From positions 124,001 to 188,000 of the forward strand of contig CAXKVF010000075.1 of assembly GCA_964057225.1 (NCBI GenBank): a stretch of 64,000 bases of DNA, read 5' to 3'. The notes beneath the pieces are model-generated. The model ran no database searches. It had not been told where the DNA came from and saw only the letters and a program-made list of their open reading frames with translations. Positions 1 through 64,000 of this stretch are shown here, piece after piece. How positions within the stretch are numbered: the first letter of the stretch is position 1; each line of letters opens with the position of its first letter. This stretch comes from Auanema rhodensis. Taxonomy: Eukaryota > Animalia > Nematoda. The translations under genes were made by a program, and so were the position numbers.

Positions 1-3000
1 CACCAATATCAATAAAAATTTGTTTTTAGACTAATATGGACATGGGGAATCTAATTTTGAAAACCGCATCTCTTTATCTTTCACGTGAAGCGAGTTACAT
101 ACCAAGTGCACATCACGTGTACATTTAATTAGCATAAATTAAAGTTCACGTAAATTTCAAAGTCATGGTTACCATGCACCAATGTCAATAAAAATTTGTT
201 TTTAGACTAATATGGACATGGGGAATCTAATTTTGAAAACCGCATCTCTTTATCTTTCACGTGAAGCGAGTTACATACCAAGTGCACATCACGTGTACAT
301 TTAATTAGCATAAATTAAAGTTCACGTAAATTTCAAAGTCATGGTTACCATGAACCAATATCAATAAAAATTTGTTTTTAGACTAATATGGACATGGGGA
401 ATCTAATTTTGAAAACCGCATCTCTTTATCTTTCACGTGAAGCGAGTTACATACCAAGTGCACATCACGTGTACATTTAATTAGCATAAATTAAAGTTCA
501 CGTAAATTTCAAAGTCATGGTTACCATGAACCAATATCAATAAAAATTTGTTTTTAGACTAATATGGACATGGGGAGTCTAATTTTGAAAACCGCATCTC
601 TTTATCTTTCACGTGAAGCGAGTTACATAACAAGTGCACATCACGTGTACATTTAATTAGCATAAATTAAAGTTCACGTAACTTTCAAAGTCATGGTTAC
701 CATGCACCAATATCAATAAAAATTTGTTTTTAGACTAATATGGACATGGGGAATCTAATTTTGAAAACCGCATCTCTTTATCTTTCACGTGAAGCGAGTT
801 ACATACCAAGTGCACATCACGTGTACATTTAATTAGCATAAATTAAAGTTCACGTAAATTTCAAAGTCATGGTTACCATGCACCAATATCAATAAAAATT
901 TGTTTTTAGACTAATATGGACATGGGGAATCTAATTTTGAAAACCGCATCTCTTTATCTTTCACGTGAAGCGAGTTACATACCAAGTGCACATCACGTGT
1001 ACATTTAATTAGCATAAATTAAAGTTCACGTAAATTTCAAAGTCATGGTTACCATGAACCAATATCAATAAAAATTTGTTTTTAGACTAATATGGACATG
1101 GGGAATCTAATTTTGAAAACCGCATCTCTTTATCTTTCACGTGAAGCGAGTTACATACCAAGTGCACATCACGTGTACATTTAATTAGCATAAATTAAAG
1201 TTCACGTAAATTTCAAAGTCATGGTTACCATGCACCAATATCAATAAAAATTTGTTTTTAAACTAATATGGACATGGGGAATCTAATTTTGAAAACCGCA
1301 TCTCTTTATCTTTCACGTGAAGCAAGTTACATACCAAGTGCACATCACGTGTACATTTAATTAGCATAAATTAAAGTTCACGCAAATTTCAAAGTCATGG
1401 TTACCATGCACCAATATCAATAAAAATTTGTTTTTAGACTAATATGGACATGGGGAATCTAATTTTGAAAACCGCATCTCTTTATCTTTCACGTGAAGCG
1501 AGTTACATACCAAGTGCACATCACGTGTACATTTAATTAGCATAAATTAAAGTTCACGTAAATTTCAAAGTCATGGTTACCATGCACCAATATCAATAAT
1601 AATTTGTTTTTAGACTAATATGGACATGGGGAATCTAATTTTGAAAACCGCATCTCTTTATCTTTCACGTGAAGCGAGTTACATACCAAGTGCACATCAC
1701 GTGTACATTTAATTAGCATAAATTAAAGTTCACGTAAATTTCAAAGTCATGGTTACCATGAACCAATATCAATAAAAATTTGTTTTTAGACTAATATGGA
1801 CATGGGGAATCTAATTTTGAAAACCGCATCTCTTTATCTTTCACGTGAAGCGAGTTACATACCAAGTGCACATCACGTGTACATTTAATTAGCATAAATT
1901 AAAGTTCACGTAAATTTCAAAGTCATGGTTACCATGAACCAATATCAATAAAAATTTGTTTTTAGACTAATATGGACATGGGGAATCTAATTTTGAAAAC
2001 CGCATCTCTTTATCTTTCACGTGAAGCGAGTTACATACCAAGTGCACATCACGTGTACATTTAATTAGCATAAATTAAAGTTCACGTAAATTTCAAAGTC
2101 ATGGTTACCATGCACCAATATCAATAAAAATTTGTTTTTAGACTAATATGGACATGGGGAATCTAATTTTGAAAACCGCATCTCTTTATCTTTCACGTGA
2201 AGCGAGTTACATACCAAGTGCACATCACGTGTACATTTAATTAGCATAAATTAAAGTTCACGTAAATTTCAAAGTCATGGTTACCATGAACCAATATCAA
2301 TAAAAATTTGTTTTTAGACTAATATGGACATGGGGAATCTAATTTTGAAAACCGCATCTCTTTATCTTTCACGTGAAGCGAGTTACATACTAAGTGCACA
2401 TCACGTGTACATTTAATTAGCATAAATTAAAGTTCACGTAAATTTCAAAGTCATGGTTACCATGCACCAATATCAATAAAAATTTGTTTTTAGACTAATA
2501 TGGACATGGGGAATCTAATTTTGAAAACCGCATCTCTTTATCTTTCACGTGAAGCGAGTTACATACCAAGTGCACATCACGTGTACATTTAATTAGCATA
2601 AATTAAAGTTCACGTAAATTTCAAAGTCATGGTTACCATGAACCAATATCAATAAAAATTTGTTTTTAGACTAATATGGACATGGGGAATCTAATTTTGA
2701 AAACCGCATCTCTCTATCTTTCACGTGAAGCGAGTTACATACCAAGTGCACATCACGTGTACATTTAATTAGCATAAATTAAAGTTCACGTAAATTTCAA
2801 AGTCATGGTTACCATGCACCAATATCAATAAAAATTTGTTTTTAAACTAATATGGACATGGGGAATCTAATTTTGAAAACCGCATCTCTTTATCTTTCAC
2901 GTGAAGCGAGTTACATACCAAGTGCACATCACGTGTACATTTAATTAGCATAAATTAAAGTTCACGTAAATTTCAAAGTCATGGTTACCATGCACCAATA

Positions 3001-5402
3001 TCAATAAAAATTTGTTTTTAGACTAATATGGACATGGGGAATCTAATTTTGAAAACCGCATCTCTTTATCTTTCACGTGAAGCGAGTTACATACCAAGTG
3101 CACATCACGTGTACATTTAATTAGCATAAATTAAAGTTCACGTAAATTTCAAAGTCATGGTTACCATGAACCAATATCAATAAAAATTTGTTTTTAGACT
3201 AATATGGACATGGGGAATCTAATTTTGAAAACCGCATCTCTTTATCTTTCACGTGAAGCGAGTTACATACCAAGTGCACATCACGTATACATTTAATTAG
3301 CATAAATTAAAGTTCACGTAAATTTCAAAGTCATGGTTACCATGAACCAATATCAATAAAAATTTGTTTTTAGACTAATATGGACATGGGGAATCTAATT
3401 TTGAAAACCGCATCTCTTTATCTTTCACGTGAAGCGAGTTACATACCAAGTGCACATCACGTGTACATTTAATTAGCATAAATTAAAGTTCACGTAAATT
3501 TCAAAGTCATGGTTACCATGCACCAATATCAATAAAAATTTGTTTTTAGACTAATATGGACATGGGGAATCTAATTTTGAAAACCGCATCTCTTTATCTT
3601 TCACGTGAAGCGAGTTACATACCAAGTGCACATCACGTGTACATTTAATTAGCATAAATTAAAGTTCACGTAAATTTCAAAGTCATGGTTACCATGCACC
3701 AATATCAATAAAAATTTGTTTTTAGACTAATATGGACATGGGGAATCTAATTTTGAAAACCGCATCTCTTCATCTTTCACGTGAAGCGAGTTACATACCA
3801 AGTGCACATCACGTGTACATTTAATTAGCATAAATTAAAGTTCACGTAAATTTCAAAGTCATGGTTACCATGCACCAATATCAATAAAAATTTGTTTTTA
3901 GACTAATATGGACATGGGGAATCTAATTTTGAAAACCGCATCTCTTTATCTTTCACGTGAAGCGAGTTACATACCAAGTGCACATCACGTGTACATTTAA
4001 TTAGCATAAATTAAAGTTCACGTAAATTTCAAAGTCATGGTTACCATGCACCAATATCAATGAAAATTTGTTTTTAGACTAATATGGACATGGGGAATCT
4101 AATTTTGAAAACCGCATCTCTTCATCTTTCACGTGAAGCGAGTTACATACCAAGTGCACTTCACGTGTACATTTAATTAGCATAAATTAAAGTTCACGTA
4201 AATTTCAAAGTTATGGTTACCATGCGCCAATATCAATAAAAATTTGTTTTTAGACTAATATGGACATGGGGAATCTAATTTTGAAAACCGCATCTCTTTA
4301 TCTTTCACGTGAAGCGAGTTACATACCAAGTGCACATCACGTGTACATTTAATTAGCATAAATTAAAGTTCACGTAAATTTCAAAGTCATGGTTACCATG
4401 CACCAATGTCAATAAAAATTTGTTTTTAGACTAATATGGACATGGGGAATCTAATTTTGCAAACCGCATCTCTTCATCTTTCACGTGAAGCGAGTTACAT
4501 ACCAAGTGCACATCACGTGTACATTTAATTAGCATAAATTAAAGTTCACGTAAATTTCAAAGTCATGGTTACCATGCACCAATATCAATAAAAATTTGTT
4601 TTTAGACTAATATGGACATGGGGAATCTAATTTTGAAAACCGCATCTCTTTATCTTTCACGTGAAGCGAGTTACATACCAAGTGCACATTACGTGTACAT
4701 TTAATTAGCATAAATTAAAGTTCACGTAAATTTCAAAGTCATGGTTACCATGAACCAATATCAATAAAAATTTGTTTTTAGACTAATATGGACATGGGGA
4801 ATCTAATTTTGAAAACCGCATCTCTTTATCTTTCACGTGAAGCGAGTTACATACTAAGTGCACATCACGTGTACATTTAATTAGCATAAATTAAAGTTCA
4901 CGTAAATTTCAAAGTCATGGTTACCATGCACCAATATCAATAAAAATTTGTTTTTAGACTAATATGGACATGGGGAATCTAATTTTGAAAACCGCATCTC
5001 TTTATCTTTCACGTGAAGCGAGTTACATACCAAGTGCACATCACGTGTACATTTAATTAGCATAAATTAAAGTTCACGTAAATTTCAAAGTCATGGTTAC
5101 CATGAACCAATATCAATAAAAATTTGTTTTTAGACTAATATGGACATGGGGAATCTAATTTTGAAAACCGCATCTCTTTATCTTTCACGTGAAGCGAGTT
5201 ACATACCAAGTGCACATCACGTGTACATTTAATTAGCATAAATTAAAGTTCACGTAAATTTCAAAGTCATGGTTACCATGCACCAATATCAATAAAAATT
5301 TGTTTTTAAACTAATATGGACATGGGGAATCTAATTTTGAAAACCGCATCTCTTTATCTTTCACGTGAAGCGAGTTACATACCAAGTGCACATCACGTGT
5401 AC
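1..5402 (+). repeat. 176-bp tandem satellite array, left block (30 full monomers plus positions 1-122 of the 31st)
   Basis: The monomer (c/a)accaatatcaataaaaatttgtttttagactaatatggacatggggaatctaattttgaaaaccgcatctctttatctttcacgtgaagcgagttacataccaagtgcacatcacgtgtacatttaattagcataaattaaagttcacgtaaatttcaaagtcatggttaccatg restarts at 1, 177, 353 ... 5281, an exact 176-bp phase with only scattered SNPs. Confidence 0.99.
5395..5402 (+). repeat. Left target-site duplication ACGTGTAC (minimal core GTGTAC, 5397-5402)
   Basis: Satellite sequence ends at ...catcACGTGTAC|cgtaatg. The same 8-mer recurs at 9179-9186. Confidence 0.92.
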
Positions 5403-5855
5403 CGTAATGTCTCTGATCCCGTTCATTTTTATATTGTTCGTGATTTACGTGTTGTTGCTGTTAAAAAACGAGTGCTTCCTAGTTCTATCGTTTCTGTTTC
5501 TCCGGCATGCATTTCTTCATCCCCTGTTCCCATCAACCCTACTGGCACTACTTCTGCTGACTACACAGCTGTTACAACTGTTTCTGAACTCTTACCTAGC
5601 ATATCCAAAAACTCCAATGCTGCACCGGCTTCAAAATCTAGTCGCAAGTCTCTTAGAACAGTCAGATCCAGTAGCTCTATTCCATCTCCTTCGAGAAGAA
5701 AAGTTCGCCCTATTCGTTACTCACTTCGCCCTACACCTTCCTCTCGAGTAAGAAATGCTGTAATAATACAACCTGCACCTCCTAGCGTACAGGGCGATAC
5801 TTCTTCTGGTTCTTCTGTCTCACCCAATTGTCTTTCTTCATTTCGCAAGTCATAG
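5403..5855 (+). CDS. LINE ORF1, C-terminal remnant (5' part lost by truncation): a short hydrophobic/basic segment (FYIVRDLRVVAVKK) followed by a ~130-aa Ser/Pro/Arg-rich low-complexity tail
   Basis: Open from the first base of the element to TAG 5853-5855, directly upstream of and overlapping the ORF2 frame. The ORF track call 5316..5855 borrows its first 29 codons from the satellite. ORF1 identity is inferred from position. Confidence 0.7.
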   Translation, partial: RNVSDPVHFYIVRDLRVVAVKKRVLPSSIVSVSPACISSSPVPINPTGTTSADYTAVTTVSELLPSISKNSNAAPASKSSRKSLRTVRSSSSIPSPSRRKVRPIRYSLRPTPSSRVRNAVIIQPAPPSVQGDTSSGSSVSPNCLSSFRKS

Positions 5856-8688
5856 TTCAATTACTAGCTCTTCTTCCATCACTATATATCTTTGTAATTC
5901 TCGCTCTATTCTCAACAAGTTTTCTCATTTTGATTTAATTTCACAAAAATATGACCCTGATGTTTTATGTTTCACTGAAAGTTGGCTTACTCCTGACGTT
6001 TGTAGTTCTAATTTACCTCTTTCTGCTTCGTATTGTTTGATGCGCTGTGATCGCAATAACAATAGGAGAGGTGGAGGTGTTCTAGTCATGGTTAAAAAAC
6101 ATATCTCAGTCTGTAATTTTAGTTCAGTCTCTTTTGGGGACTTCCTCCAGTTGGTTACATTTTCTATCGTTTCCCATTCCATAAGTCTTTCTATATGTTA
6201 TCGGGCTCCTCGTTGTTCTAATAGTTCTTTCAATTCCTTTCTTCATCATTATTCATCTATTCTTAACACCAGAGAAAAAAACGTGCTTGTTGGGGATTTT
6301 AATTTTCCCGGTATCAACTGGAAGAATTACTCTTTAACTAAATCGTCTCTTCAAGCCAAATGTTTCTTAGAGTTTATTACTTCTTTTTGTTTTACTCAAC
6401 TAGTTAGTTTTCCGACACGCGGTAAGTATACTTTAGATTGTGTGCTTGCGGATACCCCTAGTATGGCCTCAGTTATCGAATGCGTTCCTCCTTTTGGGAC
6501 TTCTGACCACAAATCTTTACTTTTTTCTCTCTCTCGTGATATATTAGATTGCATGAACAGTCCCTCCCGCCCAAAACTTTCTTTGGCATCTTCTTGTACT
6601 GTTTTTTCTGCTGATCATCCAAAGTCGCTTCTCCATAGAAACTTTCATAAAGCCAACTACAATAAAATTAATTTTTTTATTTCATCCATTAATCTGGTTC
6701 AAAGCTTTTCTCACTTAGATCTTTGTGCCGCCTATGAATCATTTGTCTGTTTTCTCAGAGAAATCATTTATACTCATGTTCCCATCATCAGACCTGGTGG
6801 AAAAAAAGTTCGCCTTGCTCGTTCAATATCTATTCTACATGATAATCTCACCAGGTTGTCTAAATGTTTCGGCCTTTCATCGTCGTCTAAATGTCGTACT
6901 CTTTCTCGTCGTTTGAATGCTTTACTCAGACGTCAGCGCGCACTGGATGAAAATAAAATATCTCTTTCCGGTAACCAAAAAGAATTTTACAAATTTTGTC
7001 GTAAACGTTTAGGGGGTACTATTGAAGCATCTTTTTTAAAAAATGGTGACTCTCAAGCTTCGGACTCCTCCACCAAAGCAAAAATTTTTTCGGATCACTT
7101 TTCTCAGACCTCTTTTCTTTCTTCTTCTGGAATATGGCATCACAGTGAAACTCCTAAATTTTCTCCGCTCCAATTTCGCCCGCATTTCATTGATGAACTC
7201 TGCGTTTTCAAACTTTTAAGATCTTTACCTTCTCGAACTTGCTTATCTCCTGATGGCATACCTTATATTTTTCTTAATAAGTGTGCGATTTCTATAGTAC
7301 GTCCTTTGACATTCTTTTTTAATGGTTTTTTATCCTTTGGGGTCTGTCCTAAAAGCTGGAAATCTGCATGGGTCAAACCTATTTATAAATCAGGATGTTC
7401 AAATGACCCTAAGAACTATAGACCCATTTCTCTCACATCTTGTCTCTCCAAAGTGTTTGAGCGCATTATCAGAAAAGACATTCTCAAGCATTTACTTGAT
7501 AATAAGCTAATTTCACCATCTCAACATGGATTTTTACCTGGGCGTAGCACTAGCACTGCGCTTCTCAAAGCTCACTCGCAGTGGAGAATCGCCAAAGAAT
7601 ATCGTAAGGATGTTTCTGTAGCTTTTATTGATTTTTCCAAAGCTTTTGATAAAATTAATCATCGAATTCTGATCAGCAAATTGAACAGTTTCGGAATATC
7701 AGGATCTCTTGCTCTTTTTCTTGAAGACTTTCTTTCCAACCGTTCTTTTGAAGTTGTTCTTGAAGATGCCTTGTCTGAACCCAAAGTTATTGAGTGTGGT
7801 GTCCCTCAAGGTACAGTTCTTGGACCACTACTTTTTTTGCTATATATCAACGATCTCATTTCCTCTTTTCATCGTGGCACTGAGGCTGTTGCCTATGCTG
7901 ATGACATTAAACTTTTTGCCTCATCAAATCAAAGTTTACAATGCTCTCTCCACATTCTTTGTCTCTGGTGCAATTTCAATGACATGGTAGTTAATGTCAA
8001 GAAATCGAAGATTATGATTCTTGGTAATGATAACTCTCATTGCCAGTTTTTACTCAATGATGTTCCTCTTGAAATTGTTGATAATTTCAAAGACCTCGGT
8101 GTTATCATAGATAAAAACTTATCTTTCCGCCCCCATATTCACTCCATCACTTCCATGGCGTCAAAACGCTGTAAGCTTATTCTTAGATGTTTTAATTCTT
8201 CCTGTCCCAAACTCTTATTCAGATTGTTCACCTGTTACGTTAGGCCTATTCTTGAATATGCTTCCGAAGTCTGGTCACCGTTTTTGCTAAAAGATATTCA
8301 ACTTGTTGAAAATGTTCAGAAGCGGTATGTTAATGCTATTTTTTTTCGATCGTCCATGGATATCCACGGATATGATAATAAACTCAAACACCTTCAAGGC
8401 AGGCGTTTAGAAACGAGACGCACTATAGCTGACTTATGTCAATATTTCAAAATCATAAAGAATGGCTCTATTCTTAATGAGTCCGTGCTTAGATCGAAAG
8501 AGCATAACTATATTCTTCGTCAACATGAGTTTATACTGATGCCGCCGGATTACAAAACTGTAGCTGCCCTTTCAAGCTTTGAGAACCGGCAAATCAAAAT
8601 CTGGAATTCACTCAATCCTATTCTAATTGGTATCAATGATTTGTCTGTTTTTCGGAAAGCCTTGAACACATTTATGTTCCCTGTTTAG
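5767..8688 (+). CDS. LINE ORF2 polyprotein: apurinic-like endonuclease plus reverse transcriptase, intact
   Basis: The frame is open from 5767 (after TAA TAA) to TAG 8688, further upstream than the track call at 6037. APE motifs: YLCNSRSILNK (5887-), DVLCFTESWL (5959-), RGGGV, CYRAP, GDFN (6292-6303), SDH (6502-6510). RT motifs: YRPISL (7417-7434), QHGF, DFSKAFD, GVPQG (7798-7812), YADD (7894-7905), DLGV. There are no internal stops or frameshifts. The true start is uncertain because the first in-frame ATG (6040) is inside the endonuclease. Confidence 0.95.
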   Translation, partial: YNLHLLAYRAILLLVLLSHPIVFLHFASHSSITSSSSITIYLCNSRSILNKFSHFDLISQKYDPDVLCFTESWLTPDVCSSNLPLSASYCLMRCDRNNNRRGGGVLVMVKKHISVCNFSSVSFGDFLQLVTFSIVSHSISLSICYRAPRCSNSSFNSFLHHYSSILNTREKNVLVGDFNFPGINWKNYSLTKSSLQAKCFLEFITSFCFTQLVSFPTRGKYTLDCVLADTPSMASVIECVPPFGTSDHKSLLFSLSRDILDCMNSPSRPKLSLASSCTVFSADHPKSLLHRNFHKANYNKINFFISSINLVQSFSHLDLCAAYESFVCFLREIIYTHVPIIRPGGKKVRLARSISILHDNLTRLSKCFGLSSSSKCRTLSRRLNALLRRQRALDENKISLSGNQKEFYKFCRKRLGGTIEASFLKNGDSQASDSSTKAKIFSDHFSQTSFLSSSGIWHHSETPKFSPLQFRPHFIDELCVFKLLRSLPSRTCLSPDGIPYIFLNKCAISIVRPLTFFFNGFLSFGVCPKSWKSAWVKPIYKSGCSNDPKNYRPISLTSCLSKVFERIIRKDILKHLLDNKLISPSQHGFLPGRSTSTALLKAHSQWRIAKEYRKDVSVAFIDFSKAFDKINHRILISKLNSFGISGSLALFLEDFLSNRSFEVVLEDALSEPKVIECGVPQGTVLGPLLFLLYINDLISSFHRGTEAVAYADDIKLFASSNQSLQCSLHILCLWCNFNDMVVNVKKSKIMILGNDNSHCQFLLNDVPLEIVDNFKDLGVIIDKNLSFRPHIHSITSMASKRCKLILRCFNSSCPKLLFRLFTCYVRPILEYASEVWSPFLLKDIQLVENVQKRYVNAIFFRSSMDIHGYDNKLKHLQGRRLETRRTIADLCQYFKIIKNGSILNESVLRSKEHNYILRQHEFILMPPDYKTVAALSSFENRQIKIWNSLNPILIGINDLSVFRKALNTFMFPV
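5838..5846 (+). promoter_or_regulatory. Candidate +1 programmed ribosomal frameshift site UCA_UUU_CGC joining ORF1 to ORF2
   Basis: ORF1-frame codons are TCA TTT CGC AAG TCA TAG. A +1 slip from TTT to TTC enters the ORF2 frame (TTC GCA AGT CAT ...), 13 codons before the endonuclease domain. Matches the UUU_CGN motif. Confidence 0.55.
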
Positions 8689-8998
8689 TTTTTTCTTATA
8701 TTGTCATTGTAGAAAAATTAGCTTGTTTTTCTTTCTTTTTTTCCATAAGCTCATTGATTATTTATATAATTTGTTCATCATATTTTGTCAATTTCTTGTT
8801 AATGACCTATTGGTACACATACATTTTCCTGCATTTTTATTTTTTGCATTTTTATTTTACAGACATTAGTCGTACGAATAAAATGCAGTTACTACACTGT
8901 GCTCAGAACGGGCTTGACTCTCTTTTGAGTTCCACCGCACCTGCCCACAATCAGAGTAGTTCGCTATGATAAGATCTAAGATAAGCGTATATAGATGA

Positions 8999-9033
8999 AT
9001 ATATATATATATATACATATATGTGTGTGTATA
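8999..9033. repeat. (AT)n/(TG)n alternating purine-pyrimidine microsatellite in the 3' UTR
   Basis: atatatatatatatatacatatatgtgtgtgtata. Confidence 0.9.
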
Positions 9034-9161
9034 GTTGGTATGGTCACTTCCACTGCTCTTTTCATTTCTCAGTCTTTTCTTTTTTTAATTATCCACTGTA
9101 AGGTTACATTAAGCATTTCACATGTTGTTGATTCATTTATGTCATAACCTGTGGTGAGATC

Positions 9162-9180
9162 AATAAACAAACAAACAAAC
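9162..9180 (+). terminator. LINE 3' end: AATAAA overlapping an (AAAC)4 tail
   Basis: c-AATAAA-caaacaaacaaac directly abuts the resumed satellite. Short tandem-repeat tails are characteristic of CR1/L2-group LINEs. Confidence 0.88.
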
Positions 9181-9186
9181 GTGTAC
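9179..9186 (+). repeat. Right target-site duplication ACGTGTAC (first AC shared with the tail)
   Basis: ...aaacaa-ACGTGTAC-atttaattagc, identical to 5395-5402. Confidence 0.92.
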
Positions 9187-12100
9187 ATTTAATTAGCATA
9201 AATTAAAGTTCACGTAAATTTCAAAGTCATGGTTACCATGCACCAATATCAATAAAAATTTGTTTTTAGACTAATATGGACATGGGGAATCTAATTTTGA
9301 AAACCGCATCTCTTTATCTTTCACGTGAAGCGAGTTACATACCAAGTGCACATCACGTGTACATTTAATTAGCATAAATTAAAGTTCACGTAAATTTCAC
9401 AGTCATGGTTACCATGAACCAATATCAATAAAAATTTGTTTTTAGACTAATATGGACATGGGGAATCTAATTTTGAAAACCGCATCTCTTTATCTTTCAC
9501 GTGAAGCGAGTTACATACCAAGTGCACATCACGTATACATTTAATTAGCATAAATTAAAGTTCACGTAAATTTCAAAGTCATGGTTACCATGAACCAATA
9601 TCAATAAAAATTAGTTTTTAGACTAATATGGACATGGGGAATCTAATTTTGAAAACCGCATCTCTTTATCTTTCACGTGAAGCGAGTTACATACCAAGTG
9701 CACATCACGTGTACATTTAATTAGCATAAATTAAAGTTCACGTAAATTTCAAAGTCATGGTTACCATGCACCAATATCAATAAAAATTTGTTTTTAGACT
9801 AATATGGACATGGGGAATCTAATTTTGAAAACCGCATCTCTTTATCTTTCACGTGAAGCGAGTTACATACCAAGTGCACATCACGTGTACATTTAATTAG
9901 CATAAATTAAAGTTCACGTAAATTTCAAAGTCATGGTTACCATGCACCAATATCAATAAAAATTTGTTTTTAGACTAATATGGACATGGGGAATCTAATT
10001 TTGAAAACCGCATCTCTTCATCTTTCACGTGAAGCGAGTTACATACCAAGTGCACATCACGTGTACATTTAATTAGCATAAATTAAAGTTCACGTAAATT
10101 TCAAAGTCATGGTTACCATGCACCAATATCAATAAAAATTTGTTTTTAGACTAATATGGACATGGGGAATCTAATTTTGAAAACCGCATCTCTTTATCTT
10201 TCACGTGAAGCGAGTTACATACCAAGTGCACATCACGTGTACATTTAATTAGCATAAATTAAAGTTCACGTAAATTTCAAAGTCATGGTTACCATGAACC
10301 AATATCAATAAAAATTTGTTTTTAGACTAATATGGACATGGGGAATCTAATTTTGAAAACCGCATCTCTTTATCTTTCACGTGAAGCGAGTTACATACCA
10401 AGTGCACATCACGTGTACATTTAATTAGCATAAATTAAAGTTCACGTAAATTTCAAAGTCATGCTTACCATGAACCAATATCAATAAAAATTTGTTTTTA
10501 GACTAATATGGACATGGGGAATCTAATTTTGAAAACCGCATCTCTTCATCTTTCACGTGAAGCGAGTTACATACCAAGTGCACATCACGTGTACATTTAA
10601 TTAGCATAAATTAAAGTTCACGTAAATTTCAAAGTCATGGTTACCATGAACCAATATCAATAAAAATTTGTTTTTAGACTAATATGGACATGGGGAATCT
10701 AATTTTGAAAACCGCATCTCTTCATCTTTCACGTGAAGCGAGTTACATACCAAGTGCACATCACGTGTACATTTAATTAGCATAAATTAAAGTTCACGTA
10801 AATTTCACAGTCATGGTTACCATGAACCAATATCAATAAAAATTTGTTTTTAGACTAATATGGACATGGGGAATCTAATTTTGAAAACCGCATCTCTTTA
10901 TCTTTCACGTGAAGCGAGTTACATACCAAGTGCACATCACGTATACATTTAATTAGCATAAATTAAAGTTCACGTAAATTTCAAAGTCATGGTTACCATG
11001 AACCAATAGCAATAAAAATTAGTTTTTAGACTAATATGGACATGGGGAATCTAATTTTGAAAACCGCATCTCTTTATCTTTCACGTGAAGCGAGTTACAT
11101 ACCAAGTGCACATCACGTGTACATTTAATTAGCATAAATTAAAGTTCACGTAAATTTCAAAGTCATGGTTACCATGCACCAATATCAATAAAAATTTGTT
11201 TTTAGACTAATATGGACATGGGGAATCTAATTTTGAAAACCGCATCTCTTTATCTTTCACGTGAAGCGAGTTACATACCAAGTGCACATCACGTGTACAT
11301 TTAATTAGCATAAATTAAAGTTCACGTAAATTTCAAAGTCATGGTTACCATGCACCAATATCAATAAAAATTTGTTTTTAGACTAATATGGACATGGGGA
11401 ATCTAATTTTGAAAACCGCATCTCTTCATCTTTCACGTGAAGCGAGTTACATACCAAGTGCACATCACGTGTACATTTAATTAGCATAAATTAAAGTTCA
11501 CGTAAATTTCAAAGTCATGGTTACCATGCACCAATATCAATAAAAATTTGTTTTTAGACTAATATGGACGTGGGGAATCTAATTTTGAAAACCGCATCTC
11601 TTCATCTTTCACGTGAAGCGAGTTACATACCAAGTGCACATCACGTGTACATTTAATTAGCATAAATTAAAGTTCACGTAAATTTCAAAGTCATGGTTAC
11701 CATGAACCAATATCAATAAAAATTAGTTTTTAGACTAATATGGACATGGGGAATCTAATTTTGAAAACCGCATCTCTTTATCTTTCACGTGAAGCGAGTT
11801 ACATACCAAGTGCACATCACGTGTACATTTAATTAGCATAAATTAAAGTTCACGTAAATTTCAAAGTCATGGTTACCATGCACCAATATCAATAAAAATT
11901 TGTTTTTAGACTAATATGGACATGGGGAATCTAATTTTGAAAACCGCATCTCTTTATCTTTCACGTGAAGCGAGTTACATACCAAGTGCACATCACGTGT
12001 ACATTTAATTAGCATAAATTAAAGTTCACGTAAATTTCAAAGTCATGGTTACCATGCACCAATATCAATAAAAATTTGTTTTTAGACTAATATGGACATG

Positions 12101-15100
12101 GGGAATCTAATTTTGAAAACCGCATCTCTTCATCTTTCACGTGAAGCGAGTTACATACCAAGTGCACATCACGTGTACATTTAATTAGCATAAATTAAAG
12201 TTCACGTAAATTTCAAAGTCATGGTTACCATGAACCAATATCAATAAAAATTTGTTTTTAGACTAATATGGACATGGGGAATCTAATTTTGAAAACCGCA
12301 TCTCTTTATCTTTCACGTGAAGCGAGTTACATACCAAGTGCACATCACGTGTACATTTAATTAGCATAAATTAAAGTTCACGTAAATTTCAAAGTCATGG
12401 TTACCATGAACCAATATCAATAAAAATTTGTTTTTAGACTAATATGGACATGGGGAATCTAATTTTGAAAACCGCATCTCTTTATCTTTCACGTGAAGCG
12501 AGTTACATACCAAGTGCACATCACGTGTACATTTAATTAGCATAAATTAAAGTTCACGTAAATTTCAAAGTCATGGTTACCATGAACCAATATCAATAAA
12601 AATTTGTTTTTAGACTAATATGGACATGGGGAATCTAATTTTGAAAACCGCATCTCTTTATCTTTCACGTGAAGCGAGTTACATACCAAGTGCACATCAC
12701 GTGTACATTTAATTAGCATAAATTAAAGTTCACGTAAATTTCAAAGTCATGGTTACCATGCACCAATATCAATAAAAATTTGTTTTTAGACTAATATGGA
12801 CATGGGGAATCTAATTTTGAAAACCGCATCTCTTCATCTTTCACGTGAAGCGAGTTACATACCAAGTGCACATCACGTGTACATTTAATTAGCATAAATT
12901 AAAGTTCACGTAAATTTCAAAGTCATGGTTACCATGCACCAATATCAATAAAAATTTGTTTTTAGACTAATATGGACGTGGGGAATCTAATTTTGAAAAC
13001 CGCATCTCTTCATCTTTCACGTGAAGCGAGTTACATACCAAGTGCACATCACGTGTACATTTAATTAGCATAAATTAAAGTTCACGTAAATTTCAAAGTC
13101 ATGGTTACCATGAACCAATATCAATAAAAATTAGTTTTTAGACTAATATGGACATGGGGAATCTAATTTTGAAAACCGCATCTCTTTATCTTTCACGTGA
13201 AGCGAGTTACATACCAAGTGCACATCACGTGTACATTTAATTAGCATAAATTAAAGTTCACGTAAATTTCAAAGTCATGGTTACCATGCACCAATATCAA
13301 TAAAAATTTGTTTTTAGACTAATATGGACATGGGGAATCTAATTTTGAAAACCGCATCTCTTTATCTTTCACGTGAAGCGAGTTACATACCAAGTGCACA
13401 TCACGTGTACATTTAATTAGCATAAATTAAAGTTCACGTAAATTTCAAAGTCATGGTTACCATGCACCAATATCAATAAAAATTTGTTTTTAGACTAATA
13501 TGGACATGGGGAATCTAATTTTGAAAACCGCATCTCTTCATCTTTCACGTGAAGCGAGTTACATACCAAGTGCACATCACGTGTACATTTAATTAGCATA
13601 AATTAAAGTTCACGTAAATTTCAAAGTCATGGTTACCATGAACCAATATCAATAAAAATTTGTTTTTAGACTAATATGGACATGGGGAATCTAATTTTGA
13701 AAACCGCATCTCTTTATCTTTCACGTGAAGCGAGTTACATACCAAGTGCACATCACGTGTACATTTAATTAGCATAAATTAAAGTTCACGTAAATTTCAA
13801 AGTCATGGTTACCATGAACCAATATCAATAAAAATTTGTTTTTAGACTAATATGGACATGGGGAATCTAATTTTGAAAACCGCATCTCTTTATCTTTCAC
13901 GTGAAGCGAGTTACATACCAAGTGCACATCACGTGTACATTTAATTAGCATAAATTAAAGTTCACGTAAATTTCAAAGTCATGGTTACCATGAACCAATA
14001 TCAATAAAAATTTGTTTTTAGACTAATATGGACATGGGGAATCTAATTTTGAAAACCGCATCTCTTTATCTTTCACGTGAAGCGAGTTACATACCAAGTG
14101 CACATCACGTGTACATTTAATTAGCATAAATTAAAGTTCACGTAAATTTCAAAGTCATGGTTACCATGCACCAATATCAATAAAAATTTGTTTTTAGACT
14201 AATATGGACATGGGGAATCTAATTTTGAAAACCGCATCTCTTCATCTTTCACGTGAAGCGAGTTACATACCAAGTGCACATCACGTGTACATTTAATTAG
14301 CATAAATTAAAGTTCACGTAAATTTCAAAGTCATGGTTACCATGAACCAATATCAATAAAAATTTGTTTTTAGACTAATATGGACATGGGGAATCTAATT
14401 TTGAAAACCGCATCTCTTTATCTTTCACGTGAAGCGAGTTACATACCAAGTGCACATCACGTGTACATTTAATTAGCATAAATTAAAGTTCACGTAAATT
14501 TCAAAGTCATGGTTACCATGAACCAATATCAATAAAAATTTGTTTTTAGACTAATATGGACATGGGGAATCTAATTTTGAAAACCGCATCTCTTTATCTT
14601 TCACGTGAAGCGAGTTACATACCAAGTGCACATCACGTGTACATTTAATTAGCATAAATTAAAGTTCACGTAAATTTCAAAGTCATGGTTACCATGAACC
14701 AATATCAATAAAAATTTGTTTTTAGACTAATATGGACATGGGGAATCTAATTTTGAAAACCGCATCTCTTTATCTTTCACGTGAAGCGAGTTACATACCA
14801 AGTGCACATCACGTGTACATTTAATTAGCATAAATTAAAGTTCACGTAAATTTCAAAGTCATGGTTACCATGCACCAATATCAATAAAAATTTGTTTTTA
14901 GACTAATATGGACATGGGGAATCTAATTTTGAAAACCGCATCTCTTTATCTTTCACGTGAAGCAAGTTACATACCAAGTGCACATCACGTGTACATTTAA
15001 TTAGCATAAATTAAAGTTCACGTAAATTTCAAAGTCATGGTTACCATGCACCAATATCAATAAAAATTTGTTTTTAGACTAATATGGACATGGGGAATCT

Positions 15101-18100
15101 AATTTTGAAAACCGCATCTCTTTATCTTTCACGTGAAGCGAGTTACATACCAAGTGCACATCACGTGTACATTTAATTAGCATAAATTAAAGTTCACGTA
15201 AATTTCAAAGTCATGGTTACCATGAACCAATATCAATAAAAATTTGTTTTTAGACTAATATGGACATGGGGAATCTAATTTTGAAAACCGCATCTCTTTA
15301 TCTTTCACGTGAAGCGAGTTACATAGCAAGTGCACATCACGTGTACATTTAATTAGCATAAATTAAAGTTCACGTAAATTTCAAAGTCATGGTTACCATG
15401 AACCAATATCAATAAAAATTTGTTTTTAGACTAATATGGACATGGGGAATCTAATTTTGAAAACCGCATCTCTTTATCTTTCACGTGAAGCGAGTTACAT
15501 ACCAAGTGCACATCACGTGTACATTTAATTAGCATAAATTAAAGTTCACGTAAATTTCAAAGTCATGGTTACCATGAACCAATATCAATAAAAATTTGTT
15601 TTTAGACTAATATGGACATGGGGAATCTAATTTTGAAAACCGCATCTCTTCATCTTTCACGTGAAGCGAGTTACATACCAAGTGCACATCACGTGTACAT
15701 TTAATTAGCATAAATTAAAGTTCACGTAAATTTCAAAGTCATGGTTACCATGCACCAATATCAATAAAAATTTGTTTTTAGACTAATATGGACATGGGGA
15801 ATCTAATTTTGAAAACCGCATCTTTTTATCTTTCACGTGAAGCGAGTTACATACCAAGTGCACATCACGTGTACATTTAATTAGCATAAATTAAAGTTCA
15901 CGTAAATTTCAAAGTCATGGTTACCATGCACTAATATCAATAAAAATTTGTTTTTTAACTAATATGGACATGGGGAATCTAATTTTGAAAACCGCATCTC
16001 TTTATCTTTCACGTGAAGCGAGTTACATACCAAGTGCACATCACGTGTACATTTAATTAGCATAAATTAAAGTTCACGTAAATTTCAAAGTCATGGTTAC
16101 CATGCACCAATATCAATAAAAATTTGTTTTTAGACTAATATGGACATGGGGAATCTAATTTTGAAAACCGCATCTCTTTATCTTTCACGTGAAGCGAGTT
16201 ACATACCAAGTGCACATCACGTGTACATTTAATTAGCATAAATTAAAGTTCACGTAAATTTCAAAGTCATGGTTACCATGAACCAATATCAATAAAAATT
16301 TGTTTTTAGACTAATATGGACATGGGGAATCTAATTTTGAAAACCGCATCTCTTTATCTTTCACGTGAAGCGAGTTACATACCAAGTGCACATCACGTGT
16401 ACATTTAATTAGCATAAATTAAAGTTCACGTAAATTTCAAAGTCATGGTTACCATGCACCAATATCAATAAAAATTTGTTTTTAGACTAATATGGACATG
16501 GGGAATCTAATTTTGAAAACCGCATCTCTTTATCTTTCACGTGAAGCGAGTTACATACCAAGTGCACATCACGTGTACATTTAATTAGCATAAATTAAAG
16601 TTCACGTAAATTTCAAAGTCATGGTTACCATGCACCAATATCAATAAAAATTTGTTTTTAGACTAATATGGACATGGGGAATCTAATTTTGAAAACCGCA
16701 TCTCTTCATCTTTCACGTGAAGCGAGTTACATACCAAGTGCACATCACGTGTACATTTAATTAGCATAAATTAAAGTTCACGTAAATTTCAAAGTCATGG
16801 TTACCATGCACCAATATCAATAAAAATTTGTTTTTAGACTAATATGGACATGGGGAATCTAATTTTGAAAACCGCATCTCTTTATCTTTCACGTGAAGCG
16901 AGTTACATACCAAGTGCACATCACGTGTACATTTAATTAGCATAAATTAAAGTTCACGTAAATTTCAAAGTCATGGTTACCATGAACCAATATCAATAAA
17001 AATTTGTTTTTAGACTAATATGGACATGGGGAATCTAATTTTGAAAACCGCATTTCTTTATCTTTCACGTGAAGCGAGTTACATACCAAGTGCACATCAC
17101 GTGTACATTTAATTAGCATAAATTAAAGTTCACGTAAAATTCAAAGTCATGGTTACCATGAACCAATATCAATAAAAATTTGTTTTTAGACTAATATGGA
17201 CATGGGGAATCTAATTTTGAAAACCGCATCTCTTTATCTTTCACGTGAAGCGAGTTACATACCAAGTGCACATCACGTGTACATTTAATTAGCATAAATT
17301 AAAGTTCACGTAAAATTCAAAGTCATGGTTACCATGAACCAATATCAATAAAAATTTGTTTTTAGACTAATATGGACATGAGGAATCTAATTTTGAAAAC
17401 CGCATCTCTTTATCTTTCACGTGAAGCGAGTTACATACCAAGTGCACATCACGTGTACATTTAATTAGCATTAATTAAAGTTCACGTAAATTTCAAAGTC
17501 ATGGTTACCATGAAGCAATATCAATAAAAATTTGTTTTTAGACTAATATGGACATGAGGAATCTAATTTTGAAAACCGCATCTCTTTATCTTTCACGTGA
17601 AGCGAGTTACATACCAAGTGCACATCACGTGTACATTTAATTAGCATTAATTAAAGTTCACGTAAATTTCAAAGTCATGGTTACCATGAACCAATATCAA
17701 TAAAAATTTGTTTTTAGACTAATATGGACATGGGGAATCTAATTTTGAAAACCGCATCTCTTTATCTTTCACGTGAAGCGAGTTACATACCAAGTGCACA
17801 TCACGTGTACATTTAATTAGCATAAATTAAAGTTCACGTAAATTTCAAAGTCATGGTTACCATGAAGCAATATCAATAAAAGTTTGTTTTTAGACTAATA
17901 TGGACATGGGGAATCTAATTTTGAAAACCGCATCTCTTTATCTTTCACGTGAAGCGAGTTACATACCAAGTGCACATCACGTGTACATTTAATTAGCATT
18001 AATTAAAGTTCACGTAAATTTCAAAGTCATGGTTACCATGAACCAATATCAATAAAAATTTGTTTTTAGACTAATATGGACATGGGGAATCTAATTTTGA

Positions 18101-21100
18101 AAACCGCATCTTTTTATCTTTCACGTGAAGCGAGTTACATACCAAGTGCACATCACGTGTACATTTAATTAGCATAAATTAAAGTTCACGTAAATTTCAA
18201 AGTCATGGTTACCATGCACTAATATCAATAAAAATTTGTTTTTTAACTAATATGGACATGGGGAATCTAATTTTGAAAACCGCATTTCTTTATCTTTCAC
18301 GTGAAGCGAGTTACATACCAAGTGCACATCACGTGTACATTTAATTAGCATAAATTAAAGTTCACGTAAATTTCAAAGTCATGGTTACCATGCACCAATA
18401 TCAATAAAAATTTGTTTTTAGACTAATATGGACATGGGGAATCTAATTTTGAAAACCGCATCTCTTTATCTTTCACGTGAAGCGAGTTACATACCAAGTG
18501 CACATCACGTGTACATTTAATTAGCATAAATTAAAGTTCACGTAAATTTCAAAGTCATGGTTACCATGAACCAATATCAATAAAAATTTGTTTTTAGACT
18601 AATATGGACATGGGGAATCTAATTTTGAAAACCGCATCTCTTTATCTTTCACGTGAAGCGAGTTACATACCAAGTGCACATCACGTGTACATTTAATTAG
18701 CATAAATTAAAGTTCACGTAAATTTCAAAGTCATGGTTACCATGCACCAATATCAATAAAAATTTGTTTTTAGACTAATATGGACATGGGGAATCTAATT
18801 TTGAAAACCGCATCTCTTTATCTTTCACGTGAAGCGAGTTACATACCAAGTGCACATCACGTGTACATTTAATTAGCATAAATTAAAGTTCACGTAAATT
18901 TCAAAGTCATGGTTACCATGCACCAATATCAATAAAAATTTGTTTTTAGACTAATATGGACATGGGGAATCTAATTTTGAAAACCGCATCTCTTCATCTT
19001 TCACGTGAAGCGAGTTACATACCAAGTGCACATCACGTGTACATTTAATTAGCATAAATTAAAGTTCACGTAAATTTCAAAGTCATGGTTACCATGAACC
19101 AATATCAATAAAAATTTGTTTTTGACTAATATGGACATGGGTAATCTAATTTTGAAAACCGCATCTCTTTATCTTTCACGTGAAGCGAGTTACATACCAA
19201 GTGCACATCACGTGTACATTTAATTAGCATAAATTAAAGTTCACGTAAATTTCAAAGTCATGGTTACCATGAACCAATATCAATAAAAATTTGTTTTTAG
19301 ACTAATATGGACATGGGGAATCTAATTTTGAAAACCGCATTTCTTTATCTTTCACGTGAAGCGAGTTACATACCAAGTGCACATCACGTGTACATTTAAT
19401 TAGCATAAATTAAAGTTCACGTAAAATTCAAAGTCATGGTTACCATGAACCAATATCAATAAAAATTTGTTTTTAGACTAATATGGACATGGGGAATCTA
19501 ATTTTGAAAACCGCATCTCTTTATCTTTCACGTGAAGCGAGTTACATACCAAGTGCACATCACGTGTACATTTAATTAGCATAAATTAAAGTTCACGTAA
19601 AATTCAAAGTCATGGTTACCATGAACCAATATCAATAAAAATTTGTTTTTAGACTAATATGGACATGAGGAATCTAATTTTGAAAACCGCATCTCTTTAT
19701 CTTTCACGTGAAGCGAGTTACATACCAAGTGCACATCACGTGTACATTTAATTAGCATTAATTAAAGTTCACGTAAATTTCAAAGTCATGGTTACCATGA
19801 AGCAATATCAATAAAAATTTGTTTTTAGACTAATATGGACATGAGGAATCTAATTTTGAAAACCGCATCTCTTTATCTTTCACGTGAAGCGAGTTACATA
19901 CCAAGTGCACATCACGTGTACATTTAATTAGCATTAATTAAAGTTCACGTAAATTTCAAAGTCATGGTTACCATGAACCAATATCAATAAAAATTTGTTT
20001 TTAGACTAATATGGACATGGGGAATCTAATTTTGAAAACCGCATCTCTTTATCTTTCACGTGAAGCGAGTTACATACCAAGTGCACATCACGTGTACATT
20101 TAATTAGCATAAATTAAAGTTCACGTAAATTTCAAAGTCATGGTTACCATGAAGCAATATCAATAAAAGTTTGTTTTTAGACTAATATGGACATGGGGAA
20201 TCTAATTTTGAAAACCGCATCTCTTTATCTTTCACGTGAAGCGAGTTACATACCAAGTGCACATCACGTGTACATTTAATTAGCATTAATTAAAGTTCAC
20301 GTAAATTTCAAAGTCATGGTTACCATGAACCAATATCAATAAAAATTTGTTTTTAGACTAATATGGACATGGGGAATCTAATTTTGAAAACCGCATCTCT
20401 TTATCTTTCACGTGAAGCGAGTTACATACCAAGTGCACATCACGTGTACATTTAATTAGCATTAATTAAAGTTCACGTAAATTTCAAAGTCATGGTTACC
20501 ATGAACCAATATCAATAAAAATTTGTTTTTGACTAATATGGACATGGGTAATCTAATTTTGAAAACCGCATCTCTTTATCTTTCACGTGAAGCGAGTTAC
20601 ATACCAAGTGCACATCACGTGTACATTTAATTAGCATAAATTAAAGTTCACGTAAATTTCAAAGTCATGGTTACCATGAAGCAATATCAATAAAAATTTG
20701 TTTTTAGACTAATATGGACATGGGGAATCTAATTTTGAAAACCGCATCTCTTTATCTTTCACGTGAAGCGAGTTACATACCAAGTGCACATCACGTGTAC
20801 ATTTAATTAGCATAAATTAAAGTGCACGTAAATTTCAAAGTCATGGTTACCATGAACCAATATCAATAAAAATTTGTTTTTAGACTAATATGGACATGGG
20901 GAATCTAATTTTGAAAACCGCATCTCTTTATCTTTCACGTGAAGCGAGTTACATACCAAGTGCACATCACGTGTACATTTAATTAGCATTAATTAAAGTT
21001 CACGTAAATTTCAAAGTCATGGTTACCATGAACCAATATCAATAAAAATTTGTTTTTAGACTAATATGGACATGGGGAATCTAATGTTGAAAACCGCATC

Positions 21101-24100
21101 TCTTTATCTTTCACGTGAAGCGAGTTACATACCAAGTGCACATCACGTGTACATTTAATTAGCATAAATTAAAGTTCACGTAAATTTCAAAGTCATGGTT
21201 ACCATGAAGCAATATCAATAAAAGTTTGTTTTTAGACTAATATGGACATGGGGAATCTAATTTTGAAAACCGCATCTCTTTATCTTTCACGTGAAGCGAG
21301 TTACATACCAAGTGCACATCACGTGTACATTTAATTAGCATTAATTAAAGTTCACGTAAATTTCAAAGTCATGGTTACCATGAACCAATATCAATAAAAA
21401 TTTGTTTTTAGACTAATATGGACATGGGGAATCTAATTTTGAAAACCGCATCTCTTTATCTTTCACGTGAAGCGAGTTACATACCAAGTGCACATCACGT
21501 GTACATTTAATTAGCATTAATTAAAGTTCACGTAAATTTCAAAGTCATGGTTACCATGAACCAATATCAATAAAAATTTGTTTTTGACTAATATGGACAT
21601 GGGGAATCTAATTTTGAAAACCGCATCTCTTTATCTTTCACGTGAAGCGAGTTACATACCAAGTGCACATCACGTGTACATTTAATTAGCATAAATTAAA
21701 GTTCACGTAAATTTCAAAGTCATGGTTACCATGAACTAATATCAATAAAAATTTGTTTTTAGACTAATATGGACATGGGGAATCTAATTTTGAAAACCGC
21801 ATCTCTTTATCTTTCACGTGAAGCGAGTTACATACCAAGTGCACATCACGTGTACATTTAATTAGCATAAATTAAAGTTCACGTAAATTTCAAAGTCATG
21901 GTTACCATGAACCAATATCAATAAAAATTTGTTTTTAGACTAATATGGACATGGGGAATCTAATTTTGAAAACCGCATCTCTTTATCTTTTACGTGAAGC
22001 GAGTTACATACCAAGTGCACATCACGTGTACATTTAATTAGCATTAATTAAAGTTCACGTAAATTTCAAAGTCATGGTTACCATGAACCAATATCAATAA
22101 AAATTTGTTTTTGACTAATATGGACATGGGGAATCTAATTTTGAAAACCGCATCTCTTTATCTTTCACGTGAAGCGAGTTACATACCAAGTGCACATCAC
22201 GTGTACATTTAATTAGCATAAATTAAAGTTCACGTAAATTTCAAAGTCATGGTTACCATGAACTAATATCAATAAAAATTTGTTTTTAGACTAATATGGA
22301 CATGGGGAATCTAATTTTGAAAACCGCATCTCTTTATCTTTCACGTGAAGCGAGTTACATACCAAGTGCACATCACGTGTACATTTAATTAGCATAAATT
22401 AAAGTTCACGTAAATTTCAAAGTCATGGTTACCATGAACCAATATCAATAAAAATTTGTTTTTAGACTAATATGGACATGGGGAATCTAATTTTGAAAAC
22501 CGCATCTCTTTATCTTTCACGTGAAGCGAGTTACATACCAAGTGCACATCACGTGTACATTTAATTAGCATAAATTAAAGTTCACGGAAATTTCAAAGTC
22601 ATGGTTACCATGAACCAATATCAATAAAAATTTGTTTTTAGACTAATATGGACATGGGGAATCTAATTTTGAAAACCGCATCTCTTTATCTTTCACGTGA
22701 AGCGAGTTACATACCAAGTGCACATCACGTGTACATTTAATTAGCATAAATTAAAGTTCACGTAAATTTCAAAGTCATGGTTACCATGAACCAATATCAA
22801 TAAAAATTTGTTTTTAGACTAATATGGACATGGGGAATCTAATTTTGAAAACCGCATCTCTTTATCTTTCACGTGAAGCGAGTTACATACCAAGTGCACA
22901 TCACGTGTACATTTAATTAGCATAAATTAAAGTTCACGTAAATTTCAAAGTCATGGTTACCATGAACCAATATCAATAAAAATTTGTTTTTAGACTAATA
23001 TGGACATGGGGAATCTAATTTTGAAAACCGCATCTCTTTATCTTTCACGTGAAGCGAGTTACATACCAAGTGCACATCACGTGTACATTTAATTAGCATA
23101 AATTAAAGTTCACGTAAATTTCAAAGTCATGGTTACCATGCACCAATATCAATAAAAATTTGTTTTTAGACTAATATGGACATGGGGAATCTAATTTTGA
23201 AAACCGCATCTCTTTATCTTTCACGTGAAGCGAGTTACATACCAAGTGCACATCACGTGTACATTTAATTAGCATAAATTAAAGTTCACGTAAATTTCAA
23301 AGTCATGGTTACCATGAACCAATATCAATAAAAATTTGTTTTTAGACTAATATCGACATGGGGAATCTAATTTTGAAAACCGCATCTCTTCATCTTTCAC
23401 GTGAAGCGAGTTACATACCAAGTACACATCACGTGTACATTTAATTAGCATAAATTAAAGTTCACGTAAATTTCAAAGTCATGGTTACCATGCACAAATA
23501 TCAAAAAAATTTGTTTTTAGACTAATATGGACATGGGGAATCTAATTTTGAAAACCGCATCTCTTTATCTTTCACGTGAAGCGAGTTACATACCAAGTGC
23601 ACATCACGTGTACATTTAATTAGCATAAATTAAAGTTCACGTAAATTTCAAAGTCATGGTTACCATGCACCAATATCAATAAAAATTTGTTTTTAGACTA
23701 ATATGGACATGGGGAATCTAATTTTGAAAACCGCATCTCTTTATCTTTCACGTGGAGCGAGTTACATACCAAGTGCACATCACGTGTACATTTAATTAGC
23801 ATAAATTAAAGTTCACGTAAATTTCAAAGTCATGGTTACCATGAAGCAATATCAATAAAAATTTGTTTTTAGACTAATATGGACATGGGGAATCTAATTT
23901 TGAAAACCGCATCTCTTTATCTTTCACGTGAAGCGAGTTACATACCAAGTGCACATCACGTGTACATTTAATTAGCATAAATTAAAGTTCACGTAAATTT
24001 CAAAGTCATGGTTACCATGAAGCAATATCAATAAAAATTTGTTTTTAGACTAATATGGACATGGGGAATCTAATTTTGAAAACCGCATCTCTTTATCTTT

Positions 24101-27100
24101 CACGTGAAGCGAGTTACATACCAAGTGCACATCACGTGTACATTTAATTAGCATAAATTAAAGTTCACGTAAATTTCAAAGTCATGGTTACCATGAACCA
24201 ATATCAATAAAAATTTGTTTTTAGACTAATATGGACATGGGGAATCTAATTTTGAAAACCGCATTTCTTTATCTTTCACGTGAAGCGAGTTACATACCAA
24301 GAGCACATCACGTGTACATTTAATTAGCATAAATTAAAGTTCACGTAAATTTCAAAGTCATGGTTACCATGAAGCAATATCAATAAAAATTTGTTTTTAG
24401 ACTAATATGGACATGGGGAATCTAATTTTGAAAACCGCATCTCTTTATCTTTCACGTGAAGCGAGTTACATACCAAGTGCACATCACGTGTACATTTAAT
24501 TAGCATAAATTAAAGTTCACGTAAATTTCAAAGTCATGGTTACCATGAAGCAATATCAATAAAAATTTGTTTTTAGACTAATATGGACATGGGAAATCTA
24601 ATTTTGAAAACCGCATATCTTTATCTTTCACGTGAAGCGAGTTACATACCAAGTGCACATCACGTGTACATTTAATTAGCATAAATTAAAGTTCACGCAA
24701 ATTTCAAAGTCATGGTTACCATGAACCAATATCAATAAAAATTTGTTTTTAGACTAATATGGACATGGGGAATCTAATTTTGAAAACCGCATCTCTTTAT
24801 CTTTCACGTGAAGCGAGTTACATACCAAGTGCACATCACGTGTACATTTAATTAGCATAAATTAAAGTTCACGTAAATTTCAAAGTCATGGTTACCATGA
24901 ACTAATATCAATAAAAATTTGTTTTTAGACTAATATGGACATGGGGAATCTAATTTTGAAAACCGCATCTCTTCATCTTTCACGTGAAGCGAGTTACATA
25001 CCAAGTGCACATCACGTGTACATTTAATTAGCATAAATTAAAGTTCACGTAAATTTCAAAGTCATGGTTACCATGCACCAATATCAATAAAAATTTGTTT
25101 TTAGACTAATATGGACATGGGGAATCTAATTTTGAAAACCGCATCTCTTTATCTTTCACGTGAAGCGAGTTACATACCAAGTGCACATCACGTGTACATT
25201 TAATTAGCATAAATTAAAGTTCACGTAAATTTCAAAGTCATGGTTACCATGCACCAATATCAATAAAAATTTGTTTTTAGACTAATATGGACATGGGGAA
25301 TCTAATTTTGAAAACCGCATCTCTTTATCTTTCACGTGAAGCGAGTTACATACCAAGTGCACATCACGTGTACATTTAATTAGCATAAATTAAAGTTCAC
25401 GTAAATTTCAAAGTCATGGTTACCATGCACCAATATCAATAAAAATTTGTTTTTAGACTAATATGGACATGGGGAATCTAATTTTGAAAACCGCATCTCT
25501 TTATCTTTCACGTGAAGCGAGTTACATACCAAGTGCACATCACGTGTACATTTAATTAGCATAAATTAAAGTTCACGTAAATTTCAAAGTCATGGTTACC
25601 ATGCACCAATATCAATAAAAATTTGTTTTTAGACTAATATGGACATGGGGAATCTAATTTTGAAAACCGCATCTCTTTATCTTTCACGTGAAGCGAGTTA
25701 CATACCAAGTGCACATCACGTGTACATTTAATTAGCATAAATTAAAGTTCACGTAAATTTCAAAGTCATGGTTACCATGAACCAATATCAATAAAAATTT
25801 GTTTTTAGACTAATATGGACATGGGGAATCTAATTTTGAAAACCGCATCTCTTTATCTTTCACGTGAAGCGAGTTACATACCAAGTGCACATCACGTGTA
25901 CATTTAATTAGCATAAATTAAAGTTCACGTAAATTTCAAAGTCATGGTTACCATGAACCAATATCAATAAAAATTTGTTTTTAGACTAATATGGACATGG
26001 GGAATCTAATTTTGAAAACCGCATCTCTTTATCTTTCACGTGAAGCGAGTTACATACCAAGTGCACATCACGTGTACATTTAATTAGCATAAATTAAAGT
26101 TCACGTAAATTTCAAAGTCATGGTTACCATGAACCAATATCAATGAAAATTTGTTTTTAGACTAATATGGACATGGGGAATCTAATTTTGAAAACCGCAT
26201 TTCTTTATCTTTCACGTGAAGCGAGTTACATACCAAGTGCACATCACGTGTACATTTAATTAGCATAAATTAAAGTTCACGTAAAATTCAAAGTCATGGT
26301 TACCATGAACCAATATCAATAAAAATTTGTTTTTAGACTAATATGGACATGGGGAATCTAATTTTGAAAACCGCATCTCTTTATCTTTCACGTGAAGCGA
26401 GTTACATACCAAGTGCACATCACGTGTACATTTAATTAGCATAAATTAAAGTTCACGTAAATTTCAAAGTCATGGTTACCATGAAGCAATATCAATAAAA
26501 ATTTGTTTTTAGACTAATATGGACATGGGGAATCTAATTTTGAAAACCGCATCTCTTTATCTTTCACGTGAAGCGAGTTACATACCAAGTGCACATCACG
26601 TGTACATTTAATTAGCATTAATTAAAGTTCACGTAAATTTCAAAGTCATGGTTACCATGAACCAATATCAATAAAAATTTGTTTTTGACTAATATGGACA
26701 TGGGGAATCTAATTTTGAAAACCGCATCTCTTTATCTTTCACGTGAAGCGAGTTACATACCAAGTGCACATCACGTGTACATTTAATTAGCATAAATTAA
26801 AGTTCACGTAAATTTCAAAGTCATGGTTACCATGAACTAATATCAATAAAAATTTGTTTTTAGACTAATATGGACATGGGGAATCTAATTTTGAAAACCG
26901 CATCTCTTTATCTTTCACGTGAAGCGAGTTACATACCAAGTGCACATCACGTGTACATTTAATTAGCATAAATTAAAGTTCACGTAAATTTCAAAGTCAT
27001 GGTTACCATGAACCAATATCAATAAAAATTTGTTTTTAGACTAATATGGACATGGGGAATCTAATTTTGAAAACCGCATCTCTTTATCTTTTACGTGAAG

Positions 27101-27538
27101 CGAGTTACATACCAAGTGCACATCACGTGTACATTTAATTAGCATAAATTAAAGTTCACGTAAATTTCAAAGTCATGGTTACCATGAAGCAATATCAATA
27201 AAAGTTTGTTTTTAGACTAATATGGACATGGGGAATCTAATTTTGAAAACCGCATCTCTTTATCTTTCACGTGAAGCGAGTTACATACCAAGTGCACATC
27301 ACGTGTACATTTAATTAGCATTAATTAAAGTTCACGTAAATTTCAAAGTCATGGTTACCATGAACCAATATCAATAAAAATTTGTTTTTAGACTAATATG
27401 GACATGGGGAATCTAATTTTGAAAACCGCATCTCTTTATCTTTCACGTGAAGCGAGTTACATACCAAGTGCACATCACGTGTACATTTAATTAGCATTAA
27501 TTAAAGTTCACGTAAATTTCAAAGTCATGGTTACCATG

Positions 27539-27587
27539 AACCAATAAAATTAAAGTTCACGTAAATTTCAAAGTCATGGTTACCATG
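27539..27587 (+). repeat. Truncated 49-bp satellite unit (monomer positions 1-8 joined to 136-176)
   Basis: aaccaata|aaattaaagttcacgtaaatttcaaagtcatggttaccatg; the next full monomer starts at 27588. Confidence 0.93.
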
Positions 27588-30500
27588 AACCAATATCAAT
27601 AAAAATTTGTTTTTAGACTAATATGGACATGGGGAATCTAATTTTGAAAACCGCATCTCTTTATCTTTCACGTGAAGCGAGTTACATACCAAGTGCACAT
27701 CACGTGTACATTTAATTAGCATTAATTAAAGTTCACGTAAATTTCAAAGTCATGGTTACCATGAACCAATATCAATAAAAATTTGTTTTTGACTAATATG
27801 GACATGGGGAATCTAATTTTGAAAACCGCATCTCTTTATCTTTCACGTGAAGCGAGTTACATACCAAGTGCACATCACGTGTACATTTAATTAGCATAAA
27901 TTAAAGTTCACGTAAATTTCAAAGTCATGGTTACCATGAACTAATATCAATAAAAATTTGTTTTTAGACTAATATGGACATGGGGAATCTAATTTTGAAA
28001 ACCGCATCTCTTTATCTTTCACGTGAAGCGAGTTACATACCAAGTGCACATCACGTGTACATTTAATTAGCATTAATTAAAGTTCACGTAAATTTCAAAG
28101 TCATGGTTACCATGAACCAATATCAATAAAAATTTGTTTTTGACTAATATGGACATGGGGAATCTAATTTTGAAAACCGCATCTCTTTATCTTTCACGTG
28201 AAGCGAGTTACATACCAAGTGCACATCACGTGTACATTTAATTAGCATAAATTAAAGTTCACGTAAATTTCAAAGTCATGGTTACCATGAACTAATATCA
28301 ATAAAAATTTGTTTTTAGACTAATATGGACATGGGGAATCTAATTTTGAAAACCGCATCTCTTTATCTTTCACGTGAAGCGAGTTACATACCAAGTGCAC
28401 ATCACGTGTACATTTAATTAGCATAAATTAAAGTTCACGTAAATTTCAAAGTCATGGTTACCATGAAGCAATATCAATAAAAGTTTGTTTTTAGACTAAT
28501 ATGGACATGGGGAATCTAATTTTGAAAACCGCATCTCTTTATCTTTCACGTGAAGCGAGTTACATACCAAGTGCACATCACGTGTACATTTAATTAGCAT
28601 TAATTAAAGTTCACGTAAATTTCAAAGTCATGGTTACCATGAACTAATATCAATAAAAATTTGTTTTTAGACTAATATGGACATGGGGAATCTAATTTTG
28701 AAAACCGCATCTCTTTATCTTTCACGTGAAGCGAGTTACATACCAAGTGCACATCACGTGTACATTTAATTAGCATAAATTAAAGTTCACGTAAATTTCA
28801 AAGTCATGGTTACCATGAACCAATATCAATAAAAATTTGTTTTTAGACTAATATGGACATGGGGAATCTAATTTTGAAAACCGCATCTCTTTATCTTTCA
28901 CGTGAAGCGAGTTACATACCAAGTGCACATCACGTGTACATTTAATTAGCATAAATTAAAGTTCACGGAAATTTCAAAGTCATGGTTACCATGAACCAAT
29001 ATCAATAAAAATTTGTTTTTAGACTAATATGGACATGGGGAATCTAATTTTGAAAACCGCATCTCTTTATCTTTCACGTGAAGCGAGTTACATACCAAGT
29101 GCACATCACGTGTACATTTAATTAGCATAAATTAAAGTTCACGTAAATTTCAAAGTCATGGTTACCATGAACCAATATCAATAAAAATTTGTTTTTAGAC
29201 TAATATGGACATGGGGAATCTAATTTTGAAAACCGCATCTCTTTATCTTTCACGTGAAGCGAGTTACATACCAAGTGCACATCACGTGTACATTTAATTA
29301 GCATAAATTAAAGTTCACGTAAATTTCAAAGTCATGGTTACCATGAACCAATATCAATAAAAATTTGTTTTTAGACTAATATGGACATGGGGAATCTAAT
29401 TTTGAAAACCGCATCTCTTTATCTTTCACGTGAAGCGAGTTACATACCAAGTGCACATCACGTGTACATTTAATTAGCATAAATTAAAGTTCACGTAAAT
29501 TTCAAAGTCATGGTTACCATGAACTAATATCAATAAAAATTTGTTTTTAGACTAATATGGACATGGGGAATCTAATTTTGAAAACCGCATCTCTTTATCT
29601 TTCACGTGAAGCGAGTTACATACCAAGTGCACATCACGTGTACATTTAATTAGCATAAATTAAAGTTCACGTAAATTTCAAAGTCATGGTTACCATGAAG
29701 CAATATCAATAAAAGTTTGTTTTTAGACTAATATGGACATGGGGAATCTAATTTTGAAAACCGCATCTCTTTATCTTTCACGTGAAGCGAGTTACATACC
29801 AAGTGCACATCACGTGTACATTTAATTAGCATTAATTAAAGTTCACGTAAATTTCAAAGTCATGGTTACCATGAACTAATATCAATAAAAATTTGTTTTT
29901 AGACTAATATGGACATGGGGAATCTAATTTTGAAAACCGCATCTCTTTATCTTTCACGTGAAGCGAGTTACATACCAAGTGCACATCACGTGTACATTTA
30001 ATTAGCATAAATTAAAGTTCACGTAAATTTCAAAGTCATGGTTACCATTAACCAATATCAATAAAAATTTGTTTTTAGACTAATATGGACATGGGGAATC
30101 TAATTTTGAAAACCGCATCTCTTTATCTTTCACGTGAAGCGAGTTACATACCAAGTGCACATCACGTGTACATTTAATTAGCATAAATTAAAGTTCACGG
30201 AAATTTCAAAGTCATGGTTACCATGAACCAATATCAATAAAAATTTGTTTTTAGACTAATATGGACATGGGGAATCTAATTTTGAAAACCGCATCTCTTT
30301 ATCTTTCACGTGAAGCGAGTTACATACCAAGTGCACATCACGTGTACATTTAATTAGCATAAATTAAAGTTCACGTAAATTTCAAAGTCATGGTTACCAT
30401 GAACCAATATCAATAAAAATTTGTTTTTAGACTAATATGGACATGGGGAATCTAATTTTGAAAACCGCATCTCTTTATCTTTCACGTGAAGCGAGTTACA

Positions 30501-33500
30501 TACCAAGTGCACATCACGTGTACATTTAATTAGCATAAATTAAAGTTCACGTAAATTTCAAAGTCATGGTTACCATGAACCAATATCAATAAAAATTTGT
30601 TTTTAGACTAATATGGACATGGGGAATCTAATTTTGAAAACCGCATCTCTTTATCTTTCACGTGAAGCGAGTTACATACCAAGTGCACATCACGTGTACA
30701 TTTAATTAGCATAAATTAAAGTTCACGTAAATTTCAAAGTCATGGTTACCATGAACTAATATCAATAAAAATTTGTTTTTAGACTAATATGGACATGGGG
30801 AATCTAATTTTGAAAACCGCATCTCTTTATCTTTCACGTGAAGCGAGTTACATACCAAGTGCACATCACGTGTACATTTAATTAGCATAAATTAAAGTTC
30901 ACGTAAATTTCAAAGTCATGGTTACCATGAAGCAATATCAATAAAAGTTTGTTTTTAGACTAATATGGACATGGGGAATCTAATTTTGAAAACCGCATCT
31001 CTTTATCTTTCACGTGAAGCGAGTTACATACCAAGTGCACATCACGTGTACATTTAATTAGCATTAATTAAAGTTCACGTAAATTTCAAAGTCATGGTTA
31101 CCATGAACTAATATCAATAAAAATTTGTTTTTAGACTAATATGGACATGGGGAATCTAATTTTGAAAACCGCATCTCTTTATCTTTCACGTGAAGCGAGT
31201 TACATACCAAGTGCACATCACGTGTACATTTAATTAGCATAAATTAAAGTTCACGTAAATTTCAAAGTCATGGTTACCATGAAGCAATATCAATAAAAGT
31301 TTGTTTTTAGACTAATATGGACATGGGGAATCTAATTTTGAAAACCGCATCTCTTTATCTTTCACGTGAAGCGAGTTACATACCAAGTGCACATCACGTG
31401 TACATTTAATTAGCATTAATTAAAGTTCACGTAAATTTCAAAGTCATGGTTACCATGAACTAATATCAATAAAAATTTGTTTTTAGACTAATATGGACAT
31501 GGGGAATCTAATTTTGAAAACCGCATCTCTTTATCTTTCACGTGAAGCGAGTTACATACCAAGTGCACATCACGTGTACATTTAATTAGCATAAATTAAA
31601 GTTCACGTAAATTTCAAAGTCATGGTTACCATTAACCAATATCAATAAAAATTTGTTTTTAGACTAATATGGACATGGGGAATCTAATTTTGAAAACCGC
31701 ATCTCTTTATCTTTCACGTGAAGCGAGTTACATACCAAGTGCACATCACGTGTACATTTAATTAGCATAAATTAAAGTTCACGGAAATTTCAAAGTCATG
31801 GTTACCATGAACCAATATCAATAAAAATTTGTTTTTAGACTAATATGGACATGGGGAATCTAATTTTGAAAACCGCATCTCTTTATCTTTCACGTGAAGC
31901 GAGTTACATACCAAGTGCACATCACGTGTACATTTAATTAGCATAAATTAAAGTTCACGTAAATTTCAAAGTCATGGTTACCATGAACCAATATCAATAA
32001 AAATTTGTTTTTAGACTAATATGGACATGGGGAATCTAATTTTGAAAACCGCATCTCTTTATCTTTCACGTGAAGCGAGTTACATACCAAGTGCACATCA
32101 CGTGTACATTTAATTAGCATAAATTAAAGTTCACGTAAATTTCAAAGTCATGGTTACCATGAACCAATATCAATAAAAATTTGTTTTTAGACTAATATGG
32201 ACATGGGGAATCTAATTTTGAAAACCGCATCTCTTTATCTTTCACGTGAAGCGAGTTACATACCAAGTGCACATCACGTGTACATTTAATTAGCATAAAT
32301 TAAAGTTCACGTAAATTTCAAAGTCATGGTTACCATGCACCAATATCAATAAAAATTTGTTTTTAGACTAATATGGACATGGGGAATCTAATTTTGAAAA
32401 CCGCATCTCTTTATCTTTCACGTGAAGCGAGTTACATACCAAGTGCACATCACGTGTACATTTAATTAGCATAAATTAAAGTTCACGTAAATTTCAAAGT
32501 CATGGTTACCATGAACCAATATCAATAAAAATTTGTTTTTAGACTAATATCGACATGGGGAATCTAATTTTGAAAACCGCATCTCTTCATCTTTCACGTG
32601 AAGCGAGTTACATACCAAGTACACATCACGTGTACATTTAATTAGCATAAATTAAAGTTCACGTAAATTTCAAAGTCATGGTTACCATGCACAAATATCA
32701 AAAAAATTTGTTTTTAGACTAATATGGACATGGGGAATCTAATTTTGAAAACCGCATCTCTTTATCTTTCACGTGAAGCGAGTTACATACCAAGTGCACA
32801 TCACGTGTACATTTAATTAGCATAAATTAAAGTTCACGTAAATTTCAAAGTCATGGTTACCATGCACCAATATCAATAAAAATTTGTTTTTAGACTAATA
32901 TGGACATGGGGAATCTAATTTTGAAAACCGCATCTCTTTATCTTTCACGTGGAGCGAGTTACATACCAAGTGCACATCACGTGTACATTTAATTAGCATA
33001 AATTAAAGTTCACGTAAATTTCAAAGTCATGGTTACCATGAAGCAATATCAATAAAAATTTGTTTTTAGACTAATATGGACATGGGGAATCTAATTTTGA
33101 AAACCGCATCTCTTTATCTTTCACGTGAAGCGAGTTACATACCAAGTGCACATCACGTGTACATTTAATTAGCATAAATTAAAGTTCACGTAAATTTCAA
33201 AGTCATGGTTACCATGAAGCAATATCAATAAAAATTTGTTTTTAGACTAATATGGACATGGGGAATCTAATTTTGAAAACCGCATCTCTTTATCTTTCAC
33301 GTGAAGCGAGTTACATACCAAGTGCACATCACGTGTACATTTAATTAGCATAAATTAAAGTTCACGTAAATTTCAAAGTCATGGTTACCATGAACCAATA
33401 TCAATAAAAATTTGTTTTTAGACTAATATGGACATGGGGAATCTAATTTTGAAAACCGCATTTCTTTATCTTTCACGTGAAGCGAGTTACATACCAAGAG

Positions 33501-36500
33501 CACATCACGTGTACATTTAATTAGCATAAATTAAAGTTCACGTAAATTTCAAAGTCATGGTTACCATGAACCAATATCAATAAAAATTTGTTTTTAGACT
33601 AATATGGACATGGGGAATCTAATTTTGAAAACCGCATCTCTTTATCTTTCACGTGAAGCGAGTTACATACCAAGTGCACATCACGTGTACATTTAATTAG
33701 CATAAATTAAAGTTCACGTAAATTTCAAAGTCATGGTTACCATGCACCAATATCAATAAAAATTTGTTTTTAGACTAATATGGACATGGGGAATCTAATT
33801 TTGAAAACCGCATCTCTTTATCTTTCACGTGAAGCGAGTTACATACCAAGTGCACATCACGTGTACATTTAATTAGCATAAATTAAAGTTCACGTAAATT
33901 TCAAAGTCATGGTTACCATGAACCAATATCAATAAAAATTTGTTTTTAGACTAATATCGACATGGGGAATCTAATTTTGAAAACCGCATCTCTTCATCTT
34001 TCACGTGAAGCGAGTTACATACCAAGTACACATCACGTGTACATTTAATTAGCATAAATTAAAGTTCACGTAAATTTCAAAGTCATGGTTACCATGCACA
34101 AATATCAAAAAAATTTGTTTTTAGACTAATATGGACATGGGGAATCTAATTTTGAAAACCGCATCTCTTTATCTTTCACGTGAAGCGAGTTACATACCAA
34201 GTGCACATCACGTGTACATTTAATTAGCATAAATTAAAGTTCACGTAAATTTCAAAGTCATGGTTACCATGCACCAATATCAATAAAAATTTGTTTTTAG
34301 ACTAATATGGACATGGGGAATCTAATTTTGAAAACCGCATCTCTTTATCTTTCACGTGGAGCGAGTTACATACCAAGTGCACATCACGTGTACATTTAAT
34401 TAGCATAAATTAAAGTTCACGTAAATTTCAAAGTCATGGTTACCATGAAGCAATATCAATAAAAATTTGTTTTTAGACTAATATGGACATGGGGAATCTA
34501 ATTTTGAAAACCGCATCTCTTTATCTTTCACGTGAAGCGAGTTACATACCAAGTGCACATCACGTGTACATTTAATTAGCATAAATTAAAGTTCACGTAA
34601 ATTTCAAAGTCATGGTTACCATGAAGCAATATCAATAAAAATTTGTTTTTAGACTAATATGGACATGGGGAATCTAATTTTGAAAACCGCATCTCTTTAT
34701 CTTTCACGTGAAGCGAGTTACATACCAAGTGCACATCACGTGTACATTTAATTAGCATAAATTAAAGTTCACGTAAATTTCAAAGTCATGGTTACCATGA
34801 ACCAATATCAATAAAAATTTGTTTTTAGACTAATATGGACATGGGGAATCTAATTTTGAAAACCGCATTTCTTTATCTTTCACGTGAAGCGAGTTACATA
34901 CCAAGAGCACATCACGTGTACATTTAATTAGCATAAATTAAAGTTCACGTAAATTTCAAAGTCATGGTTACCATGAAGCAATATCAATAAAAATTTGTTT
35001 TTAGACTAATATGGACATGGGGAATCTAATTTTGAAAACCGCATCTCTTTATCTTTCACGTGAAGCGAGTTACATACCAAGTGCACATCACGTGTACATT
35101 TAATTAGCATAAATTAAAGTTCACGTAAATTTCAAAGTCATGGTTACCATGAAGCAATATCAATAAAAATTTGTTTTTAGACTAATATGGACATGGGAAA
35201 TCTAATTTTGAAAACCGCATATCTTTATCTTTCACGTGAAGCGAGTTACATACCAAGTGCACATCACGTGTACATTTAATTAGCATAAATTAAAGTTCAC
35301 GCAAATTTCAAAGTCATGGTTACCATGAACCAATATCAATAAAAATTTGTTTTTAGACTAATATGGACATGGGGAATCTAATTTTGAAAACCGCATCTCT
35401 TTATCTTTCACGTGAAGCGAGTTACATACCAAGTGCACATCACGTGTACATTTAATTAGCATAAATTAAAGTTCACGTAAATTTCAAAGTCATGGTTACC
35501 ATGAACTAATATCAATAAAAATTTGTTTTTAGACTAATATGGACATGGGGAATCTAATTTTGAAAACCGCATCTCTTCATCTTTCACGTGAAGCGAGTTA
35601 CATACCAAGTGCACATCACGTGTACATTTAATTAGCATAAATTAAAGTTCACGTAAATTTCAAAGTCATGGTTACCATGCACCAATATCAATAAAAATTT
35701 GTTTTTAGACTAATATGGACATGGGGAATCTAATTTTGAAAACCGCATCTCTTTATCTTTCACGTGAAGCGAGTTACATACCAAGTGCACATCACGTGTA
35801 CATTTAATTAGCATAAATTAAAGTTCACGTAAATTTCAAAGTCATGGTTACCATGCACCAATATCAATAAAAATTTGTTTTTAGACTAATATGGACATGG
35901 GGAATCTAATTTTGAAAACCGCATCTCTTTATCTTTCACGTGAAGCGAGTTACATACCAAGTGCACATCACGTGTACATTTAATTAGCATAAATTAAAGT
36001 TCACGTAAATTTCAAAGTCATGGTTACCATGCACCAATATCAATAAAAATTTGTTTTTAGACTAATATGGACATGGGGAATCTAATTTTGAAAACCGCAT
36101 CTCTTTATCTTTCACGTGAAGCGAGTTACATACCAAGTGCACATCACGTGTACATTTAATTAGCATAAATTAAAGTTCACGTAAATTTCAAAGTCATGGT
36201 TACCATGCACCAATATCAATAAAAATTTGTTTTTAGACTAATATGGACATGGGGAATCTAATTTTGAAAACCGCATCTCTTTATCTTTCACGTGAAGCGA
36301 GTTACATACCAAGTGCACATCACGTGTACATTTAATTAGCATAAATTAAAGTTCACGTAAATTTCAAAGTCATGGTTACCATGAACCAATATCAATAAAA
36401 ATTTGTTTTTAGACTAATATGGACATGGGGAATCTAATTTTGAAAACCGCATCTCTTTATCTTTCACGTGAAGCGAGTTACATACCAAGTGCACATCACG

Positions 36501-37791
36501 TGTACATTTAATTAGCATAAATTAAAGTTCACGTAAATTTCAAAGTCATGGTTACCATGAACCAATATCAATAAAAATTTGTTTTTAGACTAATATGGAC
36601 ATGGGGAATCTAATTTTGAAAACCGCATCTCTTTATCTTTCACGTGAAGCGAGTTACATACCAAGTGCACATCACGTGTACATTTAATTAGCATAAATTA
36701 AAGTTCACGTAAATTTCAAAGTCATGGTTACCATGAACCAATATCAATGAAAATTTGTTTTTAGACTAATATGGACATGGGGAATCTAATTTTGAAAACC
36801 GCATTTCTTTATCTTTCACGTGAAGCGAGTTACATACCAAGTGCACATCACGTGTACATTTAATTAGCATAAATTAAAGTTCACGTAAAATTCAAAGTCA
36901 TGGTTACCATGAACCAATATCAATAAAAATTTGTTTTTAGACTAATATGGACATGGGGAATCTAATTTTGAAAACCGCATCTCTTTATCTTTCACGTGAA
37001 GCGAGTTACATACCAAGTGCACATCACGTGTACATTTAATTAGCATAAATTAAAGTTCACGTAAATTTCAAAGTCATGGTTACCATGAACTAATATCAAT
37101 AAAAATTTGTTTTTAGACTAATATGGACATGGGGAATCTAATTTTGAAAACCGCATCTCTTTATCTTTCACGTGAAGCGAGTTACATACCAAGTGCACAT
37201 CACGTGTACATTTAATTAGCATAAATTAAAGTTCACGTAAATTTCAAAGTCATGGTTACCATGAACCAATATCAATAAAAATTTGTTTTTAGACTAATAT
37301 GGACATGGGGAATCTAATTTTGAAAACCGCATCTCTTTATCTTTTACGTGAAGCGAGTTACATACCAAGTGCACATCACGTGTACATTTAATTAGCATAA
37401 ATTAAAGTTCACGTAAATTTCAAAGTCATGGTTACCATGAAGCAATATCAATAAAAGTTTGTTTTTAGACTAATATGGACATGGGGAATCTAATTTTGAA
37501 AACCGCATCTCTTTATCTTTCACGTGAAGCGAGTTACATACCAAGTGCACATCACGTGTACATTTAATTAGCATTAATTAAAGTTCACGTAAATTTCAAA
37601 GTCATGGTTACCATGAACCAATATCAATAAAAATTTGTTTTTAGACTAATATGGACATGGGGAATCTAATTTTGAAAACCGCATCTCTTTATCTTTCACG
37701 TGAAGCGAGTTACATACCAAGTGCACATCACGTGTACATTTAATTAGCATTAATTAAAGTTCACGTAAATTTCAAAGTCATGGTTACCATG

Positions 37792-37840
37792 AACCAATAA
37801 AATTAAAGTTCACGTAAATTTCAAAGTCATGGTTACCATG
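37792..37840 (+). repeat. Second copy of the truncated 49-bp satellite unit
   Basis: Same junction as 27539-27587; the next monomer starts at 37841. Confidence 0.93.
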
Positions 37841-40800
37841 AACCAATATCAATAAAAATTTGTTTTTAGACTAATATGGACATGGGGAATCTAATTTTGA
37901 AAACCGCATCTCTTTATCTTTCACGTGAAGCGAGTTACATACCAAGTGCACATCACGTGTACATTTAATTAGCATTAATTAAAGTTCACGTAAATTTCAA
38001 AGTCATGGTTACCATGAACCAATATCAATAAAAATTTGTTTTTGACTAATATGGACATGGGGAATCTAATTTTGAAAACCGCATCTCTTTATCTTTCACG
38101 TGAAGCGAGTTACATACCAAGTGCACATCACGTGTACATTTAATTAGCATAAATTAAAGTTCACGTAAATTTCAAAGTCATGGTTACCATGAACTAATAT
38201 CAATAAAAATTTGTTTTTAGACTAATATGGACATGGGGAATCTAATTTTGAAAACCGCATCTCTTTATCTTTCACGTGAAGCGAGTTACATACCAAGTGC
38301 ACATCACGTGTACATTTAATTAGCATTAATTAAAGTTCACGTAAATTTCAAAGTCATGGTTACCATGAACCAATATCAATAAAAATTTGTTTTTGACTAA
38401 TATGGACATGGGGAATCTAATTTTGAAAACCGCATCTCTTTATCTTTCACGTGAAGCGAGTTACATACCAAGTGCACATCACGTGTACATTTAATTAGCA
38501 TAAATTAAAGTTCACGTAAATTTCAAAGTCATGGTTACCATGAACTAATATCAATAAAAATTTGTTTTTAGACTAATATGGACATGGGGAATCTAATTTT
38601 GAAAACCGCATCTCTTTATCTTTCACGTGAAGCGAGTTACATACCAAGTGCACATCACGTGTACATTTAATTAGCATAAATTAAAGTTCACGTAAATTTC
38701 AAAGTCATGGTTACCATGAAGCAATATCAATAAAAGTTTGTTTTTAGACTAATATGGACATGGGGAATCTAATTTTGAAAACCGCATCTCTTTATCTTTC
38801 ACGTGAAGCGAGTTACATACCAAGTGCACATCACGTGTACATTTAATTAGCATTAATTAAAGTTCACGTAAATTTCAAAGTCATGGTTACCATGAACTAA
38901 TATCAATAAAAATTTGTTTTTAGACTAATATGGACATGGGGAATCTAATTTTGAAAACCGCATCTCTTTATCTTTCACGTGAAGCGAGTTACATACCAAG
39001 TGCACATCACGTGTACATTTAATTAGCATAAATTAAAGTTCACGTAAATTTCAAAGTCATGGTTACCATGAACCAATATCAATAAAAATTTGTTTTTAGA
39101 CTAATATGGACATGGGGAATCTAATTTTGAAAACCGCATCTCTTTATCTTTCACGTGAAGCGAGTTACATACCAAGTGCACATCACGTGTACATTTAATT
39201 AGCATAAATTAAAGTTCACGGAAATTTCAAAGTCATGGTTACCATGAACCAATATCAATAAAAATTTGTTTTTAGACTAATATGGACATGGGGAATCTAA
39301 TTTTGAAAACCGCATCTCTTTATCTTTCACGTGAAGCGAGTTACATACCAAGTGCACATCACGTGTACATTTAATTAGCATAAATTAAAGTTCACGTAAA
39401 TTTCAAAGTCATGGTTACCATGAACCAATATCAATAAAAATTTGTTTTTAGACTAATATGGACATGGGGAATCTAATTTTGAAAACCGCATCTCTTTATC
39501 TTTCACGTGAAGCGAGTTACATACCAAGTGCACATCACGTGTACATTTAATTAGCATAAATTAAAGTTCACGTAAATTTCAAAGTCATGGTTACCATGAA
39601 CCAATATCAATAAAAATTTGTTTTTAGACTAATATGGACATGGGGAATCTAATTTTGAAAACCGCATCTCTTTATCTTTCACGTGAAGCGAGTTACATAC
39701 CAAGTGCACATCACGTGTACATTTAATTAGCATAAATTAAAGTTCACGTAAATTTCAAAGTCATGGTTACCATGAACTAATATCAATAAAAATTTGTTTT
39801 TAGACTAATATGGACATGGGGAATCTAATTTTGAAAACCGCATCTCTTTATCTTTCACGTGAAGCGAGTTACATACCAAGTGCACATCACGTGTACATTT
39901 AATTAGCATAAATTAAAGTTCACGTAAATTTCAAAGTCATGGTTACCATGAAGCAATATCAATAAAAGTTTGTTTTTAGACTAATATGGACATGGGGAAT
40001 CTAATTTTGAAAACCGCATCTCTTTATCTTTCACGTGAAGCGAGTTACATACCAAGTGCACATCACGTGTACATTTAATTAGCATTAATTAAAGTTCACG
40101 TAAATTTCAAAGTCATGGTTACCATGAACTAATATCAATAAAAATTTGTTTTTAGACTAATATGGACATGGGGAATCTAATTTTGAAAACCGCATCTCTT
40201 TATCTTTCACGTGAAGCGAGTTACATACCAAGTGCACATCACGTGTACATTTAATTAGCATAAATTAAAGTTCACGTAAATTTCAAAGTCATGGTTACCA
40301 TTAACCAATATCAATAAAAATTTGTTTTTAGACTAATATGGACATGGGGAATCTAATTTTGAAAACCGCATCTCTTTATCTTTCACGTGAAGCGAGTTAC
40401 ATACCAAGTGCACATCACGTGTACATTTAATTAGCATAAATTAAAGTTCACGGAAATTTCAAAGTCATGGTTACCATGAACCAATATCAATAAAAATTTG
40501 TTTTTAGACTAATATGGACATGGGGAATCTAATTTTGAAAACCGCATCTCTTTATCTTTCACGTGAAGCGAGTTACATACCAAGTGCACATCACGTGTAC
40601 ATTTAATTAGCATAAATTAAAGTTCACGTAAATTTCAAAGTCATGGTTACCATGAACCAATATCAATAAAAATTTGTTTTTAGACTAATATGGACATGGG
40701 GAATCTAATTTTGAAAACCGCATCTCTTTATCTTTCACGTGAAGCGAGTTACATACCAAGTGCACATCACGTGTACATTTAATTAGCATAAATTAAAGTT

Positions 40801-43800
40801 CACGTAAATTTCAAAGTCATGGTTACCATGAACCAATATCAATAAAAATTTGTTTTTAGACTAATATGGACATGGGGAATCTAATTTTGAAAACCGCATC
40901 TCTTTATCTTTCACGTGAAGCGAGTTACATACCAAGTGCACATCACGTGTACATTTAATTAGCATAAATTAAAGTTCACGTAAATTTCAAAGTCATGGTT
41001 ACCATGCACCAATATCAATAAAAATTTGTTTTTAGACTAATATGGACATGGGGAATCTAATTTTGAAAACCGCATCTCTTTATCTTTCACGTGAAGCGAG
41101 TTACATACCAAGTGCACATCACGTGTACATTTAATTAGCATAAATTAAAGTTCACGTAAATTTCAAAGTCATGGTTACCATGAACCAATATCAATAAAAA
41201 TTTGTTTTTAGACTAATATCGACATGGGGAATCTAATTTTGAAAACCGCATCTCTTCATCTTTCACGTGAAGCGAGTTACATACCAAGTACACATCACGT
41301 GTACATTTAATTAGCATAAATTAAAGTTCACGTAAATTTCAAAGTCATGGTTACCATGCACAAATATCAAAAAAATTTGTTTTTAGACTAATATGGACAT
41401 GGGGAATCTAATTTTGAAAACCGCATCTCTTTATCTTTCACGTGAAGCGAGTTACATACCAAGTGCACATCACGTGTACATTTAATTAGCATAAATTAAA
41501 GTTCACGTAAATTTCAAAGTCATGGTTACCATGCACCAATATCAATAAAAATTTGTTTTTAGACTAATATGGACATGGGGAATCTAATTTTGAAAACCGC
41601 ATCTCTTTATCTTTCACGTGGAGCGAGTTACATACCAAGTGCACATCACGTGTACATTTAATTAGCATAAATTAAAGTTCACGTAAATTTCAAAGTCATG
41701 GTTACCATGAAGCAATATCAATAAAAATTTGTTTTTAGACTAATATGGACATGGGGAATCTAATTTTGAAAACCGCATCTCTTTATCTTTCACGTGAAGC
41801 GAGTTACATACCAAGTGCACATCACGTGTACATTTAATTAGCATAAATTAAAGTTCACGTAAATTTCAAAGTCATGGTTACCATGAAGCAATATCAATAA
41901 AAATTTGTTTTTAGACTAATATGGACATGGGGAATCTAATTTTGAAAACCGCATCTCTTTATCTTTCACGTGAAGCGAGTTACATACCAAGTGCACATCA
42001 CGTGTACATTTAATTAGCATAAATTAAAGTTCACGTAAATTTCAAAGTCATGGTTACCATGAACCAATATCAATAAAAATTTGTTTTTAGACTAATATGG
42101 ACATGGGGAATCTAATTTTGAAAACCGCATTTCTTTATCTTTTACGTGAAGCGAGTTACATACCAAGAGCACATCACGTGTACATTTAATTAGCATAAAT
42201 TAAAGTTCACGTAAATTTCAAAGTCATGGTTACCATGAACCAATATCAATAAAAATTTGTTTTTAGACTAATATGGACATGGGGAATCTAATTTTGAAAA
42301 CCGCATCTCTTTATCTTTCACGTGAAGCGAGTTACATACCAAGTGCACATCACGTGTACATTTAATTAGCATAAATTAAAGTTCACGTAAATTTCAAAGT
42401 CATGGTTACCATGCACCAATATCAATAAAAATTTGTTTTTAGACTAATATGGACATGGGGAATCTAATTTTGAAAACCGCATCTCTTTATCTTTCACGTG
42501 AAGCGAGTTACATACCAAGTGCACATCACGTGTACATTTAATTAGCATAAATTAAAGTTCACGTAAATTTCAAAGTCATGGTTACCATGAACCAATATCA
42601 ATAAAAATTTGTTTTTAGACTAATATCGACATGGGGAATCTAATTTTGAAAACCGCATCTCTTCATCTTTCACGTGAAGCGAGTTACATACCAAGTACAC
42701 ATCACGTGTACATTTAATTAGCATAAATTAAAGTTCACGTAAATTTCAAAGTCATGGTTACCATGCACAAATATCAAAAAAATTTGTTTTTAGACTAATA
42801 TGGACATGGGGAATCTAATTTTGAAAACCGCATCTCTTTATCTTTCACGTGAAGCGAGTTACATACCAAGTGCACATCACGTGTACATTTAATTAGCATA
42901 AATTAAAGTTCACGTAAATTTCAAAGTCATGGTTACCATGCACCAATATCAATAAAAATTTGTTTTTAGACTAATATGGACATGGGGAATCTAATTTTGA
43001 AAACCGCATCTCTTTATCTTTCACGTGGAGCGAGTTACATACCAAGTGCACATCACGTGTACATTTAATTAGCATAAATTAAAGTTCACGTAAATTTCAA
43101 AGTCATGGTTACCATGAAGCAATATCAATAAAAATTTGTTTTTAGACTAATATGGACATGGGGAATCTAATTTTGAAAACCGCATCTCTTTATCTTTCAC
43201 GTGAAGCGAGTTACATACCAAGTGCACATCACGTGTACATTTAATTAGCATAAATTAAAGTTCACGTAAATTTCAAAGTCATGGTTACCATGAAGCAATA
43301 TCAATAAAAATTTGTTTTTAGACTAATATGGACATGGGGAATCTAATTTTGAAAACCGCATCTCTTTATCTTTCACGTGAAGCGAGTTACATACCAAGTG
43401 CACATCACGTGTACATTTAATTAGCATAAATTAAAGTTCACGTAAATTTCAAAGTCATGGTTACCATGAACCAATATCAATAAAAATTTGTTTTTAGACT
43501 AATATGGACATGGGGAATCTAATTTTGAAAACCGCATTTCTTTATCTTTCACGTGAAGCGAGTTACATACCAAGAGCACATCACGTGTACATTTAATTAG
43601 CATAAATTAAAGTTCACGTAAATTTCAAAGTCATGGTTACCATGAAGCAATATCAATAAAAATTTGTTTTTAGACTAATATGGACATGGGGAATCTAATT
43701 TTGAAAACCGCATCTCTTTATCTTTCACGTGAAGCGAGTTACATACCAAGTGCACATCACGTGTACATTTAATTAGCATAAATTAAAGTTCACGTAAATT

Positions 43801-46800
43801 TCAAAGTCATGGTTACCATGAAGCAATATCAATAAAAATTTGTTTTTAGACTAATATGGACATGGGAAATCTAATTTTGAAAACCGCATATCTTTATCTT
43901 TCACGTGAAGCGAGTTACATACCAAGTGCACATCACGTGTACATTTAATTAGCATAAATTAAAGTTCACGCAAATTTCAAAGTCATGGTTACCATGAACC
44001 AATATCAATAAAAATTTGTTTTTAGACTAATATGGACATGGGGAATCTAATTTTGAAAACCGCATCTCTTTATCTTTCACGTGAAGCGAGTTACATACCA
44101 AGTGCACATCACGTGTACATTTAATTAGCATAAATTAAAGTTCACGTAAATTTCAAAGTCATGGTTACCATGAACTAATATCAATAAAAATTTGTTTTTA
44201 GACTAATATGGACATGGGGAATCTAATTTTGAAAACCGCATCTCTTCATCTTTCACGTGAAGCGAGTTACATACCAAGTGCACATCACGTGTACATTTAA
44301 TTAGCATAAATTAAAGTTCACGTAAATTTCAAAGTCATGGTTACCATGCACCAATATCAATAAAAATTTGTTTTTAGACTAATATGGACATGGGGAATCT
44401 AATTTTGAAAACCGCATCTCTTTATCTTTCACGTGAAGCGAGTTACATACCAAGTGCACATCACGTGTACATTTAATTAGCATAAATTAAAGTTCACGTA
44501 AATTTCAAAGTCATGGTTACCATGCACCAATATCAATAAAAATTTGTTTTTAGACTAATATGGACATGGGGAATCTAATTTTGAAAACCGCATCTCTTTA
44601 TCTTTCACGTGAAGCGAGTTACATACCAAGTGCACATCACGTGTACATTTAATTAGCATAAATTAAAGTTCACGTAAATTTCAAAGTCATGGTTACCATG
44701 CACCAATATCAATAAAAATTTGTTTTTAGACTAATATGGACATGGGGAATCTAATTTTGAAAACCGCATCTCTTTATCTTTCACGTGAAGCGAGTTACAT
44801 ACCAAGTGCACATCACGTGTACATTTAATTAGCATAAATTAAAGTTCACGTAAATTTCAAAGTCATGGTTACCATGCACCAATATCAATAAAAATTTGTT
44901 TTTAGACTAATATGGACATGGGGAATCTAATTTTGAAAACCGCATCTCTTTATCTTTCACGTGAAGCGAGTTACATACCAAGTGCACATCACGTGTACAT
45001 TTAATTAGCATAAATTAAAGTTCACGTAAATTTCAAAGTCATGGTTACCATGAACCAATATCAATAAAAATTTGTTTTTAGACTAATATGGACATGGGGA
45101 ATCTAATTTTGAAAACCGCATCTCTTTATCTTTCACGTGAAGCGAGTTACATACCAAGTGCACATCACGTGTACATTTAATTAGCATAAATTAAAGTTCA
45201 CGTAAATTTCAAAGTCATGGTTACCATGAACCAATATCAATAAAAATTTGTTTTTAGACTAATATGGACATGGGGAATCTAATTTTGAAAACCGCATCTC
45301 TTTATCTTTCACGTGAAGCGAGTTACATACCAAGTGCACATCACGTGTACATTTAATTAGCATAAATTAAAGTTCACGTAAATTTCAAAGTCATGGTTAC
45401 CATGAACCAATATCAATGAAAATTTGTTTTTAGACTAATATGGACATGGGGAATCTAATTTTGAAAACCGCATTTCTTTATCTTTCACGTGAAGCGAGTT
45501 ACATACCAAGTGCACATCACGTGTACATTTAATTAGCATAAATTAAAGTTCACGTAAAATTCAAAGTCATGGTTACCATGAACCAATATCAATAAAAATT
45601 TGTTTTTAGACTAATATGGACATGGGGAATCTAATTTTGAAAACCGCATCTCTTTATCTTTCACGTGAAGCGAGTTACATACCAAGTGCACATCACGTGT
45701 ACATTTAATTAGCATAAATTAAAGTTCACGTAAATTTCAAAGTCATGGTTACCATGAAGCAATATCAATAAAAATTTGTTTTTAGACTAATATGGACATG
45801 GGGAATCTAATTTTGAAAACCGCATCTCTTTATCTTTCACGTGAAGCGAGTTACATACCAAGTGCACATCACGTGTACATTTAATTAGCATAAATTAAAG
45901 TTCACGTAAAATTCAAAGTCATGGTTACCATGAACCAATATCAATAAAAATTTGTTTTTAGACTAATATGGACATGGGGAATCTAATTTTGAAAACCGCA
46001 TCTCTTTATCTTTCACGTGAAGCGAGTTACATACCAAGTGCACATCACGTGTACATTTAATTAGCATAAATTAAAGTTCACGTAAATTTCAAAGTCATGG
46101 TTACCATGAAGCAATATCAATAAAAATTTGTTTGTAGACTAATATGGACATGAGGAATCTAATTTTGAAAACCGCATCTCTTTATCTTTCACGTGAAGCG
46201 AGTTACATACCAAGTGCACATCACGTGTACATTTAATTAGCATTAATTAAAGTTCACGTAAATTTCAAAGTCATGGTTACCATGAACCAATATCAATAAA
46301 AATTTGTTTTTAGACTAATATGGACATGGGGAATCTAATTTTGAAAACCGCATCTCTTTATCTTTCAAGTGAAGCGAGTTACATACCAAGTGCACATCAC
46401 GTGTACATTTAATTAGCATAAATTAAAGTTCACGTAAATTTCAAAGTCATGGTTACCATGAAGCAATATCAATAAAAATTTGTTTTTAGACTAATATGGA
46501 CATGGGGAATCTAATTTTGAAAACCGCATCTCTTTATCTTTCACGTGAAGCGAGTTACATACCAAGTGCACATCACGTGTACATTTAATTAGCATAAATT
46601 AAAGTTCACGTAAATTTCAAAGTCATGGTTACCATGAAGCAATATCAATAAAAATTTGTTTTTAGACTAATATGGACATGGGGAATCTAATTTTGAAAAC
46701 CGCATCTCTTTATCTTTCACGTGAAGCGAGTTACATACCAAGTGCACATCACGTGTACATTTAATTAGCATAAATTAAAGTTCACGTAAATTTCAAAGTC

Positions 46801-49800
46801 ATGGTTACCATGCACCAATATCAATAAAAATTTGTTTTTAGACTAATATGGACATGGGGAATCTAATTTTGAAAACCGCATCTCTTTATCTTTCACGTGA
46901 AGCGAGTTACATACCAAGTGCACATCACGTGTACATTTAATTAGCATAAATTAAAGTTCACGTAAATTTCAAAGTCATGGTTACCATGCACCAATATCAA
47001 TAAAAATTTGTTTTTAGACTAATATGGACATGGGGAATCTAATTTTGAAAACCGCATCTCTTTATCTTTCACGTGAAGCGAGTTACATACCAAGTGCACA
47101 TCACGTGTACATTTAATTAGCATAAATTAAAGTTCACGTAAATTTCAAAGTCATGGTTACCATGCACCAATATCAATAAAAATTTGTTTTTAGACTAATA
47201 TGGACATGGGGAATCTAATTTTGAAAACCGCATCTCTTTATCTTTCACGTGAAGCGAGTTACATACCAAGTGCACATCACGTGTACATTTAATTAGCATA
47301 AATTAAAGTTCACGTAAATTTCAAAGTCATGGTTACCATGCACCAATATCAATAAAAATTTGTTTTTAGACTAATATGGACATGGGGAATCTAATTTTGA
47401 AAACCGCATCTCTTTATCTTTCACGTGAAGCGAGTTACATACCAAGTGCACATCACGTGTACATTTAATTAGCATAAATTAAAGTTCACGTAAATTTCAA
47501 AGTCATGGTTACCATGAACCAATATCAATAAAAATTTGTTTTTAGACTAATATGGACATGGGGAATCTAATTTTGAAAACCGCATCTCTTTATCTTTCAC
47601 GTGAAGCGAGTTACATACCAAGTGCACATCACGTGTACATTTAATTAGCATAAATTAAAGTTCACGTAAATTTCAAAGTCATGGTTACCATGAACCAATA
47701 TCAATGAAAATTTGTTTTTAGACTAATATGGACATGGGGAATCTAATTTTGAAAACCGCATTTCTTTATCTTTCACGTGAAGCGAGTTACATACCAAGTG
47801 CACATCACGTGTACATTTAATTAGCATAAATTAAAGTTCACGTAAAATTCAAAGTCATGGTTACCATGAACCAATATCAATAAAAATTTGTTTTTAGACT
47901 AATATGGACATGGGGAATCTAATTTTGAAAACCGCATCTCTTTATCTTTCACGTGAAGCGAGTTACATACCAAGTGCACATCACGTGTACATTTAATTAG
48001 CATAAATTAAAGTTCACGTAAATTTCAAAGTCATGGTTACCATGAAGCAATATCAATAAAAATTTGTTTTTAGACTAATATGGACATGGGGAATCTAATT
48101 TTGAAAACCGCATCTCTTTATCTTTCACGTGAAGCGAGTTACATACCAAGTGCACATCACGTGTACATTTAATTAGCATAAATTAAAGTTCACGTAAAAT
48201 TCAAAGTCATGGTTACCATGAACCAATATCAATAAAAATTTGTTTTTAGACTAATATGGACATGGGGAATATAATTTTGAAAACCGCATCTCTTTATCTT
48301 TCACGTGAAGCGAGTTACATACCAAGTGCACATCACGTGTACATTTAATTAGCATAAATTAAAGTTCACGTAAATTTCAAAGTCATGGTTACCATGAAGC
48401 AATATCAATAAAAATTTGTTTGTAGACTAATATGGACATGAGGAATCTAATTTTGAAAACCGCATCTCTTTATATTTCACGTGAAGCGAGTTACATACCA
48501 AGTGCACATCACGTGTACATTTAATTAGCATAAATTAAAGTTCACGTAAATTTCAAAGTCATGGTTACCATGAAGCAATATCAATAAAAATTTGTTTTTA
48601 GACTAATATGGACATGGGGAATCTAATTTTGAAAACCGCATCTCTTTATCTTTCACGTGAAGCGAGTTACATACCAAGTGCACATCACGTGTACATTTAA
48701 TTAGCATAAATTAAAGTTCACGTAAAATTCAAAGTCATGGTTACCATGAACCAATATCAATAAAAATTTGTTTTTAGACTAATATGGACATGGGGAATCT
48801 AATTTTGAAAACCGCATCTCTTTATCTTTCACGTGAAGCGAGTTACATACCAAGTGCACATCACGTGTACATTTAATTAGCATAAATTAAAGTTCACGTA
48901 AATTTCAAAGTCATGGTTACCATGAAGCAATATCAATAGAAATTTGTTTGTAGACTAATATGGACATGAGGAATCTAATTTTGAAAACCGCATCTCTTTA
49001 TCTTTCACGTGAAGCGAGTTACATACCAAGTGCACATCACGTGTACATTTAATTAGCATTAATTAAAGTTCACGTAAATTTCAAAGTCATGGTTACCATG
49101 AACCAATATCAATAAAAATTTGTTTTTAGACTAATATGGACATGGGGAATCTAATTTTGAAAACCGCATCTCTTTATCTTTCACGTGAAGCGAGTTACAT
49201 ACCAAGTGCACATCACGTGTACATTTAATTAGCATAAATTAAAGTTCACGTAAATTTCAAAGTCATGGTTACCATGAAGCAATATCAATAAAAGTTTGTT
49301 TTTAGACTAATATGGACATGGGGAATCTAATTTTGAAAACCGCATCTCTTTATCTTTCACGTGAAGCGAGTTACATACCAAGTGCACATCACGTGTACAT
49401 TTAATTAGCATAAATTAAAGTTCACGTAAATTTCAAAGTCATGGTTACCATGAAGCAATATCAATAAAAATTTGTTTTTAGACTAATATGGACATGGGGA
49501 ATCTAATTTTGAAAACCGCATCTCTTTATCTTTCACGTGAAGCGAGTTACATACCAAGTGCACATCACGTGTACATTTAATTAGCATTAATTAAAGTTCA
49601 CGTAAATTTCAAAGTCATGGTTACCATGAACCAATATCAATAAAAATTTGTTTTTAGACTAATATGGACATGGGGAATCTAATTTTGAAAACCGCATCTC
49701 TTTATCTTTCACGTGAAGCGAGTTACATACCAAGTGCACATCACGTGTACATTTAATTAGCATAAATTAAAGTTCACGTAAATTTCAAAGTCATGGTTAC

Positions 49801-52800
49801 CATGAACCAATATCAATAAAAATTTGTTTTTAGACTAATATGGACATGGGGAATCTAATTTTGAAAACCGCATCTCTTTATCTTTCACGTGAAGCGAGTT
49901 ACATACCAAGTGCACATCACGTGTACATTTAATTAGCATAAATTAAAGTTCACGTAAATTTCAAAGTCATGGTTACCATGAAGCAATATCAATAAAAGTT
50001 TGTTTTTAGACTAATATGGACATGGGGAATCTAATTTTGAAAACCGCATCTCTTTATCTTTCACGTGAAGCGAGTTACATACCAAGTGCACATCACGTGT
50101 ACATTTAATTAGCATAAATTAAAGTTCACGTAAATTTCAAAGTCATGGTTACCATGAAGCAATATCAATAAAAATTTGTTTTTAGACTAATATGGACATG
50201 GGGAATCTAATTTTGAAAACCGCATCTCTTTATCTTTCACGTGAAGCGAGTTACATACCAAGTGCACATCACGTGTACATTTAATTAGCATTAATTAAAG
50301 TTCACGTAAATTTCAAAGTCATGGTTACCATGAACCAATATCAATAAAAATTTGTTTTTAGACTAATATGGACATGGGGAATCTAATTTTGAAAACCGCA
50401 TCTCTTTATCTTTCACGTGAAGCGAGTTACATACCAAGTGCACATCACGTGTACATTTAATTAGCATAAATTAAAGTTCACGTAAATTTCAAAGTCATGG
50501 TTACCATGAACCAATATCAATAGAAATTTGTTTGTAGACTAATATGGACATGAGGAATCTAATTTTGAAAACCGCATCTCTTTATCTTTCACGTGAAGCG
50601 AGTTACATACCAAGTGCACATCACGTGTACATTTAATTAGCATAAATTAAAGTTCACGTAAATTTCAAAGTCATGGTTACCATGAAGCAATATCAATAAA
50701 AATTTGTTTGTAGACTAATATGGACATGAGGAATCTAATTTTGAAAACCGCATCTCTTTATCTTTCACGTGAAGCGAGTTACATACCAAGTGCACATCAC
50801 GTGTACATTTAATTAGCATAAATTAAAGTTCACGTAAATTTCAAAGTCATGGTTACCATGAAGCAATATCAATAAAAATTTGTTTTTAGACTAATATGGA
50901 CATGGGGAATCTAATTTTGAAAACCGCATCTCTTTATCTTTCACGTGAAGCGAGTTACATACCAAGTGCACATCACGTGTACATTTAATTAGCATAAATT
51001 AAAGTTCACGTAAAATTCAAAGTCATGGTTACCATGAACCAATATCAATAAAAATTTGTTTTTAGACTAATATGGACATGGGGAATCTAATTTTGAAAAC
51101 CGCATCTCTTTATCTTTCACGTGAAGCGAGTTACATACCAAGTGCACATCACGTGTACATTTAATTAGCATAAATTAAAGTTCACGTAAATTTCAAAGTC
51201 ATGGTTACCATGAAGCAATATCAATAGAAATTTGTTTGTAGACTAATATGGACATGAGGAATCTAATTTTGAAAACCGCATCTCTTTATCTTTCACGTGA
51301 AGCGAGTTACATACCAAGTGCACATCACGTGTACATTTAATTAGCATTAATTAAAGTTCACGTAAATTTCAAAGTCATGGTTACCATGAACCAATATCAA
51401 TAAAAATTTGTTTTTAGACTAATATGGACATGGGGAATCTAATTTTGAAAACCGCATCTCTTTATCTTTCACGTGAAGCGAGTTACATACCAAGTGCACA
51501 TCACGTGTACATTTAATTAGCATAAATTAAAGTTCACGTAAATTTCAAAGTCATGGTTACCATGAAGCAATATCAATAAAAGTTTGTTTTTAGACTAATA
51601 TGGACATGGGGAATCTAATTTTGAAAACCGCATCTCTTTATCTTTCACGTGAAGCGAGTTACATACCAAGTGCACATCACGTGTACATTTAATTAGCATA
51701 AATTAAAGTTCACGTAAATTTCAAAGTCATGGTTACCATGAAGCAATATCAATAAAAGTTTGTTTTTAGACTAATATGGACATGGGGAATCTAATTTTGA
51801 AAACCGCATCTCTTTATCTTTCACGTGAAGCGAGTTACATACCAAGTGCACATCACGTGTACATTTAATTAGCATAAATTAAAGTTCACGTAAATTTCAA
51901 AGTCATGGTTACCATGAACCAATATCAATAAAAATTTGTTTTTAGACTAATATGGACATGGGGAATCTAATTTTGAAAACCGCATCTCTTCATCTTTCAC
52001 GTGAAGCGAGTTACATACCAAGTGCACATCACGTGTACATTTAATTAGCATAAATTAAAGTTCACGTAAATTTCAAAGTCATGGTTACCATGAAGCAATA
52101 TCAATAAAAATTTGTTTTTAGACTAATATGGACATGAGGAATCTAATTTTGAAAACCGCATCTCTTTATCTTTCACGTGAAGCGAGTTACATACCAAGTG
52201 CACATCACGTGTACATTTAATTAGCATTAATTAAAGTTCACGTAAATTTCAAAGTCATGGTTACCATGAACCAATATCAATAAAAATTTGTTTTTAGACT
52301 AATATGGACATGGGGAATCTAATTTTGAAAACCGCATCTCTTTATCTTTCACGTGAAGCGAGTTACATACCAAGTGCACATCACGTGTACATTTAATTAG
52401 CATTAATTAAAGTTCACGTAAATTTCAAAGTCATGGTTACCATGAAGCAATATCAATAAAAATTTGTTTTTAGACTAATATGGACATGGGGAATCTAATT
52501 TTGAAAACCGCATCTCTTTATCTTTCACGTGAAGCGAGTTACATACCAAGTGCACATCACGTGTACATTTAATTAGCATAAATTAAAGTTCACGTAAAAT
52601 TCAAAGTCATGGTTACCATGAACCAATATCAATAAAAATTTGTTTTTAGACTAATATGGACATGGGGAATCTAATTTTGAAAACCGCATCTCTTTATCTT
52701 TCACTTGAAGCGAGTTACATACCAAGTGCACATCACGTGTACATTTAATTAGCATAAATTAAAGTTCACGTAAATTTCAAAGTCATGGTTACCATGAAGC

Positions 52801-55800
52801 AATATCAATAAAAATTTGTTTGTAGACTAATATGGACATGAGGAATCTAATTTTGAAAACCGCATCTCTTTATCTTTCACGTGAAGCGAGTTACATACCA
52901 AGTGCACATCACGTGTACATTTAATTAGCATTAATTAAAGTTCACGTAAATTTCAAAGTCATGGTTACCATGAACCAATATCAATAAAAATTTGTTTTTA
53001 GACTAATATGGACATGGGGAGTCTAATTTTGAAAACCGCATCTCTTTATCTTTCACGTGAAGCGAGTTACATACCAAGTGCACATCACGTGTACATTTAA
53101 TTAGCATAAATTAAAGTTCACGTAAATTTCAAAGTCATGGTTACCATGAAGCAATATCAATAAAAATTTGTTTGTAGACTAATATGGACATGAGGAATCT
53201 AATTTTGAAAACCGCATCTCTTTATCTTTCACGTGAAGCGAGTTACATACCAAGTGCACATCACGTGTACATTTAATTAGCATAAATTAAAGTTCACGTA
53301 AATTTCAAAGTCATGGTTACCATGAAGCAATATCAATAAAAATTTGTTTTTAGACTAATATGGACATGGGGAATCTAATTTTGAAAACCGCATCTCTTTA
53401 TCTTTCACGTGAAGCGAGTTACATACCAAGTGCACATCACGTGTACATTTAATTAGCATTAATTAAAGTTCACGTAAATTTCAAAGTCATGGTTACCATG
53501 AACCAATATCAATAAAAATTTGTTTTTAGACTAATATGGACATGGGGAATCTAATTTTGAAAACCGCATCTCTTTATCTTTCACGTGAAGCGAGTTACAT
53601 ACCAAGTGCACATCACGTGTACATTTAATTAGCATAAATTAAAGTTCACGTAAATTTCAAAGTCATGGTTACCATGAAGCAATATCAATAAAAGTTTGTT
53701 TTTAGACTAATATGGACATGGGGAATCTAATTTTGAAAACCGCATCTCTTTATCTTTCACGTGAAGCGAGTTACATACCAAGTGCACATCACGTGTACAT
53801 TTAATTAGCATTAATTAAAGTTCACGTAAATTTCAAAGTCATGGTTACCATGAACCAATATCAATAAAAATTTGTTTTTAGACTAATATGGACATGGGGA
53901 ATCTAATTTTGAAAACCGCATCTCTTTATCTTTCACGTGAAGCGAGTTACATACCAAGTGCACATCACGTGTACATTTAATTAGCATAAATTAAAGTTCA
54001 CGTAAATTTCAAAGTCATGGTTACCATGAAGCAATATCAATAAAAATTTGTTTTTAGACTAATATGGACATGGGGAATCTAATTTTGAAAACCGCATCTC
54101 TTTATCTTTCACGTGAAGCGAGTTACATACCAAGTGCACATCACGTGTACATTTAATTAGCATTAATTAAAGTTCACGTAAATTTCAAAGTCATGGTTAC
54201 CATGAACCAATATCAATAAAAATTTGTTTTTAGACTAATATGGACATGGGGAATCTAATTTTGAAAACCGCATCTCTTTATCTTTCACGTGAAGCGAGTT
54301 ACATACCAAGTGCACATCACGTGTACATTTAATTAGCATAAATTAAAGTTCACGTAAATTTCAAAGTCATGGTTACCATGAACCAATATTAATAAAAATT
54401 TGTTTTTAGACTAATATGGACATGAGGAATCTAATTTTGAAAACCGCATCTCTTTATCTTTCACGTGAAGCGAGTTACATACCAAGTGCACATCACGTGT
54501 ACATTTAATTAGCATTAATTAAAGTTCACGTAAATTTCAAAGTCATGGTTACCATGAACCAATATCAATAAAAATTTGTTTTTAGACTAATATGGACATG
54601 GGGAATCTAATTTTGAAAACCGCATCTCTTTATCTTTCACGTGAAGCGAGTTACATACCAAGTGCACATCACGTGTACATTTAATTAGCATTAATTAAAG
54701 TTCACGTAAATTTCAAAGTCATGGTTACCATGAAGCAATATCAATAAAAATTTGTTTTTAGACTAATATGGACATGGGGAATCTAATTTTGAAAACCGCA
54801 TCTCTTTATCTTTCACGTGAAGCGAGTTACATACCAAGTGCACATCACGTGTACATTTAATTAGCATAAATTAAAGTTCACGTAAAATTCAAAGTCATGG
54901 TTACCATGAACCAATATCAATAAAAATTTGTTTTTAGACTAATATGGACATGGGGAATCTAATTTTGAAAACCGCATCTCTTTATCTTTCACGTGAAGCG
55001 AGTTACATACCAAGTGCACATCACGTGTACATTTAATTAGCATAAATTAAAGTTCACGTAAATTTCAAAGTCATGGTTACCATGAAGCAATATCAATAAA
55101 AATTTGTTTGTAGACTAATATGGACATGAGGAATCTAATTTTGAAAACCGCATCTCTTTATCTTTCACGTGAAGCGAGTTACATACCAAGTGCACATCAC
55201 GTGTACATTTAATTAGCATTAATTAAAGTTCACGTAAATTTCAAAGTCATGGTTACCATGAACCAATATCAATAAAAATTTGTTTTTAGACTAATATGGA
55301 CATGGGGAATCTAATTTTGAAAACCGCATCTCTTTATCTTTCACGTGAAGCGAGTTACATACCAAGTGCACATCACGTGTACATTTAATTAGCATAAATT
55401 AAAGTTCACGTAAATTTCAAAGTCATGGTTACCATGAAGCAATATCAATAAAAATTTGTTTGTAGACTAATATGGACATGAGGAATCTAATTTTGAAAAC
55501 CGCATCTCTTTATCTTTCACGTGAAGCGAGTTACATACCAAGTGCACATCACGTGTACATTTAATTAGCATTAATTAAAGTTCACGTAAATTTCAAAGTC
55601 ATGGTTACCATGAACCAATATCAATAAAAATTTGTTTTTAGACTAATATGGACATGGGGAATCTAATTTTGAAAACCGCATCTCTTTATCTTTCACGTGA
55701 AGCGAGTTACATACCAAGTGCACATCACGTGTACATTTAATTAGCATAAGTTAAAGTTCACGTAAATTTCAAAGTCATGGTTACCATGAAGCAATATCAA

Positions 55801-58800
55801 TAAAAATTTGTTTTTAGACTAATATGGACATGGGGAATCTAATTTTGAAAACCGCATCTCTTTATCTTTCACGTGAAGCGAGTTACATACCAAGTGCACA
55901 TCACGTGTACATTTAATTAGCATTAATTAAAGTTCACGTAAATTTCAAAGTCATGGTTACCATGAACCAATATCAATAAAAATTTGTTTTTAGACTAATA
56001 TGGACATGGGGAATCTAATTTTGAAAACCGCATCTCTTTATCTTTCACGTGAAGCGAGTTACATACCAAGTGCACATCACGTGTACATTTAATTAGCATA
56101 AATTAAAGTTCACGTAAATTTCAAAGTCATGGTTACCATGAAGCAATATCAATAAAAGTTTGTTTTTAGACTAATATGGACATGGGGAATCTAATTTTGA
56201 AAACCGCATCTCTTTATCTTTCACGTGAAGCGAGTTACATACCAAGTGCACATCACGTGTACATTTAATTAGCATTAATTAAAGTTCACGTAAATTTCAA
56301 AGTCATGGTTACCATGAACCAATATCAATAAAAATTTGTTTTTAGACTAATATGGACATGGGGAATCTAATTTTGAAAACCGCATCTCTTTATCTTTCAC
56401 GTGAAGCGAGTTACATACCAAGTGCACATCACGTGTACATTTAATTAGCATAAATTAAAGTTCACGTAAATTTCAAAGTCATGGTTACCATGAACCAATA
56501 TCAATAAAAATTTGTTTTTAGACTAATATGGACATGGGGAATCTAATTTTGAAAACCGCATCTCTTCATCTTTCACGTGAAGCGAGTTACATACCAAGTG
56601 CACATCACGTGTACATTTAATTAGCATAAATTAAAGTTCACGTAAATTTCAAAGTCATGGTTACCATGAAGCAATATCAATAAAAATTTGTTTTTAGACT
56701 AATATGGACATGAGGAATCTAATTTTGAAAACCGCATCTCTTTATCTTTCACGTGAAGCGAGTTACATACCAAGTGCACATCACGTGTACATTTAATTAG
56801 CATTAATTAAAGTTCACGTAAATTTCAAAGTCATGGTTACCATGAACCAATATCAATAAAAATTTGTTTTTAGACTAATATGGACATGGGGAATCTAATT
56901 TTGAAAACCGCATCTCTTTATCTTTCACGTGAAGCGAGTTACATACCAAGTGCACATCACGTGTACATTTAATTAGCATTAATTAAAGTTCACGTAAATT
57001 TCAAAGTCATGGTTACCATGAAGCAATATCAATAAAAATTTGTTTTTAGACTAATATGGACATGGGGAATCTAATTTTGAAAACCGCATCTCTTTATCTT
57101 TCACGTGAAGCGAGTTACATACCAAGTGCACATCACGTGTACATTTAATTAGCATAAATTAAAGTTCACGTAAAATTCAAAGTCATGGTTACCATGAACC
57201 AATATCAATAAAAATTTGTTTTTAGACTAATATGGACATGGGGAATCTAATTTTGAAAACCGCATCTCTTTATCTTTCACGTGAAGCGAGTTACATACCA
57301 AGTGCACATCACGTGTACATTTAATTAGCATAAATTAAAGTTCACGTAAATTTCAAAGTCATGGTTACCATGAAGCAATATCAATAAAAATTTGTTTGTA
57401 GACTAATATGGACATGAGGAATCTAATTTTGAAAACCGCATCTCTTTATCTTTCACGTGAAGCGAGTTACATACCAAGTGCACATCACGTGTACATTTAA
57501 TTAGCATTAATTAAAGTTCACGTAAATTTCAAAGTCATGGTTACCATGAACCAATATCAATAAAAATTTGTTTTTAGACTAATATGGACATGGGGAATCT
57601 AATTTTGAAAACCGCATCTCTTTATCTTTCACGTGAAGCGAGTTACATACCAAGTGCACATCACGTGTACATTTAATTAGCATAAATTAAAGTTCACGTA
57701 AATTTCAAAGTCATGGTTACCATGAAGCAATATCAATAAAAATTTGTTTGTAGACTAATATGGACATGAGGAATCTAATTTTGAAAACCGCATCTCTTTA
57801 TCTTTCACGTGAAGCGAGTTACATACCAAGTGCACATCACGTGTACATTTAATTAGCATTAATTAAAGTTCACGTAAATTTCAAAGTCATGGTTACCATG
57901 AACCAATATCAATAAAAATTTGTTTTTAGACTAATATGGACATGGGGAATCTAATTTTGAAAACCGCATCTCTTTATCTTTCACGTGAAGCGAGTTACAT
58001 ACCAAGTGCACATCACGTGTACATTTAATTAGCATAAATTAAAGTTCACGTAAATTTCAAAGTCATGGTTACCATGAAGCAATATCAATAAAAATTTGTT
58101 TTTAGACTAATATGGACATGGGGAATCTAATTTTGAAAACCGCATCTCTTTATCTTTCACGTGAAGCGAGTTACATACCAAGTGCACATCACGTGTACAT
58201 TTAATTAGCATTAATTAAAGTTCACGTAAATTTCAAAGTCATGGTTACCATGAACCAATATCAATAAAAATTTGTTTTTAGACTAATATGGACATGGGGA
58301 ATCTAGTTTTGAAAACCGCATCTCTTTATCTTTCACGTGAAGCGAGTTACATACCAAGTGCACATCACGTGTACATTTAATTAGCATAAATTAAAGTTCA
58401 CGTAAATTTCAAAGTCATGGTTACCATGAAGCAATATCAATAAAAGTTTGTTTTTAGACTAATATGGACATGGGGAATCTAATTTTGAAAACCGCATCTC
58501 TTTATCTTTCACGTGAAGCGAGTTACATACCAAGTGCACATCACGTGTACATTTAATTAGCATTAATTAAAGTTCACGTAAATTTCAAAGTCATGGTTAC
58601 CATGAACCAATATCAATAAAAATTTGTTTTTAGACTAATATGGACATGGGGAATCTAATTTTGAAAACCGCATCTCTTTATCTTTCACGTGAAGCGAGTT
58701 ACATACCAAGTGCACATCACGTGTACATTTAATTAGCATAAATTAAAGTTCACGTAAATTTCAAAGTCATGGTTACCATGAAGCAATATCAATAAAAATT

Positions 58801-61800
58801 TGTTTTTAGACTAATATGGACATGGGGAATCTAATTTTGAAAACCGCATCTCTTTATCTTTCACGTGAAGCGAGTTACATACCAAGTGCACATCACGTGT
58901 ACATTTAATTAGCATTAATTAAAGTTCACGTAAATTTCAAAGTCATGGTTACCATGAACCAATATCAATAAAAATTTGTTTTTAGACTAATATGGACATG
59001 GGGAATCTAGTTTTGAAAACCGCATCTCTTTATCTTTCACGTGAAGCGAGTTACATACCAAGTGCACATCACGTGTACATTTAATTAGCATAAATTAAAG
59101 TTCACGTAAAATTCAAAGTCATGGTTACCATGAACCAATATCAATAAAAATTTGTTTTTAGACTAATATGGACATGGGGAATCTAATTTTGAAAACCGCA
59201 TCTCTTTATCTTTCACGTGAAGCGAGTTACATACCAAGTGCACATCACGTGTACATTTAATTAGCATAAATTAAAGTTCACGTAAATTTCAAAGTCATGG
59301 TTACCATGAAGCAATATCAATAAAAATTTGTTTGTAGACTAATATGGACATGAGGAATCTAATTTTGAAAACCGCATCTCTTTATCTTTCACGTGAAGCG
59401 AGTTACATACCAAGTGCACATCACGTGTACATTTAATTAGCATTAATTAAAGTTCACGTAAATTTCAAAGTCATGGTTACCATGAACCAATATCAATAAA
59501 AATTTGTTTTTAGACTAATATGGACATGGGGAATCTAATTTTGAAAACCGCATCTCTTTATCTTTCACGTGAAGCGAGTTACATACCAAGTGCACATCAC
59601 GTGTACATTTAATTAGCATAAATTAAAGTTCACGTAAATTTCAAAGTCATGGTTACCATGAAGCAATATCAATAAAAATTTGTTTTTAGACTAATATGGA
59701 CATGGGGAATCTAATTTTGAAAACCGCATCTCTTTATCTTTCACGTGAAGCGAGTTACATACCAAGTGCACATCACGTGTACATTTAATTAGCATTAATT
59801 AAAGTTCACGTAAATTTCAAAGTCATGGTTACCATGAACCAATATCAATAAAAATTTGTTTTTAGACTAATATGGACATGGGGAATCTAATTTTGAAAAC
59901 CGCATCTCTTTATCTTTCACGTGAAGCGAGTTACATACCAAGTGCACATCACGTGTACATTTAATTAGCATAAATTAAAGTTCACGTAAATTTCAAAGTC
60001 ATGGTTACCATGAAGCAATATCAATAAAAATTTGTTTGTAGACTAATATGGACATGAGGAATCTAATTTTGAAAACCGCATCTCTTTATCTTTCACGTGA
60101 AGCGAGTTACATACCAAGTGCACATCACGTGTACATTTAATTAGCATTAATTAAAGTTCACGTAAATTTCAAAGTCATGGTTACCATGAACCAATATCAA
60201 TAAAAATTTGTTTTTAGACTAATATGGACATGGGGAATCTAATTTTGAAAACCGCATCTCTTCATCTTTCACGTGAAGCGAGTTACATACCAAGTGCACA
60301 TCACGTGTACATTTAATTAGCATAAATTAAAGTTCACGTAAATTTCAAAGTCATGGTTACCATGAAGCAATATCAATAAAAATTTGTTTTTAGACTAATA
60401 TGGACATGGGGAATCTAATTTTGAAAACCGCATCTCTTTATCTTTCACGTGAAGCGAGTTACATACCAAGTGCACATCACGTGTACATTTAATTAGCATT
60501 AATTAAAGTTCACGTAAATTTCAAAGTCATGGTTACCATGAACCAATATCAATAAAAATTTGTTTTTAGACTAATATGGACATGGGGAATCTAATTTTGA
60601 AAACCGCATCTCTTTATCTTTCACGTGAAACGAGTTACATACCAAGTGCACATCACGTGTACATTTAATTAGCATAAATTAAAGTTCACGTAAATTTCAA
60701 AGTCATGGTTACCATGAACCAATATCAATAAAAATTTGTTTTTAGACTAATATGGACATGGGGAATCTAATTTTGAAAACCGCATCTCTTCATCTTTCAC
60801 GTGAAGCGAGTTACATACCAAGTGCACATCACGTGTACATTTAATTAGCATAAATTAAAGTTCACGTAAATTTCAAAGTCATGGTTACCATGAAGCAATA
60901 TCAATAAAAATTTGTTTGTAGACTAATATGGACATGAGGAATCTAATTTTGAAAACCGCATCTCTTTATCTTTCACGTGAAGCGAGTTACATACCAAGTG
61001 CACATCACGTGTACATTTAATTAGCATTAATTAAAGTTCACGTAAATTTCAAAGTCATGGTTACCATGAACCAATATCAATAAAAATTTGTTTTTAGACT
61101 AATATGGACATGGGGAATCTAATTTTGAAAACCGCATCTCTTTATCTTTCACGTGAAGCGAGTTACATACCAAGTGCACATCACGTGTACATTTAATTAG
61201 CATTAATTAAAGTTCACGTAAATTTCAAAGTCATGGTTACCATGAAGCAATATCAATAAAAATTTGTTTTTAGACTAATATGGACATGGGGAATCTAATT
61301 TTGAAAACCGCATCTCTTTATCTTTCACGTGAAGCGAGTTACATACCAAGTGCACATCACGTGTACATTTAATTAGCATAAATTAAAGTTCACGTAAAAT
61401 TCAAAGTCATGGTTACCATGAACCAATATCAATAAAAATTTGTTTTTAGACTAATATGGACATGGGGAATCTAATTTTGAAAACCGCATCTCTTTATCTT
61501 TCACGTGAAGCGAGTTACATACCAAGTGCACATCACGTGTACATTTAATTAGCATAAATTAAAGTTCACGTAAATTTCAAAGTCATGGTTACCATGAAGC
61601 AATATCAATAAAAATTTGTTTGTAGACTAATATGGACATGAGGAATCTAATTTTGAAAACCGCATCTATTTATCTTTCACGTGAAGCGAGTTACATACCA
61701 AGTGCACATCACGTGTACATTTAATTAGCATTAATTAAAGTTCACGTAAATTTCAAAGTCATGGTTACCATGAACCAATATCAATAAAAATTTGTTTTTA

Positions 61801-64000
61801 GACCAATATGGACATGGGGAATCTAATTTTGAAAACCGCATCTCTTTATCTTTCACGTGAAGCGAGTTACATACCAAGTGCACATCACGTGTACATTTAA
61901 TTAGCATTAATTAAAGTTCACGTAAATTTCAAAGTCATGGTTACCATGAAGCAATATCAATAAAAATTTGTTTTTAGACTAATATGGACATGGGGAATCT
62001 AATTTTGAAAACCGCATCTCTTTATCTTTCACGTGAAGCGAGTTACATACCAAGTGCACATCACGTGTACATTTAATTAGCATAAATTAAAGTTCACGTA
62101 AAATTCAAAGTCATGGTTACCATGAACCAATATCAATAAAAATTTGTTTTTAGACTAATATGGACATGGGGAATCTAATTTTGAAAACCGCATCTCTTTA
62201 TCTTTCACGTGAAGCGAGTTACATACCAAGTGCACATCACGTGTACATTTAATTAGCATAAATTAAAGTTCACGTAAATTTCAAAGTCATGGTTACCATG
62301 AAGCAATATCAATAAAAATTTGTTTGTAGACTAATATGGACATGAGGAATCTAATTTTGAAAACCGCATCTCTTTATCTTTCACGTGAAGCGAGTTACAT
62401 ACCAAGTGCACATCACGTGTACATTTAATTAGCATTAATTAAAGTTCACGTAAATTTCAAAGTCATGGTTACCATGAACCAATATCAATAAAAATTTGTT
62501 TTTAGACTAATATGAACATGGGGAATCTAATTTTGAAAACCGCATCTCTTTATCTTTCACGTGAAGCGAGTTACATACCAAGTGCACATCACGTGTACAT
62601 TTAATTAGCATAAATTAAAGTTCACGTAAATTTCAAAGTCATGGTTACCATGAAGCAATATCAATAAAAATTTGTTTTTAGACTAATATGGACATGGGGA
62701 ATCTAATTTTGAAAACCGCATCTCTTTATCTTTCACGTGAAGCGAGTCACATACCAAGTGCACATCACGTGTACATTTAATTAGCATTAATTAAAGTTCA
62801 CGTAAATTTCAAAGTCATGGTTACCATGAACCAATATCAATAAAAATTTGTTTTTAGACTAATATGGACATGGGGAATCTAATTTTGAAAACCGCATCTC
62901 TTTATCTTTCACGTGAAGCGAGTTACATACCAAGTGCACATCACGTGTACATTTAATTAGCATAAATTAAAGTTCACGTAAATTTCAAAGTCATGGTTAC
63001 CATGAAGCAATATCAATAAAAGTTTGTTTTTAGACTAATATGGACATGGGGAATCTAATTTTGAAAACCGCATCTCTTTATCTTTCACGTGAAGCGAGTT
63101 ACATACCAAGTGCACATCACGTGTACATTTAATTAGCATTAATTAAAGTTCACGTAAATTTCAAAGTCATGGTTACCATGAACCAATATCAATAAAAATT
63201 TGTTTTTAGACTAATATGGACATGGGGAATCTAATTTTGAAAACCGCATCTCTTTATCTTTCACGTGAAGCGAGTTACATACCAAGTGCACATCACGTGT
63301 ACATTTAATTAGCATAAATTAAAGTTCACGTAAATTTCAAAGTCATGGTTACCATGAAGCAATATCAATAAAAATTTGTTTGTAGACTAATATGGACATG
63401 AGGAATCTAATTTTGAAAACCGCATCTCTTTATCTTTCACGTGAAGCGAGTTACATACCAAGTGCACATCACGTGTACATTTAATTAGCATTAATTAAAG
63501 TTCACGTAAATTTCAAAGTCATGGTTACCATGAACCAATATCAATAAAAATTTGTTTTTAGACTAATATGGACATGGGGAATCTAATTTTGAAAACCGCA
63601 TCTCTTTATCTTTCACGTGAAGCGAGTTACATACCAAGTGCACATCACGTGTACATTTAATTAGCATTAATTAAAGTTCACGTAAATTTCAAAGTCATGG
63701 TTACCATGAAGCAATATCAATAAAAATTTGTTTTTAGACTAATATGGACATGGGGAATCTAATTTTGAAAACCGCATCTCTTTATCTTTCACGTGAAGCG
63801 AGTTACATACCAAGTGCACATCACGTGTACATTTAATTAGCATAAATTAAAGTTCACGTAAAATTCAAAGTCATGGTTACCATGAACCAATATCAATAAA
63901 AATTTGTTTTTAGACTAATATGGACATGGGGAATCTAATTTTGAAAACCGCATCTCTTTATCTTTCACGTGAAGCGAGTTACATACCAAGTGCACATCAC

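Follow-up and report, generated by a model that had tools for sequence, protein, structure and literature searches.

A putative +1 ribosomal frameshift at the ORF1-ORF2 junction of a CR1-like LINE, and geometry-matched recoding signals among its distant relatives

The window analyzed here, a stretch of 64,000 nucleotides of Auanema rhodensis DNA, holds a single copy of a CR1-like LINE (one match by self-BLAST), and its features are listed in Table 1. The element shows several traits of CR1-group LINEs, namely an N-terminal APE endonuclease joined to a reverse transcriptase (RT), a short-repeat tail, 5' truncation and a target-site duplication. We take it to be CR1-like from its motifs and RT matches, as the trees included no named CR1 reference. 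The nearest named match was an RT protein of Caenorhabditis brenneri, the position of the window RT was unstable (support of 0.92 in one tree and 0.47 in another), and none of the relatives in protein searches exceeded 37-38% identity. The endonuclease profile matched the L1 and TRAS1 endonuclease structures, and a PDB search with the single sequence gave no match. ORF2 matched three Pfam families at E<=1, none of them RNase H, and Pfam revealed no protease domain in the element. The region 9080-9178 of the 3' UTR folds weakly (-12.7 kcal/mol, a single fold without shuffle control).

The upstream remnant is probably the end of ORF1, an assignment that rests on its position and on a by-eye match of FYIVRDL to VFIVRDL and VYVVKDL in two relatives. 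It had no match in Pfam, in the homolog search for longer proteins, in the ESM Atlas or against the ORF1 of one surveyed locus (L005), and against the ORF1 profile of the relatives it did not rise above shuffles (rank 18 of 201). No ORF1 start lies inside the insert, a caveat absent from the first-pass annotation; contigs of sister copies extend 259-852 nt further 5'. The window copy lacks its 5' end, and with it the part of ORF1 in which the PHD or esterase domain of CR1-group elements would be sought; any mechanism proposed here concerns its full-length parents.

Table 1. Features of the element and of its ORF1-ORF2 junction (window positions)
Feature	Position	Strand	Remark or basis
5' target-site duplication ACGTGTAC, 7-8 bp	5395..5402	+	First A ambiguous with tail; sequence
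5'-truncated CR1-like LINE, 3776 bp	5403..9178	+	Inserted within 176-bp satellite array
ORF1 3' remnant (putative), 150 codons, Ser/Pro/Arg-rich tail	5403..5855	+	TAG at 5853-5855
Mini-ORF ATG CTG TAA TAA, ORF2 frame	5755..5766	+	Closes ORF2 frame 5' of 5767; no difference listed in variant B
ORF1/ORF2 overlap, 89 nt, ORF2 in +1 frame	5767..5855	+	No gap in sister contigs
ORF2 open frame, 973 aa, intact	5767..8688	+	ORF scan; Pfam EN and RVT_1
Near-cognate CTG, ORF2 frame, rival start	5773..5775	+	A at -3; sequence
TCT TCT, in variant B in-frame UUU_U (5812 C>T)	5811..5816	+	Contigs
Candidate +1 shift site UCA_UUU_CGC, P-site UUU to UUC	5838..5846	+	Sequence; identical 9 nt in L203
Near-cognate ATT, ORF2 frame, rival reinitiation start	5860..5862	+	4 nt past ORF1 stop; sequence
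APE endonuclease domain	5878..6552	+	Pfam PF03372/PF14529; Asn 5896, Glu 5977 and first ATG 6040 within
Reverse transcriptase domain RVT_1 (PF00078)	7393..8076	+	aa 543-770, E 1e-38
3' UTR with (AAAC)n tail at end	8689..9178	+	Sequence
3' target-site duplication	9179..9186	+	Sequence

The first-pass annotation had described an ORF2 frame that opens at 5767, lies +1 to ORF1 and has its first ATG beyond essential endonuclease residues, with ORF1 ending in the codons TCA TTT CGC AAG TCA TAG (5838-5855). All of its coordinates held on recheck. The Asn of the N-x-R-S motif and the Glu of TESWL are both encoded upstream of that ATG, their columns are invariant in 20/20 aligned endonucleases, and the Asn column aligns with residue 14 of the L1 endonuclease. 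A zero-frame UUU_CGN, followed by an open +1 frame, is present at 5841-5846, and TTTCG occurs nowhere else in 5404-5900. The E-site codon is UCA and not the UCC of PA-X, a codon that stimulates the PA-X shift but is outside the amalgavirus consensus. An in-frame TTTCG would be found in the overlap by chance in 2.5-5% of cases from codon or base frequencies and in 6% of composition-keeping shuffles with both frames open, while a plain UUU_C appeared in 33% of shuffles. Likewise, a run of 44 codons without Met has an expectation of 61% from the Met frequency of the ORF. With chance rates of 6% and 61%, neither the motif nor the missing AUG is strong alone.

We regard it as probable that low-level +1 slippage of tRNA-Phe yields an ORF1-ORF2 fusion. 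A ribosome with tRNA-Phe on UUU_C (5841-5844) would slip one base forward, three codons before the ORF1 stop, and the AUG-less ORF2 would be made as part of this rare fusion. The majority of ribosomes would terminate at 5853 and release ORF1p alone, giving a ratio like that of Gag to Gag-Pol. We infer that ribosomes shift at all, and that they do so at 5841 rather than at another site; the rate would be near 1% by analogy with PA-X as it is described in PMC3498833, and the fusion, with its Ser-rich linker F/ASHSSITSSSS, would act as a working endonuclease-reverse transcriptase. Downstream RNA structure was not found at the shift site (z +1.29), which we count in favor of the slip, as in PA-X, for which the account in PMC5009743 describes no evident stimulator. 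A -1 frameshift does not fit the window junction, whose geometry is +1 and whose overlap contains no X_XXY_YYZ heptamer. Long-range pairing between the junction and the 3' end was considered and rejected, as there was no exact complement of at least 9 nt and the best 3'-UTR duplex ranked 5th, 6th and 22nd of 158.

We then compared the junction with contigs of sister copies, where a copy-specific indel or an in-frame AUG had been named as findings that would speak against a frameshift. No gap or indel was present at 5404-6685 in any contig of runs X1, X2, X3 or X5, which come from three studies, and no new in-frame ATG was found at the junction in contigs from the three studies; thus the junction is not a copy-specific break. 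That ORF1 and ORF2 were once one frame, split in this copy or lineage by a single inserted base or by a mistake in sequencing, is largely refuted and in our opinion hardly credible. Removal of a single T from TTT would bring the two into one frame, and locus L128 of our survey shows such a copy-specific shift (+1 in a family that is mostly -1), but the contigs, drawn from three studies and labelled with three organisms, contain no indel even in a variant diverged by 8%, ORF2 is intact over 973 codons, and no CR1-like protein of fused length (about 1300 aa) was seen among the best 150 representatives.

TTT CGC was identical in every contig that spans it, a constancy that is uninformative between variants because it concerns 6 nt at about 8% divergence. 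In variant B (runs X3, X5 and X9, all of one study), whose contig depth equals or exceeds that of the window type, 5839 C>A creates a TAA at 5838-5840, one codon 5' of the shift site, and therefore ORF1 ribosomes cannot reach UUU_CGC in B. The same contig carries a new in-frame UUU_U at 5811, which might serve B as a replacement slip site ahead of its stop; with UUU_Y turning up in 58% of shuffles, this gain is not significant. The ten substitutions in the overlap gave no signal of selection for either frame, the synonymous ones numbering 3/10 for ORF1 (2.9 expected) and 4/10 for ORF2 (3.4 expected). Further downstream, most of 23 differences at 5925-7400 split the window and X1 from the contigs of all other runs; nine were synonymous against 5.5 expected, which says nothing on variant B. 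Contigs of X10 cover 5927-6052 only, and a third family in X3, X5 and X9 matches 5950-5989 only. The change 5855 G>A turns the ORF1 stop of B from TAG to TAA and keeps it at 5853. This also removes the AG at 5854-5855, an example of the acceptor that would be needed if a spliced RNA joined an upstream AUG-bearing exon to the junction. Such splicing, to which the pyrimidine-rich tract before CATAG (5851-5855) might point, is very improbable, and the DNA contigs showed no joint near the junction of the kind that reverse-transcribed spliced RNA could leave.

Variant B also bears on another explanation, in which ORF2 is a separate protein made by ribosomes that terminate and reinitiate without an AUG, AUU 5860 being the simplest start and CUG 5773 another, and UUU_CGC is incidental. 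B lists no difference at either near-cognate codon and retains the stop at 5853, its early stop needs no special account on this reading, and the 6% chance rate of the motif suits an incidental sequence. Initiation at AUU 5860 would place the conserved Asn at residue 13, close to its place in L1 ORF2p, whose initiation is thought to be AUG-independent in the account of PMC5009743; SART1 is likewise described as reinitiating (PMC10275272). However, AUU 5860 sits in a poor context (U at -3, A at +4), a start at CUG 5773 would oblige the ribosome to travel back some 80 nt from the stop, and coupling of the SART1 type was not seen, as there is no AUG near the ORF1 stop and no stable downstream fold. 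Nor does reinitiation predict the geometry-matched slip and leaky-stop signals that we found in relatives. We consider it unlikely, yet the main rival to the slip.

These signals come from a survey in which 152 of 357 sequences passed the filters and 205 failed those for intactness. The 152 formed 84 families at <60% identity, window included. All of the 83 distant families are 25-42% identical to the window, with no close family among them, and 28/84 have no upstream ORF. Neither the window nor any non-overlapping junction or ORF1 remnant shorter than 150 aa entered the junction tests, and L126 replaced L128, most copies of whose family read -1, as representative. Four loci (L096, L134, L199 and L203) are not independent because all lie in one genome bin (G003). 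When 201 genomes of the family to which G003 belongs were scanned, no further locus appeared; a single-protein genome scan gave none, and three scans of viral contigs yielded 0, 4 (all weak) and 0.

The signals followed the geometry of the junction. Among twelve +1-overlap families, an in-frame UUU_C was present in five, where ORF bodies predict 1.34 (P 0.005) and shuffles 1.25 (P 0.002), while UUU_Y was present in seven (2.1-2.3 expected) and a -1 heptamer in none, it being understood that the motifs were picked after the first loci had been examined and that shuffles ignore run bias. Among -1-overlap families, slippery heptamers occurred in 10/17 (2.0-3.0 expected) and UUU_C in 1/17. Where a single stop separates two in-frame ORFs, it was UGA_C or UAG_G, both leaky contexts (PMC3542737), in 15/17 junctions; of the ORF1 stops of overlapping families, 4/30 were of these kinds (Fisher P 5e-7). 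In sets fetched later, UUU_Y was found in 4/6 +1 families (1.26 expected, P 0.017); the counts for UUU_C (2/6, P 0.21) and for -1 heptamers (1/6, P 0.53) constitute weak replication. Distant relatives thus appear to mirror the proposed route with slip or stop-readthrough signals suited to their own geometry. A preference for terminal Phe in the protein could mimic the UUU signal. The matched signals were as common in families with an ORF2 AUG (16/23) as in those without (16/23), an in-frame AUG precedes the endonuclease in all five families with UUU_C, and of two AUG-less +1 relatives one has UUU_U and the other no motif.

What is enriched in +1 families is UUU_C or UUU_Y, and UUU_CGN is not supported as the conserved motif. 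UUU_CG was found in 2/12 +1 families (P 0.04-0.05), and in 1/9 (P 0.1-0.2) of a post hoc subset without L054, L322 and L323. The instance in L322 is probably due to chance, because that locus has an AUG at the start of the endonuclease and the motif lies inside a Cys knuckle. The other, L203, is a distant family whose ORF1 is PHD-like and overlaps ORF2 by 80 nt in the +1 geometry; this ORF1 ends TCA TTT CGC CAC TAA. In favor of slippage on UUU, the ORF1s of L199 and L170 likewise close with UUU directly before the stop. Three +1 families that are AUG-less or have an upstream AUG (L050, L107 and L195, overlaps of 11-68 nt) contain no UUU_Y, which could suggest that a +1 (or -2) shift yields the fusion elsewhere in the 89-nt overlap of the window, for example at CUU_U 5832 or at the stop itself. 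The overlap is indeed pyrimidine-rich, with several Ser and Leu codons able to re-pair, but UUU is the enriched codon in +1 relatives and CTT 5832 is CTC in variant B, and we find a site elsewhere very improbable.

Slippage at UUU_C 5841 is the reading that we prefer, with the stop of variant B, the UCA in the E site and the rarity of CGN in relatives counted against it. The first-pass interpretation is partly supported: the +1 fusion gains from the geometry-matched signals of distant families and from the same UCA_UUU_CGC in L203, and UUU_CGN itself does not. The view that such a fusion would be unusual is not supported, since 32/84 families have no ORF2 AUG and +1 frameshifting had already been proposed for Paramecium non-LTR elements (PMC5405496). 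More broadly, CR1-group LINEs may widely make a Gag-Pol-like ORF1-ORF2 fusion, swapping -1 slippage, stop readthrough and +1 UUU_C slippage with junction geometry, and the window element would be an instance, in a cellular retrotransposon, of the UUU_CGN site of PA-X and amalgaviruses; we advance this tentatively, our opinion being almost evenly divided and leaning slightly against. LINE ORF2 translation is presented in PMC3894237 as an open and important question, and the discussion in PMC3498833 leaves open the cellular use of a UUU_CGN-type +1 motif. If the proposal is true, some LINE reverse transcriptases would be born joined to an RNA-packaging protein, the viral +1 motif would extend to a cellular element, and many AUG-less or apparently frameshifted CR1 copies would be intact and mis-annotated; a +1 fusion could also account in part for cis preference and for the low ORF2:ORF1 ratio. 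The junction, under 150 nt, is compact enough for a reporter series of fusion versus reinitiation.

As described in PMC5009743 for mammalian L1 and in PMC3894237 for the UAAUG coupling of SART1, these elements share with ours a bicistronic LINE RNA and rare ORF2 synthesis. In both, however, ORF2 has an AUG, located at the ORF1 stop or beyond it, and ORF2p is a separate protein, whereas the window element is AUG-less and its frames overlap. The 2A (StopGo) peptides reported in CR1/L2-type LINEs (PMC3894237; PMC3708506), and present in several of our surveyed loci, are also a virus-like recoding just upstream of the APE, but they act within one frame and mostly in elements without ORF1; the NPGP motif is absent before the window endonuclease. 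In Paramecium tetraurelia, ORF2 of non-LTR Groups 1-2 was proposed to be made by +1 frameshifting or reinitiation and that of Group 3 by readthrough (PMC5405496). Like ours these are APE-RT LINEs with a proposed recoding for ORF2, yet they form a separate ciliate clade, two of them have overlaps of 11 nt, and the shift was, in that account, proposed without test. The +1 frameshifting of Ty1 and Ty3 Gag-Pol is named in PMC3498833. Their shift codons differ from the UUU_C of the window element. Both are LTR elements whose protease cleaves the fusion, and in the element studied here no protease domain was found; what they would share with it is a structural ORF fused to the polymerase ORF by a +1 shift that sets their ratio. 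The closest resemblance is to the shift sites UCC_UUU_CGU of influenza A PA-X (PMC3498833) and UUU_CGN of amalgaviruses (PMC5052127). The window element is a cellular retrotransposon known from sequence alone, its E-site codon is UCA versus UCC in PA-X, its overlap is 89 nt versus the 287-968 nt described for amalgaviruses, and few of its +1 relatives have CGN after UUU. Nevertheless, it shares with PA-X and the amalgaviruses an in-frame UUU_CGN within the overlap of ORF1 and ORF2, an open +1 frame and the lack of downstream structure, and with the amalgaviruses a polymerase ORF that is needed in small amounts.

The window is an array of a 176-bp satellite interrupted by a single LINE, which is flanked by a target-site duplication of 7-8 bp and ends in (AAAC)n at its 3' side. 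Based on its architecture and its matches, among which the closest named one is a Caenorhabditis brenneri reverse transcriptase (RT) protein, the element appears to be CR1-like; its position was unstable between trees. The ORF1 frame is open across the first 150 codons of the insert and ends with TCA TTT CGC AAG TCA TAG, and ORF2 lies in the +1 frame relative to it with an overlap of 89 nt. The first-pass annotation had described this junction exactly, including the placement of the earliest ORF2 ATG beyond two invariant endonuclease residues. Since the ORF1 frame extends back into the adjoining satellite, where in-frame ATGs lie, satellite transcription could supply a start for the truncated copy.

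Coordinates of the element and its surroundings in the window
Feature	Position	Remark
Satellite array	1-64000, minus LINE	~363 copies of 176 bp, 92% matches
Variant satellite units	near 27323-27771 and 37576-38024	225 bp
ORF1 frame within satellite	5310-5402	in-frame ATGs at 5316 and 5322
LINE	5403-9178	
ORF2 frame	5767-8688	APE endonuclease and RT; no RNase H encoded
Candidate site UUU_CGC	5841-5846	
AUU	5860	4 nt past ORF1 stop
Invariant Asn	5896	
Invariant Glu	5977	
Earliest ORF2 ATG	6040	
Segment omitted in X2, X3, X5	6887-7183	295 nt omitted, one A gained

We infer that ribosomes finishing ORF1 would occasionally slip +1, tRNA-Phe re-pairing from UUU to UUC near the end of ORF1, and that translation would then reach the endonuclease by way of a short Ser-rich linker, yielding an ORF1-ORF2 fusion. 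We consider this reading, with its putative site, its presumed rate and the presumed activity of the fusion, the probable one. An in-frame TTTCG anywhere in the overlap is expected at 2.5-5% from frequencies and occurred in 6% of shuffles that kept composition and both open frames; UUU_C alone is expected in 33% of the same shuffles, and absence of Met ahead of the motif at 61%. Relatives must carry the case.

The LINE was present in eleven sequencing runs from three studies, and contigs of six were compared (X1, X2, X3 and X5 over 5404-7400; X3, X5, X9 and X10 over 5690-6070). No contig of these six runs had a gap 5' of 6686, and no new in-frame ATG upstream of the endonuclease occurred among the listed differences. 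The site is spanned by window-type contigs in four runs (X1, X2, X3, X5), and the source sample may be among them. An indel peculiar to this copy, raised in the first-pass annotation, is thus very improbable. A second junction type, variant B, was found in X3, X5 and X9, all from one study. It differs from the window at 16 of 188 nt in the 5737-5894 stretch (14 of the 16 are listed) and at none in 5895-6070, and it retains TTT CGC, with a stop likewise at 5853. Variant B shows that the +1 arrangement without an AUG did not arise as an error in one copy. Its 5839 C>A change creates a stop one codon upstream of the motif, so UUU_CGC is unable to serve every abundant variant. On the contig that bears the 5839 stop, a 5812 C>T change also yields an in-frame UUU_U. 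Upstream of 5737 the sequence of variant B is unlike that of the window and, as read by hand over the 10 codons available, is open in the ORF1 frame; variant B appears to be either a chimera carrying a different ORF1 or the product of a 5' replacement. Omission of the segment in X2, X3 and X5, with its added A, keeps the frame and removes 98 codons net between endonuclease and RT. The depth of this skip in X5 (129) matches that of variant B (130), which suggests, but falls short of proving, a deleted subfamily, probably non-autonomous, with B as a passenger.

For distant relatives, 356 loci were collected from metagenomes and genome bins, with no close family with readable DNA among them. Requiring that the endonuclease start be intact and the frame long kept 152 of 357 sequences (window included), grouped into 84 families at <60% identity. 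Many prokaryote bins contained dozens of intact LINE-bearing contigs (L085-L164, G003, G004, G006, G241), which are most likely misbinned eukaryotic DNA. Most families are single contigs, and a U-run indel is possible in any one of them; the G241 family shows its site repeated in nine loci. Motifs were chosen after the first loci had been seen, and later-fetched loci were scored separately. An AUG ahead of the endonuclease was missing in 32 of the 84 families, so that an AUG-less ORF2 is a common trait.

The type of putative signal at the junctions follows the geometry. Among -1 overlaps, the heptamer X_XXY_YYZ stood in the ORF1 frame in 10 of 17, where ORF bodies predict 2.0 and shuffles 3.0, and UUU_C in one. 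The twelve +1 overlaps showed no -1 heptamer, UUU_C in five (expected 1.3), UUU_Y in seven (expected 2.1-2.3; one bin supplies four of these) and UUU_CG in two (expected 0.4). Single-stop in-frame junctions carried UGA_C or UAG_G in 15/17 cases versus 4/30 control stops. In the later-fetched loci, UUU_Y recurred in four of six +1 junctions (P 0.017) and all ten single-stop junctions were of the leaky type; UUU_C (2/6, +1) and heptamers (1/6, -1) fell short of significance. Geometry-matched signals were equally frequent with and without an AUG (16/23 each), and an in-frame AUG stood upstream in each of the five UUU_C families.

Several motifs recurred: UGA_CUA/CUC/CA (L301, L306, L307, L308, L088, L030, L078) and UAG_GAC_A (L115, L220, L225, L245) at one-stop in-frame junctions, and U_UUU_UUA, which several unrelated families (L008, L143, L116, L136, L140, L284) have in the ORF1 frame within a -1 overlap. 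In the multi-copy G241 family (L123, L126, L331, L332, L334, L335, L337, L338, L340), of -1 geometry, the ORF1 stop is directly preceded by U_UUA_AAC, the coronavirus-type heptamer. Single-ORF relatives bear a 2A-like NPGP upstream of the endonuclease (L016, L023, L056, L063, L072, L100, L152, L212, L215, L226, L230, L233, L236, L250). The ORF1 C-termini LNPSAAPFP (L005:620-660) and LNAAVQSFVP (L088) presumably resemble the PABP-binding PAM2 motif, and such tails may confound counts of Phe codons.

Concerning UUU_CG itself, ORF1 of L203 ends with TCA TTT CGC CAC TAA in an 80-nt +1 overlap. The UUU_CGG of L322 was taken as chance because it lies within a Cys knuckle, in a family whose endonuclease start bears an AUG. 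Of the mechanism first claimed, the +1 slip on UUU_C is the better bet, and the CGN part of the motif stays a conjecture, one of its two +1 families probably having it by chance. The main rival, less probable, is AUG-independent reinitiation, for example at the AUU just past the ORF1 stop, which would give an N-terminus of nearly L1 length; its AUG is thought dispensable for L1 ORF2 (PMC5009743). A +1 fusion through another shift site is unlikely, and production of ORF2 through splicing marginally more so.

Frameshifting was reportedly proposed long ago for R1-clade elements. For CR1-group LINEs we found neither UUU_CGN nor recoding matched to junction geometry in the literature searched; as most subscription papers and repeat-database notes lay outside it, the evidence for novelty is weak. 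In RNA viruses, UUU_CGN is an established or a proposed site of +1 shifting (PMC3498833, PMC5052127); +1 frameshifting or reinitiation, and also readthrough, were proposed for Paramecium non-LTR elements from consensus sequences (PMC5405496), HeT-A requires a frameshift within gag, and LINEs include 2A peptides (PMC3894237). Neither pairing with the LINE 3' end nor downstream RNA structure was predicted at the junction; in the latter respect it is like influenza PA-X, where such a site shifts at ~1% without downstream structure (PMC3498833, PMC5009743).
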